Of a stretch of 64,000 nt of DNA, positions 1 through 64,000 are shown piece by piece. The notes beneath the pieces are model-generated. The model did not search any database, was not told where the DNA came from, and saw only the letters and a list, made by a program, of their open reading frames with translations. Made by a program: the position numbers and the translations under genes. This DNA comes from Candidatus Latescibacterota bacterium (GTDB lineage: Bacteria; Latescibacterota; UBA2968; SICM01): positions 4,800,001 through 4,864,000 of the forward strand of contig CBDCJO010000002.1 of the NCBI GenBank assembly GCA_965217865.1, written 5' to 3'. Positions within the stretch are counted from its first letter, which is position 1. Every line of letters starts with the position of its first letter.

Positions 1-763
1 CAATAACGTCAACGACTCCGAGGAAAGTATCCTGGAAGAAGCTTTGTGTTGGGTAATCAGGTGACTGAGTAAGTCCCGTCACATAAGCGCTTCCGGATGC
101 ATCCACTGCGATTCCCTGGCCCCGATCAAAGTTGTTGCCACCGAGGTATGTGGAGTAGACCAGAGCAGATCCGGATGGATTTATCTTTGTCACGAATAGG
201 TCAATGAAACCTCCAGAAATGGGCTGCAAGGGACTCATCGTGGGGAAGTTACTGGACCTGGTTTGTCCGGTTAAATAGGCGTTTCCGGAAGCGTCAACCG
301 CGATGCTGTAGCCTACATCTCCCCCATTACCGCCGAGGTAAGTGGAGTAAATCAGCGCCGATCCCGAAGCATTCAGTTTCGTAATAAATGCGTCTTCGCC
401 GCCTGCACCAAAAGATGGCTGGAAGGGATTCTCCAAGGGGAAATCATTCGACTGGGTGAATCCTGTTACGTAGGCGCTTCCGGATACATCCACGGCGATG
501 CCATGGCCATGATCAGTTGAGCTGCCTCCGAGGTAGGTGGCGTAGAGCAAACCAGATCCAGAAGGATTCAGCTTCGCTATAAACACGTCGAAGTCTCCCC
601 CAGAAGCAACTTGGAAGGGATTTTCTGTAGGGAAATCACTCGAACCGGTGAGCCCTGTTACGTAAGCGCTTCCGGATGCATCAACGGCGATGCCAAGGCC
701 TCGATCAAAGCCGCTACCCCCCAGAAATGTAGAATAGATTAATACCGGGTCTACTTTTAAGTG
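1..763 (-). pseudogene. SBBP (beta-propeller) repeat protein, 5'-truncated, runs off the window edge
   Basis: Manual translation of a frame absent from the ORF track: VDPVLIYSTFLGGSGFDRGLGIAVDASGSAYVTG..., with repeated 'YSTYLGG...GIAVDASG.AYVTG.T.S.DFP' units. In-frame TAG at 764-766 directly upstream and no start codon before the first repeat. Confidence 0.8.
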
Positions 764-1433
764 CTACCAAATATTCTGCTGAAGAATCAAAAGCGGGAAG
801 TTTTCTATATTTAGTCTCCCAATTTTCCTGTTTTAGAACATAATCCCAATTAAATTCGTATCCAAGGAATCCATTTAACCGTTTTTGCGCCAGCATTTTA
901 AACCCAACTAAAATCGTACTAACATCATGCTTTTTGATATCTGTCGCTGTTTTCCACTTATCTCCATAATTAAATCCTCGCTTTACACCAATTACTAATC
1001 CTTTGAGGGATTCCAACCCTCTCCACTCAATCGGATCATCCACTCGAACATAAACCAAAAAATTCGCTTGATTAACCGGTTCGTCAGAATAATGAAAGAT
1101 CCTTTTTCGTTCGGTGTTTTTACCAGTCGGAAAAAGGATATCTGCTTTTCCATTTTTGACATTGTTCATAGCCCTTGCCCAGGGAGTAATTGACAAATGG
1201 ATGGTATATCCCATTTTATGAAAGCTCTCTCTTAAAACATCCCAACTGTAGCCCTGAAATCCCACAGCATCCTTACCTACTGGGATAATCTGATCTGATT
1301 CGAATTTTCCCACGGTTATACAAAAAGGAGCATAATCTTCCAAGGTTGCGATTTTAATTATATTTTCCTCAGCATAACTAGAAAAACTGATTGACAATAA
1401 AACAAAAATACAAGAAAAAATCTTGCAGCACAT
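714..1433 (-). CDS. Family-3 (amino-acid type) periplasmic solute-binding protein, probably C-terminally truncated
   Basis: Signal peptide, 'EDYAPF', 'PWARAMNNVKNGKAD', 'L.GL.IGV.RGFNYG'. AT-rich. The last ~12 residues are read out of frame from the SBBP gene. Confidence 0.75.
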   Translation of the reverse strand: MCCKIFSCIFVLLSISFSSYAEENIIKIATLEDYAPFCITVGKFESDQIIPVGKDAVGFQGYSWDVLRESFHKMGYTIHLSITPWARAMNNVKNGKADILFPTGKNTERKRIFHYSDEPVNQANFLVYVRVDDPIEWRGLESLKGLVIGVKRGFNYGDKWKTATDIKKHDVSTILVGFKMLAQKRLNGFLGYEFNWDYVLKQENWETKYRKLPAFDSSAEYLVALKSRPGINLFYISGG

Positions 1434-1699
1434 TTTACTCTCCCTTTTTTGATTATTAATTTTTTACCAAGCAACTGAGTCCAAACAGGCAGGAAATATC
1501 ATTGGTGTATGTCAATTGGGGCGGTGGGGGGCTGCTTTTTGCTCCCTTATGTTTTCTCATCACACAAAAAACAACATGCGCGCTTAACTTACGGAATCCC
1601 TGAACTCCTATGTAGATTCCATCATTTCGGCATATCTCCCGTCCTCCGCAGATACCTTCCCACGAAGTAGTAATCCGTATTTGTTTGTAGATCCCCTTG

Positions 1700-2494
1700 C
1701 TATAGGAGGTCCGTTAGGTATTCCCCTGGAATACGTGATCCAGGATACTCAATCTCCGGATCGCGATTGGCGATGACTTCGGGGATTTCGCGATCCCAAT
1801 CCTCCGGGATCGTGGTGGGACGACCGTGCCAGGCCAGTATGAGGGTTCTTCGCACGTCTGTCCGGTTTCTGTGGGCAGAATGCAAGACGCGGGCATCGGC
1901 TAAAACCAGCGATCCCGCTTTGACTCGCACATCCACCTGATCCGGGTGATCCCTGAACATGATCGGATTGTCTTCCCCTTTGAACCGGGCTCCCTGTTCG
2001 TGCGCCGGAACCAGTTGGTCGTGCATCGGGATTCGCCTGTGATGGGTGCCAGGGATCACCTTGAGACAGCCATTTTCAACCGTCGTATCACTCAGGTAGT
2101 AGGACAGGAAAATCGTCTGTGGCCACGGTGAACAGCTGAACGGATCATTCCATCGCATCCAATCCTGATGCCAGTAGAGTGCGAGCTCTCCAGGATCCTT
2201 CGTAAGAATGATAATCCCTCCATTGCTCACGAAATCACCAAAACCTAACTGTTCGAGTGCCTGTCGCGACGGTTCCCATTCCAACAGCTTTTGAATCACA
2301 CGGTTGTCCTCGCCACGCTCACTTACGTGTTGACCTTGATACTTCATGTCATCCGGAGGCTCGTGTGCGTCGATCAAGCGTTCCGACTCTTCGTGCAGTT
2401 CCTGAAGAAAGTCCTCCGTCAAGATATCGTCTATCACGCAGTAACCATCGCGAATCACCTGTTCCCGCTTGTCCCTGGCCATTTCGGGTGTCAT
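1700..2494 (-). CDS. Phytanoyl-CoA dioxygenase (PhyH) family Fe(II)/2OG enzyme
   Basis: 'RDGYCVI', WHQD (HxD), 'NGCLKVIPGTH', distal 'HSAHRNRTDVRR'. Confidence 0.9.
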   Translation of the reverse strand: MTPEMARDKREQVIRDGYCVIDDILTEDFLQELHEESERLIDAHEPPDDMKYQGQHVSERGEDNRVIQKLLEWEPSRQALEQLGFGDFVSNGGIIILTKDPGELALYWHQDWMRWNDPFSCSPWPQTIFLSYYLSDTTVENGCLKVIPGTHHRRIPMHDQLVPAHEQGARFKGEDNPIMFRDHPDQVDVRVKAGSLVLADARVLHSAHRNRTDVRRTLILAWHGRPTTIPEDWDREIPEVIANRDPEIEYPGSRIPGEYLTDLL

Positions 2495-2586
2495 ATCAAC
2501 CCTCCAATACGCTCGATAAGCGCAAGTCTATCGGCGTTTCGGACTACGCCTATAATGCCTGGAAACTCTCGTTAGCGGTTTCCCGA

Positions 2587-3772
2587 TCACGATTTCTCCC
2601 TGGTCAAGACACGGCCGGATTGGGGGGGGAGGGACAGGTGAAGGCCTCCTTGAACAGTCTCGAGCTTTGAGCCGGAATAGACGTCAAAAAAGCCGGAACC
2701 TTCTGCGGGGGAGATGGTGATTGCTCTTTCACTCTCTGTGGAGTTGACCGCGACGAGTCCGTTCTCGAACCATCGAAAGTGAATTCGGTCGCTCTCCTGT
2801 ATGCCGGATTCAGCTCGACCGGTGCGTAGGGATAGCAGCTCCCGGGCGGGATGTTCCCTCAGAGTGAACCAGTCGGCCCAGTGAAAACCCGAGAGCTTGG
2901 CACAGGCGTAGCAGAAATAGGCATCGTCTTTGATATCAAAAGGTGTGTCCCCAAGGTAGCTCAGGGCGACGACGGTTTTTCCGTGTGACAGGGCATCTTT
3001 GCATTGGTGCGCCATGTCCATAATCTTGTTCCAGTCGTGCCGACGATCTTTGGATGGCCCGCCGCATATGTAGGATTCGTACATCATGGCGTCTCCATAT
3101 TTCCAGTAATCCGGGACCACACCGCCGGGGATTTAGCATGACCAGCTTGTCTGCGCTATCGACTTTCACAAGCTTGTTGACGCGTTTCAGCAGCTGTTTA
3201 TAGGTGTCTTTGTTGTTCTTGTCCGGCTCCACGTGCTCGTGCTTGCCCAGTTCCGCCCCAAAACACTCGGTACAGGGGTGAACGTTGTCGATGAAAAGCC
3301 CGTCCGCACCGAGATCCATTAACTTTTGCACCGCCCGAAGGGTCGCTTCGGCGTAACCCGGTGCGTTAGTGCAGACCTGCTGCCACTCGGCCGGATATTT
3401 TGGCGTATCGAAAGGCCTCCGCACTTCACCGTCCTTCTGATAGAGCATCCATTCAGGGTGGTTCCCCAGGTCCAATTCCTTCCAGAACGGCGAATCCTGG
3501 TTGATGTGCTGGCCCGGATTCCCCTCTCGCCTTTCAGTGACATTCATGGACTTGTAGAAGCTGACGTAGGGTATCACTTTCACGCCCTGGGCGTGGGCCT
3601 TGTCGATCCACTCCCTGGTGTGCGGCACACCTACGACGAGGGGAAGGCCTTTCAGGCGGTTCTTCACGACTTCATCGCTCCATGGCTGATACCAGCCGTT
3701 GTAGACCTCGGCCCTCCTGAACCACTCCGGCGCGGGATTGCCGAATTCCTGTTGATCACGAGACTCGTTCAT
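2587..3772 (-). pseudogene. Putative glycoside-hydrolase-like TIM-barrel protein split by a +1 frameshift
   Basis: ORFs 2936..3772 and 2587..3120 join as ...MLNPGGVVPDYWKY... if one base of the G4 run at 3127-3130 is removed. Motifs 'HPEWMLYQKDG', 'GADGLFIDN', 'MMYES', 'FRWFENGLVAVN'. Confidence 0.7.
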
Positions 3773-4016
3773 AATGTCGTCTCCATCAGGGATCGGTTAA
3801 GAGATAGTGGTACCTGGAGAATTTCCTGCAAAAAACCACTATTTTGTCGCAAGAACGTACGTCTCGCGCTTTTCCGTCTCAATCTTATCTGCCTGGAAAA
3901 GGCCACTGGGAGCCACAGGTGGTAAAGTCGTAAATGAAAACTTCAGTTCTGCTCGTGGAGCTTTCCTCCTCATGCCGGGCCCGTGCTCAGCAAATTAGGT
4001 CCACCGATCACATCTA

Positions 4017-5738
4017 TCAGCCGCCGCTGTTGACGTAGTACCTTCCGATGGTGCGTTCCCCGAGCCGGTCCATGGGCGTCAGTTGGGTGGGGAAGGCGGG
4101 CTCGAAACCGTACTCTCCCGGGATGCCTGGGTCGACCTCTGCCTCGGCCCATTCTCTCACCTGGTCCACGTGGCCCAGTCTCCACTTGACGGCCCAGTCT
4201 GCAATATCATTCGATTGACTGTCCCAGAAGAAGACACCGTCGAGGCCGGCAGCGTAGGCCTCGTGCGTCCTCTCCGCCCCTTCCTTGGGGGTGCGGCAGG
4301 CATAGCTCAGCATGGGGCATATCTTGCAATCCGATGCCCTGTGGAGCTGGGCGAAAAAGTCCACATCGAAGGCACCGTGGGGATGGGGCCAGGGATAGAT
4401 CATCGGAATGAGCATGTCGACAAGGCCTTCCGCCACCCATGTCCTGAGATCCAGACCTAAGCGCAGGTTCATCTCTTCGTCGCAGAAGACATTCGCGGAG
4501 ATCTCAAGTCGCTTTCCGTATTTCTCTTCCAGTTCGTCGCGTAACGACTTCAGGCTGCGCATGAAAGAGGTAAGAGTCTGTGCTTTATATTTAAGCCAGG
4601 CTGGGTCCATCTCGTCGATTTCCCGGGGATCGCGGCCATCTGCTTGTTTGAATCCTTCGACGAGGGGCTCTTCGTAGAGGAGGAATACAGGACCCCGGAT
4701 GTAGAGCACGTTGAAACCTGAAAGCAGGTCGATATGGCCCTCGACGCCTTCGCGGATAATCGCTTGAACGTATTCCCGCACCTGGGGAAAGACGTAGCTC
4801 ATAGTCGGTATCTCGGCGCCGTCACGATCGCGACAGCGCCACTCGGGGTGCGCTTGGTAGAAAGGGCTTTCTCGGCCGTTGGACGGATCTGAATTCTCAT
4901 AGAAAGACCACATCCCGATCCGGAAGCACAGGTGGGTTTCCATGCCCACCTCGTGAGCCTTCTTCGAGACCAGGTGGATGGGATCCAGGCCGCGCTCGTA
5001 AAGGGACTTCAACTCCCCTGCGTATCTGGCCCAGCTGGCGTCGTCGCGCGCAAAATCTGTGTAGACGAGCTGCCCTGCTCCGAGGACCTCTTCCACTCTG
5101 GAGGCCAGAGTGACGCCGATTCTGGTAGGGTACTCGGTCACGTCAAGTCTCGTGGACAGGAAAAACTTGGTCACGTCCGAATGTCTGTAGGGCTCTATCT
5201 GTTCGCACACCGCCTCCTCTGTTGTGAGATCCTCTGTGTCCACCTTTGCGATGACGATCTTGTCGGGCCTGTTCTTCCGTTCGGCTTCGAGCTCTTCTGC
5301 CGAGATAGGCACGAGCCTGATCCACGCCAATCCCGCCCGCTTGCCAGCCTCCTGGGCGATGAGAAGGTTTTGGCCGGTCAGGTTGGCCGATTTCCAGAAG
5401 CCTTCCTGGATCACGGGCCACTTGGAGGGGGCGTCGTAGGAGAGAAAGCGGAAGCAGGGATCGCCGCTGAGCTTAATTTTCACCGCATTCCCGCGCGGCC
5501 GGCTTGGCGGACCTTTAGGATCCCAGACACCGACGTGAATGGCGTAGAATCCTTCCAGATCGAGCGCATAGCTGAGCTGAGGGGCTTCTACGACTCCAAA
5601 GGCCATGAGACATACCCCTTCGACACCTGGAGCTTCGTAGGTACGAGCGATCCAGCGATCCTTATCAGCTCTAAAGGACAAGGCCGCAGCTGGCGTGCAC
5701 TTGCTCATATCACTCAGAAAAATCTCTGTTCGGGCCAT
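4017..5738 (-). CDS. GHL10-like putative glycoside hydrolase (N-terminal beta domain + TIM barrel), paralogue 2
   Basis: 'KAHEVGME.HLCFR', 'FYQAHPEWRC', 'MSYVFPQVR', 'GLDLRTWVAEGLVD', 'GLDGVFFWD'. Confidence 0.7.
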   Translation of the reverse strand: MARTEIFLSDMSKCTPAAALSFRADKDRWIARTYEAPGVEGVCLMAFGVVEAPQLSYALDLEGFYAIHVGVWDPKGPPSRPRGNAVKIKLSGDPCFRFLSYDAPSKWPVIQEGFWKSANLTGQNLLIAQEAGKRAGLAWIRLVPISAEELEAERKNRPDKIVIAKVDTEDLTTEEAVCEQIEPYRHSDVTKFFLSTRLDVTEYPTRIGVTLASRVEEVLGAGQLVYTDFARDDASWARYAGELKSLYERGLDPIHLVSKKAHEVGMETHLCFRIGMWSFYENSDPSNGRESPFYQAHPEWRCRDRDGAEIPTMSYVFPQVREYVQAIIREGVEGHIDLLSGFNVLYIRGPVFLLYEEPLVEGFKQADGRDPREIDEMDPAWLKYKAQTLTSFMRSLKSLRDELEEKYGKRLEISANVFCDEEMNLRLGLDLRTWVAEGLVDMLIPMIYPWPHPHGAFDVDFFAQLHRASDCKICPMLSYACRTPKEGAERTHEAYAAGLDGVFFWDSQSNDIADWAVKWRLGHVDQVREWAEAEVDPGIPGEYGFEPAFPTQLTPMDRLGERTIGRYYVNSGG

Positions 5739-5819
5739 CTCGTTTTCCTTCGATTTGAAATGTCAGTCTTAAACTCCTGCCACCTACTACTGCTACTGCT
5801 TTTTTCCGACCCTGACTTT

Positions 5820-7527
5820 TCAGCCGCCGCTGTTGACGTAATACCTGCCTATGATCCGCTCCCCGAGCCGTTCTATGCGCGTCAGTTTGGTGGGAAATGC
5901 GGGTGGAGAACCGTATTCTCCAGGGATACCTGGATCGACTTCTGCTTCCGCCCACTCCCGCACCTGATCCACGTTTCCTAATTTGCGCATGACCGACCAG
6001 GACGCCATACCACCGGTGTCGGTATCCCAGAAGAAGACCCCGTCCATGCCGGCTGTATAGCATTCGTTCGCCCGTTCGGCTATATCCTTGGCCGTTTCGC
6101 ACACGTAACTCAGAAGGGGACATACCTTGCATGTCGAAATCCTCTGGAGGTCGCTGAAAAATTCAGGCTCGAATTCGCCGTAGGGATATGGCCAGGGGTT
6201 GATCAAAGGGATGAGCAGATCCACCAGGCCTTCCTCTACCCAGGCTCTCAGATCCAGACCAAACCTCAGGTTCATCTCCTCGCAGTTGAAGACATTGGCC
6301 GAGATCTCGAGCCGCTTGCCATATTTCTCTTCCAGATCGTCCCGTAACGACTTCAGGCCGCGCATGAACTCGGTCAGCGCCTGTGCTCTGTAGCGGAGCC
6401 ATGCCGGGTCCATCTGGTCGATCTCCCGCGGATCGCGCCCGTCCGCCTCCTTGAACCCCTGGACGAGCGGCTCTTCGTAGAGCAGGAACACCGGCCCCCG
6501 AATATAGAGCACATTAAACCCGGCGAGGAGCTCTATGTGACGCTCGGCGACCTCGCGGATTAGGGACTGGGTGTGCGCGCGCACTTCAGGAAAGGCGTAG
6601 CTCATCTTGGAGATGGGGGGCGCCATCCCTGTCGCGGCAGCGCCACTCGGGATGCGCCGTGTAAAACGGGCTTTCGAAGATTTTAGACGGGTCCGCATTC
6701 TCGTATACCGACCACAATCCGATTCTATGGCTCAGATGGGGCTCCATACCCACCTCGCGCGCCTTCTCCGCAATCAGGTTGATCGGATCCAGACCGCGCT
6801 CGAATAGGGACTTCAACGTCTCCACGTACTCTACCCAGTATTCCTCGTCGAGTACGTGGTCTGGAAAAACAACCTTGCCTGTTCTCAGAGCCTCTTCTAT
6901 CCGGGCAACTCTATTGGCTTCGATCTCTGAGGTGGTCAGGAAAATCCGGGTGAAGTCTGTGTGCCTGTAGGGTTCGATCGTTTGGTTCACCCCCTCCTCC
7001 GTTTGCCCACATGCCAGACTCCACGCGTCCACCTTGGCTATGATAATCCTCTCGGGTCGGCGCTCCCGCTCCTTCTTCACCTCCTCTGCAGTAAGCGGGA
7101 CCAGCCTGATCCATGCCACGCCCGCCCGCATCCCCGCCTCCTGCGCTATGATCAAGTCTACCCCCGTCAGGTCGGCGCATTTCCACAAGCCCTCTTGTAC
7201 CACCATCCACTTGGAGGGTGCGTCGTAGGAGAGGACTCTGAAGCATGGATCCCCGCTAAGCTTCAACTTCAACCCATTCCCGCGCGGCCGGCTGCCCGAT
7301 CCCCGAGGGTCGAGGATGCCCACGTAGATGGCGTAAAACCCTTCCAAGTCAAGCGAGTAGCTGATTTCCGGCACCTGCATGTTGTCAAACGCCATGAGGC
7401 ACACCCCCTCGATCTCTGGAGCCTCATACTCGCGCGCAATCCAGCATGTTTTATCGCTTTCAAAGGTAAAGGCCGAGGACGGCGTGCACTTGCTCATATC
7501 GTTCAGGCGGACCTCTTCTCGCGCCAT
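5820..7527 (-). pseudogene. GHL10-like putative glycoside hydrolase, paralogue 1, +1 frameshift
   Basis: ORFs 6586..7527 and 5820..6698 are collinear with 4017..5738. Removing one G of the G6 run at 6615-6620 gives RDRDGAPISKMSYAFP, matching RDRDGAEIPTMSYVFP in the paralogue. Confidence 0.8.
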
Positions 7528-7946
7528 TCTACTTACCTCCTTTTACATGATAAATCAGTTCCGGCACGTCATAACCGTTGGCCTTCCGTATCAAGCCGGC
7601 TCAATGGGGTTGCAGAAGGGGTCGTGTTGAGTAAAAGATAAGGGTTTGAGGGAAGGGGGAAAAGAAAAACCCACAGTCTTTTCAGTGGGGATGCAGGTGG
7701 GGAGCAGAAATTGGACAGACAGGCAGGTGGACAGAATCAGGAGGGGACGTGAGTTATTGAGGCATTTTTTATAGTGGTAGAGGGGGACTGGATAGGGTAT
7801 TAGCAATTAAAAAAATCCAGATCGGTTTTCGATCCGGAGCCGGATGTCTCGGGTAATCGTCGGTACTGTCGGACCCATCAGACAGGTTGAACTAAAGACT
7901 CCGAAAGCATGTCTTTTGCGCCCTGCCTTTTCGGGCCCATCCATCG

Positions 7947-8438
7947 TTACACCGTGGATGCAGCGAACTCCTTGGCCAGGTCTACATCCTCCCCTTTGCC
8001 CTTCTTCTGGACTTTCGAGACGTATTCGTTGTTTTCCCTGAGGCGCACCACCAGGATCTTCAGAAGGTTGTTGTAGATTTTCATACCCATGTCGGCATCC
8101 AAATTCAACAGATCTGTGAATCCTCTCCTCCTGATGACCAGAACATTCACCGGTTCCAACGCCGTGATCGTCGCACAGCGGGGGGTATTCGTGACGAGTC
8201 CCATTTCCCCCACGATCTCTCCGGTATCGATCTGAGACAGTAGGTGTCCGTTGGTCGCAGTGATCTTAAGGGATCCCGAGATCAGGATGAACATCTCATT
8301 GCTGGGTTCCCCGGCACTACAGAGGACTTCGTTTTTTTTATAAGCCCGTGATTTACATTCCCTGAGGAACTGCTGGACCTGGTATTGGGAAAGGCCGTTG
8401 AAGACGGGAATTTTCTGGATGACTTTTGCGAAGTCCAT
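7947..8438 (-). CDS. Stand-alone cyclic nucleotide-binding domain protein
   Basis: 'IPVFNGL', 'EMFILISG', 'GEIVGEMGL...PRCATITA'. ATG at 8438 preceded by GGAGG. Confidence 0.85.
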   Translation of the reverse strand: MDFAKVIQKIPVFNGLSQYQVQQFLRECKSRAYKKNEVLCSAGEPSNEMFILISGSLKITATNGHLLSQIDTGEIVGEMGLVTNTPRCATITALEPVNVLVIRRRGFTDLLNLDADMGMKIYNNLLKILVVRLRENNEYVSKVQKKGKGEDVDLAKEFAASTV

Positions 8439-8521
8439 ACCGCCTCCTGATTTGGACGTGGATGGGGGATATCGGCTGGATTTGCGTATCCTGTTTGGGT
8501 GGGAACTGCGTGTCCTCCCCT

Positions 8522-11041
8522 TCACTCCACAGTCCTGCCAAACTGTTCGGCGAAAAGGAAGAAGTCTGAAAAGTCGATGTTTCCGTCTGTGTTGAGGTCG
8601 AAACGGTCATCGAAGAGGGACTCGCCGTCCGAGGTCCCGAAGACCGTCGCGAAGAGGAAGAAGTCGGAAAGCCCCACCTTTCCGCTTCCGTCGAAATCAG
8701 CGGCAGTTATGAGGCTATTGTCGAACTCAACAAGAATATTACGATTTCGAAACGCGATGTCACGAGGGCCTTCTGGGAGGCTGAGTGTGCGAAGTATGAG
8801 GTGGGTGTTCACATCGATGACGATCAGGTTGTCGGAGTCCTGATTGGCCAGGTATATCGAGCTCCCGTCCGCGGTGACGGCGATCCCCCTTGTGTTCTGG
8901 CCGGGGACGGGTATCACACGTTGGACCCGGTTGGTTGCGGTGTCGATTATGATCAGGTTATTCGTGAAGTCGGACACGAAGGCCGTTTTGCCGTCCCGGG
9001 AGACCACGATCCCGAAAGCCCTCGCGGTGGGCGCCAAATCCACGGTCGCGACCACGGTGTCCGCCGCCGTGTTGACGACAGAGACACCCGCTCCCTCGGA
9101 CAACCCCGTTACGTAAAGGCGTTTCTCATCAGGTGCCAGGGCAAGAGATCGCGGTTGTGAAACAACGGGGATTCGAGCGACTTCTGTCCCGACGTCGGGG
9201 TCGAGGACGACGACGACATTTTCGTCTATGTTGGTCACATAGATGCGCCTCCTGCGGGAGGAGACCGCGATACCATAGGGGCCTGCCCCGGAGGCGCCCC
9301 GGAAGGATATTTTGCGGACGTGTTCGCCTCTGTCCAGATCGATGACGGAGACCGTTCCTTCATCGGTGTTGTTGACGTAGAGGAATTTTGCATCGGCTGA
9401 AGGTGCCAGGTTCACCGGATCCCGTCCGACGGGTACGGTTGCGAAGACCCGGTTGGTGGCTGTTTCGATCAGGGTCACGCTGTTGCTGATCCGGTTTGCG
9501 ACGCAGATCAGTTTTTCGTCCGGGGTGATGGTCAGGCCGATGGGGTCCTCTCCGACGGAGATTCGAGCGACCTCTACAAGGGAGGAGGGGTCGGGACCGG
9601 TGTCGAGGACGGAGACCTCATTCGACTCTCGCATGGCCACATAGGCGATGGGTTTCCCGGAGAGGTCGAGGATCTTTAACCGAAGGGGTGGGGCGCTCCC
9701 GGTCGGGAAGGTCGAGACGTTCCCATCCGAGTCAATGGCTTCGATATGATATTCTATGGAGGTTCCCCGACTTTGTCCAGGAATTTCTCCTACGTAAATC
9801 CCCCCGGACCCATCCAGACGCATGGGCAGGGAGGTAGGGATCTCATCTCCCGATTCGTAAATGAGGGTAACATTGGAGAGGCCGATGTTATCCGTGACAA
9901 ATGCGCTGACAGCATATGGCCCCTCGGGATCCGGCGTGTTGGCCGGGGATTGAACTTCCCTGATGACCGGGAATCCAGGAACGAATAAGCCGGTGATGAA
10001 GTTGATGTCCCTCAACGTTTGGCCCCCCTGTATGCGGAGCTCCTCCCCCTGAATTCGATCGGGGACATTATCATAAAATTCCGGGGAAAAGTTGGTCTCG
10101 AATCGTTGCCGGAAGAAGATTCCGCTGAAATTCGAGGAGTTGATCGAGCCATTCAAGGGTTCAACTCCAACCGTATAGCGACCGGGCTCTAGCCCGATAA
10201 GTGCGTATTCCCCTCCTCCTTCCGGACCCATCAGGTATCCCGAAATTCCGCTAACGACAAAATTTCCGGTCGGATCGTATGCCACCACGTGAACGCCGAA
10301 AGCCCCGGCCCCGTCAGGCGTCGTCACGGTCCCTGAGATGCGGCCCGTTAAACTGAATTCCAAAGAGGGATAGAGAAAACCGACAGCCGCGATGTCGTCG
10401 GGTTTGAGCGTCCGGGTAGTGCCCTGGATCTCGAAATTGGTGAAGGGGTTCATCGTCGGCCTGCGGAGGGCCGGGCCGATCAGACCGGTATGGTCGATCC
10501 CGAGGAGATGGCCGATCTCGTGGGTGGCCACATCCTGAAGGTCTACGAAGGGATAACGGAGGAGCTGGGGGTTTGTCAGACTGAAACGGAAATCCCGGCC
10601 GTTGAAGACGATGTCTGTGTCGAAGATCTCACCCGTCCGATCGTCGGAATTGACACGCGTTAAGGCAACGATTCCTGCATCGCGTGGGGCGCTGACCTGT
10701 GCCCCGGTCTCATCGAAGGTGAGGACATTTTGCCCATCGCGTGAGCTGACAATCGGGGAATCCGCAGTCCCGCGGTCTTCGAATCTCATGGAAGTCACAG
10801 GCTGGGACGCCCACTGATTGAAGGAAGCCCTCAAGGTTCTAAAAGTGGCCTCCTTGTCGGGGATATCTTGGGATCCCCGGCTGTCGATGATGAACCGGAT
10901 CCCCCTTTGAGCCGTCAGATCGGGCCATCGGAGCTGTTTGTATTGGTCGTTCGGTCCTCGGGCGGTTTGGATGACAAATCCGGGCAGATCGACCGGGTAA
11001 AGGGGGATAATGAAAAGGGCAATCAGGAGGATCCGGGGCAT
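8522..11041 (-). CDS. Secreted M10/matrixin-type metallopeptidase with Ig-like domains, YVTN beta-propeller and C-terminal dockerin/EF-hand-like pair
   Basis: Signal peptide, HEIGHLLGIDH zinc motif plus Met-turn 'PTMNP', YVTN-type repeats, two 'DFD/DLN.DG.V/I..SDFFLFA..FG' repeats. Confidence 0.85.
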   Translation of the reverse strand: MPRILLIALFIIPLYPVDLPGFVIQTARGPNDQYKQLRWPDLTAQRGIRFIIDSRGSQDIPDKEATFRTLRASFNQWASQPVTSMRFEDRGTADSPIVSSRDGQNVLTFDETGAQVSAPRDAGIVALTRVNSDDRTGEIFDTDIVFNGRDFRFSLTNPQLLRYPFVDLQDVATHEIGHLLGIDHTGLIGPALRRPTMNPFTNFEIQGTTRTLKPDDIAAVGFLYPSLEFSLTGRISGTVTTPDGAGAFGVHVVAYDPTGNFVVSGISGYLMGPEGGGEYALIGLEPGRYTVGVEPLNGSINSSNFSGIFFRQRFETNFSPEFYDNVPDRIQGEELRIQGGQTLRDINFITGLFVPGFPVIREVQSPANTPDPEGPYAVSAFVTDNIGLSNVTLIYESGDEIPTSLPMRLDGSGGIYVGEIPGQSRGTSIEYHIEAIDSDGNVSTFPTGSAPPLRLKILDLSGKPIAYVAMRESNEVSVLDTGPDPSSLVEVARISVGEDPIGLTITPDEKLICVANRISNSVTLIETATNRVFATVPVGRDPVNLAPSADAKFLYVNNTDEGTVSVIDLDRGEHVRKISFRGASGAGPYGIAVSSRRRRIYVTNIDENVVVVLDPDVGTEVARIPVVSQPRSLALAPDEKRLYVTGLSEGAGVSVVNTAADTVVATVDLAPTARAFGIVVSRDGKTAFVSDFTNNLIIIDTATNRVQRVIPVPGQNTRGIAVTADGSSIYLANQDSDNLIVIDVNTHLILRTLSLPEGPRDIAFRNRNILVEFDNSLITAADFDGSGKVGLSDFFLFATVFGTSDGESLFDDRFDLNTDGNIDFSDFFLFAEQFGRTVE

Positions 11042-11154
11042 GGTCTTTTCGCAGTACCGGTTAATGAATCAGGTTTACAGATGATCGTGTTTCTCAGTCT
11101 GAACCTCAATTCGAATCTTCGTTGGTTTGATGCGCCAGAAGGGATTTCGTTCCC

Positions 11155-11568
11155 TCAATCCTCCTGCTGGTGAGTAGGGGAAGGATGGTCCTGGTCCACG
11201 GTCCAGAGGTCGAATTTTCCATCGCCATCAAGGTCCGACCATGCCTTCGCGAGGAACGATTTCGAGCCTGTAACCTCAACACGAAACTTATAAGGGAATG
11301 TGTCATCCAGTTGGAGGACATCGGCATTTATTTCGTTGTCGATCGGAAAGTAGGTGCCGTATTGTTCAAAATAGGTGCGCTCCAGCCGGTAAATCTGTTC
11401 GAGGAAGAGACGGGCTTTTTTCTGTTGTACCTCTTCATAGGTGTGGGTCGTGAAATAATAGACCGTAGCCACCGAGAAGACAAGACAGATGGTGAGGATC
11501 ACCAGGAGGTCTCTTCGATAAGACCTGTGCGGTTCAAAATATCGTGGACGGTAAGGCATCAAGATCAC
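11155..11568 (-). CDS. Type IV pilin-like membrane protein
   Basis: N-terminal TM helix, 'ARLFLEQIYRLERTYFEQYGTY', C-terminal 'DLDGDGKFDLWTVDQ'. No canonical G|F...E prepilin site. Confidence 0.6.
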   Translation of the reverse strand: MILMPYRPRYFEPHRSYRRDLLVILTICLVFSVATVYYFTTHTYEEVQQKKARLFLEQIYRLERTYFEQYGTYFPIDNEINADVLQLDDTFPYKFRVEVTGSKSFLAKAWSDLDGDGKFDLWTVDQDHPSPTHQQED

Positions 11569-11579
11569 CGCGGAGTGTC

Positions 11580-13316
11580 TTAAGGTCCCTCCGAATCCTT
11601 TTCTAAATCAGTTTCTTCTCCGTAATGCACGGTTTCGACGGAGAGATCCGCCCCTTCGGTCGTCCAGCGGGGGCGGACGGCGATCGGTTCGGATAGGATC
11701 CCGAATGGTTCTGAGGGGAGAAAAGGGTTCGGGACGCCAGCGGTCCATGTTCCATCACCATTTATGTCCAAAAATCCGATTATGGTGTAGCTCCCTGGGG
11801 GGAGTTCCGGGATGACGTAATTTCCGGGTTGAGATAGCGTCGTTGTGCCTCCTACGTTATTTTCTTCCACGAGGACTGCGATCAGGTGGAGACTGCCTGG
11901 GACATCGCGCGGCCCCGAGATTTGACCGGCGATGTTTCCGAGACGTCCGCTGTCAACGGTCGTGAAGGAAAGCAAGATGTTTGAAGACAATCGATTGCCG
12001 GCGCCGTCCAGAAGTTTGTCCCCATCTCCGGAAAAATGATACGAACGGGTGGCCGCCCAGGAGGCCCCGGGGGTGAAGGTGAGTCGGTCGGGTGAAGACC
12101 AGTCAAATACGCCGGGGGGCACCTCCGTTGTATCCGAGGGAATCCACAGGGGAGAGACATCCGCGGTCCGCATCGGCTCAGAGAAAGTTATCTCGATCAC
12201 CTGATTCAGGGGAACATTTTTCGCCCCGGTCTTCGGTCGCAATGCCGCCACGGTGGGAGGTGATCGGTCGGGATTTTTTCTCCCTTTAAAGGTTCTCGTC
12301 TCGTCGGGTAACGTAACGGTCGAAACTCCCTGAGATGCAGTCATGTTTTCGATACGGTATAAAGCCCCGGGACTCTGTACCCGGGTGAGAAGCAAAGCCC
12401 GGGAAGAGTCCCCCGGATCGAGGTGGATCGCCAGGATTCCCAGCGAATCTTTTTCGCCGGATACGATGACTTTCATCCGGGATGTCACGGGCCGGTTGAA
12501 CCTTAGCACCACGTGCGTACGGTCGATCGCCTTCGAGGAGGTCAATCGGATCTTCTTTGAAGGGTGAAGGGTGGAACGGAAACCTCCCAGATGCGCGACT
12601 GTCCCCGAATCCCCCAGAGAGGCATCGGCGGGGGGAATTGAGAACGGGTCCACCCCGGGTGAATAAGCCCGGTCCCGATCCCTGTCCTCAAAAGCAAAGG
12701 TTCGATAGCGCCCTGAAGACAGACGGGGAAACCGAAAGGTTCCGTCCGAGGCGGCCTGGGTCGTGTAATCCGGGGAGTCATTTTCAGGATCGGGGTCTGG
12801 ACGAACCGTAAGGTCGTAGGAGATCACATAAACTTGGGATCGCCCCCTATCCAATGTATGGACGCGCCCCCGAATCTCTCCCCGGGCGATCCGCTCCCCT
12901 GTCGAGAAGGCGAAATCATAGGAAGCCATCATGGGGTTTCCCATCTCGTCCCGACTTCCGGCCCCGACCGAAACCAGGTAGGTCCGGCCGGGGCGGAGAC
13001 CTCCAACCGGTTCCGCCTCCATCCTTTCTCCTTGCCATCGAAACTTCACTCCCTCCCGGGCGGCAGGGGAGAAAAAGAAGGATTCCTCCACGGATCGGCG
13101 ATCCATCTGCTCGGAGAATTGAATGAGAATCAGGTGATCGGGGGGAATTTTCGTGGCGTCAGAGGAGGGCCGGGTCAACACGACTTCCGGGGGGGTCCGG
13201 TCGGGGGGGCCTCCGGAGGGGGGCCCCTGGGAGGCACAGGAGAAACACAAAGACGTAAGGAACCAAATCAAACAGGAAAAATGAGGCAGCCCGGTTTCCA
13301 GCCTGCTCCGTTGCAT
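11580..13316 (-). CDS. Lipoprotein with Big_5 Ig-like domains
   Basis: Lipobox 'FSCA' followed by 'PPSGGPPDRTPP', 'FSEQMD', 'FSTG', second 'ITFSEPM' domain. Confidence 0.85.
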   Translation of the reverse strand: MQRSRLETGLPHFSCLIWFLTSLCFSCASQGPPSGGPPDRTPPEVVLTRPSSDATKIPPDHLILIQFSEQMDRRSVEESFFFSPAAREGVKFRWQGERMEAEPVGGLRPGRTYLVSVGAGSRDEMGNPMMASYDFAFSTGERIARGEIRGRVHTLDRGRSQVYVISYDLTVRPDPDPENDSPDYTTQAASDGTFRFPRLSSGRYRTFAFEDRDRDRAYSPGVDPFSIPPADASLGDSGTVAHLGGFRSTLHPSKKIRLTSSKAIDRTHVVLRFNRPVTSRMKVIVSGEKDSLGILAIHLDPGDSSRALLLTRVQSPGALYRIENMTASQGVSTVTLPDETRTFKGRKNPDRSPPTVAALRPKTGAKNVPLNQVIEITFSEPMRTADVSPLWIPSDTTEVPPGVFDWSSPDRLTFTPGASWAATRSYHFSGDGDKLLDGAGNRLSSNILLSFTTVDSGRLGNIAGQISGPRDVPGSLHLIAVLVEENNVGGTTTLSQPGNYVIPELPPGSYTIIGFLDINGDGTWTAGVPNPFLPSEPFGILSEPIAVRPRWTTEGADLSVETVHYGEETDLEKDSEGP

Positions 13317-13370
13317 TTCTCCTCCGATCTCCGTCCCTTTAACCTTGAACTCAGCGATTCGTACTGACCA

Positions 13371-14720
13371 TTAAAGTATATACCGGCTTAAATCGGTGTC
13401 CTTGACGATCCCCTCAAGCCGTTTCTTGACGTCCTTCTTCGTGATCCTGATCGACTTCTTCCGCCGATCCGGAACACTGTAGAGGATGTCTTCCAGAAGG
13501 GCGGTCATCACCGTGTGAAGCCTGCGGGCTCCGATGTTTTCATTGCGGGAATTGACCTGGTCCGCCACCCTTGCGATCTCGTTTGCCGCGTCGGCTGAGA
13601 AACTCAAGTTGACGTTTTCAGTCTTCAGCAAGGCCGAGTACTGACGGAGAAGGGCATTTTTGGGCTCCGTGAGGATCCGGAGGAAGTCCTCCGCCGTGAG
13701 GCTTTCCAGCTCAACCCGGATCGGGAAGCGCCCCTGGAGTTCGGGGATGAGGTCGGAGGGCTTCGAGGTGTGAAATGCCCCTGCGGCGATGAAAAGGACA
13801 TGATCCGTCCGGACCATGCCGTATTTGGTCATCACGCTGCTCCCCTCGATGATGGGGAGGATGTCCCTCTGCACACCTTCGCGGGATATGTCCGGACCCG
13901 CACCCTTGCCTGCCTCTCCGGCGATCTTGTCCAGCTCGTCGATGAATGCGATGCCGTTCTGCTCTACTCGTTGGATGGAATCGGAGATGACCGCGTCCAT
14001 GTCGATCAGTTTCTGAGATTCCTCCTGGAACAGTAGTTTACGTCCTTCGGGGACGGTGAGCCTTCGATGTTTGGTCTGGGCAGGAAGGATGCCACCGAAC
14101 ATCTCCCGAAGGTTGATCCCCATCTCCTCCAGGCCGATCGGAGAAAAGATCTCCACCATTGGGAAGCGTTCGCTTGGCAGATCCACCTCAAGGGTGCGGT
14201 GATCGAGTTTTCCCTCCCTGAATTGCGTCCTGAGGCGCTCCCGAGTACGTTTGTGCCGATTGATCGTGGCGGCCAGGACCTTTCCCTTTTTATTTTTTTC
14301 ATGGGGTGGGGGAAGCAAGATGTCGAGCAAACGCTCCTCGGCAAGCAGGTCGGCTTCGTCTTTAACCTTTTCCGTCCGCTCCGTCTTGACCATGGTGACC
14401 GAGAGGTCTGTAAGATCGCGTATCATCGATTCCACGTCCCGTCCGACATAACCCACCTCCGTATACTTGGAGGCCTCCACTTTGATGAAGGGGGCTTCCG
14501 CAAGATGGGCCAAGCGTCGGGCGATCTCGGTTTTTCCGACTCCTGTCGGTCCGATCATGATGATGTTATTCGGCATGATCTCCTCCCGGAGATCTTCCGG
14601 GACCTGTTGCCGGCGCCAGCGATTCCGTAGCGCGATGGCCACAGCCTTTTTTGCTTTATCCTGTCCGACGATGTATTTGTCCAGCTCCTGGACGATCTGC
14701 TTTGGGGTCAGGAAGTCCAA
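13371..14720 (-). CDS. hslU: ATP-dependent protease ATPase subunit HslU
   Basis: '[12 protein letters not shown]', GPTGVGKT, 'GYVGRDVES', '[10 protein letters not shown]', C-terminal 'DLSRYIL'. Confidence 0.98.
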
Positions 14721-14721
14721 T

Positions 14722-15261
14722 TTACAGATCCTCTATGATGATGTTGGTGTTGGTATAGAGACAGATCGACGCGGTGATTCGGAGGGACTTCTCGACGACA
14801 TCGTGGGAATTGAGCTTGGATGTCTCGAGATACGCTCTGGCGGCGGCAATGGCGTAGCCGGCGCCCGATCCGACTGCCACGATTCCGTCGTCGGGCTCGA
14901 TAACATCCCCTTCCCCCGAGATAATCAGGGATCGTTTGAGATCCGCCACGGCCATCAGGGCTTCGAGTCGTCGAAGGGCCCGGTCGGTCCGCCACTCCTT
15001 GGCGAGCTCCACGGCGGAACGCATGAGGTTTCCACGAAATTCTTCCAGTTTTGCTTCGAACTTATCGAGCAACGCCACGGCATCCGCGGAGGCGCCGGCA
15101 AAACCGGCCACGACCCGGTCTTGGTAGAGTTTGTGGACTTTCCGGGCCCGGTGTTTCATGACGGTGCCCCCCATGGACACCTGTCCGTCACCACCCATGG
15201 CGACTTTCCCCTTATGTCGAACACCGAGGATTGTTGTGGACCGAAGCAAGGCCATGGTCAT
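14722..15261 (-). CDS. hslV: ATP-dependent protease peptidase subunit HslV
   Basis: 'STTILGV', 'GDGQVS', 'GFAG', '[12 protein letters not shown]', 'GSG', 'ICLYTN'. Confidence 0.98.
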
Positions 15262-15428
15262 CCTGTTCGTTCAATTAAAAGGTAAAAAACAGACTTCCCC
15301 TCGGGGGAGGGGAGAGCGGGGTCAATTGAATTTCGGCTCAAGGAGAATGTTCCTGGAAGGGGGATAGGAGGTCGAACACTTCGGGGTTAAAAGGACATTG
15401 ACTTGATTGCCGCTCCCGGCTCTGCGTA

Positions 15429-16328
15429 TCACGCTCGGGGATGTGCCTGGCGGTAGATCTTCTTGATCTGTTCCACGCTAACGTGAGTATAGATCTGGGT
15501 TGTTGAGAGGGACGCGTGGCCCAGAAGGTCTTTGACTGCGTTCAGGTCCGCTCCTGCATTCAAGAGGTGGGTAGCAAAGGTATGCCGCAGGACGTGGGGC
15601 GTGAGCCGACGGCCGGTTGCCCTGAGGAGATGCTTTGCGACGATCTTTTGAATCCCTCGATCCGTCAGACGCCTTCCCCTTCGGTTCAGGAAAAGAGCGT
15701 TCGATTCAAGGGATTTTCCCCCGGGTGGAACAAGCCCGTTTCGTCGGTTGAGATAAAGGTGGAAGGCATCGGCCGCCTTTCTGCCGATCGGAACGATTCG
15801 CTCCTTATTACCCTTCCCGAGGACACGGACGGTTCCGGCGTGGGTATCCACATCGTCGATATCGAGGCCGGTTAGTTCGCTCAAGCGGATGCCTGAACCG
15901 TAAAACATTTCCATGATGGACCTGTCACGAAACCCCCATAGATCCTCCGGATACGACATCTCCACGGCGTTTTGTGCCTCTTTTTCACCCAGAAATCGCG
16001 GAAGCCGGCTCTCCAACTTGGGGGTCGGAATCCCGGCGGTGGGGTCTTGAGCCCCGCCGCAGGATAGCGACAGGTATCCGAAAAATGAGCGGAGCGTCGT
16101 AAGCGTCCGGGCGATCGAGCGCCTTTTATAACCCTTTCTCACCAGGTGAGCAAGGAAGGACCGGACAGATTGGCGGTCCACCTCGGACGATATCGGGCTG
16201 TCCCCCCTCTGGAGTTGAAGATAGGCGTTAAACTTCTGTAGGTCGTTTTTATAAGCCGCAACGGTCCGCGGAGAAAGGCCTCGCTCCTGCTTCAGGTAGC
16301 CCAGGAAATTTCGAATATCGTCGGTCAT
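15429..16328 (-). CDS. xerC: Tyrosine recombinase XerC
   Basis: 'GIRLSEL', 'GKGNKER', HVLRHTFATHLL, 'LLGHASLSTTQIYTH'. Typical topA-xerC-hslVU synteny. Confidence 0.9.
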   Translation of the reverse strand: MTDDIRNFLGYLKQERGLSPRTVAAYKNDLQKFNAYLQLQRGDSPISSEVDRQSVRSFLAHLVRKGYKRRSIARTLTTLRSFFGYLSLSCGGAQDPTAGIPTPKLESRLPRFLGEKEAQNAVEMSYPEDLWGFRDRSIMEMFYGSGIRLSELTGLDIDDVDTHAGTVRVLGKGNKERIVPIGRKAADAFHLYLNRRNGLVPPGGKSLESNALFLNRRGRRLTDRGIQKIVAKHLLRATGRRLTPHVLRHTFATHLLNAGADLNAVKDLLGHASLSTTQIYTHVSVEQIKKIYRQAHPRA

Positions 16329-18571
16329 GCGCTCGCCTTCAAGGCCTCCTCCTCATTCAAGGGGAAGGATGATTTACAGATGGGGCATTGCAGATATTCC
16401 CCCCGACGCTGCGAGGATCTGGCTTCCATGAAGGGTGCGTCGCAGTCCGGACAAGGCCGGTCCGCAGGGGGATACCACGTTGCGAAATCGCAGTCCGGCC
16501 ACTTGCTGCATCCGTAGAAGACTTTTCCCCTCTTGCTCTGCCGCTCGAGGAGCTGTCCGTCGCATTCCTTTTTCGGGCACGGATGTCCGATCGAGATCGG
16601 GCGGGTACTTCGGCAATCCGGATAGGCCGAACATGCCAGGAAGCGCCCGCGGGAACCGGTTTTTAAAACCATCGCGGCCCCGCACTTCTCACAGGTTTCA
16701 CCCTCGGCGATCTGTTGATCGTCCTCACCGTTCAGAGGCTTCGTGTTTTTACACGCAGGATATCCGGAACAGGCCATGAACCTTCCGTTGCGGCCCCACT
16801 TGATCACAAATTTTTGGCCGCACTTCTCGCAAACCTCATCGGTCTCTTCCTGTAGAGACCGCTTGAGTTCCGCTCCCTGGCTCTCCATTCGGGCGACGTC
16901 TTTCTCGAAGGGATCGTAGAACCCACGAACAACCGAAACCCACTCGTCCTCACCCGTTTCGACGCCGTCCAGGGACTCCTCCATCGAGGCGGTAAATTTT
17001 GTGTTGAAGATATCGGGAAAGGCTTTGACGAGCAAGGTGTTGACGGTCTTTCCGAGCTCTGTGGGCGTGAATCTTTTCTGCTCTCTGGAGACGTAGTCCC
17101 TGTCCAGGATGGTGCTTATAATCTGAGCGTAGGTGCTGGGCCGTCCGATTCCCTGAGCCTCCAGTTCCTTGACGATGGAGGCCTCGGTGTAACGTGGCGG
17201 TGGTTTGGTGAAGTGCTGTTCGGGATTGAGCGATATCAGCCGCAGGTCATCCCCGACCTTGAGCCCCTCCGGTATTTTCCGCTGCACCTCCTCGGCCTGA
17301 TCATCGGTTGCTTCGGTGTAGAGGACTGTGTACCCGCGGAATTTGACGACGAAACCCGTGGTCCTCAGGTTGTAGTTTCCGGCTTTAATGCTCACGGTGG
17401 TAACGTCCAACAGGGCGGGCTTCATCTGGGAAGCGATGAATCTGTCCCAGATGAGCTGATAGAGAGCGGCCTGGTCTTTGGTCAGGAAGCGTTTGATGGA
17501 TTTGGGCTGATGAGAGGCAGCGGTCGGCCTGATCGCCTCGTGGGCATCCTGAGCCCCTTTCCGGGTCTTGTAGGTTCGGGGTTTCGTCGGGACGTATTCG
17601 GGACCGAAAGCGGTGGCGATGTAGTCCCGGGCATCCGACACGGCTTCCGGGGCGAGGCGGGTGGAGTCGGTCCGCATGTATGTGATGAGACCGGTGGTCT
17701 CACCCTCAAGTTCGATCCCCTCGTAGAGTTGCTGAGCCACGACCATGGTCTTCTTGGCCGTAAAGTTCAGTTTGCGCACCGCATCCTGCTGAAGCGAACT
17801 CGTGATGAAGGGGGGAGAGGGGTTCCGCTTCTGTTCCTTAGTTTTGATATCCGAAATGCTGAAGTTTTCAGGACGCAGTTCCTCGACGATGCGTTCGGCG
17901 TCCGTAGATGTCGGGATCACGATCTTGGAGCGTCCTCTACTTGCGACCGTGGCTTGAAAGGATTCCCCACCCTGGGTGGACAGGTCCGCATCGATGGTCC
18001 AGTATTCGCGCTTGGCGAAGCTGAGGATCTCCTGTTCCCGATCACAAATCATACGAAGGGCGACGGATTGAACGCGGCCGGCACTCAGCCCTCGATGGAT
18101 CGTCTTCCAGAGGAGGGGGCTGACCTTGTATCCGACCAGTCTGTCGAGCACCCTTCTCGCCTGCTGGGCGTTGACCTTCCGCATGTCGATCTGATGGGGG
18201 GAGGAAATGCTGTTCAGGACCGCATTCTTTGTGATCTCGTTGAATACGATCCGCTTGATCTCCAGGCCATCCTGATTGATCTCGTGCCCAACGTGCCAGG
18301 CAATGGCCTCACCCTCTCTGTCGGGGTCGGTCGCCAAAAGGATTTCGTCCACTCCTTTCGCAGCGCTTTTGATCTGGCTGAGGACCTTTCCCTTCCCCTT
18401 TATAGTCTGGTATTTCGGCTGGAAGTCCTGCTCGACGTCGATCCCCAGGTCCTTTTCAGGGAGGTCACGGACGTGTCCCATGCAAGCAACCACCTTATAA
18501 TCTTTGCCAAGAAATTTATTGATGGTTTTTGCTTTTGCTGGAGATTCAACGATGACCAGAGATTTCGGCAT
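16325..18571 (-). CDS. topA: DNA topoisomerase I with C-terminal zinc ribbons
   Basis: 'LVIVESPAKAKTI', 'ATDPDREGE', 'SAGRVQS', 'ITYMRTDS', 'GIGRPSTY', C4 zinc fingers. Confidence 0.98.
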   Translation of the reverse strand: MPKSLVIVESPAKAKTINKFLGKDYKVVACMGHVRDLPEKDLGIDVEQDFQPKYQTIKGKGKVLSQIKSAAKGVDEILLATDPDREGEAIAWHVGHEINQDGLEIKRIVFNEITKNAVLNSISSPHQIDMRKVNAQQARRVLDRLVGYKVSPLLWKTIHRGLSAGRVQSVALRMICDREQEILSFAKREYWTIDADLSTQGGESFQATVASRGRSKIVIPTSTDAERIVEELRPENFSISDIKTKEQKRNPSPPFITSSLQQDAVRKLNFTAKKTMVVAQQLYEGIELEGETTGLITYMRTDSTRLAPEAVSDARDYIATAFGPEYVPTKPRTYKTRKGAQDAHEAIRPTAASHQPKSIKRFLTKDQAALYQLIWDRFIASQMKPALLDVTTVSIKAGNYNLRTTGFVVKFRGYTVLYTEATDDQAEEVQRKIPEGLKVGDDLRLISLNPEQHFTKPPPRYTEASIVKELEAQGIGRPSTYAQIISTILDRDYVSREQKRFTPTELGKTVNTLLVKAFPDIFNTKFTASMEESLDGVETGEDEWVSVVRGFYDPFEKDVARMESQGAELKRSLQEETDEVCEKCGQKFVIKWGRNGRFMACSGYPACKNTKPLNGEDDQQIAEGETCEKCGAAMVLKTGSRGRFLACSAYPDCRSTRPISIGHPCPKKECDGQLLERQSKRGKVFYGCSKWPDCDFATWYPPADRPCPDCDAPFMEARSSQRRGEYLQCPICKSSFPLNEEEALKASA

Positions 18572-19008
18572 AGCCGCTCCTCATGGGGATCAGGGAGTCA
18601 TTTCGGATTTTGACGCGCAGAAAGGTAAAAAGGTTTCATTCAATCATAATCACACGATGGCGTAATCTTTCGCCCAAAACGAAAAAAGCCACTCGAACCA
18701 TCCGCCATAGAAGCGCAGAGAGCAGCCCTCGGGGTAGAAAGATTCAGGATATACAGGGTCAGGGATGGCGAACAGATGAAAAATAAGAACGGGTTGAAAA
18801 AAAGTCAAGAGAAAGTGTAGGCCAGGGTAATTGTGTCCTTTGTCACATTCGCAATTTTTGATTTTGTGCAAATTAGTTTCCATATCAACAATTTTGTCCC
18901 TGGCAGGGTCGCTTTGAATAACATCTTGGCCCTTGATAATGGGTTGTTGTATATTTTATAAATCCAAATCGTTAATGGTACAAGGTCTTAGAGAGTGGTT
19001 CATCGGTT

Positions 19009-22000
19009 ATGAATTTAGTCGGGAAGAAGATTAAACACTTCGAGGTAAAGGAACTCATCGGTCGAGGGGCGATGGGCTCCGTCTATCGGGCTTACGACAA
19101 ATCGCTGGAACGCGATGTCGCCATCAAATTCCTTTCGTCCGAAACCCTCCCCGCTTCTCAGCAGATCGAACGGTTCTATAGGGAAGCAAAGGCGGCGGCC
19201 GGTCTTGTCCATCCGAATGTGATCGTCATTCACGATGTGGGTAAATTCGAGGGTACGTGTTACTTCGTGATGGAGCTTCTCCCCGGGAACTCTTTGCGGG
19301 ATATGATCCGGGAGGGCAGAAGGCCGGACTGGAAAGAAGGCCTTAAGATTATTGATCAAGTCTGTCGCGCCCTCGAAGCGGCTCATCGGTTGGGGCTCCT
19401 TCACCGGGACATCAAGGCGGACAATGTTTGGTTGATGCCCGATGGACATTGTAAGGTACTCGATTTTGGCATTGTACGTTTTTCGGCCGCCCAGTCGCTG
19501 ACCAGGACAGGGGAGACCCTGGGCACCCCGGAGTATATGGCCCCCGAACAGATTATGGGGGATCAGCTGGACGATCGGGCAGATGTATATGCCGTGGGGA
19601 TTCTTATGTACGAGCTGTTTACCGGGCAGCTTCCTTTCTACGGTCCGAATGCCGTTACCGTGATCTATAAACAGATGGAAGAGGATCCGACCCCGCCGGG
19701 AAAGCTTTCGAATGACATTCCCGAGGCCGTAGAAAAAATTATCCTCAAGGCCATGAACAAGGATCCCGGGCAGCGGTATCCCTCCGCCAAGCAGATGAGG
19801 ATTGAAATCGAAGCCATACTTGAAGGCCGGCCGATAGAGTCTGAATTCAAAGGGGATCCAGAATCTCTTACGGCGGAAAAAAAGCCAGGCTTGAAAGAGA
19901 AGGGGGGCGGACGCTTCGAATGCCGACTCGTGGGAAGAGAAGATGAAATGAAGGCGTTGAAAGCGTCATTTGATATTCGTGAGGGGGATCAGCGGCCGGT
20001 GGTTCTGATAGGCGGAGAGGCCGGGATCGGAAAGACACGATTGTCCATGGAAGCCCTCGATTACGCGCGCAGGAAAGGATTTTTAACCCTCCAGGGGTCC
20101 TGCCTTTTCACGGAAGGACCGGAACCCTACCTTCCTTTCATCGAGGCCATCGGTCAGTATCTGGAATCAAGAGATGAGGGAGAACATCAGAGATTGGACA
20201 AATTTATCAGGGACGAGGCTCCAGAGCTGAAGGAGTTGATCCCCCGCTTTAGGACGATGATCCGCACCCGACGCACGATGAGTTTGATCCATCCCGATAA
20301 AACGATCGCCACATCAAGGGAACGTCTTTTCGAAGCCATCACGCAAGTGCTTTTATTTCTCTCCCGGGGAACCCCGGTTTGTCTCCTTCTCGAGGACCTT
20401 CAATGGGCGGACAGCGGAAGTCTGCAGCTCCTGTATTATATCGGACGAACCGCCAAGGCGCAATCCATGATCATCCTGGGTACTTACCGGGTCGAGGATC
20501 TGATTCCTGACACCGATGGAACCCCCCATTCCCTCTTAGAGACGATGCAGCGAATGAGCAGGGAGGAGATCTTTCGGAAAATTGAATTGAAGGGATTGGG
20601 TTTTGAAGCGACGAATTTACTGGTAAGGTTCATTTTCAGGAGGAATATGTTTTCCGCCGGATTCCGGGCTTCTCTCTACAAAGAGACCAGCGGAAATCCC
20701 CTTTTCATTATCGAAGTGTTAAAGCTCCTGCGAGACGATGGCGTCATCTCCGAAAGGAAAGGGATCTGGCGGGAACGGCGGGAGATAACATCAGGTGACA
20801 TTCCGGAGAGGGTCTATGACGTTGTCGTCCGACGAGTGGAACGCCTGAATGAAGATGACAGGGAGTTGCTTCAGATTGCAGCCGTTGCCGGAGATAAATT
20901 CACTTCACAAGCCCTTACGAATGTCTCGGAAATGAAACGCCTCAACGTGCTTAAAGCCTTGAATAGGCTTGAACGAGCTTATCAGCTTATCGGTTCCGAG
21001 GGCCAGGCTTACGGTTTCACGCATCCGAAGACACGAGAGGTCCTCTATGAAGAAATCTCACCCGAACTTCGGAGGGAATATCATCTGGCTTTCGGTACTT
21101 ACTTGGAGGGGGGGGCAGTCGGGAAAAAGAGGGAATTGGTGGTCGACCTGGCTCGACACTTCTATTATGGGGGCGCCTTCAAAAAAGCCACACCCTACCT
21201 GATCCGTGCGGGGGATCGGGCAGGAGGGGTGTTCGCGTATCCCGAAGCCCGCAATTTCTTCGAGTGGGCCCTGGAGACTCTAGGAGATGGTGATTCAGAT
21301 AAGCGGAATAATCTGGAGTGTTCTCTTCATTACCGCCTCGGGGATATCTACAATCGCCTTGGGGATACTCAAAAAGGGTTAAGTCATCTGAAAATTTCCG
21401 AGGATTTGGCAAAACAAAAAGATGATTTTCGGATGGAAGCCCAGGTTCAACAGCGGATGGGTCATATTTTTTTTCGATCGGGAGGGTATGATCGGGCAAC
21501 CGAGCGATACGAAAAAAGCGCGGACAACTTCCGACGAATAGATGACCGGGAAGCCTTATGCCGGGTGCTCGTCGACGCGGCTAAGATCCCGTTCGAGCAG
21601 GGGGACTGGAAGGGGGTAAAGGCCTACTACACCCCGGCACTCCGGATCGCCCGGCAGGTGGGGGATCGAAGCCAGATGGCCATCATTTACATGAATTCCG
21701 GCATCATGGCCAGTATCCAAGGCGAGTTGGAACGGGCACTGCATCGCTATGGAAAAAGCAGGAAGATTTTCGAGGAGTTGAAAGAATGGCGAAACCTGGC
21801 AAGACTCTGGCTCAACCAGGGATGGTCCCTTGCGGGCCGGAAAGAATGGGGTAAAGCGAGAGAGGCTTATCATCATGCCCTTAAGATATCTAAAAAAACG
21901 AGAGATATTTTCAGTGAGTCAGAGTGCTATCTCAATGTGGCGGAGGTTTTGCTAGCTACGTCGGATCTGAAAGGATCCAAAAAGGCCTGTTTGAAGGCGC

Positions 22001-22338
22001 TTGAGATCTTCGAAAAGGTGAATGACCAGTTATGTATTGCGGATGTCTTTAAAACCTTGGGTCAGGTGGCGACCGTCGAGCGAAAGTGGGAAGAGGGCCA
22101 TTCTTACTTCAAGAAAAGCATCTCCGTAAATGAGTCCCTTAAAAATCTTCTGGGGGCGGGAGGGGCCCATATGGAATATTCACGGATGCTCAAAGGTCTT
22201 GGAAACCTCGATGGGGCATTGACCGAACTGGAAAGATCGATGACATGCTTTCAAACCATCAATGCCAAAGAAGATCTAAAAATTGCGGAGGAATTAAAAA
22301 AAGAGGTGGAGGCCCTTCACTATCTTGCTCAGCCTTGA
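19009..22338 (+). CDS. Ser/Thr protein kinase - AAA/STAND ATPase - TPR fusion
   Basis: GRGAMG, VAIK, HRDIKADN, DFG, GTPEYMAPE. 'LVGREDE', Walker A GEAGIGKT, Walker B 'LLLEDLQWAD', 'GNPLF'. C-terminal TPR array. Confidence 0.93.
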   Translation: MNLVGKKIKHFEVKELIGRGAMGSVYRAYDKSLERDVAIKFLSSETLPASQQIERFYREAKAAAGLVHPNVIVIHDVGKFEGTCYFVMELLPGNSLRDMIREGRRPDWKEGLKIIDQVCRALEAAHRLGLLHRDIKADNVWLMPDGHCKVLDFGIVRFSAAQSLTRTGETLGTPEYMAPEQIMGDQLDDRADVYAVGILMYELFTGQLPFYGPNAVTVIYKQMEEDPTPPGKLSNDIPEAVEKIILKAMNKDPGQRYPSAKQMRIEIEAILEGRPIESEFKGDPESLTAEKKPGLKEKGGGRFECRLVGREDEMKALKASFDIREGDQRPVVLIGGEAGIGKTRLSMEALDYARRKGFLTLQGSCLFTEGPEPYLPFIEAIGQYLESRDEGEHQRLDKFIRDEAPELKELIPRFRTMIRTRRTMSLIHPDKTIATSRERLFEAITQVLLFLSRGTPVCLLLEDLQWADSGSLQLLYYIGRTAKAQSMIILGTYRVEDLIPDTDGTPHSLLETMQRMSREEIFRKIELKGLGFEATNLLVRFIFRRNMFSAGFRASLYKETSGNPLFIIEVLKLLRDDGVISERKGIWRERREITSGDIPERVYDVVVRRVERLNEDDRELLQIAAVAGDKFTSQALTNVSEMKRLNVLKALNRLERAYQLIGSEGQAYGFTHPKTREVLYEEISPELRREYHLAFGTYLEGGAVGKKRELVVDLARHFYYGGAFKKATPYLIRAGDRAGGVFAYPEARNFFEWALETLGDGDSDKRNNLECSLHYRLGDIYNRLGDTQKGLSHLKISEDLAKQKDDFRMEAQVQQRMGHIFFRSGGYDRATERYEKSADNFRRIDDREALCRVLVDAAKIPFEQGDWKGVKAYYTPALRIARQVGDRSQMAIIYMNSGIMASIQGELERALHRYGKSRKIFEELKEWRNLARLWLNQGWSLAGRKEWGKAREAYHHALKISKKTRDIFSESECYLNVAEVLLATSDLKGSKKACLKALEIFEKVNDQLCIADVFKTLGQVATVERKWEEGHSYFKKSISVNESLKNLLGAGGAHMEYSRMLKGLGNLDGALTELERSMTCFQTINAKEDLKIAEELKKEVEALHYLAQP

Positions 22339-22414
22339 GAAGGCGCTCCGTCCGATGTGGAATTGAGAGAAAGGAATTTAATGTTTTCGCAAAAACCCGT
22401 CGGGGGGTAACGGA

Positions 22415-23431
22415 ATGGATGAGAAGAAAAATAAAGATCTGGAATCCCGGGTCTCGGTATTGGAGCTTGAGCGGGCGGCCATGCTGGATGAGCTTGAGGC
22501 TGTCTATGTTCAGATGGAAGAACATTTGTCCGCTGCAAGGCTTGAACGCGAGATCGCATATCAAGGCTTGAGGGAACGGAACCTGGAGCTGGAGCAACGC
22601 CTTACCGAGCTGAAGAAGGCGCTTCACGATCTCCAGGAGACACAGCAGATGCTGATCCGTTCCGCACGCCTCGCCGCAATGGGCGAGATGGCCGCGGCAA
22701 TGGTTCACGAGGTCAGAAATCCGCTATCCGTTATCATCGGAAGCGCTGAACTTTTAAGGATGGGAGGCGGGGATCCTCAGAAAGATCTGGAACGCCTCCT
22801 GAAAGCGAGCCAATACCTCAGAGACCTATCGCACAATATCCTCCAGTTTTCTCGTCATCATCGAGGGAAGGCCAGCGACCTCGATCTCAATGGCCTTATC
22901 GCTAAACTAGAAGCCCTTGTCAAACCGCTTTTCAAGACTGTGGAGCTTCGATTGGCCCTCAGGGGTGGCCTTCCCCGGGTCCGGGTCGATCCCAACCAGA
23001 TCGAACAGGTCATCATGAACCTGATCCTCAACGCGCTGGACGCGGTGGGAGACAGGGGTCGTATACAGGTGGGAACCGGAACGGGTTCGATCCAAACTGC
23101 GGTGGCGGAAGAGATCCGGACCGGCCGATATTGGGCCCTCGCGGTCGAGACCGACGAGGAGGTCCAGGCCGCAGAATGTGTATATGCAGAGGTTCAGGAC
23201 AATGGACCCGGAATCCACAAAGCTCATATGACCCGTCTCTTTGAATCCTTTTTCACGACAAAAGGTGAGGAAAAGGGGACCGGTCTGGGCCTCTCGATTT
23301 CCAGGACGATCCTGTCGGAGTTGGGGGGGAACATTCTGGTCGCGTCTTCGGAAGGAAGCGGTACGACCTTCAAGGTGTTTTTACCTTGTTTGGAGGATAA
23401 GGACGAGAGTGGAACCGAGCGAGATGAGTAA
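22415..23431 (+). CDS. Cytoplasmic histidine kinase (coiled coil + HisKA + HATPase), no sensor domain
   Basis: H-box HEVRNPL, N-box 'NLILNALDA', 'DNGPGI', 'FFTTK', 'GTGLGL'. Confidence 0.92.
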   Translation: MDEKKNKDLESRVSVLELERAAMLDELEAVYVQMEEHLSAARLEREIAYQGLRERNLELEQRLTELKKALHDLQETQQMLIRSARLAAMGEMAAAMVHEVRNPLSVIIGSAELLRMGGGDPQKDLERLLKASQYLRDLSHNILQFSRHHRGKASDLDLNGLIAKLEALVKPLFKTVELRLALRGGLPRVRVDPNQIEQVIMNLILNALDAVGDRGRIQVGTGTGSIQTAVAEEIRTGRYWALAVETDEEVQAAECVYAEVQDNGPGIHKAHMTRLFESFFTTKGEEKGTGLGLSISRTILSELGGNILVASSEGSGTTFKVFLPCLEDKDESGTERDE

Positions 23432-23975
23432 GCCGGAAAAAAATAAAAGCGTCTTGATTGTCGATAACGATCGGGATGTCAGAGATATCTTGCAAGGGCT
23501 TATCACACACCAGGGTCACGATGTGCTGACCGCCCAGCGGGCTTCGGATGCCGCCAAGATCATCGGCAGCAAGCCCGTCGATCTCCTTCTGCTGGATATT
23601 CGAATGCCGGGGCCTCACGGACATCACCTGCTCACTTATCTGAAGAAAAGAAATAAAAACGTCCCTCCCACGATTGTCGTTTCCGGTTTTCTAGAGGAGG
23701 AATTGATTCCGGAATTGATCCGGTTGGGAGTCAACGGTATCGTTGCCAAACCATTTGACCCCAAACGCCTTTGTGAAGAGATCGGCCTTGCGTTGGAGGG
23801 GGTATCTGAGGAGATTCAGATTTGCGCACAATGTGGTCAGTCCACCAAAGCGGGTGATCGGTTCTGCAGGAGATGCGGTAAAGAGATTGTCTTCAACAGG
23901 AAGTGCAAAAGTTGCGATAAGGAATACCAGGAGGGTGACCTGTTCTGTGGGGGATGTGGATTGAAACTCCGATAA
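23424..23975 (+). CDS. Response regulator receiver fused to a double zinc ribbon
   Basis: ATG at 23424 overlaps the kinase stop. 'LIVDND', 'LLDIRMP', 'KPF'. Four CxxC pairs. Confidence 0.88.
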   Translation: MSKPEKNKSVLIVDNDRDVRDILQGLITHQGHDVLTAQRASDAAKIIGSKPVDLLLLDIRMPGPHGHHLLTYLKKRNKNVPPTIVVSGFLEEELIPELIRLGVNGIVAKPFDPKRLCEEIGLALEGVSEEIQICAQCGQSTKAGDRFCRRCGKEIVFNRKCKSCDKEYQEGDLFCGGCGLKLR

Positions 23976-24010
23976 TGGAGATTGGGGGATCTTTTTATGA
24001 GGATTATCTC

Positions 24011-24307
24011 ATGACATATTGTCCTCGTTGCAGTTCAGAGCACGAACCGGAAGATCTTTACTGTCCTCAGTGCGGGCAGCGACTCTCTTCCTACGATTCA
24101 AAAGAGGGGCCGATCGGCACCCAGAGAACAATGGAGTTGTACGGGGTGCAGTACAGGCTGGGAATCGTATACTTTAAGAAGGGAGACTACGGTCGTGCTT
24201 TGGAGGTATGGGAAAGGGCCCTCAGGGAGCGGCCCAATGACGAGGAACTAAAGAATTTGATCCGGGATGCCAGGAACCGTCAGGATAAGGCGGGAGGTAA
24301 ACCATGA
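24011..24307 (+). CDS. Zinc ribbon + TPR protein
   Basis: 'CPRC...CPQCG', 'YRLGIVYFKKGDYGRALEVWERAL...P'. Confidence 0.8.
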   Translation: MTYCPRCSSEHEPEDLYCPQCGQRLSSYDSKEGPIGTQRTMELYGVQYRLGIVYFKKGDYGRALEVWERALRERPNDEELKNLIRDARNRQDKAGGKP

Positions 24308-24681
24308 TTCTCTGTGTACACTGCGGGAAGCAGAATAAGAACAACAATCAATTTTGTACATCCTGTGGCTCCAGGTTGACCGAAGATGGTTGTCTGGTAG
24401 CACGCCTTGTGATGCTGAGCGAGGAGCGCTCAAGAGAGTATCTTGTCTCGGATGCGGAACGTTTTGTCGGCCGGGATTCCTCCAACGATATCGTCCTCGA
24501 CGATGACAAGGCCTCCGGACGCCATATGAAAGTCGCGTGTGTCGAAGGAGGTTTTTGGGTGGAGGATCTTGGAGCCACAAACGGGACCTACGTGAATGGG
24601 GAAAGAATCCAGGGCCCGACGAAGTTAAAAAATGAAGATCTGGTGAAAGTCGGAAGGACAATTTTCAAGTTTGTCATCTGA
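24304..24681 (+). CDS. Zinc ribbon + FHA domain protein
   Basis: 'CVHCG...FCTSCG'. FHA motifs 'VGR', 'SGRH', 'DLGATNGTYVNG'. Confidence 0.9.
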   Translation: MILCVHCGKQNKNNNQFCTSCGSRLTEDGCLVARLVMLSEERSREYLVSDAERFVGRDSSNDIVLDDDKASGRHMKVACVEGGFWVEDLGATNGTYVNGERIQGPTKLKNEDLVKVGRTIFKFVI

Positions 24682-24747
24682 ATCCGATCGAAAGTTGAAA
24701 GGTCCTAACTTCCTCCGGTTTCCGGAGATTCAGGACAGAGGTGGGAG

Positions 24748-26199
24748 ATGTCCAAGAGCGTAATGGTCATCGATGACGACCCGACGTTGTGCAAATTGCT
24801 CGTTCGAATATTGAGCCAGCTGGATTATCGTATCCGGACAGCCTGCTCCGGGGAGAAAGGCCTTGAGATGTGTGAGGAAGAGATGCCCAATGTGGTCCTT
24901 CTTGACCTCAGCCTTCCGGGGGTTAGCGGAATGGAGACTTTGCGCCGGATCAAGGAGATGGACGGGGCATGCCGGGTGGTGATGATTACGGGCTACGCCA
25001 CGGTCCCATCAGCAGTGGAGGCCATGAAGATCGGAGCGGAGGATTATATAACCAAACCGTTTCTTCATGAGGACCTCCGCGCCCTGGTGGCAGAGCTGGT
25101 TGAACAGTCATCTTCCGGTAAAACGGAAAAGGGAAGGGGGCTGGATTTTATCCTGGGCGAGAGCCCGTCGATGGAAAAGGTCTTTGAGATCATCCATCGT
25201 GTATCTCGGACGTCCGCCACCGTGTTGATCGCAGGGGAGAGCGGTACGAGAAAAGAACTGGTGGCTCAGGCCATTCATCAGAACAGCCAGCAGAAGGATA
25301 AACCGTTCTTGTCGATCAACTCGGCTTCCATTCCTGCCAACCTTCTGGAAGCGGAGTTGTTTGGATATGAAAAAGGCGCATTCACCGATGCGAAAAAACA
25401 GAAGAAGGGTTTGGTTGAGATCGCAGAAAGGGGTTCGCTTTTCCTGGACGAAATCGGACTGATGCCAAAAGACCTGCAGGGAAAGATCCTTACCGTTCTG
25501 GAGACCGGGGGATTTCGACGGTTGGGCGGTACTGAAGAACTCGTATCGGATGCCCGGTTCATCGCTGCGACCAACCGCGACCTGGCTGAGGCCGTTAATA
25601 TTGGAGAGTTCAGGGAGGATCTCTACTATCGTCTGAACGTTATCCCCATCCACATCCCTCCGCTCCGTGAAAGGGGGGACGACATCCTCCTTCTCGCTCG
25701 CCATTTCCTGGAGGAATCGGGCCGGCGCTATGGGGTCCCCTACAGGGGGCTGTCTGCAGAGGCCGAGGCTTTGTTGAAAACCTACCCCTGGGGAGGGAAC
25801 GTACGTGAGCTTAAGAATGTGATCGAACGCGCAGTGTTGTTGACGGATGGTCCCACGATTGACGGACCGAACCTTTCCATCGACCGGCGCGAAAGCCCAT
25901 CCAGCCCAGACCGGATCGAGCCCATCGAGGTCTCGGATGTTGGTTTAATCCGCATCTCCTTCCCGCCCTGGGGGCTCCCTGTGGATGATCTGGAAGCACA
26001 GGTTATAAAAGAGGCCTTGAATCAAACGGAGGGAAATATTTCACGGGCTGCGAAACTTCTGCATCTCAGCCGTTACGCCCTCCGATACCGAATGAAAAAG
26101 GTCCGGAAGGCGGAACTCGCCATTGCCTTTGGAAGACACAAAGGTGCTTATCTTGAAAGATGCCCAACCGGAGAACTGCGTACTTCAAGTACCGGTTAA
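24748..26199 (+). CDS. Sigma54-dependent (NtrC/AtoC family) response regulator
   Basis: REC domain, Walker A variant GESGTRKE, 'ELFGYEKGAFTDA', 'LFLDEIG', 'FREDLYYRLNV', 'WGGNVREL', Fis-type HTH. Confidence 0.92.
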   Translation: MSKSVMVIDDDPTLCKLLVRILSQLDYRIRTACSGEKGLEMCEEEMPNVVLLDLSLPGVSGMETLRRIKEMDGACRVVMITGYATVPSAVEAMKIGAEDYITKPFLHEDLRALVAELVEQSSSGKTEKGRGLDFILGESPSMEKVFEIIHRVSRTSATVLIAGESGTRKELVAQAIHQNSQQKDKPFLSINSASIPANLLEAELFGYEKGAFTDAKKQKKGLVEIAERGSLFLDEIGLMPKDLQGKILTVLETGGFRRLGGTEELVSDARFIAATNRDLAEAVNIGEFREDLYYRLNVIPIHIPPLRERGDDILLLARHFLEESGRRYGVPYRGLSAEAEALLKTYPWGGNVRELKNVIERAVLLTDGPTIDGPNLSIDRRESPSSPDRIEPIEVSDVGLIRISFPPWGLPVDDLEAQVIKEALNQTEGNISRAAKLLHLSRYALRYRMKKVRKAELAIAFGRHKGAYLERCPTGELRTSSTG

Positions 26200-26647
26200 T
26201 CGCAGGATTGGGGAAACGGGAGGATCCTGTACCGGAGCAGGTGATACGGGATCGAACCCAATACGGTTAGTGATCCTAATTTCGGACGACGATGTGGATT
26301 CCTGCATAAGGCATCTGCCAGAAAAGTGCCTGCAGCAGTCTGACGAGTTCTCAAAATAGGGACTACAGGGTAGACCCATAGTCGGGGGGGCCGGTCGGGG
26401 AAGGTCCTGTCTACGCATCTCAAACCAAAGTTGGAGGAAAATTCCAGGGTCGATCATTATAAAAAATCCGTCAGGGATTGATTAAAGGGTATCTCACTGC
26501 AAGGAATATGCATCCACGCGTTGGCGAGAGGATGCGTTTAGAATATTCTCCTGTCGATGCAGGATCAATCCTTTTTCCGTTATCCAACCCTAAAAACGAA
26601 TGTCCCTTTTCCCCAAGGTCTCCACAGTCTTTTTAGGAGGATTTTTG

Positions 26648-27385
26648 ATGTTCGGTAACCATTACAGTCCTAAGAAAGCATTCTGTTTTATGATTACTCT
26701 GGCGGGAATTTTTCTATTCACAGGATGCGGGATTCTGAACCAAAATCCGCTTGCCCCCCCGGCCAGGGCCAAACCTCAGGCGGGAGTGAAGTCCGCTTCG
26801 AACCCGGGTCTTTTTGCGATCACATTCTCCCCCCACGGGTTGAATCCTACAACCCAGGCGACCAAGCCCTCTGGTGGGAGTTTATACACCAAGACGGCTT
26901 CGGGTTGGTTTTCTCCTGAAAGCAGCGGGGAGTTGAAAGTAAAGTTTAAATATGACGGTGATGATGACGACGACGATGGCGATGACATTTTGCGTGTTGA
27001 GAAGGCAAAGTTCAAGGTGGAGGAAGGGTCTATCGATCAGGACGTTGAGATCACGATGACCGTTCAATCCGGAACCACCCTCGAGGATGTCGGGGTCCTG
27101 TTCAGCTCCGCGGGCCAGGAATTTTATCCCTACGCCAAGCTTACTCTCTTTCTGGATGGGGAGCTTGACGAGGAGAATCTCGGTAGTATAAAGGCTTATC
27201 ATATCGAAGGGGATTCGGTAACGGAGCTTTCCGTCAAAATCTCTGAGCGCGATGATGATGAGTGGAAGATCATCGTGGAGGTTCCGGGCTTCTCCCGCTA
27301 CTCTCTGGGCGGCAACGACGCCGAACCCGGTACCGAAGAATGGGAATCAGAGGAATATGCTGAAACCTATGACGGTAGCAATTGA
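26648..27385 (+). CDS. Acidic lipoprotein of unknown function
   Basis: GGAGG before ATG 26648, lipobox 'FTGC', poly-Asp tract, C-terminal 'VEVPGFSRYSLG'. Confidence 0.7.
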   Translation: MFGNHYSPKKAFCFMITLAGIFLFTGCGILNQNPLAPPARAKPQAGVKSASNPGLFAITFSPHGLNPTTQATKPSGGSLYTKTASGWFSPESSGELKVKFKYDGDDDDDDGDDILRVEKAKFKVEEGSIDQDVEITMTVQSGTTLEDVGVLFSSAGQEFYPYAKLTLFLDGELDEENLGSIKAYHIEGDSVTELSVKISERDDDEWKIIVEVPGFSRYSLGGNDAEPGTEEWESEEYAETYDGSN

Positions 27386-27514
27386 GAAGGGTATATATTC
27401 CAAATGGGGTGTCGAATTCTACCATGAAGAATAAACAAAGTCGGGTTAAGGACCTCAAAGGTTATTTCCCTTTTCACAAAAGGTCTTTGGCTGATATCGA
27501 TAAGGAGTATCAAG

Positions 27515-28711
27515 TTGGAATATAATCCAGACATCGAATCCTTGGTACGACAGCTGACCGATTTCAACACAGAGGTGCAGGTTCAGGATCTGCTTAAAGC
27601 CGTCCTGACCGAGCCGATGCCGACCGAGGAGAGACTCCGCCAGATTGAGCGGGCCCTGGAGACCTTCAAAGAATTCGGTGTGTTGGGGAGGGATGATGGG
27701 CAGGACCTCCATCTGCTGTTCAATCTCGGGCATACCTACGAACGGCTTTCTCACCTGGAGAAGGCCCAGGAAATATACCAGACGGCCCTTCCCATCGCCG
27801 AACGGATAAAAGACGAGGGGAGTCGGGCCGCACTGTTAAACCGGGTGGGAAAAGTGCTATCTCGATGGAATCGCTGGAAGGAGGCTTTGGATCACCTGGA
27901 CAGAAGCTTTGAGCTTTACCGGGATTTGGGAGATGAACAGGGTCAAGGTCGCTCTCTGGTGAATAAAGGAATCATTTTTCACGAACAGGGAGATTATGAG
28001 TCCGCTTCTGAAGCTTACCAGATAGCGTTGGATCTCGCTCAGGGAGTCGGCGACAGGAAGACGATAGCCGATTCGAGCAACAACATGGCCGTTCTGGCCT
28101 CGATCCGGGGGGATTTTGATGATGCCATTGCGAGGTATCAAACCTGTCTGACGATGTATCAGGAGGCGAATGACAGCCTCGGATTGGCCCGAACCTATCA
28201 CAATCTGGGTATGACCCACGGGCACAAACGGGATTGGAACGCAGCAATGGATAGCTACGAACGCGGATATGATATCGCACAGGAAAAAGGTCTCCTGGAT
28301 GTGATGGCCAATATCATGTTGAGCCGAGCCGAGCTGCTGCTGGAACTCGGAGATACCGCGATCGCCGCACACTGCTCCGCCCGTGCCCTCGATATCTATA
28401 GAAAAACGGAGGATCACCTCGGCGAGGGGGACTCATATCGGCTGCTTGGCAGGTTGTTTACGGTGCGGGAGCAGTGGACCACAGCCTTAAGCCTGTTCCA
28501 GGACAGTATCCGTTTGAACGAGGAATACTCGAATCCCCTGGGGTTGGCGGAGGCCCATCGGGACATGGGGAGGATGTTCGCGGTCAGGGGACATTCGACG
28601 GAGGCCCGTGAGGCCTATGAGGTGGCCGTATCGGGGTTCCAGCAATTGGGTGCCCAGGCGGATGTGGGACAGGTCGGAAGGCTAATCGAGGAATTGAGCA
28701 ATGCCGGATAA
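27515..28711 (+). CDS. Tetratricopeptide repeat protein (MalT-type TPRs)
   Basis: AAGGAG before TTG start. Repeated TPR units such as 'LARTYHNLGM'. Confidence 0.88.
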   Translation: MEYNPDIESLVRQLTDFNTEVQVQDLLKAVLTEPMPTEERLRQIERALETFKEFGVLGRDDGQDLHLLFNLGHTYERLSHLEKAQEIYQTALPIAERIKDEGSRAALLNRVGKVLSRWNRWKEALDHLDRSFELYRDLGDEQGQGRSLVNKGIIFHEQGDYESASEAYQIALDLAQGVGDRKTIADSSNNMAVLASIRGDFDDAIARYQTCLTMYQEANDSLGLARTYHNLGMTHGHKRDWNAAMDSYERGYDIAQEKGLLDVMANIMLSRAELLLELGDTAIAAHCSARALDIYRKTEDHLGEGDSYRLLGRLFTVREQWTTALSLFQDSIRLNEEYSNPLGLAEAHRDMGRMFAVRGHSTEAREAYEVAVSGFQQLGAQADVGQVGRLIEELSNAG

Positions 28712-28787
28712 GGATGTTTTCCCCCAGGTTTTATGAACCGACTTCGGGATCTTTCGTACGCAAGGTTTATCCTGAACAAAATCGAAC

Positions 28788-28822
28788 AAAAAAGCCCTCG
28801 GTACTTTGCCGAGGGCTTTTTT
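28788..28822. terminator. Bidirectional intrinsic terminator
   Basis: AAAAAAGCCCTCGG-tactttg-CCGAGGGCTTTTTT between convergent genes. Confidence 0.9.
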
Positions 28823-28892
28823 GTTGAATCAGGTTGTTCGTTGTCTGAGTGGGTTAGATTTTGATAAATAAGAAAGTATTATTCCTCACCCC

Positions 28893-29444
28893 TCAATGGT
28901 TGAACAGCGTGACGTTAGGGACATGATTGACCGGAAGGACTTTCAGGGTATCCTGGTGTGGCGGGGAGAGGATGCAGTGGAGGTCTACCTCTTCTTCCTC
29001 CGAAAGCAAGACTTCGGATCCGTTCGGTCCAAGAGCTGATCGGCGGTGATGGCTCACCGTCGCATAGATCGACTCGCATCGATGGACCACCAGAACGTTC
29101 GAACCGGCCATCATGAGTATCCCCTTACGCTCGTTCTGATAATCCGTTTCCAGGGTGTGATTTTGGTAAGCCAGAAACCAGTCACGCCCAATCTGCCTGT
29201 TCATCCACTGATTCCACTGGTCCACGGCACAATCGCGGGCGATCGTGGCCCCGGTCATAGTGCTTTTGTCGGCCTCCGGGAGCCCAAGGGAACCCGCGTG
29301 AGTGAAAAACTGCCATTCCCGGGTCGTGTTCCAGAGGAACGTATAGATATCTTCTTTGTTTGCAGGGCCCACGAGATCGTTGCATCGCATGGCGGTTTCC
29401 CTGTGCTGGTCTACCAAAAAAACTATCAGTTTGGATAGGCAACC
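28893..29444 (-). pseudogene. 3' remnant of an unknown gene truncated by the IS
   Basis: Protein-like 174-aa ORF whose upstream continuation (LPIQTDSF...) needs a 1-nt correction in the A7 run at 29416-29422 and then stops at the IS end. Confidence 0.5.
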
Positions 29445-30979
29445 CTATCAGCCCGTTGAAGAACTACCTTTCAACACACATAAACGGAAAAGACGCCTGG
29501 AGTGCGGGTCGGATAAATCAAGGTAAGGAGATTGAGCAGGAGACGCTGATAAGAGGTTAAAAAGGTGACCGAGGGCAGCAAAGCGTGATTGTAGGACGAG
29601 CAGTAGACGCTGCAAGGCCTTGGCCAGGTCCTGGAGGGCCTTCGGAGTACCTACGCCCATCACTTTGCGCATGAGCAGAGCCAGGTTGCAGCCCCCGATG
29701 TGGATCAGCAAACGCTTGAGGATATTGCCGCGGTCTCTCAAGTGCAACCTGCGCATGCCACCGGTATCATATGTGTGAGCGATGGTTCTTTCCACCCGTT
29801 CTGCACGACTTCGGCGCAAGGCCTTGCCGCGATCTCCCTTGATCCGGCGTCGATTCGCATATACCGCGGCCTGCTCATCTCGTCGGCCGTTCCACTTGCG
29901 GCGTCCCCGATCCGGTTCTGAAATGTAACTCCGGATGCCGCCTTGCTTCAGACTGGTCAATACATCGTTGCTATGATATCCTTTGTCCGCAACCACCTCC
30001 CGTATACGCTGTCTGTGCAAACGCTTAGCAGCTTTTTCGTCCTTCGCGACCTGCTTGAGATTGAGCTGCGCCTCGAGCAGCGTCCAGGACAACGACTCGG
30101 TATCTCCTTCATCTGCTCCCGACAACGCCACTGCCACAATGGCATTGGTGTCCAGATCCACCGCGTGCTCCACCTTGTGCGCCATGTGCGTGCGACCGTC
30201 CTTCATCTTAGCGATCTTGGCATCCGGGTCGTGCGGGTGCTCCCAGTCCTGGTTCGATCCCTTCTTCGGTCGCTTCTTATCGATCTTGGACAAGTCCTCG
30301 CGGGTAGGCGTTTCAATGCCCGAGGCCTTGGCCAGATTCTCAAGGAATGCCTGGTAGCCTTCACCCGTGTCACGGCGTACAATGCTGCGCATCGCGGCGT
30401 TGGCCTCCAGTGTCGTAGCATCCACGCCCAACGTCTTCCCCTTCACCAGACCCGCTTTGCACAAGACCCTCAGGATCCACTTGAAAACCGCTTCGTGAAC
30501 TTCCAAGGGAAGCCGATGCCGGATGCGAGACAGGCTGGAATGATCCGGGGTCTGTTCGTCAAGGGCATACCCCAAAAACCGGCGCAACGTCAGCGAGTCA
30601 GATACACGCCATTCGATCCCACGTTCCGAATCAAGTCCCTCGAAATACCCAATCAAAAGCATCCGAAAATAAACCCCGGGCGGAATGCCCTTGCGACCCA
30701 TATGAGGAGCGTAATACCGCTGGCAAAGCCCTTCGACGAACTCGTCGAACCCGTTCGCCTCCAATACCTGATTCAGCTTCTCGTAGAACGGATGACCCGG
30801 AGATTTCACCAAAGTGTTCGATGCGATGAACAGGTTTTCCTGTCTCTGTCGTCCTCGTTTTCCCATTGCCATTTGCTCGTCCTCCCTTCTCAGTTTGAAC
30901 CTGATATATCATAGGACCAAACCACAAGGAAAGACAACAGTCATCTTGGCATAAACGCACTTTTTCAACAGGCTGTTAG
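29445..30979 (-). mobile_element. Insertion sequence, IS1182/IS5-type DDE element
   Basis: Imperfect terminal IRs CTATCAGCCCGTTGAAGAACT (29445-29465) and CTAACAGCCTGTTGAAAAAGT (reverse complement of 30959-30979) enclose the transposase. Confidence 0.85.
29448..30872 (-). CDS. DDE transposase (DUF772 + DDE_Tnp_1 type)
   Basis: 'GRKGIPP', 'SERGIE', 'PDHSSLSR', 'VDATTLEANA', 'HDPDA', 'ADKGYHS', 'VER'. Confidence 0.93.
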   Translation of the reverse strand: MAMGKRGRQRQENLFIASNTLVKSPGHPFYEKLNQVLEANGFDEFVEGLCQRYYAPHMGRKGIPPGVYFRMLLIGYFEGLDSERGIEWRVSDSLTLRRFLGYALDEQTPDHSSLSRIRHRLPLEVHEAVFKWILRVLCKAGLVKGKTLGVDATTLEANAAMRSIVRRDTGEGYQAFLENLAKASGIETPTREDLSKIDKKRPKKGSNQDWEHPHDPDAKIAKMKDGRTHMAHKVEHAVDLDTNAIVAVALSGADEGDTESLSWTLLEAQLNLKQVAKDEKAAKRLHRQRIREVVADKGYHSNDVLTSLKQGGIRSYISEPDRGRRKWNGRRDEQAAVYANRRRIKGDRGKALRRSRAERVERTIAHTYDTGGMRRLHLRDRGNILKRLLIHIGGCNLALLMRKVMGVGTPKALQDLAKALQRLLLVLQSRFAALGHLFNLLSASPAQSPYLDLSDPHSRRLFRLCVLKGSSSTG

Positions 30980-31134
30980 GAACGGATTAGAAAAAAGTCA
31001 AACTTACCGACAAGTTTTCTTCTATTTATATTATCGGCAGATAAAAAGAGACTTGACCGAAAAATTCAGATGGTTAACTTCGTGAAACCGTGCTTTTGGA
31101 TTAAACGTTGGCTCTTAGAGAATGGGCGTGCTGA

Positions 31135-32391
31135 GTGGTAAAGAAAAATAAAAAGTTGTTGTCGATCCTCGGTCCGGGAATCCTGGTGGCCGCCACTGGA
31201 GTTGGTGCGGGGGACCTGGCCACTGCCTCGTTCGCGGGCACAAAGCTCGGATTGGCGGTTCTCTGGGCTGTTCTTCTGGGGGCGATCTTTAAATTTGTGC
31301 TCAATGAGGGATTGACCCGCTGGCAGCTTGCGACTGGGGACACTTTACTCGAAGGGGCTATGAACCATTTAGGCCGTCCCGCTCGGTACATCTTTATGAT
31401 CTACCTTTTGGCCTGGAGCTTTATGGTTGCCGCTGCCTTGATGAGCGCCTGCGGAGCGGCCGCACATGCGATTTCCCCTTTCTTTCACGATCCATCGAGG
31501 GGTAAGATTGTCTACGGAATCATACTGAGTATCATCGGCGTTGTTCTTGTCCGTGTGGGCGGTTACCGGCTGTTTGAAAAGGTGATGAGCCTCAGTATCG
31601 GATTGATGTTCATCACCGTTGTCGTGACGGCCATCCTGTTGAAGCCTGATTTGAGTGAGTTGATGAAAGGGCTTCTGTTCCCAACCATTCCCCAACTTGA
31701 AGGTGACGGACTGCCGTGGACGATCGCACTTATGGGCGGTGTCGGCGGAACCGTAACGGTCCTCTGTTATGGATACTGGATCCGGGAGGAAGGGCGGTTC
31801 AGTGGCGAAGACTTAAGGGTCTGCCGAATCGACCTGGCTGTGGGTTATGGAATGACCTTACTTTTCGGCCTGGCGATGGTGGTCATCGGCAGCACGATTC
31901 AGGTCGAAGGAGGCGGGGCCGCCCTGGTGATCAGATTGGCGGATAAGCTGGTTGATCAATTAGGTTTGATCGGAAGGTGGGCTTTTCTGCTGGGCGCTTT
32001 CGGCGCCGTTTTCAGCAGCCTTCTGGGGGTCTGGCAGAGCATTCCTTATCTCTTTGCAGACCTCTGGGGGAAGGTCGGAAATAGCAATCCGACCCGAAAT
32101 CGGGTCGTCGATGTCCATTCGAAACCCTACCGCTGGTACCTGTACGGCATGGCCATCATTCCGATGCTCGGGTTGTGGGTCGGGTTCGCAAAAATGCAGA
32201 AGCTTTACGCGATCTTCGGGGCGCTATTTATTCCCATGCTGGCCTTCACACTTCTGCTTCTGAACGGCCGAACGGAATGGGTGGGAGCACGCTACCGAAA
32301 TCGTCCCCTGACATCCGCCTTTCTGATCGTGATCCTGATGTTTTTCTTGATGGCAGCCTGGTTGACGATTCGTAAGGTGTTCGGGATGTAG
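31135..32391 (+). CDS. NRAMP-like (APC superfamily) transporter
   Basis: 'GPGILVAATGVGAGDL', about 11 TM segments. Confidence 0.85.
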   Translation: MVKKNKKLLSILGPGILVAATGVGAGDLATASFAGTKLGLAVLWAVLLGAIFKFVLNEGLTRWQLATGDTLLEGAMNHLGRPARYIFMIYLLAWSFMVAAALMSACGAAAHAISPFFHDPSRGKIVYGIILSIIGVVLVRVGGYRLFEKVMSLSIGLMFITVVVTAILLKPDLSELMKGLLFPTIPQLEGDGLPWTIALMGGVGGTVTVLCYGYWIREEGRFSGEDLRVCRIDLAVGYGMTLLFGLAMVVIGSTIQVEGGGAALVIRLADKLVDQLGLIGRWAFLLGAFGAVFSSLLGVWQSIPYLFADLWGKVGNSNPTRNRVVDVHSKPYRWYLYGMAIIPMLGLWVGFAKMQKLYAIFGALFIPMLAFTLLLLNGRTEWVGARYRNRPLTSAFLIVILMFFLMAAWLTIRKVFGM

Positions 32392-32442
32392 GGGGAAGCT
32401 TATTGAAGAGTGGAGGAGGAGAAAAATCAATTATCTTCTAAA

Positions 32443-32555
32443 AGCGCGGAATGAATTCCCACGCTACGTATACAAAGTCCGCCGCAGGCGGACTGTCCCA
32501 ACCCCATCCTTCGACTGCGTTCCAAAAAAAAAAGCGGAACTCCGCTCAGGAGGTT
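32443..32555. repeat. Cluster of REP-like palindromes between convergent genes
   Basis: GCGGAATGAATTCCCACGCTAC (reverse-complement GTAG type), AGTCCGCC-gca-GGCGGACT, CCTTCGACTGCG...CGCTCAGG. Confidence 0.6.
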
Positions 32556-32576
32556 CTCATTTTGGTTATGATTCTC

Positions 32577-35297
32577 CTAACTATCGCGGAATACCTTTCG
32601 ATCAGCGGTAGTCTGCCGTTTAATTTGCATTTTCCATTTTTCACTTTTCATTTCCCCGTTGACCTCCGATCTCTGGCCTCTTACACCCTGACTTTGGTGG
32701 CCGACGGCCAGCCTCCCGTCCTCCAGGCCGATTGTGATCCGGGCGCCGGCTTCGATCTCTCCTCCGATGATGGATCGTCCAATTCGGGTCTCGAGCTCCC
32801 GCTGCAGGAACCGCTTGAGCGGGCGGGCGCCGTAGACCGGATCGAAACTCTCCCGGGCGATGAACGCCCGCGCCGTATCGCTCATCTCCAGATGAATTCC
32901 CTGATCCTCCAGGCGTTCCGTCAATTCCTCGGTCAGCAGATCCACGATTTTCTCGATTTCGTCCAGCCTCAGGGGTTTGAAGAGCACGATGTCATCAACC
33001 CGGTTTAGAAACTCCGGCCGGAAGTGCTCTTGCATCTCCCGAATCACCGCGTCGCGGGCGTTCTCCTGTATCCGGCCGTCTTCGGTCACACCCTCCAGCA
33101 AGTCCGGTGAGCCGACGTTGGAGGTCAAGATGATCACGGTGTTTTTGAAATCGACCGTTCGACCCTGAGCGTCCGTCAGGCGCCCATCGTCGAGGATCTG
33201 GAGGAGTATGTTGAAGACGTCGTGATGGGCTTTTTCGATTTCATCGAAGAGGAGCACCGAAAAAGGCTTTCTACGCACGGCCTCGGTCAGCTGGCCGCCC
33301 TCCTCATAACCCACATATCCCGGAGGGGCGCCGACCAGTCGCGATATAGTATGCTTTTCCATGTATTCGCTCATGTCGATGCGGACCATATTCTCCTCGC
33401 TGTCGAACAGCGTCTCGGCCAGGGTCTTCGCCAGCTCTGTTTTACCCACACCCGTCGGTCCCAGGAATATGAACGAACCGATCGGCCGACGCGGGTCATT
33501 GATGCCCGCCCGCGCGCGTATCACCGCATCGGCAACGAGAGAGACGGCTTCGTCCTGGCCCACCACCCGTCGGTGTAAAATCTCATCCAGGCGCAGAAGC
33601 TTCTCCCGCTCCCCCTCCACAAGGCGGGTCAAGGGGATTCCGGTCCAGCGGGACACGATCTCGGCGATCTCGTCTTCCGTCACTTCCTCCCTGAGGAGCC
33701 GGGTCCCTTCCTGTTGTCCGTTCATGTTTTCCTCGTGTCCCTTCAAACGCCGCTCCAGTTCGGGGAGGCGCCCGTGCTTCAGCTCGGCTGCGCGGTTCAG
33801 GTCGTACTTGCGCTCGGCGTCCTCGATCTCTCGACGCATCTGCTCGATCTCCTCGCGGAAACCGCGGACCTCCTGGATGGCCTCCTTCTCCGCCTCCCAC
33901 TGGGCGCGCATTCCATCGGCTTGTGTCTTCAGGTCGGCAAGCTCCTTTTCCAATATTTCCAGCCGTTCCTTGCTCGCCTTGTCCTTTTCTTTCTTTAGCG
34001 CGGCCTTTTCGATCTCCAGCTGCATCACCCGGCGGGTCGTCTGATCCAATTCCGCGGGCATCGAGTCGATCTCGGTACGGACCATCGCGCAGGCTTCGTC
34101 CACCAGGTCGATCGCCTTATCTGGCAGGAAACGGTCGGATATATAACGATTTGAGAGCACGGCGGCGTTCACTAGGGCGTTGTCCTGGATCCGGACCCCG
34201 TGATGCACCTCGAACCGCTCGCGGAGCCCCCTGAGGACCGAGATGGTGTCTTCAACGGAAGGAGGATCCACCATAACGGGCTGGAACCGCCGTTCGAGGG
34301 CGGCGTCCTTTTCGATATATTTGCGGTATTCGTCCAGAGTCGTCGCGCCGATGCAGTGCAGCTCCCCACGGGCGAGCATGGGCTTGAGCATATTACCCGC
34401 ATCGGTGGATCCTTCTGTCCGGCCGGCCCCCACAATATTGTGGACTTCGTCGATGAACAGGAGGATTCGGCCTTCACTCTGTTTGATTTCGTTCAGGACG
34501 GCCTTGAGTCGCTCCTCGAACTCACCCCGGTACTTTGCTCCGGCCATGAGCGCGCCCATGTCCAGGGAAAAGATCGACCGCTCTTTCAACCATTCGGGCA
34601 CATCGCCCCGGACGATTCGCTGGGCAAGCCCCTCGACGATTGCGGTCTTACCCACACCGGGTTCTCCGATCAAAACGGGGTTGTTCTTCGTCTTCCGGGA
34701 GAGAATCCGAACGACACGGCGGATCTCCGAATCGCGCCCGATCACAGGATCCAGTTTCCCCCTTTGGGCCAGTGAAACCAGGTCGGTCCCATATTTCTCC
34801 AGGGCTTCGTAGGCCGCCTCGGGCATCGCGCTGGTCACCCTCTGGTTTCCGCGCAGTTTTGTGAGAGCAGACAGAAAATCTTCCCGGGTCACCTTTAACC
34901 TGTTCAGGATCTTACCCGACGGAGTCGAATTCCCCTCCCCGATCAGCGCGAGGGTGAGGTGCTCCACGGATACATATTCGTCTTTGAGCCGCTTGGACTC
35001 GTCCTCGGCCTGAACGAACAGCCTCTGAAAACGTTGGGTCACATAAATCTTATCCGCCTCTCTCCCAGGCCCCGAGACTTGGGGACGGCGGCTCACCTCC
35101 TGTTCAATCTCCTTTTGAAGGGCATCGACCGGGACGTCCATCCGCTCCAGGATTCGAGGAAAAACCCCGCCGGCTTGTTCGAGCAGAGCCAGGAGCAGAT
35201 GTTCCCCATCCACCTCCTGGTGTCCGTAGCGCAAAGCTTTTGTTTGCGCGGACTGCAAGGCTTCCTGGGATTTCTGTGTCAATCTGTTGATGTCCAT
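32577..35297 (-). CDS. clpB: ATP-dependent chaperone ClpB
   Basis: 'LDPVIGRD', GEPGVGKT, '[13 protein letters not shown]', M-domain coiled coil, GPTGVGKT, 'GAPPGYVGY', 'YGARPLKR'. Confidence 0.97.
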
Positions 35298-35438
35298 TCA
35301 CGTCTCCTTTAGGGTCTTACATTTCAACTAGGTGGTTCAGCATAATAGAAATGATATGAGTAATGGCTTTAAGTTCGTCGAGCCCGGATAGATCAAATTG
35401 CAAAAAAAACAGATTTTTTCTTCTAAGAAGATCTTTAT

Positions 35439-35453
35439 GCAACCATTGTGCCA
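35439..35453 (-). promoter_or_regulatory. Sigma54 (-24/-12) promoter upstream of clpB
   Basis: TGGCACAATGGTTGC(A): exact GG-N10-GC spacing and consensus match, ~140 nt upstream of the ATG. Confidence 0.8.
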
Positions 35454-35779
35454 GATCCAAATCGATGTCTATATCACATTGTTATATTTATACTTATAAT
35501 AAAATTTTGCACGATCCAAATAATGGGACGGATTGAGAGGCTTCGGTTGGCAGCATTTCATACAGCCATGTGCCATATGGCATATATCTATGAGGTCCGG
35601 AATTTAAGAAGGGAAGAGGGGAAGTTCCACCGGTTGGAAAGATTCTATGGAGCTTCATCGGATCTTTTTGGCCGTGGCTCTGTCCAAGCGGGCGGAGGCG
35701 GCGGTATCAGGTCCCGGTGAAGTAAAAGGGGATCCTCCGGTTGTTCTGGCCGGAGGCCTTATTTGTGAGGAGGTGGTCG

Positions 35780-36880
35780 TTATGTTTTTCCGATGGAATC
35801 CGTTCCTTGATCCAGTTGAACATTCTGGGTTGGAAGGGCGATGTGCAGCCCAATCTCCTCAAGCAATTCCATAAACTTCAAGTTGATCTCCTCCCGAACC
35901 CGCAGGTGCTCTTCCCATGCAGTCGATTTGGTGAAATAATACACCATGATGTCGCGGGAATATTCGCCGAAATCGGTAAACTTGACGAGCAGGAAGGAGC
36001 CCTGATCGACCCCGGGATGGGCCTTCAGATAGGCTTGGATCCTCTGTAACGCAGTCCGCATCTGTTCTGCGGTCGCGTAATGGGGGACCCGCACAGTTAT
36101 CCAGACTCGACGAGCGGGTCTGAGGTTGACGTTATCGATCACGAACTCGGCGAGCCGGCTGTTGGGAATGGTAATCAGGGTCTGGTCGAAGGTTCGAATG
36201 CGTGTGCTCCGGAACCCGACCTGCTCGACCACGCCCTCGATGTTCCTGTCAGGTGAACGGATCCAGTCTCCTATTACAAAGGGCCGGTCCACGAGGAGCA
36301 TCACCGAACCGAAAAGATCGGACAGTGTCTTCTGGGCGGCAAGGGCAACGGCAAGGCCCCCAACCCCCAGGCCGGCGATCAATCCGGATATGGAGTAGCC
36401 CATGTTCTGGAAGATCATCAATCCGGCCAGGATGGCAACGGCGATCTTGGCCGCACGGCCGACAAGGGGAACGAGCTGGTTGTCGAGGGTGGTGTCGGTC
36501 TTTTCAGCCCAACGGTGGAGGATTATCGTGAGGACATTCACCAGTCGCAGCATAAACCAGCACAGGAGGACCACGATCATGAGCGAGAAGACCGTGTTAA
36601 TCCCTTTTTCGAACCCTGAGGGAGGATTAAAGCTATGGACTGCGAAGTACAGGCCAATCAGGACAACGGTCATTCCGATTGGTTTCTTCAGCGCTTCGAG
36701 CAGGAGATCGTCCAGGTCTGTTTTGGTCAACCGGGTGAGTTTGGCTCCATAACGATTAAGCGCAAAAAGCAGGATCTTGCGGAAGATGAGGGAGCCTAGG
36801 ACAAACCCGAAGGCAAGGATTAGCTGATACGGAGATATCACCAGTAATACCTGTTGGTAAAGCGACTCGAAATCTTTCAT
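35780..36880 (-). CDS. Small-conductance mechanosensitive channel (MscS family)
   Basis: 'GLGVGGLAVALAAQ', 'DRPF.IGDWI', 'GVVEQVGFRSTRIRT', 'IPNS'. Confidence 0.92.
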   Translation of the reverse strand: MKDFESLYQQVLLVISPYQLILAFGFVLGSLIFRKILLFALNRYGAKLTRLTKTDLDDLLLEALKKPIGMTVVLIGLYFAVHSFNPPSGFEKGINTVFSLMIVVLLCWFMLRLVNVLTIILHRWAEKTDTTLDNQLVPLVGRAAKIAVAILAGLMIFQNMGYSISGLIAGLGVGGLAVALAAQKTLSDLFGSVMLLVDRPFVIGDWIRSPDRNIEGVVEQVGFRSTRIRTFDQTLITIPNSRLAEFVIDNVNLRPARRVWITVRVPHYATAEQMRTALQRIQAYLKAHPGVDQGSFLLVKFTDFGEYSRDIMVYYFTKSTAWEEHLRVREEINLKFMELLEEIGLHIALPTQNVQLDQGTDSIGKT

Positions 36881-37148
36881 GCTTCAGAGCTCCTTTTATT
36901 CTTATAGGTGACGGTCTCTGTGGAATGTGAGTTTCATGTCCTGTTTCTAGAACCGAAAGTTTACGAAACGGACCTTGATTCGTCAATCGAAAAAGCCGTG
37001 TAAGAAACCGTTCAGTCAAGTTCAAATATTTGTGTACGAACAGGATATCAATAAACGGTAATATGCGCCCCGCCGGGGAAACCAACCCGTAATTTGGAGA
37101 TCGGATTGATATAAGCACGGGTAATCACTTGACATCCCGTGTCGTGGG

Positions 37149-37806
37149 ATGAATATTGCCTTTCCGAGGAGGACGCTTCTAAATGAAAAACATCAGACTT
37201 ATCGTTCTATTCATCCTGGCTATCATTCTGGTATTTACAGGATTTTTTGTTTTTCAAGGTCGTGAAGTGGACGGCCCCCACCGGAGGATTCTCTCCAGGA
37301 TCCGAAGTAACGGTAAATTGATCGTCTTAACCCGCAACGCCCCGACGACATATTACGAAGGTGCAGATGGACCGAGGGGATTCGAGTTCGATCTGGTGAG
37401 TGCCTTCGCCGACCATCTTGGCGTGAAGATTGAGCTGAAGGTCCTGGACAGCATTGCTGAAATTCTAAGGGAGATGATATGAATATTGCCTTTCCGAGGA
37501 GGACGCTTCTAAATGAAAAACATCAGACTTATCGTTCTATTCATCCTGGCTATCATTCTGGTATTTACAGGATTTTTTGTTTTTCAAGGTCGTGAAGTGG
37601 ACGGCCCCCACCGGAGGATTCTCTCCAGGATCCGAAGTAACGGTAAATTGATCGTCTTAACCCGCAACGCCCCGACGACATATTACGAAGGTGCAGATGG
37701 ACCGAGGGGATTCGAGTTCGATCTGGTGAGTGCCTTCGCCGACCATCTTGGCGTGAAGATTGAGCTGAAGGTCCTGGACAGCATTGCTGAAATTCTAAGG
37801 GAGATG
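37149..37806 (+). repeat. Exact 328-bp tandem duplication of the mltF 5' region
   Basis: 37149-37476 equals 37479-37806, separated by 'AT'. Confidence 0.95.
37183..37482 (+). pseudogene. Truncated duplicate of the mltF N-terminus (99 aa)
   Basis: Identical to the first 98 aa of 37513..38901. Confidence 0.9.
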
Positions 37807-38901
37807 GAGAAGGGGGAGGGCGACATTGCAGCGGCCGGTTTGACCCGAACCGAAGAACGCGAGAAGAGATTCCTGTTTGGTCCCAGCTACTATACCGTTC
37901 AGCAGGAGTTGGTTTGTCGTCGTAATTCAAAAATCCCTCGAACCATAGAAGATCTCCCAAACTTTCAAATGTTAATAATTTCGGGGAGCAGTTACCTAGA
38001 AAGGCTTAAGGAATTGCAAGTCCGGTTTCCATCGATACAGTGGGAAACCACGGACGATCTTTCGACCGAACAAATACTGGAAAAGGTATGGAAAAGGGAA
38101 TTGGACTGCACTGTCGCAGACAGAAATATCGTCGCGATCAATCGGCGTTATTACCCACAGCTTATCGTCCCCTTTCCCATCAGTGGGGAACAGCCCCTGG
38201 CCTGGGTATTGAAGAATGGAGGGGAGGATCTAAAAACTGAAATCAAAAATTGGCTTGGCGAATTCCAGAAATCCGGACGTCTTGAGCTTTTGCGGAATAA
38301 ATATTATGCCCACGTCGAAATTTTCGATTATTTCGATGTCGCGGTATATCATAAACGCATTCGTACGCGGTTGCCGCTTTATCGGGAGTGGTTACAACAA
38401 GCGGGGAAAAAATACCGGATTCCGTGGACGCTACTTGCAGCGCAGGGATATCAGGAATCACATTGGGACCAGGAAGCGAGGAGCCCTACGGGTGTGAGAG
38501 GGATTATGATGCTGACCCAGAGGACCGCGGAGTCGCTGGGGGTTTCGGATCGAACCGATCCGTATCAGAGTATCGTGGGTGGGGCGAAATACCTTGCCCG
38601 GATGATCAAGCGTGTCCCGGAAACCGTCGCTGAGGAAGATCGATTAAGGTTTGCGCTTGCCGCTTATAACGTCGGGTTCGGGCATTTGTTGGATGCCCGG
38701 AAACTTGCCGATCGCCTGGGGAAGAACCCGGATATCTGGCCCGCGTTGAAAACCGTGTTGCCCCTGCTTTCTCAAAAGAAATATTACAAACAATTAAAAT
38801 ATGGTTATGCAAGAGGAACAGAGCCGGTTCGATATGTAGAACGGATCGAGAATTATCGAGATATCCTGGAACAGCATATGGATTCGATTCCAGCGTTATG
38901 A
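37513..38901 (+). CDS. mltF: Membrane-bound lytic murein transglycosylase F
   Basis: SBP3-like N domain, 'YQESHW', 'SPTGVRGIMMLT', 'ALAAYNVG', 'YGYARGTEPVRYV'. Confidence 0.93.
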   Translation: MKNIRLIVLFILAIILVFTGFFVFQGREVDGPHRRILSRIRSNGKLIVLTRNAPTTYYEGADGPRGFEFDLVSAFADHLGVKIELKVLDSIAEILREMEKGEGDIAAAGLTRTEEREKRFLFGPSYYTVQQELVCRRNSKIPRTIEDLPNFQMLIISGSSYLERLKELQVRFPSIQWETTDDLSTEQILEKVWKRELDCTVADRNIVAINRRYYPQLIVPFPISGEQPLAWVLKNGGEDLKTEIKNWLGEFQKSGRLELLRNKYYAHVEIFDYFDVAVYHKRIRTRLPLYREWLQQAGKKYRIPWTLLAAQGYQESHWDQEARSPTGVRGIMMLTQRTAESLGVSDRTDPYQSIVGGAKYLARMIKRVPETVAEEDRLRFALAAYNVGFGHLLDARKLADRLGKNPDIWPALKTVLPLLSQKKYYKQLKYGYARGTEPVRYVERIENYRDILEQHMDSIPAL

Positions 38902-39019
38902 TATTGCTGAATTCAGTCTCAAGATTTTTCGGATCTCCGTGGAATATAATGGACCCTTTCCTCGCGATTGACACCCGGACCTTCGACCTAATCGCGAAGC
39001 CGAGACTAAAGTCAGGGCC

Positions 39020-39435
39020 TTCTTTCAGCGCCAACGGGGCGTTGTCCCTTAACCCAGGCGAGCCGCCCTGGGTTGTGAAAAATACAATAGCGTCGTGCGC
39101 CTGAAGGCCTCGATAATTTCACTAGAAGATCCCTCACGCACCCTAGAGTTAATCGTATAATCCCTTTGATCTTGTGGGACCCGACTCCAGTCGGGGAATA
39201 AGGCTGTAGGCCATAATGAATGTCTCTTGTTTAAGGGATCCTGGCCCTTCAGAGCCAGTTCCCGGTCTGGAGACCGGTCCCACAAATATTGGCCACATAA
39301 TGCCAGGGGTCAATCCCTGACCCGCGTCATCTATAGGGTTGATCCGGATCGCGGACTGTTGGCCCGCTCGATTCTCGCATTCAAACCCAGCCCGTTGGGC
39401 TGGGCCAAGGAATCACGGGCCGTTGGCCCGCATAT
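39020..39435. repeat. REP/REPIN-like palindrome cluster, including a ~140-bp element repeated at 57.6 kb
   Basis: TTGTGGGACCCGAC...GGAGACCGGTCCCACAA at 39172-39285. Also AACCCAGG-cgagccgc-CCTGGGTT and CCCAGCCC-gtt-GGGCTGGG. Confidence 0.75.
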
Positions 39436-39586
39436 GCGTCGCCTCATAGAACCTCACTTTCCACCAAAAACTAGGAAGATCCTATTTTTCATATACCTGC
39501 GAAAAATTAACCCCTACCCTTTCGGGCAGGGGTTACGATATGGTAAACGAATCGATGTAAAAGCCTTATCGATCTCACTTCAACTT

Positions 39587-40528
39587 TTAAAACCTCCTGC
39601 CGAACCCGATGTAGAGCGCCGGACCGCCGAAGTCTCCCGGATTCCCGAGGGAGTCGTAGAAGCGGATCAGATTGTATCGGGCATCGACATTTATCGCATA
39701 GAGACGATCCTCGTCGACAACGACATCGAGACCGGCGTTGGCGTAGCCTCCGGCCGATACCGACAGGGTCGGAAAGTCGTTTCCGTTCAACGGGATCGGG
39801 ATGCCGATGTTTACGGATCGCCTCCCTTGTCCCGACCCTACGCCCACGTAAGGCTGATTGTTATAGTTATATATTGACGGAATTCCTTGATGATCCACCC
39901 TTATGATCGGTCCTAACCCGAATCCGATCCGCGGAACGACGCGTCCGGTATCCTTGAATCTCTGCTGAAGCCCGCTGAATAAACCGATGATCGAGACCCG
40001 GTTCGTGAATTCCGGCAGAGCGGCATCAAGCGACCCAAGGCGTCGGCCGTCGAAGGTAGAGAACTCTCCGCTCACATTGAAACCGAGAGTCGGCTTGATT
40101 CGACGGTCGTAGAGCATTCGGAACCCGAATCCGCCGCCGTCCGTCAGAGAAAAATAGAACGAAAGGGCATTCATCTGCTGGTTCAGCCCATAGCCCGGGT
40201 TGAAGATGTTCGTCTGGGCCGGGTATGCCCCCTGCTCCTGCCGTCGGACGGTATTTTCTACATTAATCATGTCCATCGGAAAAAGCCGGTCCCCGAAGGA
40301 AGATGTACCACTCCGGGTACCGCGGAGGGGGATTCCCTGGATCGTCACTCCCAGACTATCCCCCCCGACGTTTACAGATATACCTGATGTTCCTGTGTTT
40401 CCGATTATCCCCCGGCCAAATCCCGTGTCCGAGTCGATGGATCGGAAGTTTATCCGGCTGCCGGCACTCGATTCCCATGCAAAAATAAGAATCGGCGCAG
40501 CGATGAACAGGATGGTCCGGCGGATCAT
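39587..40528 (-). CDS. Putative outer-membrane beta-barrel protein
   Basis: Signal peptide, alternating Gly/aromatic strands, C-terminal 'LYIGFGRRF' with terminal Phe. Confidence 0.6.
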   Translation of the reverse strand: MIRRTILFIAAPILIFAWESSAGSRINFRSIDSDTGFGRGIIGNTGTSGISVNVGGDSLGVTIQGIPLRGTRSGTSSFGDRLFPMDMINVENTVRRQEQGAYPAQTNIFNPGYGLNQQMNALSFYFSLTDGGGFGFRMLYDRRIKPTLGFNVSGEFSTFDGRRLGSLDAALPEFTNRVSIIGLFSGLQQRFKDTGRVVPRIGFGLGPIIRVDHQGIPSIYNYNNQPYVGVGSGQGRRSVNIGIPIPLNGNDFPTLSVSAGGYANAGLDVVVDEDRLYAINVDARYNLIRFYDSLGNPGDFGGPALYIGFGRRF

Positions 40529-40705
40529 GGGGTCTCCTTTCGTAAGCCAAAGGCGTAAGGCCAGCTGGCATATGAAGCCGGCTTCCGAATTGGATCCGGC
40601 TGAGGACCCGGCTTGAAATCAAGAAATGTTGTTTGTTCGATTGAAACCAGGAATCACTTCGGTTTCGTGGCCAAAGAACGGCCAGGATTCATTAGAACAT
40701 GGAGC

Positions 40706-40720
40706 GCAATTACCGTACCA
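40706..40720 (-). promoter_or_regulatory. Sigma54 (-24/-12) promoter upstream of the beta-barrel gene
   Basis: TGGTACGGTAATTGC, GG-N10-GC. Confidence 0.7.
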
Positions 40721-40875
40721 GATTCAACGATCTTTTAAGAACGATCAACTTGCTATTTATAAAGAAAATATAACTGATTGGCCGAAAGTATAATCAGTTC
40801 AGATATGATGTTGAGATGGGACACTGTGATGCCCATTCACACTTTTGACCGTTTTTTACACGTATGGTTCCGAAA

Positions 40876-41284
40876 GTATGGTTCCGAAAAAACCGCTGCG
40901 GCTGGAGGAATCGGAAAATCCACGCTTTACGAATGGCTTCAGCGCGGCAGTGGGGAGGATGCGGAAAGCCCTTACAATGAATTCGTCGGCGCCATGGCAA
41001 CGGCACTTGCTGAAGCCGAAAGTGAGGCTCTGGGGCGCATCGAAAAGGCCGCACAGCCTCGCGAAGTCACGAAGACCCGAAAGATTTACAAAGGCGACAA
41101 GCTTGTGGAGATATCAGAAGACAAGCAGGTCCGTCCGGGGAGCTGTCAGGCGGCTGCCTGGCTGTTGGAGCGCCGATCCCCCGAGCGCTGGGGGCGAAGT
41201 CCGAAGGACCTGGAGGCGAGGGTCGAGGAACTGAAGAAACAGATTGCAGCACTGACCAGAGGTGAAACTAATCAGAAGTTGTGA
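40876..41284 (+). pseudogene. Phage terminase-small-subunit-like HTH protein, 5' end lost
   Basis: 'AAAGGIGKSTLYEWLQRG...AEAESEAL.RI..AA...QAAAWLLERR.PERWGR'. Preceded by a 14-bp tandem duplication GTATGGTTCCGAAA (40862-40889). Confidence 0.6.
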
Positions 41285-41381
41285 TGAGTGAACTTGCGGG
41301 AGGAGCTTGACGGCGGGCAGGTGCCCCTCATGGAGTGATTCTTCTGGCTCTTACGGACACTCCTGAGGAACATAAATTGTG

Positions 41382-42104
41382 TCATGTCACGGTTTGAGTA
41401 GTTGTGTCTCCTCCGGTTTTTCCAAAATTATTCGCCAAAGTGAAAAAATCATCGAGGTCAACATCACCGTCCCTGTCGATGTCTCCGAGAAGGGGTTCTA
41501 ATATGGGTTCTTCTGTTATGGGTTCTTGGTTGACTGGTAAAATCAGTGGGGACTGATTCGAGTTAATATATACCGTGTCAACTTCCGACCCTGCCCGGAG
41601 CGCAATCCAGAGGGCCCCCAGGGAGCCGGTCGTAAACCCGCCTTTTGTCGTGAACGAAAAGGTGGTTATCGCACCGTCCCCATCTACTGCGGGGGTCCCC
41701 AGCATGGCTGCCCCGAACCTTGATTGGGTATCGAAACCTTCAACATCCGTGTTCGCCACTGTGGTGACGGTCAGTTCAACAGCGCCCGGGAGGTCGTTCT
41801 TAGCCGTGGGGGTATCAAACTGCGCTGTGTTATACCATACAGCCGCTGTGTATCCTGTGGCCCCGTTCAAATTTGTTGCCGAAATCATGAGATTGACAAC
41901 TTCACCTGGCTGGACGCCAGATGTCCTATCCAACGTGGCCGTCCACTGAGCGTTTGCGTTTGGACCCGCACTGCTTGTCGGAGGGAATAGCAATTCGAAA
42001 GTTGAGAACCACAAGAGAGCCAGCATGACACACAAAAAGCCGCACTTGTTGGGTGCGGCTAATTCAAATTCTGCCTTGTCTTTTATTCGCCAGTTCATCA
42101 GCAC
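41382..42104 (-). CDS. Secreted cohesin-like protein with one dockerin/EF-hand-like repeat, possibly truncated
   Basis: Signal-like segment, beta-sandwich pattern 'V.LMISATNL...GY...VWYN..QF...GAAMLG...VDGDG.IT.FSF', then 'GDIDRDGDVDLDDFFTLANNFG'. Confidence 0.6.
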   Translation of the reverse strand: MLMNWRIKDKAEFELAAPNKCGFLCVMLALLWFSTFELLFPPTSSAGPNANAQWTATLDRTSGVQPGEVVNLMISATNLNGATGYTAAVWYNTAQFDTPTAKNDLPGAVELTVTTVANTDVEGFDTQSRFGAAMLGTPAVDGDGAITTFSFTTKGGFTTGSLGALWIALRAGSEVDTVYINSNQSPLILPVNQEPITEEPILEPLLGDIDRDGDVDLDDFFTLANNFGKTGGDTTTQTVT

Positions 42105-42244
42105 CCCCCCGATGCGGAAGCTCAGAGCTACACCAGTATACTGAAACTATACCAGGAATATTTGGGATGTCAAGGGAAATCAACGAGGTGGAAGAAAAAA
42201 AAGAAGAACAGCATAAAGCTTGTAAAAATATCCAACTGGGGTGT

Positions 42245-42634
42245 TCAAAATACCACAAAAGTGTTGAAATTACAAAGCCTGGCACAATCCATGTCTACCT
42301 GGGCAGCCGTCGCGGAGTTGACTCTTTCAGAGATTTCTAAGGATTCTCTGCCTGTCACCATGAACCCGCTCTCGGGAACCGCAAGGCGGTCCACCCAATC
42401 GAGCAGTTCCGACTCCCGGAATCTTACGTGACCCTTTTTACCAGGGAACTTGATGTGGGGGTCTCCCCTCGGCGGAAAGGGTCAGAGGTTTCTCAAGATT
42501 CGGGGTCTGTCGGTCGCGAAGTTTCGCTCGGGTACATAAAAGCTATCAGCCCAATCTTTCAGTTCAGATTCGCGGAAGCGAATTTCAGAGGCTTCCGAAA
42601 CGTTAATCAAAGGCTCCGTCGTCTTCTTAGGCAT
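42245..42634 (-). pseudogene. Two tandem decayed excisionase-like (HTH_17) remnants
   Basis: 42482..42634: MPKKTTEPLINVSEASE-IRFRESELKDWADSFYVPE. ~42245-42450: PHIKFPGKKGHVRFRESELLDWVDRLAVPE. Confidence 0.6.
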
Positions 42635-42820
42635 GGGTCGGTTCCAGTGGCGACTTACGAGTTAGATTTTGCTGCCAAATTCCCTGACACGGGTTTCAGG
42701 ATACGGGTTGATGAGAGTTCGTCGATTCTGGAGGCTAAAGCCGCTTCTACAGGCGGTGGGGATGAAGTCTGGGGGGAGGTCGCGGGGGAGGGATGGAGCG
42801 CCCTTATGCAGCGGATAGGC

Positions 42821-43186
42821 TCAGGGCCAATCCTTAGGTTCTACTAGTTCCCCTATTTTACCACCTCTTACTGGGAAGTTAGTGGAGGCCATCCAGCGAT
42901 AGATAATTCCGTTCTTGTCAACCCAGAACGCACGAACAGATACGGAGCTCGTTTTATCCACAAGTTTTGTGATTTTTTCTCCTGTTATATCGAAGTCATA
43001 AAACCAAATTTCTCCATCTGCTTCATCGGTGTCAACCAGGGTGGGTGGCCCCCACTTTTGGTTCAGCTTCGTTTTGTGGGACCCCTTCCACGAACTCTCG
43101 GAAAAACTGTTTCTATTGCCAGAAGTAGTCGCGCAACCGATTAAGAAAATAAGAATCAGTCCCAGGATATAGACTCGATTTAACAT
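42821..43186 (-). CDS. Small lipoprotein (SmpA/BamE-like fold possible)
   Basis: GGAGG RBS, lipobox 'LIGC', 'WKG...L..KWGPP', 'FWVDKNGIIYRW'. Confidence 0.7.
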   Translation of the reverse strand: MLNRVYILGLILIFLIGCATTSGNRNSFSESSWKGSHKTKLNQKWGPPTLVDTDEADGEIWFYDFDITGEKITKLVDKTSSVSVRAFWVDKNGIIYRWMASTNFPVRGGKIGELVEPKDWP

Positions 43187-43809
43187 GGCGAACCTCCAGA
43201 AATATCTCTCGCAACCAATCTTCCCCGATGGCAATTCGCGTTCCTTTTAGTATGGTGATTATATACTTGATAAAGTCATGATAGTGATGAAGGCTCTGTC
43301 TACTCAAACAATCTGTTGGCAGTCCCCATGCCGACAAATATAGAAACAGGACATCAAAAATCAGGTAAAGAAATCGCTCGAATCGGACGATCTCCGGCCA
43401 AAGGACGGGGCATTCTGCGAAACTTTCGCAAAAAACTCAACATTTTGGGATAAAGCAAATAGCCTTTGTCAAGTATATAATTCCCTTTAGTATCGGTTAG
43501 CGGGCTGTCAGAGTCAAGGGGGATTATGTTAAAAAAAGACATACCACAAAAGAGATAAAGTGGCTTTCAAAATACTACAAATGTGCTGACCGAGTTCTTG
43601 AATCCTACGCCTCGACAACGCCACCGCCTAACCGGATGCAAGGCGCGGTCGAAACCCTGCCTTTTGGATGCCCGATAGCACAAGATTTGGACACTCTGGC
43701 ATCTGGGTAGAATCTGGTGGTGAGCAACTTAAGCAAGAACAGGCAGTGTTTTTTTAGAGGGCGGGAAGTTATCCTTTGACTTCAAATCCCCACGCTTATT
43801 TTGTGATAT

Positions 43810-44784
43810 ATGAAGGTTCTTGTTGAAGAGCTGCGTCAAATCTGCATGGATATCCTCGGCAACCAGGGACTAAACGAGGATGATGCCCGCATCGTGTCGG
43901 ATGCGGTTCTTGAGGCGGAACTTCGGGGCCGGCCGTCCCACGGCGTCATTCGGGTTCCCGGGATTGCCGAACGTGTTGCATCGAAGGGGCGGACTTCGAT
44001 GCGTGTCGCCCGGACGAGGGGGATTTGTACGCTCGTAGACGGGAAAGGAAATCTGGGTTACCTGGTTGCCCATCGCTGTGCTCGAACCGTCGCCCAGAAC
44101 GCCCGGAAGGGCGGTGTCGGTCTGGTGGGGGCATTTAATACCGACACGTGCGGGATGCTTGGGTATTATGTCTCTCTGGTCGTCGAAACGGGACTGATTT
44201 GCATTATGATGTGTGATTCAAGCCCCCGCACGGTTCCGTGGGGCGCTACAGAACCTGTGCTTGGCGCGAACCCGGTGTCCGCAGGATTTCCCTATTCTCG
44301 AGGCCAGATTCTTATCGATCTCTCCACCGCGGCTATCACCAACGGAGATATCCTGATGGTGTTGAAAGAGGGGGGGGTGATTCCGGAGGGATGTGCCCTG
44401 GATTCCGAAGGGGCGGTGACGACGGATCCAGAGGCTGCCATCAAGGGTGCCGCCCTCCCATTTGGCGGACACAAAGGGTATGCTCTGAGTCTGCTGGTAC
44501 AGATATTTTCCTCGGTTCTGGTTGGTGCAGCCCCTATTCCGAAGCCGGGCGAAGACTATGGGCTTTTCATGATGGCCATCAACCCCACCGTTTTCGTGGA
44601 TCGAGGGGGCTTTATGGACGGGATCGAGGAGATCGTCAAGCAGGTCAAATCTGCTCGCAGGTTGGATCCATCGGTAGAGATCCTGGTTCCGGGGGAGCGA
44701 TCGTTTCGAGAGCGGGAAAGGCGCCTCAAGGAGGGTATGGATATCGATGAGGATCTGTTGCAGGCGCTGAAAAAGATAGGGTAA
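43810..44784 (+). CDS. Ldh_2 family (malate/L-lactate/sulfolactate) oxidoreductase
   Basis: 'GRPSHG', 'GANP', 'PFGGHKGYAL', 'VPGE'. Confidence 0.9.
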   Translation: MKVLVEELRQICMDILGNQGLNEDDARIVSDAVLEAELRGRPSHGVIRVPGIAERVASKGRTSMRVARTRGICTLVDGKGNLGYLVAHRCARTVAQNARKGGVGLVGAFNTDTCGMLGYYVSLVVETGLICIMMCDSSPRTVPWGATEPVLGANPVSAGFPYSRGQILIDLSTAAITNGDILMVLKEGGVIPEGCALDSEGAVTTDPEAAIKGAALPFGGHKGYALSLLVQIFSSVLVGAAPIPKPGEDYGLFMMAINPTVFVDRGGFMDGIEEIVKQVKSARRLDPSVEILVPGERSFRERERRLKEGMDIDEDLLQALKKIG

Positions 44785-44822
44785 GGTAGGGACCACGGTA
44801 GCGAGGGAACTCATTTCCTCGC

Positions 44823-45485
44823 TCATTTTTCAAAAATCTCTTCGATCATTTCTACGGAAACCGCTTCAAGGGTTTCTACGACGAGATCCGCGGCGGAAAA
44901 ATCCATCCCGTTCGAAAGGGGGAGGGGGACCACAACGCATCGCATTCCAGCCCGCTTAGCAGAAGTCAATCCGTTGAATGAGTCCTCCACGGCAAGGCAT
45001 TCTTCGGTCCTCAAACCGAGTTGTTTTGCAGCCAAAAGATAACAGTCGGGTTCGGGTTTGCCGAGTTCGACGTCGTCGCCCGTAACGATCGACTCAAATC
45101 GATCCCGTAAATTCAAATCTTTCAGAATCCCCTCCACCCAGCGTCGTGGTGACGCCGACGCGACAGCCCTTGCATAGCCTGCTTCGATCAGTTTATCGAT
45201 CAACACCAGGAATCCCGGCATGGGATGCATGTATGCAGATCGGATTTCCTGATATCGTGCATTCCTGACTTTCTGAACGGCTTCCTCATCAACTTCCCTG
45301 CCTGAACGCTCCACCAGATTCTTAAAAAGATCGATTTTGGCCTGAGTGGTTCCCAGGATTTGATTCCAAAGGTCCGTGGGAAGTTCAATTCCGTGGGCAT
45401 TGTAAACCTCTTGCCAAGATATATATATGGGCGTTTCGGTATCCACGATCAGACCATCGAAATCGAAAATCACCCCTCGAACCAC
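44823..45485 (-). CDS. HAD-superfamily phosphatase
   Basis: DFDGLIVDT, 'VASAS', 'GKPEPD', 'EDS.NG..SA..AGM'. Confidence 0.92.
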   Translation of the reverse strand: MVRGVIFDFDGLIVDTETPIYISWQEVYNAHGIELPTDLWNQILGTTQAKIDLFKNLVERSGREVDEEAVQKVRNARYQEIRSAYMHPMPGFLVLIDKLIEAGYARAVASASPRRWVEGILKDLNLRDRFESIVTGDDVELGKPEPDCYLLAAKQLGLRTEECLAVEDSFNGLTSAKRAGMRCVVVPLPLSNGMDFSAADLVVETLEAVSVEMIEEIFEK

Positions 45486-46270
45486 GAGCTCCCCCTCTCT
45501 ATCCTGAAGGTCAGTGTTTCCTCTCCCGCGAGCGTCGAAGCGTCCCACAGGGTCTCTTTATCGGAAAATGGACCACGCTCTACGAACCGCCCTTTTATCT
45601 CCCATTCCAGGGGTGATTTATCGAAAGGGTATGGTTTTATAGCGAGGGTCAGTTCATCCCGAGGTTGAAGGGAAAGATCGATCCTGTGTTCGACGGATCC
45701 GGCGGGGGCAGCGCCGATGACCTGGGCTTCGGGTTCTCCGCAGCAAAGCAGAAGCGAAATCCAGTCCCACACGTGGAGAAGTCTGGAATTGTGCATCAGG
45801 GTTGTCTCTTGAACGGCCGGGCCGTAAACCGGATCCGTCCAGAGGGTCTGTCGAATCCGGTCCTGTGTATTGCGTTGTTCGGTCAAAAAGGCCTCTACTA
45901 AATGGTGGTCTTTGGGGGTGCTCTCTTCCAGCCCCCCCCTGTAGAGACCCGTTGCGTGCAGGCTGATCAAGAGCGCGGCGTAAGGATCTTTTCCCGTCAT
46001 TCCCACAACGCTTCGGCGCCATATGCCGAGATGCTGGGCAACTTCCATCTCCGAAAAGTTCAGGGGTTCCCCGTCCTGGTTTAATCCGGGATGGTGTTCC
46101 CATTCCTCCCATCCGGTGTCGTGCTCAGCCGCTGCGGTCATGAGGGACGATCGGGGTTCGGGGGATGCAAACTCCTCATTTCCCCAATGGCAGGCAAGTG
46201 CCCCTGAAAATACGGCGTGTTCGGGCTGCCGGATGAGAAGCCAGCCCTGTTTAAAGGGTCTGCGTATCAT
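45470..46270 (-). CDS. DUF3891-like protein
   Basis: 'LIRQPEHA.FSG.LA.HWGN', 'EHD.GW', 'YAALLISLH', 'WDWISL..C', 'PYPF'. Confidence 0.7.
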   Translation of the reverse strand: MIRRPFKQGWLLIRQPEHAVFSGALACHWGNEEFASPEPRSSLMTAAAEHDTGWEEWEHHPGLNQDGEPLNFSEMEVAQHLGIWRRSVVGMTGKDPYAALLISLHATGLYRGGLEESTPKDHHLVEAFLTEQRNTQDRIRQTLWTDPVYGPAVQETTLMHNSRLLHVWDWISLLLCCGEPEAQVIGAAPAGSVEHRIDLSLQPRDELTLAIKPYPFDKSPLEWEIKGRFVERGPFSDKETLWDASTLAGEETLTFRIERGSSWFEG

Positions 46271-46431
46271 GCATTCCGTGGATTGTGATTCGTGGATCGT
46301 AAAGACCGTGTATCGTGGTTCGTGACTCGGGGATCGGAAAAGACGTGGATCGTAAGATCTATCGCGTGTCGAAAGTCATAGGGTATCGAGTTGACTAGGG
46401 GATTGGGGGACGGAGCCCCACCCCCAGCCCC

Positions 46432-47406
46432 TTACCCTGTCTTTTTTTCTATCTTCTCCAATACCATCGCTGCGGCAAGGAGATCTTGAGCGGCCAAGCC
46501 GGTGAAATAGGTGATCACTCCGGTTCCACGCAGATGATCGAGTCGGCCGATGGCTGCATCACCAATATTTTGAACGATCCCTTTTCCGTTTTTGACGAAC
46601 CGGATATCGTCAAATCGACCCGATTGTTTCCGAGCCAAAAAATCACCTGAACCAGCGGCCTGAACCATGTCGTCGGCCACTATGGGTCGGTCCCAAAGGA
46701 GATCGGGATCAAGCTGGGTTGTCCGCGAGTCCCCCCCCATCACGGACAGATGGACACGGGGACCGATGGATGTTCGATTCAGTATCGGGGTCGGCGTCGG
46801 AACCGCGGTCAGGACGATATCCGCGCCCTCGATGCACGCCGAAAGAGAATCCTTCATCCTTAGGCTGGACCGGATTCGGGGTCCGATTTCATCTTCAAAG
46901 GCAGTTCTGTTTTCCCGTTTCCGACTCGTCGCCCTGATCTCCTCAAGGTCGAACAGATAATCGATGCAGACCGCCAGGAATTTTCCGATCCGTCCAGTCC
47001 CGATTAGGGCCGCAACCTGCGCGTCCGGCCTTGCCAGGTAGCGAGCGCCAAGCGCCCCGGCCGCACCGGTTCTGACATTTGTGATAAAGTCAGCTTCGAT
47101 TTCCGCCTCCGTCCCGGTCGTCAGGTCCTTTAGGGTGATCTTTGCAATCCGCTCCTCCAGCCGTCCGGTTGCCACGTCGGATCGTTCTACGATGATCTTT
47201 TCCCCCCGATAGTGGCCGACCCACTCCGCGGGCATGTTCAGGCTAAAACGATCGAGCCCGGCCTGTTTCTCCACGCGCTCGATCCGAGGGGGGTTTAACA
47301 GGAGACCCTGGCCAAGCAAACGGAAGGCTTTGTCGCAGGAATCAATCCAGTCCTTGGGGGAGAAGAGATGGATAAAATCGGATTCAGGGATGGTTCTGGG
47401 CGTCAT
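46432..47406 (-). CDS. Ornithine cyclodeaminase / mu-crystallin family protein
   Basis: 'ITNVRTGAAGALG..YLA', 'IGTG', 'TGLAAQD'. Confidence 0.85.
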   Translation of the reverse strand: MTPRTIPESDFIHLFSPKDWIDSCDKAFRLLGQGLLLNPPRIERVEKQAGLDRFSLNMPAEWVGHYRGEKIIVERSDVATGRLEERIAKITLKDLTTGTEAEIEADFITNVRTGAAGALGARYLARPDAQVAALIGTGRIGKFLAVCIDYLFDLEEIRATSRKRENRTAFEDEIGPRIRSSLRMKDSLSACIEGADIVLTAVPTPTPILNRTSIGPRVHLSVMGGDSRTTQLDPDLLWDRPIVADDMVQAAGSGDFLARKQSGRFDDIRFVKNGKGIVQNIGDAAIGRLDHLRGTGVITYFTGLAAQDLLAAAMVLEKIEKKTG

Positions 47407-47495
47407 GGAGGAGGGGGAAAGTAAAAAAGCTAAACGATGAGAGGTGATTGGTGAGCCGCGAATCAATCGCGGAATGTGGGTTGCCGTCTTCCGCC

Positions 47496-48524
47496 TCACG
47501 CTTCATCATCATACGGGTTCCATTGCACCGCCGGGTTATCGGAGTTGGTCTGGAGATAGTCTTTCAAATCCTCGATGAAAACCGACTTCTCGATATTGCT
47601 CCTTGAAGGACTCCCATCTTCGCCCAGGAAACTAAGATTCGGCGCAGCTGTATCAATCCCATTAAAGGCCCACGTGCCCGGGGCTGTTTCCATCACCTGA
47701 AGACGGGTTACAAACGGATCGAGATCGATTCTCGGCATCGGTCTTCTACTGACAAGCTGCACCCAGGATTCATATCGGTATTTGAGCCAGTACCTGCCGT
47801 CGTGGACCGTCAACACCCGAAGACAGTCTGTCGCAGAACAGGTGGCAACCGGATGGAGGGGTTCCGGGGATTCGATGACCACCAGATCAATTTCCGGAAA
47901 TTCTTCCAACTTCACGTCGTGGGCCTGTATCGCGGCCTCGCTTCGTTTGACGTGGTCGAACTCCTCTTCCCACAGGTCGCGGTAATCCTCGATATGCGTA
48001 AAGATATCAAGGAGTCCGAAAATCAGCATCTGATACAAAATGGCGATTCGCCCATCTTCCGATCGACCGGCCAGTTCCTTGTGGTAAGGGGAGACCTCGG
48101 GGTCTGCAAATCCGGTGATCGTAAAGACGGTTTTGAGTGCCTGCGGGTCCCGGTAGCGGAGGAAATCCCCCGCGGAGGCGATGTTGATCATCAGGTCGCG
48201 ATTTTGGAGTGCCCTTCCGGGGTTGACCAGAGTCAAGGCGGCCACCAAACCGTCCGGGCTGAACTGGTTAGAGGAAACCACCGGCACATTCCGCGCGAGA
48301 TTCGAACCCGAGGTGATATAGTTTAATGCGATTTCAGCACTCGTATCCGCCTTCAGCGACCGGGGTGTCCCGCTCTTCGGCAGATGGCTGAGGGTCAGTT
48401 CCGTGTGCTCATTCGGATCCCCATCAACGATGATGTGGGGCCGATCGTTTAACTGATCATAGGGAACAAATTCCAAACCGGTCCTCTTGAAATAAAGTTT
48501 GACGTTTGAACCCAGATATCGCAC
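47496..48524 (-). CDS. Conserved hypothetical protein (DUF6687-like)
   Basis: 'IIVDG...LTLSH.P...TP..LKADTS.EI', 'YRYESWVQ'. Family recalled from memory, not searched. Confidence 0.55.
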   Translation of the reverse strand: MRYLGSNVKLYFKRTGLEFVPYDQLNDRPHIIVDGDPNEHTELTLSHLPKSGTPRSLKADTSAEIALNYITSGSNLARNVPVVSSNQFSPDGLVAALTLVNPGRALQNRDLMINIASAGDFLRYRDPQALKTVFTITGFADPEVSPYHKELAGRSEDGRIAILYQMLIFGLLDIFTHIEDYRDLWEEEFDHVKRSEAAIQAHDVKLEEFPEIDLVVIESPEPLHPVATCSATDCLRVLTVHDGRYWLKYRYESWVQLVSRRPMPRIDLDPFVTRLQVMETAPGTWAFNGIDTAAPNLSFLGEDGSPSRSNIEKSVFIEDLKDYLQTNSDNPAVQWNPYDDEA

Positions 48525-48726
48525 CGGGTCTTATTAAAATATTGATCCGATCAGTGGTCATGATACGCCGACACGTAGATTTGTCAAGCGTCGTTTTCAG
48601 AACGGGCCGGCGGAGAAGCCGGGTGCCACAGTGTAGCCATTTCTTGACTGAGTTATCCAACCGCTTTATCTTTATGTCTCATCGTTTCTTTTGTTTCAAG
48701 ACCATCCAATTCCTAAGGGGAGGTTT

Positions 48727-50034
48727 ATGAAATCGTATTACAAAATTTGCTTTGCGCTGTGGATCATCCTTTTCCCCATCGCCTCGGAAGCCGCGGAGGG
48801 CCACGGGGACCCGTCCGCCAATGTCCTCCTGGGGCTTGCCGTGATCCTGGTCGCTGCAAAATTGGGCGGAAGCCTGTTCGAGCGCTACCGCATGCCTCCT
48901 GTTCTGGGAGAACTCATATTCGGAGTCATCCTGGGAAACGCTGCACTGGTTGGGATCCCGCTGTTTGAGGGAATGCGGGAGGACACCGGCGTGGATCTTC
49001 TGGCGCGAATCGGCGTCGTTGTGCTCCTGTTCGAGGTGGGGCTGGAGACCGATGTGGAAGGCATGCTGGCCGTTGGGTTCCGAAGCCTGATGGTGGCTGC
49101 CGTCGGTATGATCGCTCCCTTTTTCATGGGCTATGGTCTGAGCCTCTATCTGTTGCCTGAAGCCCCGTTTGCGACTCATCTGTTCATCGGCGCTACGCTT
49201 ACGGCAACATCGGTCGGTATCACGGCCAGGGTCCTGAAAGACCTCGGTCAACTCGATCGACCCGAAGCCCGTATTATCCTGGGTGCTGCTGTCGTCGACG
49301 ACGTCCTGGGGCTTGTCGTCCTGGCCGTTGTAAGCGCGATCGTCACGGCCGGAAGCGTTAGCCTCCTGACAACGGGAATCATTCTTTTTAAGGCCTTGGG
49401 ATTTTTGGCCGGGGCTTTGCTTATTGGCAGATGGCTCGCACCCTATCTTGGGCGTGCAGCGAATGCACTGGGAGGAGGGACCAAAGTATCGATCGCGTTT
49501 GTGTTCTGTTTCTTCCTGTCATTTTTAGCGGACTTCATCGGCCTGGCCACAATTGTAGGTGCGTTTGCTGCGGGGCTGATCCTTGAAGAAGGCCACTTTC
49601 TTCCTCCTCTCCGGGGGGAGGAGGAGCACGTGGATCTGCAAGATTTCTCCCACATGCCCCACGTTCTCTCCCTTCAGCAATTGACCAACCCGCTTTCGTC
49701 CATCCTGGTCCCGGTGTTCTTCGTCATGATGGGCATGCACATCCGGTTGGAGACCTTCGTCGACCCTTCCGTGTTGGGCCTTGCGGGCGCCCTTACTGTT
49801 GCCGCATTCATCAGCAAGCAGGCATGTGGTCTGGCGGTTCAGAAGGGGAGCCGGATGACCGTCGGACTGGGCATGGTTCCCAGGGGCGAGGTGGGTTTGA
49901 TCTTCGCATCCATCGGAAGGAGCCTCGGTGCGATCGACGACGGTGTCTACTCTTCAATCGTGATCGTGGTTGTGGCCACCACCGTCGTGACGCCGCCCTT
50001 CCTGAAATGGAGCCTGATGAGATCCTCATCCTAA
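48727..50034 (+). CDS. Cation:proton antiporter (CPA2)
   Basis: 'PPVLGEL..G', 'LLFEVGLE', 'ATSVGIT', 'AAVVDD', 'GMVPRGEVGL'. Confidence 0.92.
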   Translation: MKSYYKICFALWIILFPIASEAAEGHGDPSANVLLGLAVILVAAKLGGSLFERYRMPPVLGELIFGVILGNAALVGIPLFEGMREDTGVDLLARIGVVVLLFEVGLETDVEGMLAVGFRSLMVAAVGMIAPFFMGYGLSLYLLPEAPFATHLFIGATLTATSVGITARVLKDLGQLDRPEARIILGAAVVDDVLGLVVLAVVSAIVTAGSVSLLTTGIILFKALGFLAGALLIGRWLAPYLGRAANALGGGTKVSIAFVFCFFLSFLADFIGLATIVGAFAAGLILEEGHFLPPLRGEEEHVDLQDFSHMPHVLSLQQLTNPLSSILVPVFFVMMGMHIRLETFVDPSVLGLAGALTVAAFISKQACGLAVQKGSRMTVGLGMVPRGEVGLIFASIGRSLGAIDDGVYSSIVIVVVATTVVTPPFLKWSLMRSSS

Positions 50035-50068
50035 GGGTATGACCCTTGATTTTAGAGGGAAAACATTT

Positions 50069-50881
50069 ATGAAGAAGGGAATGGTACTGACAGGCGGTTA
50101 TGGGGACACTTTCGAGGAGGCCCTTCAGAAACACAAGGACGCGGGTTTTCAGGGTGTGGAGATCGTCACCTCTGAAGAAGGGGGGTGGTTCAGTCTCAAT
50201 ACAACGACTTCCGGTATTTCGGCTTTGCGCGCGGCTTCTCAGAAGGTCGGGGTGGAGATACCGAGCGTGATGGCAGGGGCGTGGAAAAACCCGCTTTCGG
50301 ATCCCGAACCCCGGACGCGGGAGAAGGGACAGGCCCTGGTTTCAAAGGCGATCGAAGGCGCCAAACAGATGGGTGCGGCGGCCGTATTGGTCGTCCCCGC
50401 GGTGGTGAAAGATGAGGTCACTTACGAACAGGCATGGGATCGGTCTCAAGGCGTGATCCGGGAATTGATACCGGAGGCCGAGGAGGCAGGTGTCTGCCTC
50501 TGCGTCGAGAACGTCTGGAACAAATTCCTGCTCAGCCCATTCGATTTCTGCCGGTATGTGGACAGTTTTCAGAGCGAAGCCGTGCGGGTCTACTTCGACG
50601 TGGGAAACGTCCTGGTTTATGGATATCCGGAGCATTGGATTCGATCTCTCGGGGGACGGATTCGAAAGGTCCATCTCAAGGACTTCAAGACGAACATCGG
50701 GAACATCTGTGGGTTCACGAACCTCCTGGAAGGCGATGTGAACTGGCCCCGGGTAATGGAGGCCTTGAGGGAAATCGGTTACAGCGACTATCTGACGGCG
50801 GAGTTGGGCCTCTTCACGCATGCCCCTGAAGAGATGTTGAGTCAGACCTCTTCGGCCATGGATGCGATTCTGAAGATGTGA
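50069..50881 (+). CDS. Sugar-phosphate isomerase/epimerase (xylose-isomerase-like TIM barrel)
   Basis: 'ENVWNKFLLSP', 'YFDVGN', 'VHLKDF', 'LLEGDVNW'. Confidence 0.9.
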   Translation: MKKGMVLTGGYGDTFEEALQKHKDAGFQGVEIVTSEEGGWFSLNTTTSGISALRAASQKVGVEIPSVMAGAWKNPLSDPEPRTREKGQALVSKAIEGAKQMGAAAVLVVPAVVKDEVTYEQAWDRSQGVIRELIPEAEEAGVCLCVENVWNKFLLSPFDFCRYVDSFQSEAVRVYFDVGNVLVYGYPEHWIRSLGGRIRKVHLKDFKTNIGNICGFTNLLEGDVNWPRVMEALREIGYSDYLTAELGLFTHAPEEMLSQTSSAMDAILKM

Positions 50882-51138
50882 ATCAGCTCCATGAAAGGGT
50901 TATGTCGGGGCGGCGGCTTCGAGTCTTGTGTTCTGTTTTTAAAGGGATTATCTATAGCTCGTCCGATGGACCGGCTGGCTCAATTCCTCTTTGGAGATAC
51001 GACTTTCTCCCTTGACTTGGTGGTCCAAGTTTGGTATGTTTACCCCCTTAAATTTGGGGGATTCCCGGTGATGTGAAGCAACCGGGCGCATCATCAGGTC
51101 GGAACACAGCGAAGGACAGATTCGACTTAAGAGGAACC

Positions 51139-51678
51139 ATGCCCAGTAAGAAAACCCTTAAAAAACCCACCAAGAAACCCAGTAAGGTAAAAAGGAAGGT
51201 CAAAAAAACCGAAACGGGTTTGACAAAAAGGCAGACCAAGCTCTGCGAGGACCTGCTGCTCAAACGCCGGACGGAGATTTTGAGTGACCTGGAAGTTCAC
51301 AATAGTGAGGCGAATGGTCTCCAGGGCGATGTGGCCGCCGATCCTCTGGATCTTGCGGACGGGTCTCGTTCGTTGGAGCTAATGCGCGCCCTGGGTGATC
51401 AGGAGCGGCGGGAGATTAAGGAGATCGATCATGCGCTGGGGAAGATCACCCGGAAAGGTTTCGGGGTTTGTGAATGGCCCGAATGTAATGAGAAGATCCT
51501 CTTCAAACGCCTCGAGTTCATCCCCACGGCACGGATGTGCATCAGCCACCAAGAAACGTATGAACAGATGGCCCGGAGCGGGCAGATCCTCCCCGCCAGG
51601 CGCTACCTCCGCCGTGACGGGGCGGCGATCGAAGAGGGGGAGGATGAGGATGATTCTTTCAGGAGGCAGAACTACTAG
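51139..51678 (+). CDS. DksA/TraR family protein
   Basis: Coiled-coil tip DPLDLA, 'IDHAL.KI....FGVCE..EC...I...RL..IP.AR.C..H'. Confidence 0.85.
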   Translation: MPSKKTLKKPTKKPSKVKRKVKKTETGLTKRQTKLCEDLLLKRRTEILSDLEVHNSEANGLQGDVAADPLDLADGSRSLELMRALGDQERREIKEIDHALGKITRKGFGVCEWPECNEKILFKRLEFIPTARMCISHQETYEQMARSGQILPARRYLRRDGAAIEEGEDEDDSFRRQNY

Positions 51679-51686
51679 CGGGAGAG

Positions 51687-51722
51687 AACGGTGAGTGTGA
51701 AAGTTCACAACTCACCGTTTTT
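51687..51722 (+). terminator. Intrinsic terminator after the dksA-like gene
   Basis: AACGGTGAG...CTCACCGTT followed by a T run. Confidence 0.75.
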
Positions 51723-51749
51723 ATTTCAAGGCGTTTGTGTGGAGACCGG

Positions 51750-52751
51750 ATGGACGGCTATGAAGTGATTTTGACCGGGTTCGCGGATGAAGGGCCGGCC
51801 AGCAAAAAGGCGGAGGAACAGCTCGGGATCTGTCGTGCCCTTGGTATGTCATATTATACCATCCGGTTTGTGGATCTCGGCGACGGGGTCAAGAACGTGA
51901 TGAAGCTGTCGGACGATGAAATCAAGCGCCTCCAAGGATTACACAGCGATTTCGAAATGCGGGTTTCGTCGATCGGTTCGCCCATCGGGAAGATCAAACT
52001 GGTGGATCGTGAGGACGGCACGACGAACGTCTACATCCCGTTTGACAAATATCTGAGGGAAGAGGTTTCCCGAGCCATCGATCTGGCTCACATCTTTGAG
52101 ACGAAGCTGATCCGTGGATTTTCTTTCTACCCGCCAAGGGGGGACGACCCGGGAAAATACCTCGATCAATCGGCGGATTACCTGAGGCAGATCGCGGCGC
52201 GGTGTGAAGAAGAAAACCTTTACTTTGGCCTGGAGATCGAAACGCACTTGGTCGGGCAGACCGGGGGACTGCTCAAAACCCTCCACGAAAAGGTGGACAA
52301 CGAGCACCTCTGTTTGATTTTCGACTGCGGAAATATCGAGTCGATGGGTTTCAGCGCCGCCGAGTCGGTCTCTCAATATCACCAAATGGAGGCGGGTTTA
52401 GGCTGGGTTCACGTGAAGGGTACCAGATGCCCCGCGGATTCGGCCTTCGAAGCGGACCTGAAGCGGCGTGATCTTGCGGGTTTCATCCCGGTCGATCTGG
52501 GTGACTTGGGCAACGAAGGTTCATTGCGGGCGTTCCGGGAGGTGCTTCCCCGGCTGAACAGAATTTGGAAGGCCAGGGGGGTTCCCGGCGTGTTTGTAGA
52601 CCTGGAACCCCATATCAAGAGCGGGGGACAGTTCGGTGGGTTCAGCGGTCCTGACGGGTTCGGGGTGGCCTTCAGGGGACTTTTGAGGTTACTTGATTTT
52701 GTGAGGATCGGGTACCACCTTACGGATTTTAACGACCTGAGGAATCGGTAG
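51750..52751 (+). CDS. Xylose-isomerase-like TIM-barrel protein
   Basis: 'LTGFADE', 'SIGSPIGK', 'IRGFSFY', 'FDCGN', 'DLEPH'. Confidence 0.85.
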   Translation: MDGYEVILTGFADEGPASKKAEEQLGICRALGMSYYTIRFVDLGDGVKNVMKLSDDEIKRLQGLHSDFEMRVSSIGSPIGKIKLVDREDGTTNVYIPFDKYLREEVSRAIDLAHIFETKLIRGFSFYPPRGDDPGKYLDQSADYLRQIAARCEEENLYFGLEIETHLVGQTGGLLKTLHEKVDNEHLCLIFDCGNIESMGFSAAESVSQYHQMEAGLGWVHVKGTRCPADSAFEADLKRRDLAGFIPVDLGDLGNEGSLRAFREVLPRLNRIWKARGVPGVFVDLEPHIKSGGQFGGFSGPDGFGVAFRGLLRLLDFVRIGYHLTDFNDLRNR

Positions 52752-52848
52752 AAAAAAGGGTTATGTGCAGGGGCACGGGTACGGGAATCTAATGATTCCG
52801 AGACCTGATCCCCGCTTCTGACCCCGTTTTTTTATCAGGAGGGAGACC

Positions 52849-53361
52849 ATGCCCTATCAAGATCACATCCAGGCATCGAAAGGGACCGTTGATTGCGCCA
52901 TTATCACGGTCAGCGATACGCGAACCGAATCGACAGACAAGAGCGGGATGATCATGAAGGAACTGCTCGCGGCATCGAACCACAGGGTTGTGCATTACGA
53001 GATTATCAAAGACGAACCGGACCAAATTCGCGATGTTTTGAGCCGGTTTGCCGATGAAGGGTCTTGTCAGGTGGTTCTGCTTAACGGCGGAACGGGCATC
53101 TCACGCCGCGACACGACTTATGAAGCCGTGTCGGGCCTTCTTGAAAAGGAGCTGAACGGTTTCGGAGAAATCTTTCGCTACCTCAGCTATCAGGAGATCG
53201 GCTCAGGGGCCTTCCTGTCCAGAGCGACAGCCGGGGCCTACCGGGATATGATCCTTTTTTCGATGCCCGGCTCCCACAACGCGGTTCGACTGGCAATGGA
53301 GAAGCTGATCGTTCCGGAGTTGTCCCATCTTGTCTGGGAGATCTGGCGGCACGCGGAGTGA
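52849..53361 (+). CDS. moaB: Molybdenum cofactor biosynthesis protein B (MogA/MoaB family)
   Basis: 'ITVSDTR', 'DKSG', 'GGTGI..RD.T', 'GFGEIFR', 'SRA', 'PGS'. Confidence 0.9.
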   Translation: MPYQDHIQASKGTVDCAIITVSDTRTESTDKSGMIMKELLAASNHRVVHYEIIKDEPDQIRDVLSRFADEGSCQVVLLNGGTGISRRDTTYEAVSGLLEKELNGFGEIFRYLSYQEIGSGAFLSRATAGAYRDMILFSMPGSHNAVRLAMEKLIVPELSHLVWEIWRHAE

Positions 53362-54191
53362 GAAACGTGGATTCGCGAATTGCATACATCGAAATGACCA
53401 CGGGAATTGCCGGTGATATGTTCGTGGGAGCGATGATCGATGCGGGATGCCCGATCGAACGGCTGCGCGGCGGGATGGATGATATCGGGCTGAAGGGGAT
53501 GCGAATCGAGGCACATCGGGTTACCCGCAAAGGTCTGGGTGGGACCAGGTTTGAGGTAATCGAGGAGAAGATCGGGCGAGGAGGTCATGCGTCGGGTGTC
53601 CGGGTTCGGTCACCCGAACGAATAAACGGCCGAGACCAAACGATAGAAATACACCCGGAAACAGAACATCCACATCGTAGGGGATTGAAAGAGATTTCAC
53701 AGATGATCGTTCGAAGCAGTCTTCCTGAACCGGTGAAGTCGAAAGCCGGAGCGGTATTTCATGCGATCGCAAAGGTGGAGGCTCACCTTCACAACACCAC
53801 GGTTGAGGAGATCCATTTTCACGAAGTCGGAGCGCTGGATTCTATTGCGGATGTGGTCGGCGCCTGTCTGGCGCTTCACGAGATGGGGATTGCCGAGGTT
53901 TATGCCTCAGAAGTGCCTCTCGGCGGAGGCGGGACCGTTACCTTCAGCCACGGGATCATACCGGTTCCCGTACCGGCTACCCTTGAGCTCCTGAAGGGAA
54001 TCCCCACACGCACCAGCGACTTGAAGACCGAAATCGTGACGCCTACGGGAGCCGCCCTGCTCCGGGTGATCTGTTCCGGATTTGGAGCCAGACCCGATAT
54101 GGTCATCGAACAGGTGGGCTATGGCGCGGGGAAAAAGGAATTTCCCGACCGGCCCAACCTGCTCAGGATCCTGGTCGGGAGGCCGGTATGA
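53358..54191 (+). CDS. larC: LarC-family nickel insertion protein, N-terminal (LarC1) part only
   Basis: 'GIAGDM', 'HFHEVGALDSI.D', 'HG..PVP.PA', 'TPTGAA', 'GYGAG', 'PNLLR'. 277 aa. Confidence 0.85.
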   Translation: MRNVDSRIAYIEMTTGIAGDMFVGAMIDAGCPIERLRGGMDDIGLKGMRIEAHRVTRKGLGGTRFEVIEEKIGRGGHASGVRVRSPERINGRDQTIEIHPETEHPHRRGLKEISQMIVRSSLPEPVKSKAGAVFHAIAKVEAHLHNTTVEEIHFHEVGALDSIADVVGACLALHEMGIAEVYASEVPLGGGGTVTFSHGIIPVPVPATLELLKGIPTRTSDLKTEIVTPTGAALLRVICSGFGARPDMVIEQVGYGAGKKEFPDRPNLLRILVGRPV

Positions 54192-54345
54192 TGAAAATGC
54201 AAAGTGCAAAATGGAAAATGCATGGAAAGCAGTAACAGTGGCAAGGCAGGGAAATTGAATATTGAATATTGAAGATCGATAGAACCACAAGAGAGCCCTG
54301 GGTTTTCAAATATTCAATTCTCCGATATTCAATATTCAATGAAGC
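54190..54345 (+). repeat. Degenerate heptamer repeats with an inverted pair
   Basis: GAAAAT-GCAAAGT-GCAAAAT-GGAAAAT. (ATTGAAT)n versus (ATTCAAT)n. Confidence 0.75.
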
Positions 54346-54369
54346 TCGGGGGGGCGGCCGACGGGCGGC

Positions 54370-54464
54370 TTGATTTGTCCACCCTTTCATATTATATTGA
54401 ATCCGCGTTCGTCATTCTGGCCGGGAGACACCTGACGGAGATTTACCCGTTCAGATGACGACGC
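54370..54464 (+). promoter_or_regulatory. Sigma70-type promoter followed by a structured 5' leader
   Basis: TTGATT-N17-TATATT (54370-54398). Hairpin GCGT-TCGTCAT-TCTG...CAG-ATGACG-ACGC (54405-54464). Confidence 0.6.
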
Positions 54465-54482
54465 CTTCAGAGAGAGGAACCA

Positions 54483-55802
54483 ATGTTGCTGCTGGCGCTG
54501 GCGGCGTTTCTGGTGTTCCTGAATGGTTTCTTCGTTGCGGCTGAATTCGCGATCGTCAAAATCCGATCAAGCCGTCTTGAGGAGCTGGTGGCTGAGGGAC
54601 GGCCCGGAGCTAAGATGGCCCGGAACATCGTCCAGCACCTCGATGCTTATCTTTCCGCGACTCAAATCGGCATCACCCTGGCCAGCCTTGGCCTGGGTTG
54701 GATTGGTGAGCCCGCGGTGGCACACCTGATCATCGAACCCCTGTTCGTCTGGATCGGTATCCTTTCCGAAAGCGCAATCCACACAACCTCCCTGACCATC
54801 GCATTTGTCATCATCTCCTTCTTCCACGTTGTCCTGGGTGAACTGGCTCCCAAATCGATCGCCATCCAGCGCGCCGAGAACACCGTCCTTGCCGTTTCCC
54901 TGCCACTCAAAGGATTCTATTATCTCTTCCTTCCGGCCATCTGGTTGTTCAACGGATCTGCGAACTATTTCCTGAAAGCAGTGGGCCTCCCACCCGCAGG
55001 CTCACACGAATTCGCCCATTCGGCGGAGGAGATTCGAATTATCCTGGATAAGTCCGAGGAGGATGGGATTCTGTCGGAAGGGAAACACGACATCCTTGAG
55101 GGCGCCCTGGATATCTCCGAACAGACGGTGAAGCAGATTATGGTCCCCCGGGTTGACGTGGTTTACTTCTCCACCTTGGTTACCTGGAAGGAAGTTGTAG
55201 AGACGGTTCTGCAGAACGGGTATTCAAGGTTTCCATTATGCGAAGATGACCTGGATCACCCGATCGGCATCTTATATGCCAAGGACTTGCTCCGTTTCCT
55301 GGGGGATCCTGATGGTCCCTCCACCGAGGAAATTGTGGCCCTGAAGCGAGAGGTCCCGTTCGTTCCGGAAAGCCAGGCGGTGGAAATGCTTCTACAGCGA
55401 TTCCAGAAGGGCTTCATTCATATGGCGATCGTGGTAGACGAGTATGGCGGGACCTCTGGTATCGTCACCCTCGAGGATGTTCTGGAGGAACTCGTGGGGG
55501 AGATCCAGGATGAGATGGACCACGAATCACCTGCGATTGAAGGGACTCAGGAAGGACATTTTCGTGTTAGCGGTCAAGTATCCGTCGATGACCTGGAGGA
55601 CTTGACGAATGTTTCGCTTCCGGACACACAATGGGACACGGTCGGCGGCTATATACAGTTCCACCTGGGCCGGGTCGCGGTGCAAGGGGATGAGGTTGAG
55701 GTCGAGGGACATAAGTTCAAGGTACTTGAAGTGGACAAACAACGCATCGTTCAGATTTTGTTGATTCCGGCTCCTCAGGCTGGTGAGGATGAGGAGGGTT
55801 GA
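54483..55802 (+). CDS. CNNM/CBS/CorC (hemolysin-family) transporter
   Basis: 'NGFFVAAEFA', 'GELAPK', 'MVPR', 'YSRFP', 'VDEYGGTSG.VT.ED..EE.VGEI.DE', 'TVGG'. Confidence 0.92.
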   Translation: MLLLALAAFLVFLNGFFVAAEFAIVKIRSSRLEELVAEGRPGAKMARNIVQHLDAYLSATQIGITLASLGLGWIGEPAVAHLIIEPLFVWIGILSESAIHTTSLTIAFVIISFFHVVLGELAPKSIAIQRAENTVLAVSLPLKGFYYLFLPAIWLFNGSANYFLKAVGLPPAGSHEFAHSAEEIRIILDKSEEDGILSEGKHDILEGALDISEQTVKQIMVPRVDVVYFSTLVTWKEVVETVLQNGYSRFPLCEDDLDHPIGILYAKDLLRFLGDPDGPSTEEIVALKREVPFVPESQAVEMLLQRFQKGFIHMAIVVDEYGGTSGIVTLEDVLEELVGEIQDEMDHESPAIEGTQEGHFRVSGQVSVDDLEDLTNVSLPDTQWDTVGGYIQFHLGRVAVQGDEVEVEGHKFKVLEVDKQRIVQILLIPAPQAGEDEEG

Positions 55803-55881
55803 ACCTGATTACATTTCGAATTCCGGGGTTAGGGCGACCGTTCTCAGGGGTTGAGCTTGAAAGGTCGCCCTTTCTGGTAAT

Positions 55882-57108
55882 ATGGCAGATGACATCTATG
55901 ATCTGATCATCGTCGGCGGGGGGCCTGCGGGGGCAACGGCAGCACTTTTTGCAAAGCGCCAAGGCTTAAAAACCCTCCTCATAGACAAGTCCAGATTTCC
56001 GAGGGACAAGATCTGCGGGGATGCCCTTTCAGGAAAAGCGGTCACCGTCTTGCGTGAGTTGGACCTTTTCGAGAAGGTCCGTGACCTGCCAGGAGTCTTG
56101 GTTAACAAGATAATTTTTGGGAGTCCCAAAGGGATGGAAGTTGATATCGATCTCAGTCGATCCAGTCGACAGGACTTTCTCACCGGATTTGTCATCCGCC
56201 GTGAGATTTTCGACACCTTCCTTTTCAGGGAAGCCCAAAAAGTTGTGGACACCAGTATCGAAGGATTCACGGTTCGTGAGCTGATCCAGGAGGGGGGAAA
56301 GGTTTGTGGCGTCCGGGGTGCGTCTTCGGGATCGGAAGGACAAGAGTACCGGGGCCGGATTGTCCTGGGTGCCGATGGGTTTAACTCCATCGTCGCAAGG
56401 AAGGGGGGGCTCTATCGACACGAGCCCAGGCACTGGATCGTTGCCCTGAGATGTTACTATCAAAATGTGAAAGGACTTAGTAACCAGATCGAATTGCAGT
56501 ATGTGGACGAAGTCCTCCCCGGATATTTCTGGATATTTCCACTCGAAAACGGTTGCGCCAACGTCGGGATCGGCATGGTGTATGACTTCCTCAAAAAGCG
56601 AAAAGTGGACCTCAACACGGCCCTTCAGAGAGTGATCGAAAGCCCCAAGTTCAAGGACAGATTTGCGAATTCGAGAGCCCTTGAAAGACCCATCGGATGG
56701 AACCTGCCCGTGGGCAGCAAGCGTCGGAAAAGCTACGGAAACGGATTTATGCTCATTGGGGACGCGGCAGGGTTGATCGATCCCTTTACGGGAGAAGGAA
56801 TCGGGAATGCCCTTTACTCTGCCCGATATGCCGTGGCATGCGCCAGGGAGGCTTGCGACGCAGGGGATTTCGGCCAGGAATTCCTTCGCCGATATGAAAG
56901 TCACCTCTGGGAGGAGATCGGAGATGAATTGAGGGTCAGCTCCCGGCTGCAGACCATCGGACGTATACGTCCGCTTCTGAACTTCGTCATTCACAAAGCT
57001 TCCAGGAGCCAGGAGGTTCGGGACATCATTTGCGGAATGATCGCGGACGAAGTACCCAAAAAACGGTTGACGAATCCCCTGTTTTATTTAAAACTCCTGT
57101 TCAATTAG
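55882..57108 (+). CDS. Geranylgeranyl reductase family FAD oxidoreductase
   Basis: GGGPAG, 'FPRDKICGD', 'GADG', 'GYFWIFP', 'GDAAG..DPFTGEGI'. Confidence 0.9.
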   Translation: MADDIYDLIIVGGGPAGATAALFAKRQGLKTLLIDKSRFPRDKICGDALSGKAVTVLRELDLFEKVRDLPGVLVNKIIFGSPKGMEVDIDLSRSSRQDFLTGFVIRREIFDTFLFREAQKVVDTSIEGFTVRELIQEGGKVCGVRGASSGSEGQEYRGRIVLGADGFNSIVARKGGLYRHEPRHWIVALRCYYQNVKGLSNQIELQYVDEVLPGYFWIFPLENGCANVGIGMVYDFLKKRKVDLNTALQRVIESPKFKDRFANSRALERPIGWNLPVGSKRRKSYGNGFMLIGDAAGLIDPFTGEGIGNALYSARYAVACAREACDAGDFGQEFLRRYESHLWEEIGDELRVSSRLQTIGRIRPLLNFVIHKASRSQEVRDIICGMIADEVPKKRLTNPLFYLKLLFN

Positions 57109-57279
57109 GAATGGGGATCAGAAGTCAGAGGTCGGAGGTCAGGGAAATGAAGTGGCAGTGGCAGGAAGAGCAAAGGGAGGGGGGCGGAGGGAGATTGAAG
57201 ATCGAAAGACCGTCAAACGTGAGACGTGAAACCGAACTATCGTGACGGACTAATTGAATTCGATTGAGGGTCAGACCTA

Positions 57280-57770
57280 ACCCCTGGCCCCTTCCCTAAA
57301 GGGAAGGGGAAACACAGCGATTCGTTAAACGGCATCACCAATCAAACGATTTTTGTAGGGGCGGACCTGTGTGTCCGCCCCCGATCAGAACGGCGAACAG
57401 GCTGGGGACGGGTGCATACGCAGGTGCGCCCCTACGGGAAATGGGCGGTCCGGCCGCCGAGGATTGGATGTAAATGAATCTCCGGGCGAGGAACCGCGTC
57501 GCCCCTACGGGAATCGGGTGGGTCGACAAAATTGGTGTAGGGGCACGATGCATCGTGCCCCTACGATGGTAATCTAATTCAGGGTTGTTTCATGAACATA
57601 GCCTTGATAGAATGGGATAGCTCCTTTGATTTGTGGGACCCGACCCCAGACGGGAATAAGGGCATCAGCCAAGGGAATTCCCTGTTGAAGGGATCCTGGC
57701 CCTACAGAGCCAAGTTCCCGGTCTGGAGACCGGTCCCACAACTTGTGGCCACATAAGGCCATGGGGTTTA
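57280..57770. repeat. Composite REP cluster (GTAG-type units plus second copy of the GTGGGA element)
   Basis: TGTAGGGGCGGAC..GTCCGCCC (57354), ..GCCCCTAC (57435 and 57508), GTAGGGGCACGATGCATCGTGCCCCTAC (57537-57564), TTGTGGGACC...GGTCCCACAA (57631-57741), CCCCTTCCC-taaa-GGGAAGGGG. Confidence 0.8.
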
Positions 57771-57843
57771 ATTTGAGGCTGACCGAAGGTAGGCTGCGAC
57801 ATAGACACCTCTTGCATGGTGACAACCAATAGGTAAGTAAGCC

Positions 57844-59157
57844 TTGAAAAATCCAAAGGAATTCTTCCTCGTTGCGTGTTTATACGTCGCCTTCCTCGCT
57901 CTCCCATCCGAAGTGAACGGCTTCCAGGCGGACCGATCGGACTTCGATAATAACGGGGTTGTGGATTTCGACGATTTTTTTCTGTTCGCCGTTGCGTTCG
58001 GGGGAGATGAAGCCCGTTTCGATCTGGATGATAACGGGCGAATCGATTTTGAAGATTTTTTTCTGTTTGCCCAGGACTTCGGAAAAACGACGGTGTCTTC
58101 GGGGTCCCCGCCACCCCGAGATTCTCTTGTGGTCGAAACCATCGCGACAGGACTGGATACGCCGTGGGATCTGGTCTGGGGTCCCGATGGAGCGATCTGG
58201 GTCACCGAGCGCAAGGGAACCATCTCGCGGGTCGACGTGACCAGCGGCCGGGTCACCCAAATCGGTCAGATCGGTGTGATTGAATTCAGCGAGAGTGGGT
58301 TGATGGGAATGACCTTTCATCCCAACTTTGATTCCCTGCCCCTTGTTTACATTGTTCACTCTTACAGTTCCGGCAATGCCATCCGGAACCGTCTGATCCG
58401 ATTGCGTTTCGACGGCAACCGGCTCAGCGATGTCGAGACTTTGCTCGATGATATTCCGGGTGCCGCCAATCACGATGGATCCCGGCTGGCCATCGGCCCG
58501 GACCGTTTGATCTACCTGACCACGGGGGATGCCCAGAACCCGGGTCTGGCCCAGGATCTCGATTCCCTGGCGGGCAAGGTCCTCCGTCTTACCTTAGAGG
58601 GGGCTCCAGCACCCGGCAACCCTTTCGGCACTTATGTGTTCTCATACGGTCACCGCAATCCCCAGGGGCTCGCGTTTAGGCCAAGCACCGGACTGCCTTA
58701 TGTCTCCGAGCACGGCCCATCCGATAACGATGAGGTGAATCTGATAGAACCCGGGGGAAACTACGCCTGGCCGAACGTTCGAGGATTCTGCGACGGCGAC
58801 GTCTTGGGCGAGCTGGCCTTCTGTCAATCGAACAAGGTGGCCGAACCCGTCGCGACCTGGACCCCTACGATCGCTCCTTCGGGTGCGGCCTTTTACAATT
58901 CGAATGAAATCCCTGGTTGGCGGGGGAGCTTTCTGTTTACCACGCTGAAGGGATCCGCCCTTTATCGCCTGAGCCTATCCGAGGACGGAAGGAGGGCGGT
59001 CGATCAGGAGGTCCTGTTTCACCGCGAGTTCGGGCGTCTTCGAGATGTCCTGGTCAGCCCCTCCGGGGATGTCTATCTGGCGACCAGCAACCGGGACGGC
59101 CGCGGCAACCCAACGTCTGACGACGATCGAATCATTCGAATCCGGTTAATAAGGTGA
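57844..59157 (+). CDS. PQQ-dependent sugar (glucose/sorbosone) dehydrogenase with N-terminal dockerin/EF-hand-like pair
   Basis: Signal peptide, two 'DFD/DLD.NG..DF.DFFLFA..FG' repeats, 'PWD', 'HDGSRL', 'GKVLR', 'GHRNPQG', 'GRLRDV'. Confidence 0.9.
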   Translation: MKNPKEFFLVACLYVAFLALPSEVNGFQADRSDFDNNGVVDFDDFFLFAVAFGGDEARFDLDDNGRIDFEDFFLFAQDFGKTTVSSGSPPPRDSLVVETIATGLDTPWDLVWGPDGAIWVTERKGTISRVDVTSGRVTQIGQIGVIEFSESGLMGMTFHPNFDSLPLVYIVHSYSSGNAIRNRLIRLRFDGNRLSDVETLLDDIPGAANHDGSRLAIGPDRLIYLTTGDAQNPGLAQDLDSLAGKVLRLTLEGAPAPGNPFGTYVFSYGHRNPQGLAFRPSTGLPYVSEHGPSDNDEVNLIEPGGNYAWPNVRGFCDGDVLGELAFCQSNKVAEPVATWTPTIAPSGAAFYNSNEIPGWRGSFLFTTLKGSALYRLSLSEDGRRAVDQEVLFHREFGRLRDVLVSPSGDVYLATSNRDGRGNPTSDDDRIIRIRLIR

Positions 59158-59262
59158 TCGGCGAGTGGTGGTTCGTGATGGGTTAGACATCACCATGACC
59201 CTTCACCCATAACCCTTCTTCACTTCCCATTCCATTCCCAGCCATTAAAGGAGAGTTTCACG

Positions 59263-60189
59263 GTGTCCAAAGATTCCAGCGAGGTCCTCGAACGGGAAGT
59301 CACGCGTAGAATCGGATCCAACGAGATTCCGCAACGTGTTTTCGGAAAAACGGGAGAATCCGTGCCTGTTATCGGGTTGGGATCCGCGCCGGGTGGGGTG
59401 GGTTTAAAGGACGAGGATGCGATTCCCCTCTACCACAAGGCGATCGATCGGGGCGTGACTTACATCGATACGGCGACGGGTTACGGGCGGGCTCAGGCAC
59501 AACTGGGAGAGGTGGTGCGGGAACGTCGCGAGGAGGTTTTCCTGGTTACCAAGACACACACGGATGACGGGGCCAAAGCCCTGGAGATCCTGGAACAGAA
59601 TATGAGGCTTCTTCAGACGGACCAGGTGGACCTCACCTACGTCCACGCAGTGGGCGGACTGGATGTGGATCGCGTCCTGGCCAAGGATGGGTCTCTGTCC
59701 GGGCTTCGAGAGGCGCAAAGGCGGGGGTGGACCCGCTTCGTTGGGTTCACGGCCCATGCCTCGCCGTGGAAGTCGGCGAAGATCCTGAGGGAAGCGGATG
59801 TGGACGCCGTGATGTTGGCTGTGAATCCCGGGGACCGATTTACCTATAACTTCGAGGAGAACGCCCTTCCGTTGGCTTCCCTGCAAAATGCGGGCGTGGC
59901 CGCGATGAAGGTTTACGGAGGTGCCGAGGGGATGAAATACAGCCCCCCCAAACCCTCTGCGGTGCGTTCGCACGGACCCCACAACCACGAGGTTTTGTTC
60001 AGATATGCGCTGGGCCTTCCCGGGGTGGCCATTGCGGTCATCGGCATGTATAACGAGGAGGAACTGAATCAGAACATCAAATGGGCAAAGGGATTCAGCC
60101 CGCTTACGGAAAGGGAGGAAAAAGACGTTCGAACGCTGGGGAAAGAGTTGTCCGGCGCATGGGGGCCGCACTTTGGGCCGGTGGAGTGA
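59263..60189 (+). CDS. Aldo/keto reductase
   Basis: 'R.FGKTG..V..IGLG', 'YIDTA..YG', 'VTK', 'AMK'. Confidence 0.9.
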   Translation: MSKDSSEVLEREVTRRIGSNEIPQRVFGKTGESVPVIGLGSAPGGVGLKDEDAIPLYHKAIDRGVTYIDTATGYGRAQAQLGEVVRERREEVFLVTKTHTDDGAKALEILEQNMRLLQTDQVDLTYVHAVGGLDVDRVLAKDGSLSGLREAQRRGWTRFVGFTAHASPWKSAKILREADVDAVMLAVNPGDRFTYNFEENALPLASLQNAGVAAMKVYGGAEGMKYSPPKPSAVRSHGPHNHEVLFRYALGLPGVAIAVIGMYNEEELNQNIKWAKGFSPLTEREEKDVRTLGKELSGAWGPHFGPVE

Positions 60190-60284
60190 GGCGTTTCCCT
60201 TTTTCGCTTCGAAGGAGACCGACTGATCCTTAGGGGCACGGCATGCCGAGCCTTCAAAAGTCACTCGCGGTTTTATTTTTGATC

Positions 60285-60340
60285 TTGACAGAATCCGACT
60301 CTTTTCGTAACTTCAGGTCAATTAAATCATTGCTTAATTG
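60285..60340 (+). promoter_or_regulatory. Promoter with ArsR/SmtB-type operator
   Basis: TTGACA (60285)-N17-TAACTT. Palindrome CAATTAA-atcattgc-TTAATTG (60319-60340) just upstream of the repressor gene. Confidence 0.7.
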
Positions 60341-60348
60341 TTTATATA

Positions 60349-60738
60349 ATGGAGCGACCTCAGGGTTCCACTATGGTCCAGGCTAAAGATCAAGAGATAT
60401 GCGACATCCTCTACGTGGATGAAAAGAAGGTGCGATCCGTCAGGCGCCAGATGAAAACCGACGAAGTTGTGGGGCGGCTTGCCGAAACATTCAGCGCGAT
60501 CGGCGACGCAACAAGGATCAAGATCGTCCTGGCCCTATCGTTGGCCGAGCTCTGTGTCTGCGACATGGCCGCCCTGTTGAACATGACCAGCCCCGCGGTC
60601 TCCCACCATCTCCGGATCCTTAGGACACTTCGTCTGGTTAAAGGAAGGCGTCGTGGAAAGATGGTCTATTATTCACTCGATGACGCTCATATTGAAAGGC
60701 TGTTCAGGATGGGCATTGAGCACGTGGAAGAGGGATGA
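60349..60738 (+). CDS. ArsR/SmtB family metal-sensing repressor (CadC/ZiaR-like)
   Basis: 'ELCVCD', 'AVSHHLRIL', 'YYSLDDAHI', 'EH..E'. Confidence 0.92.
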   Translation: MERPQGSTMVQAKDQEICDILYVDEKKVRSVRRQMKTDEVVGRLAETFSAIGDATRIKIVLALSLAELCVCDMAALLNMTSPAVSHHLRILRTLRLVKGRRRGKMVYYSLDDAHIERLFRMGIEHVEEG

Positions 60739-60742
60739 ACCG

Positions 60743-62833
60743 ATGAATCGTAGCACGTTTCGTGTGGTGGGCATGGATTGTCCCGAGGAGTCGGGCCCGA
60801 TCGAACACCAATTGCGGTCGATGGATGGTGTCGAGGAGGTCCACTTCAACCTGATCGCGGGGACCGTCGCCGTGGACCACAGTCTGAAACCGGAGGATGT
60901 CGCCGGGGCGATTCGGGATTTGGGTTTCGAGGTTAGAACCGATTCGGACGACGAAGACGAGGTTTCGAAGCGCGGGTGGCGATTCTGGTTGACTTCCTGT
61001 GCCGGGATTTTCACTGCTTTGGGTCTATTGTTTGAACACACCGGGTATCCGCATTCGGTTTTTGTTCCCGCCTATATAGGAGCCATGCTGACCGGGGGGA
61101 TTGATGTGGCCTGTAAAGGGTTCAGGTCGATTCGCCGGATAAACCTCGATGTGCACGTGTTGATGATCCTGGCCGCCCTGGGAGCGGTCGGGATTGGGGC
61201 CTGGTCGGAGGGGGCCTCCGTACTGTTCCTATTCGCTGTTGCCCAGGCCCTGGAACGGGGGAGCATGGACAAAGCCCGGCGGTCGGTGAGGTCTTTAATG
61301 GCTCTTTCGCCTTCGGAGGCATCGGTTCTGAGGGACGGTGAAGAAAGCCGGGCAGCGGTGGAGGAAGTTGCGGTGGGCGAGATTGTCCGGGTGAGACCGG
61401 GGGAGAGGATTCCGCTTGACGGGCGGGTTTTGTCAGGGGCCTCGGAGGTGAACCAGGCGCCGATCACAGGGGAATCTCTGCCTGTTTCCGTGTCTCCCGG
61501 AGATACTGTCCTGGCAGGGACAATCAACGGGCAGGGATCCGTTGAGTTTACGGTCACGCGGCGGTCGGAGGAGACCACGCTTTCACAGATCGTTCATCTT
61601 GTCGAGGAGGCGCAGGCCAGCCGTGCCCCGAGCCAAAGATTTGTCGAACGATTTGCAAAGATCTACACCCCTGTCGTCCTCTGCGCCGCTGTTGCCGTTA
61701 TGACGATCCCATCCCTGATAATGGGCCTGCCCTTCGAGGACTGGTTCTATCGGTCGCTTGTCCTCATGGTCATCGCGTGCCCGTGTGCGCTGGTGATATC
61801 CACACCGGTATCGATCGTCTCCGCACTCGCGGGGGCTGCCCGAAGCGGGGTTCTGATCAAAGGGGGGGCGCATCTGGAAACCCTGGGGCGGGTTCGATCG
61901 GTGTTGTTCGACAAGACAGGGACGCTGACGGAAGGTCGACCGGGAGTTGACGAGGTGGTGAGCCTTAACAACGTTCCGGCCGTGGAGATTCTCCGGTTGG
62001 CTGCCTCGTTGGAGGTCCGGTCCGAGCACCGATTGGCGCAAGCCATCCTCGAAGCGGCTCATAGAGACGGCGTCGAACTCCTTCCGTCGAAGCATTTTCA
62101 GGCCATGGCCGGTTTGGGAGCCAGAGCCGAAGTTCAGGGAAAGACCTTCCTGCTGGGGAACCACCGGCTCATCGAGGAATTCGGTCTTTGCGGCCCCGAC
62201 GTGGAGTCGGTTCTGGAAGGGATCGAAGGCGACGGTCGCACGGCTGTGGTCCTGGCCGACCAGACTCGAGCCCTGGGTGTAATCTCGATCTCCGACAGAT
62301 TGCGAGGAGAAGGCCCGAAAGTCGTGGAGGAACTGAAGGACGATGGGATCGTCCACATCGGAATGTTGACGGGCGATAATGAGATCACGGCTCAGGTCGT
62401 GGCAAACCGGTTGGGTATTGAGGACTTTCGGGCGGAACGGCTTCCGAAGGACAAGGTTGATGAGGTTCGGGACGCGGTTGCGCGGTACGGGGTCGTGGCG
62501 ATGGTGGGCGATGGGATCAACGATGCCCCGGCTTTGGCCACGGCCTCGGTTGGGGTGGCCATGGGGTCTGGGGGCACTGACGCAGCGTTGGAGACGGCCG
62601 ACGCGGTGCTGATGGGAGACGACCTGACAAAGCTGTCTTGGGCGATTCGTCTTGGCCGCAGGACCTTGTCCGTTATCCGTCAGAATGTGGTTTTTTCCAT
62701 CGGGATTAAAGCCGTCTTCCTTGCCCTGGCCATTCCAGGCCTGGCAACCCTCTGGATGGCCGTGGCGGCTGACATGGGGGCTTCGCTCCTGGTCATCGCA
62801 AACGGAATGAGACTCCTGCGCGGAAATCGATAG
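60743..62833 (+). CDS. Heavy-metal P1B-type ATPase (CadA/ZntA-like)
   Basis: HMA domain 'GMDCPEE', TGES, CPC, DKTGT, 'SEH', GDGINDAP. Confidence 0.95.
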   Translation: MNRSTFRVVGMDCPEESGPIEHQLRSMDGVEEVHFNLIAGTVAVDHSLKPEDVAGAIRDLGFEVRTDSDDEDEVSKRGWRFWLTSCAGIFTALGLLFEHTGYPHSVFVPAYIGAMLTGGIDVACKGFRSIRRINLDVHVLMILAALGAVGIGAWSEGASVLFLFAVAQALERGSMDKARRSVRSLMALSPSEASVLRDGEESRAAVEEVAVGEIVRVRPGERIPLDGRVLSGASEVNQAPITGESLPVSVSPGDTVLAGTINGQGSVEFTVTRRSEETTLSQIVHLVEEAQASRAPSQRFVERFAKIYTPVVLCAAVAVMTIPSLIMGLPFEDWFYRSLVLMVIACPCALVISTPVSIVSALAGAARSGVLIKGGAHLETLGRVRSVLFDKTGTLTEGRPGVDEVVSLNNVPAVEILRLAASLEVRSEHRLAQAILEAAHRDGVELLPSKHFQAMAGLGARAEVQGKTFLLGNHRLIEEFGLCGPDVESVLEGIEGDGRTAVVLADQTRALGVISISDRLRGEGPKVVEELKDDGIVHIGMLTGDNEITAQVVANRLGIEDFRAERLPKDKVDEVRDAVARYGVVAMVGDGINDAPALATASVGVAMGSGGTDAALETADAVLMGDDLTKLSWAIRLGRRTLSVIRQNVVFSIGIKAVFLALAIPGLATLWMAVAADMGASLLVIANGMRLLRGNR

Positions 62834-62902
62834 CGTTGTGGATTTCGGATGGGGGGTTGAAACTGCTGCGAGATGATTGTTGGCGCTGACGGATAATTAG
62901 GC

Positions 62903-63826
62903 ATGGATAAGATCGTCACGGACGTCAAAGATTCGTTCCGCAAGCTCATGGACGAGCTTTCCAATTTTCAAGACATCGCCCGATACATAAAACCGGAACC
63001 AGGGGATATCCCCGAGCTGCGCGGGTTCGAGATCTATGGGGAGACGATTGCCCTTAACGGGATCATCAGCGGAGACCATATCATTTATGTTGATTTTAAA
63101 AAGCGATTCGATCTGGAAGCCAGGATTACCGAAACCCGGGAACGAAACCGTGAAGATGTGGTGGAAAATCTGAGGCAGTGCCAGAAGAAGGCCGGAATCG
63201 TTTTACTGGACACTTCGGGACATCAGATCACCGATGCCCTGATGGGGGCCATGCTACATCAAGCTTTCTTGCTGGGTGCCATCTACGAACTCGATTATTT
63301 CGGTGAGATCACAACCCGGCTTTTTGAGCATCTCAACACGCGGTTTTTCAAGTCCTCGGGGCTGAGCAAGTTTTTAACGATGATTTACGGAGAGATATCC
63401 GAGGCCGGTACCTTCCGGTTTGTTTCTGCTGGACACCCGATGCCGGTCTTGTTTTCAAGTCGAGATGATGGATTTGTGGATATCGGCCGGGACACGCTGG
63501 CCGGTTTTCCTCCGATCGGAACCCTGCCGTCCCAGGAGGATATCGATCGAAGCATCTCCCACAGCGTTCTGGGGCACAAGAAAAAATATGAGGTCAATGA
63601 GATCAGCTTGATGGAGACCGGGGATATCCTTCTTCTATACACGGACGGACTTTCAGAGCACATCCAGGATCCGGATGTGGCCTATTTTCCGGATCACCTG
63701 GAGATTTCGCTCCGAAAGGCGAGAGGTGGGACGGCCAACGAGATCTTTCAGGCGATCCGGGAAGAGGTTTTGGCCTTTAATCACCCGGCGGACGATATCA
63801 GCTTCGTGATTATCAAGCGGACGTGA
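62903..63826 (+). CDS. Stand-alone PP2C/SpoIIE-type phosphatase
   Basis: 'SGD', 'DTSGH', 'F.SAGHP.P', 'LLLYTDGL.E', 'DDIS'. Confidence 0.85.
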   Translation: MDKIVTDVKDSFRKLMDELSNFQDIARYIKPEPGDIPELRGFEIYGETIALNGIISGDHIIYVDFKKRFDLEARITETRERNREDVVENLRQCQKKAGIVLLDTSGHQITDALMGAMLHQAFLLGAIYELDYFGEITTRLFEHLNTRFFKSSGLSKFLTMIYGEISEAGTFRFVSAGHPMPVLFSSRDDGFVDIGRDTLAGFPPIGTLPSQEDIDRSISHSVLGHKKKYEVNEISLMETGDILLLYTDGLSEHIQDPDVAYFPDHLEISLRKARGGTANEIFQAIREEVLAFNHPADDISFVIIKRT

Positions 63827-64000
63827 AAACGGAAAACCGCAAACGGGAAAACGGCAACGTGAAACCCACCAGGACAAAAAGTTGGTTGCTAAGCATGCGC
63901 TGAGTTTAAGGGGAGACACCTATATGCCCACTCCCACGAGCGTGATGTGTTTACGATAAAATATTACAGCAAATTTTCCGTGACCCCCCACAAGAGGTCT

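Follow-up and report, generated by a model that had tools for sequence, protein, structure and literature searches.

The window, the 64,000-nucleotide stretch of a Candidatus Latescibacterota genome analysed here, carries a signalling gene cluster that is a conserved unit, a conclusion of which we are nearly certain, with a fixed core of three proteins: a kinase-STAND-TPR protein, ZnR-TPR and ZnR-FHA. Literature searches found no matching described system, in agreement with the sequence-only reading of this DNA, which knew of no named system with such an arrangement, and the unit is apparently undescribed. In the circuit that we propose, the kinase would phosphorylate Thr37 of ZnR-TPR, ZnR-FHA would bind the phosphothreonine, and this switch would control a sigma-54 activator that would transcribe the gene of a ZU5 lipoprotein; the lipoprotein would then cut off its own C-terminal peptide, which would return to the cytoplasm as the ligand of the kinase. 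Taken as a whole, we give this circuit slightly less than an even prospect of being correct.

All eight genes of the cluster are real. ORF and Pfam analysis agreed with the eight co-oriented genes and the domains first described for them, the overlapping stops and starts at 23424-23431 and 24304-24307 are present in the sequence, and the terminator claimed at 28788-28822 was recovered as a hairpin (Table 1). Two starts differ from those first given: that of ZnR-TPR is most likely 24011, judging from the ribosome site and the starts of homologues, and that of the lipoprotein was corrected to 26648. The eight genes probably form two transcription units, because in relatives the lipoprotein gene is preceded by a sigma-54 promoter. 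Features that the sequence-only reading had not pointed out are the predicted self-cleavage site in the ZU5 fold, a sigma-54 promoter with its enhancer, a peptide importer in relatives, and the damage to the activator of this strain.

Table 1. Features of the cluster, in window coordinates.
Feature	Position	Strand	Basis
Hanks kinase - STAND (AAA_16) ATPase - TPR, 1109 aa; predicted receptor	19009..22338	+	Pfam, motif conservation, hydropathy
Cytoplasmic His kinase, H98, HisKA+HATPase, N-terminal coiled-coil-like segment	22415..23431	+	Pfam, alignment
REC (D58) - double zinc ribbon (REC-DZR); putative accessory phosphoacceptor	23424..23975	+	Pfam
ZnR - disordered linker - single TPR hairpin + capping helix (ZnR-TPR), 98 aa; predicted kinase substrate/adaptor	24011..24307	+	Pfam, alignment, model
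Thr37 codon of ZnR-TPR, candidate phospho-site	24119..24121	+	alignment, linker pLDDT
ZnR-FHA, 125 aa, pThr-binding residues present	24304..24681	+	alignment
NtrC-type sigma-54 activator, REC-AAA-HTH, GAFTDA loop; damaged allele here	24748..26199	+	Pfam, tree
Walker A Gly168 to Arg in activator	25249..25251	+	alignment
Junction of ~548-bp deletion, C-terminal end of activator	26100..26102		comparison with runs X4, X7
Lipoprotein, lipobox Cys codon 26726, ZU5-like beta-sandwich, C-terminal GF-S + 30-aa tail	26648..27385	+	model, fold search, alignment
Phe215-Ser216 codons, predicted self-cleavage site	27290..27295	+	fold alignment
Stand-alone TPR protein, 398 aa; possible decoy or co-receptor	27515..28711	+	Pfam, sequence comparison
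Bidirectional, intrinsic-terminator-like hairpin	28785..28825		17 pairs, A/T runs both sides

The gene-neighbourhood search that had been suggested for this cluster found the homologues co-located far beyond chance, in 30 loci altogether, all counted over related genomes that are not independent samples. Of 168 Latescibacterota genomes, 11 hold the cluster, at 12 loci (this genome has two); a second phylum, labelled KSB1/Calditrichota, has it in 14 of 167 genomes, and four metagenome contigs carry it as well. Around the fixed core, the His kinase/receiver arm is optional. Both FHA domains of the 6.4-Mb genome sit in its two cluster copies, as do two of its three full-length Pkinase matches. 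In G001 the kinase, the His kinase and ZnR-TPR with Thr37 are present and ZnR-FHA was not found.

The proposed switch centres on the linker threonine of ZnR-TPR, which is kept in 98 of 100 homologues (19/19, a further 66/66, and 13/15 in the second phylum; the family comprises 73 clusters) and replaced by Ser in 0/85 first-set sequences; the second-phylum exceptions have Glu (G609) or Pro (the second copy of G482) at this offset. Thr37 lies six residues before the first helix, and residues 28-40 have a pLDDT below 50. The pThr-binding residues of ZnR-FHA, R57, S71, H74 and N93, are invariant (15/15), and no conserved Thr was found in the linker between its ribbon and FHA domain, the invariant Thr being on ZnR-TPR instead. 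FHA domains are established as specific for phosphothreonine (PMC4601284, in the part available). From the alignments, Thr37 is a likely FHA ligand, and we consider the binding step itself reasonably probable. A unit that links a STAND kinase, an FHA reader and sigma-54 output, as put forward in the sequence-only reading, is supported, whereas nothing tested supports its zinc ribbons as signal carriers; the threonine of ZnR-TPR, read by the FHA domain in trans, is the better candidate.

In the Latescibacterota, the switch would work through the coiled-coil His kinase, a weakly predicted partner of ZnR-TPR, with phosphotransfer to the NtrC-type activator; REC-DZR, found in 7/16 first-set loci, would serve as a phosphate sink where present, and a PP2C, where present, would reset the switch. 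The His kinase had rightly been described as having a coiled-coil-like N-terminus as its only input: it has no hydrophobic helix (maximum 19-residue hydropathy 1.11), and L24, L27, Y31, E35, E44, Y49 and L52 of the N-terminal helical segment are invariant (17/17, and 15/15 across both phyla). Its ATPase domain carries an insert of ~25 aa. Complex prediction for two copies of the His kinase with ZnR-FHA and ZnR-TPR gave 0.41, against 0.02 for the best control (0.02 with the His kinase replaced), with contact agreement of at least 64% and partner pLDDT of at least 68; this points weakly to an interaction, the mark being met by 116/157 solved and 2/215 mismatched pairs, at 0.60 or below by only 18/157 and both mismatches, and the job being unlike the calibration. 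We regard the action of ZnR-TPR on the His kinase, suggested by this model, as evenly balanced. In the second phylum the switch would act directly on the activator, because the orthologue there has no receiver domain, the His kinase is seldom present (2/167 genomes, against 14 with the core) and an Opp-type importer is in the operon; loss of the His kinase goes with loss of the receiver domain. The His-Asp relay envisaged earlier is an optional part.

In the tree, the activator groups in one clade (97/95) with 7 cluster activators from Latescibacterota and 10 from the second phylum. A sigma-54 promoter precedes the lipoprotein in 11 of 15 testable loci, with sites of at least 10 bits before the first lipoprotein in 6/10 (null 2-3%) and 5/5 (null 0.5%); tandem GGG-N8-CCC palindromes were found in 6/10 loci, one per locus, against 4 matches in 6.43 Mb, and RpoN is encoded in the genome. 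Judging from these motifs, the activator very probably drives the lipoprotein promoter. The window allele retains its REC, AAA and HTH domains and carries Walker A G168R, the position being Gly, and Walker A intact, in the other 12 of 13 aligned activators, with Gly also in runs X4 and X7. The contig of run X7 has 548 letters between the flanks and run X4 diverges after 26100; the deletion replaced the C-terminal tail of the activator and probably removed the enhancer and promoter too, and neither a sigma-54 site nor a tandem palindrome was found before the lipoprotein in the window copy. The activator arm of the window is probably dead in this strain, whose second cluster copy has an intact activator.

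The earlier identification of the lipoprotein was kept. A fold search with its model (mean pLDDT 68.5) returned ZU5 domains as the top four matches, with Z values of 8.7 (rmsd 2.6, 110 aligned), 8.3, 8.0 and 7.3, followed by GAIN domains; Foldseek returned nothing at E <= 0.001. Residues 82-215 of the model align with NLRP1 1096-1212, 81-215 with Nup98 722-863 and 80-216 with Nup145 857-994, and F215-S216 stands where these ranges end, aligned with the self-cleavage sites of NLRP1 and Nup98; matches to self-cleaving members were weaker, at Z 3.8-6.8, and values below 8 are common. The best matches are the ZU5 domains of ankyrin and ZO-1, which are not known to self-cleave. F[ST] occurs in all full-length family members inspected. 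In the second phylum, 13/13 lipoproteins end in HF-S plus 8-9 residues; the Latescibacterota tails are varied, of 6-30 residues, and mostly follow GF-S rather than HF-S, with Gly before the Phe in the window protein as well. As far as the available text of PMC3210808 goes, Nup98 needed the His of HFS only marginally, and CARD8 has Ser in its place. On the model and alignments, we think self-cleavage at F-S quite probable.

A route by which the tail might return is found in the second phylum, where genes of an Opp-type oligopeptide importer directly follow ZnR-FHA in 13/14 loci and the clade of its binding protein occurs in 13/14 core-positive against 0/153 core-negative genomes. A search with the binding-protein query found this clade in 0/168 Latescibacterota genomes (the best match in the window genome scored 269 bits, where members of the clade score about 950), so that the ligand is inferred. 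We tentatively suggest that the tail peptide is the kinase ligand. The loop would then act as positive feedback, sensing density, or, should damage be needed to free the peptide from the ZU5 fold, as a tripwire. The most far-reaching reading, which we advance with caution and would not yet call probable, is peptide signalling in diderms assembled from parts known in the immune and adhesion receptors of animals: the short C-terminal peptide that a ZU5 lipoprotein cuts from itself would be imported and become the ligand of an NLR-like kinase, and a two-protein pThr switch would act through sigma-54 to make more precursor, as a quorum signal or an NLRP1-like envelope tripwire.

The same relay could serve another input, an explanation that we think possible but rather unlikely: the input of the STAND kinase would be a metabolite, a nutrient peptide taken up by import or a protein of the cytoplasm, much as MalT-type STAND proteins sense small ligands, and the lipoprotein would be only an output (surface remodelling or adhesion), its tail a structural strand. 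That the search found no dedicated importer in the genomes of the window's phylum agrees with this, as does the wider spread of the lipoprotein family, which occurs in 13 Latescibacterota genomes without ZnR-TPR (23/168); bacterial ZU5 domains are processing domains of surface proteins in the part available of PMC3482391, and the conservation of SRY may be structural, because a cut ZU5 strand can stay bound and stabilize the fold (PMC3210808, likewise in part). However, the lipoproteins are little more than a ZU5 domain, the tail being the only releasable passenger, and this tail has a set length of 8-9 residues in just those loci whose operon holds the dedicated importer.

The kinase keeps K40, E59, HRD, N139, DFG and activation-loop T165, and its STAND module keeps Walker A, D463/D468, GNP and H672, all invariant (10/10 aligned); the features of a STAND NTPase (Walker A, hhhhD-D Walker B, GxP motif, winged-helix His, C-terminal repeats) are all present. 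Hydropathy gave no membrane helix, and a TOMM kinase/cyclase profile matched residues 305-833 below its cut-off. The stand-alone TPR protein is 28% identical to the TPR region of the kinase, and the PDB sequence matches of the TPRs, 34 and 13 in number, were to LGN/Pins and kinesin light chain, with RRNPP entries absent from those listed. Kinase-STAND-TPR proteins are widespread in bacteria, and for almost none is a ligand known. That the TPR recognizes a phage or predator protein, like Avs proteins, with a transcriptional defence programme as output, seems to us improbable. The STAND-TPR architecture is common to antiphage pattern receptors (10.64898/2026.01.04.697583) and conflict systems repeatedly include ZU5 and STAND domains (PMC8195603), as far as the available parts of these sources go, and the distribution of the cluster is patchy; but locus comparisons found a killing effector in none of the 30 loci, the gene content is stable rather than effector-variable, and, by sequence, the window neighbours are topA, a tyrosine recombinase and hslVU. 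The PADLOC matches were no more than generic ones (kinase, RtcR-like and TPR), the best 25 of 36 all to the kinase domain, which identifies no defence-system STAND and lends nothing to the infection sensing suggested earlier.

A loose gathering of regulators, with kinase/FHA and His kinase/NtrC in parallel and the window copy a decaying relic, is very improbable: gene order and accessory genes do vary, breaks or frameshifts occur in several loci (the G039 REC-DZR, the G064 His kinase, and the lipoprotein and TPR copies of this genome's own paralogue) and the window activator is damaged, but the adjacent kinase and the block HK-(REC-DZR)-ZnR-TPR-ZnR-FHA are kept in two phyla at 25-60% identity, the His kinase lies between kinase and ZnR-TPR even in both second-phylum loci that keep it, and its loss is paired with that of the receiver domain.

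For the preferred circuit, the locus names a candidate ligand (a synthesizable 8-9-mer), substrate residue, reader and promoter, and each step is therefore testable with purified proteins. Even without the peptide step, the cluster would connect Ser/Thr phosphorylation to a sensorless His kinase and sigma-54 by a compact, dedicated path, of which a natural variant leaves out the His-Asp step.

Among known systems, RRNPP (Rap/Phr, NprR, PlcR) is the peptide signalling family closest to hand for comparison. The elements that we infer here are alike: an exported precursor, a short peptide, an Opp-type importer, a cytoplasmic TPR receptor and feedback on the precursor gene. Unlike RRNPP, the hosts are diderm, the precursor, a ZU5 lipoprotein with predicted self-cleavage, is a folded protein of 200-260 aa rather than a small pro-peptide processed by separate proteases, the receptor is a kinase-STAND protein, and the output runs via a pThr switch and sigma-54; if true, this would be peptide signalling outside Gram-positive models. 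The T6SS, or type VI secretion system, has a kinase, PP2C and FHA triad (PpkA-PppA-Fha1), and Myxococcus Esp has an FHA-His kinase with Ser/Thr input into a His kinase; both the triad and, as proposed, that input recur here, but with a soluble kinase instead of the T6SS membrane kinase and an FHA domain not fused to the His kinase. EspA/EspC profile matches were below cut-off, and secretion-system genes, a T6SS cluster included, were not among the listed neighbours of the loci. The genome itself encodes a fused kinase-STAND-TPR-GAF-sigma54 activator (C2:2588600-2595249), which shares a kinase-STAND-TPR sensor wired to a sigma-54 output but consists of a single polypeptide, and neither an FHA switch nor a His kinase or ZU5 lipoprotein was seen with it.

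PknG-OdhI/GarA, in the part available of PMC8546545, likewise has a soluble TPR-bearing kinase, an FHA protein and a Thr site in a flexible segment, and the ZnR-linker-FHA architecture occurs among actinobacterial matches, with Thr-rich linkers in cis. It differs in that here the candidate Thr and the FHA domain are on two proteins and the kinase has a STAND module; its target is 2-oxoglutarate dehydrogenase, whereas here the His kinase or the sigma-54 activator would be the target. PknK of Mycobacterium, a kinase-STAND protein acting on VirS, is also a soluble kinase with a C-terminal STAND of unknown signal and controls transcription; the available part of PMC4601284 mentions neither FHA/ZnR adaptors nor a His kinase, sigma-54 or a ZU5 lipoprotein alongside it. 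Finally, the FIIND of NLRP1/CARD8, PIDD, Nup98 and the GAIN domain of adhesion GPCRs share the ZU5-superfamily fold and F-S at the aligned position, according to the available parts of PMC3210808 and PMC3482391. In contrast to these, the protein described here is a small stand-alone bacterial lipoprotein with a tail of 6-30 residues, beside an NLR-like kinase and under putative sigma-54 control and, if the reading is true, a stand-alone ZU5 self-cleaving domain would have a bacterial function beside an NLR-like receptor, in parallel to NLRP1 and the adhesion GPCRs.

All eight open reading frames, their domains, both gene overlaps and the terminator described in the sequence-only reading are present in the window sequence, and only the lipoprotein, among the eight proteins, has a hydrophobic helix. 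The cluster is a real, conserved signalling system. The gene-neighbourhood search bore out the proposed unit, a ZnR-TPR profile (30 candidates scored per genome) matching 11 of 168 Latescibacterota genomes, in six of 14 families; the proteins of the same-phylum genomes carry the source label Ca. Latescibacterota. Full-length ZnR-TPR matches were found in four of 69 metagenome loci. Among the 16 loci of the first set (Latescibacterota genomes and metagenome contigs), whose counts overstate significance because kin are not independent, the kinase-STAND-TPR gene occurs in 12, the remaining four being contigs too short, the coiled-coil histidine kinase (HK) in 15, ZnR-FHA in 15 (it was not found in G001), the lipoprotein in 11, REC-DZR in seven, a kinase-less STAND-TPR gene in four and, by Pfam, PP2C in three. 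The window's genome (6.43 Mb) holds a second cluster copy, in which REC-REC replaces REC-DZR, the lipoprotein is frameshifted, two of three TPR copies are broken, and an NtrC and a receiver-less activator lie on the opposite strand; both FHA matches and two of the three full-length kinase matches in this genome fall within the two copies. A single-protein search with ZnR-TPR matched only itself, a pattern scan of genome contigs with ZnR-FHA returned generic FHA proteins only, and long TPR proteins dominated a representative-library search, with three full-length family members among the 150 matches listed. A search of 301 genomes from the phylum to which G168 belongs, with 16 candidates scored in each, found no ZnR-TPR; the G168 record is titled Gemmatimonadota, and one ZnR-TPR protein match carries that label.

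The profile also matched 14 of 167 genomes of a second phylum, that of G169, where the proteins are labelled Calditrichota or KSB1. The usual order there is lipoprotein(s), kinase-less STAND-TPR, TPR, kinase-STAND-TPR, ZnR-TPR and ZnR-FHA, followed by an SBP_bac_5 importer operon and then a receiver-less sigma-54 activator. Subject to the same non-independence of kin, ZnR-FHA is present in all 14 loci, the kinase in 11 (of the others, two contigs are cut and one locus is degenerate), importer genes in 13 (the contig of the other runs out) and the activator in 10; the importer of G523 is present as fragments only, and in G529 its binding protein lies on another contig. The importer binding proteins form one clade, with 52-79% identity, found in 13 of 14 genomes with the core (kinase-STAND-TPR, ZnR-TPR and ZnR-FHA) and in 0 of 153 without it, and set apart from the rest by a score gap (E <= 1e-196 versus >= 1e-122); this clade was not found in the 168 Latescibacterota genomes at E <= 1e-100. 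In two second-phylum loci the lipoproteins are separated from the kinase-less STAND gene by an HD-domain gene.

The His-Asp relay that had been proposed as part of the pathway is present in Latescibacterota loci but is optional, being mostly missing in the second phylum. The HK was found in only two of the 167 second-phylum genomes, inside the cluster both times, and in the tree built from 31 AAA-HTH regions, the 10 second-phylum activators without a receiver nested with eight Latescibacterota cluster activators, including that of the window (97/95), separately from eight other activators of the window's genome. Because the orthologous activators lack receivers where the HK is so rare, the two halves of the arm are missing together.

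None of the kinase and STAND motifs varies among the 10 aligned proteins, nor do the phosphothreonine-binding FHA residues vary among the 15 ZnR-FHA proteins. Ten columns of the ZnR-TPR alignment are invariant across 19 of 19 proteins, Thr37 among them. This residue lies in a variable linker, disordered in the model; it is Thr in all 66 further sequences (72 fetched, six removed as duplicates of aligned rows), and 13 of 15 second-phylum proteins have Thr at this offset. One protein of G609 has Glu there, a possible natural phosphomimic, with Thr residues three and four places earlier. A helix N-cap role for Thr37 is disfavoured by the lack of Ser, Asp or Asn substitutions and by the start of the helix at residue 43. 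From the alignments, the strict Thr at position 37 would fit an FHA ligand, phosphorylated and then captured by the FHA domain. Actinobacterial matches carry ribbon, Thr-rich linker and FHA within one chain, beside which the ZnR-TPR/ZnR-FHA pair looks like a GarA/OdhI-type switch divided between two proteins.

Such a switch would control the HK or the sigma-54 activator. For the link to the HK suggested in the sequence-only reading, complex prediction of an HK dimer together with ZnR-FHA and ZnR-TPR weakly supported ZnR-TPR binding to the HK (0.41, against 0.02 for the best control; contacts agreeing to 64% or more, partner pLDDT 68 or higher), and the score fell to 0.02 with the HK replaced; the prediction is uninformative on ZnR-TPR with unphosphorylated FHA. 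In calibration, 116 of 157 solved pairs and two of 215 mismatched ones reached the mark, 18 of the 157 and both mismatches doing so at 0.60 or under, and the HK complex is unlike the calibration set. The N-terminal segment of the HK has seven invariant residues, and all aligned homologues share an ATPase-domain insert, a possible docking surface.

The window's genome encodes RpoN. Using a matrix built on 26 sites of this genome, chosen by the sigma-54 consensus, we found a site of at least 10 bits no more than 500 nt from the Cys codon of the first lipoprotein in six of 10 first-set loci, against 2.1% of 3102 ORF-upstream windows. G027 (7.5 bits) and G064 (0.5 bits) fell under this mark, no site precedes the lipoprotein within 500 nt in the window copy or its paralogue, and G085, which has a consensus site, was excluded for lack of an anchor. 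In an out-of-sample test, all five second-phylum loci with full upstream sequence scored 11-21 bits (null 0.5%), four of them with the site 146-156 nt before the Cys; four more loci, with upstream sequence cut short, were outside the count. In G027, G039, G122, G158 (found by eye) and G085 the sigma-54 site is preceded, at a distance of 112-156 nt, by tandem GGG-N8-CCC palindromes spaced 17-19 bp from each other, against a background of four matches in 6.43 Mb; such palindromes also precede a receiver-less activator in G061, and are absent from four of the 10 first-set loci. Five second-phylum promoters had no GGG-N8-CCC upstream; promoters in that phylum have a different repeated palindrome-like motif (by eye only). 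A sigma-54-like string at about 26521 was rejected for its wrong spacing.

Three further receiver-less activators, all from Latescibacterota, form a second clade (100/97). Two of them sit behind the cluster's palindromes, so that an activator cascade is possible. At L107, upstream of 3344, an activator of another clade accompanies a different repeated palindrome before the sigma-54 site, which suggests that activator and enhancer were exchanged together.

In the window's activator, Arg replaces the Walker A Gly (G168R). Strain comparison covered four of the 17 runs listed, over 24700-26600. Sequencing error was rejected, the Arg being common to run X1 and one contig of run X2 and absent from X4 and X7. 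X1 equals the window sequence and may be its source, whereas X4 (depth 24) and X7 (depth 2) have Gly; X7 has 548 extra letters at 26100-26102, and X4 continues after this junction into a tail resembling those of homologues. Taken together, the Arg, the 548-letter difference and the changed tail indicate that the sigma-54 arm of the window copy is probably lost. In the paralogue the activator is intact, and at that locus a palindrome and a sigma-54 site precede the second, receiver-less activator.

The lipoprotein model (mean pLDDT 68.5) matched ZU5 domains best in a fold search (Z 8.7, 8.3, 8.0 and 7.3), followed by GAIN domains, UNC5b, the NLRP1 FIIND and Nup98/145, and the aligned ranges stop at F215/S216, its predicted self-cleavage site, against NLRP1 1212, Nup98 863 and Nup145 994. 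At E <= 0.001 Foldseek found nothing for this model; Pfam assigned the window protein to no family and gave ZU5 at E 0.15 in one of 13 family members, and a PDB profile search yielded only weak matches, to two 'conserved domain protein' entries. PMC3210808 gives the self-cleavage sites as HFS in Nup98 and PIDD, SF/S in CARD8 and S1213 in NLRP1, and ascribes a marginal role to the His before Phe. All 13 second-phylum lipoproteins end in HF/SRY plus five or six residues, and the Latescibacterota tails comprise 6-30 residues, mostly after GF. The family occurs in 23 of 168 Latescibacterota genomes, 13 of them without ZnR-TPR; G001, G078, G125 and G160 have tandem or multiple copies distant from any ZnR-TPR gene.

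The lipoprotein is predicted to cleave itself and might release a peptide that serves as the ligand, a peptide-feedback reading that we hold tentatively, leaning slightly towards doubt. The second phylum offers the best support for the peptide step. The case is weaker for the version in the window, where a general importer would be required; the window's genome has two SBP_bac_5-like genes.

Coordinates of features in the window, its genome (G000) and related loci
Feature	Location	Strand	Remark
Second cluster copy (L001)	G000:C2:4067000-4080219		
HK insert	window 23075-23165		about 25-30 residues (HK residues about 221-250)
ORF, 174 aa	window 28893-29417	minus	between terminator and IS; no Pfam match
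IS transposase	window 29448-30872		DUF772 + DDE_Tnp_1; directly after terminator
Full-consensus sigma-54 site	window 35453	minus	upstream of clpB-like gene
clpB-like gene	window 32577-35297		
Second-clade activator	L001:10040-11041		
Second-clade activator	L184:12010-13278		
Second-clade activator	L107:4313-5410		
ZnR-TPR with Glu at Thr37 offset	L203:7858-8145		G609
HD-domain gene	L206:17607-18455		
HD-domain gene	L207:1564-2412		
Fused kinase-AAA_16-TPR-GAF-sigma54 AAA-HTH gene (L191)	G000:C2:2588600-2595249		split by IS

The IS beside the window cluster has near-identical copies elsewhere in the genome, suggesting an active element; the same IS splits the fused gene at L191, with a second copy just upstream.

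The absence of a named counterpart, as the sequence-only reading had it, held in PADLOC to the extent that no system-specific assignment was made, with only generic kinase, RtcR-like and TPR models matching; NCBIfam likewise made none, scores among the matches listed being under curated cut-offs. A published description was not found in full-text literature searches, which mostly do not cover subscription papers, and supplements to surveys of STAND or conflict systems may list such neighbourhoods; the cluster is apparently an undescribed signalling system. By the tests applied it does not belong to RRNPP peptide signalling, PknG-OdhI or NtrC, and its workings would be a blend of the three.
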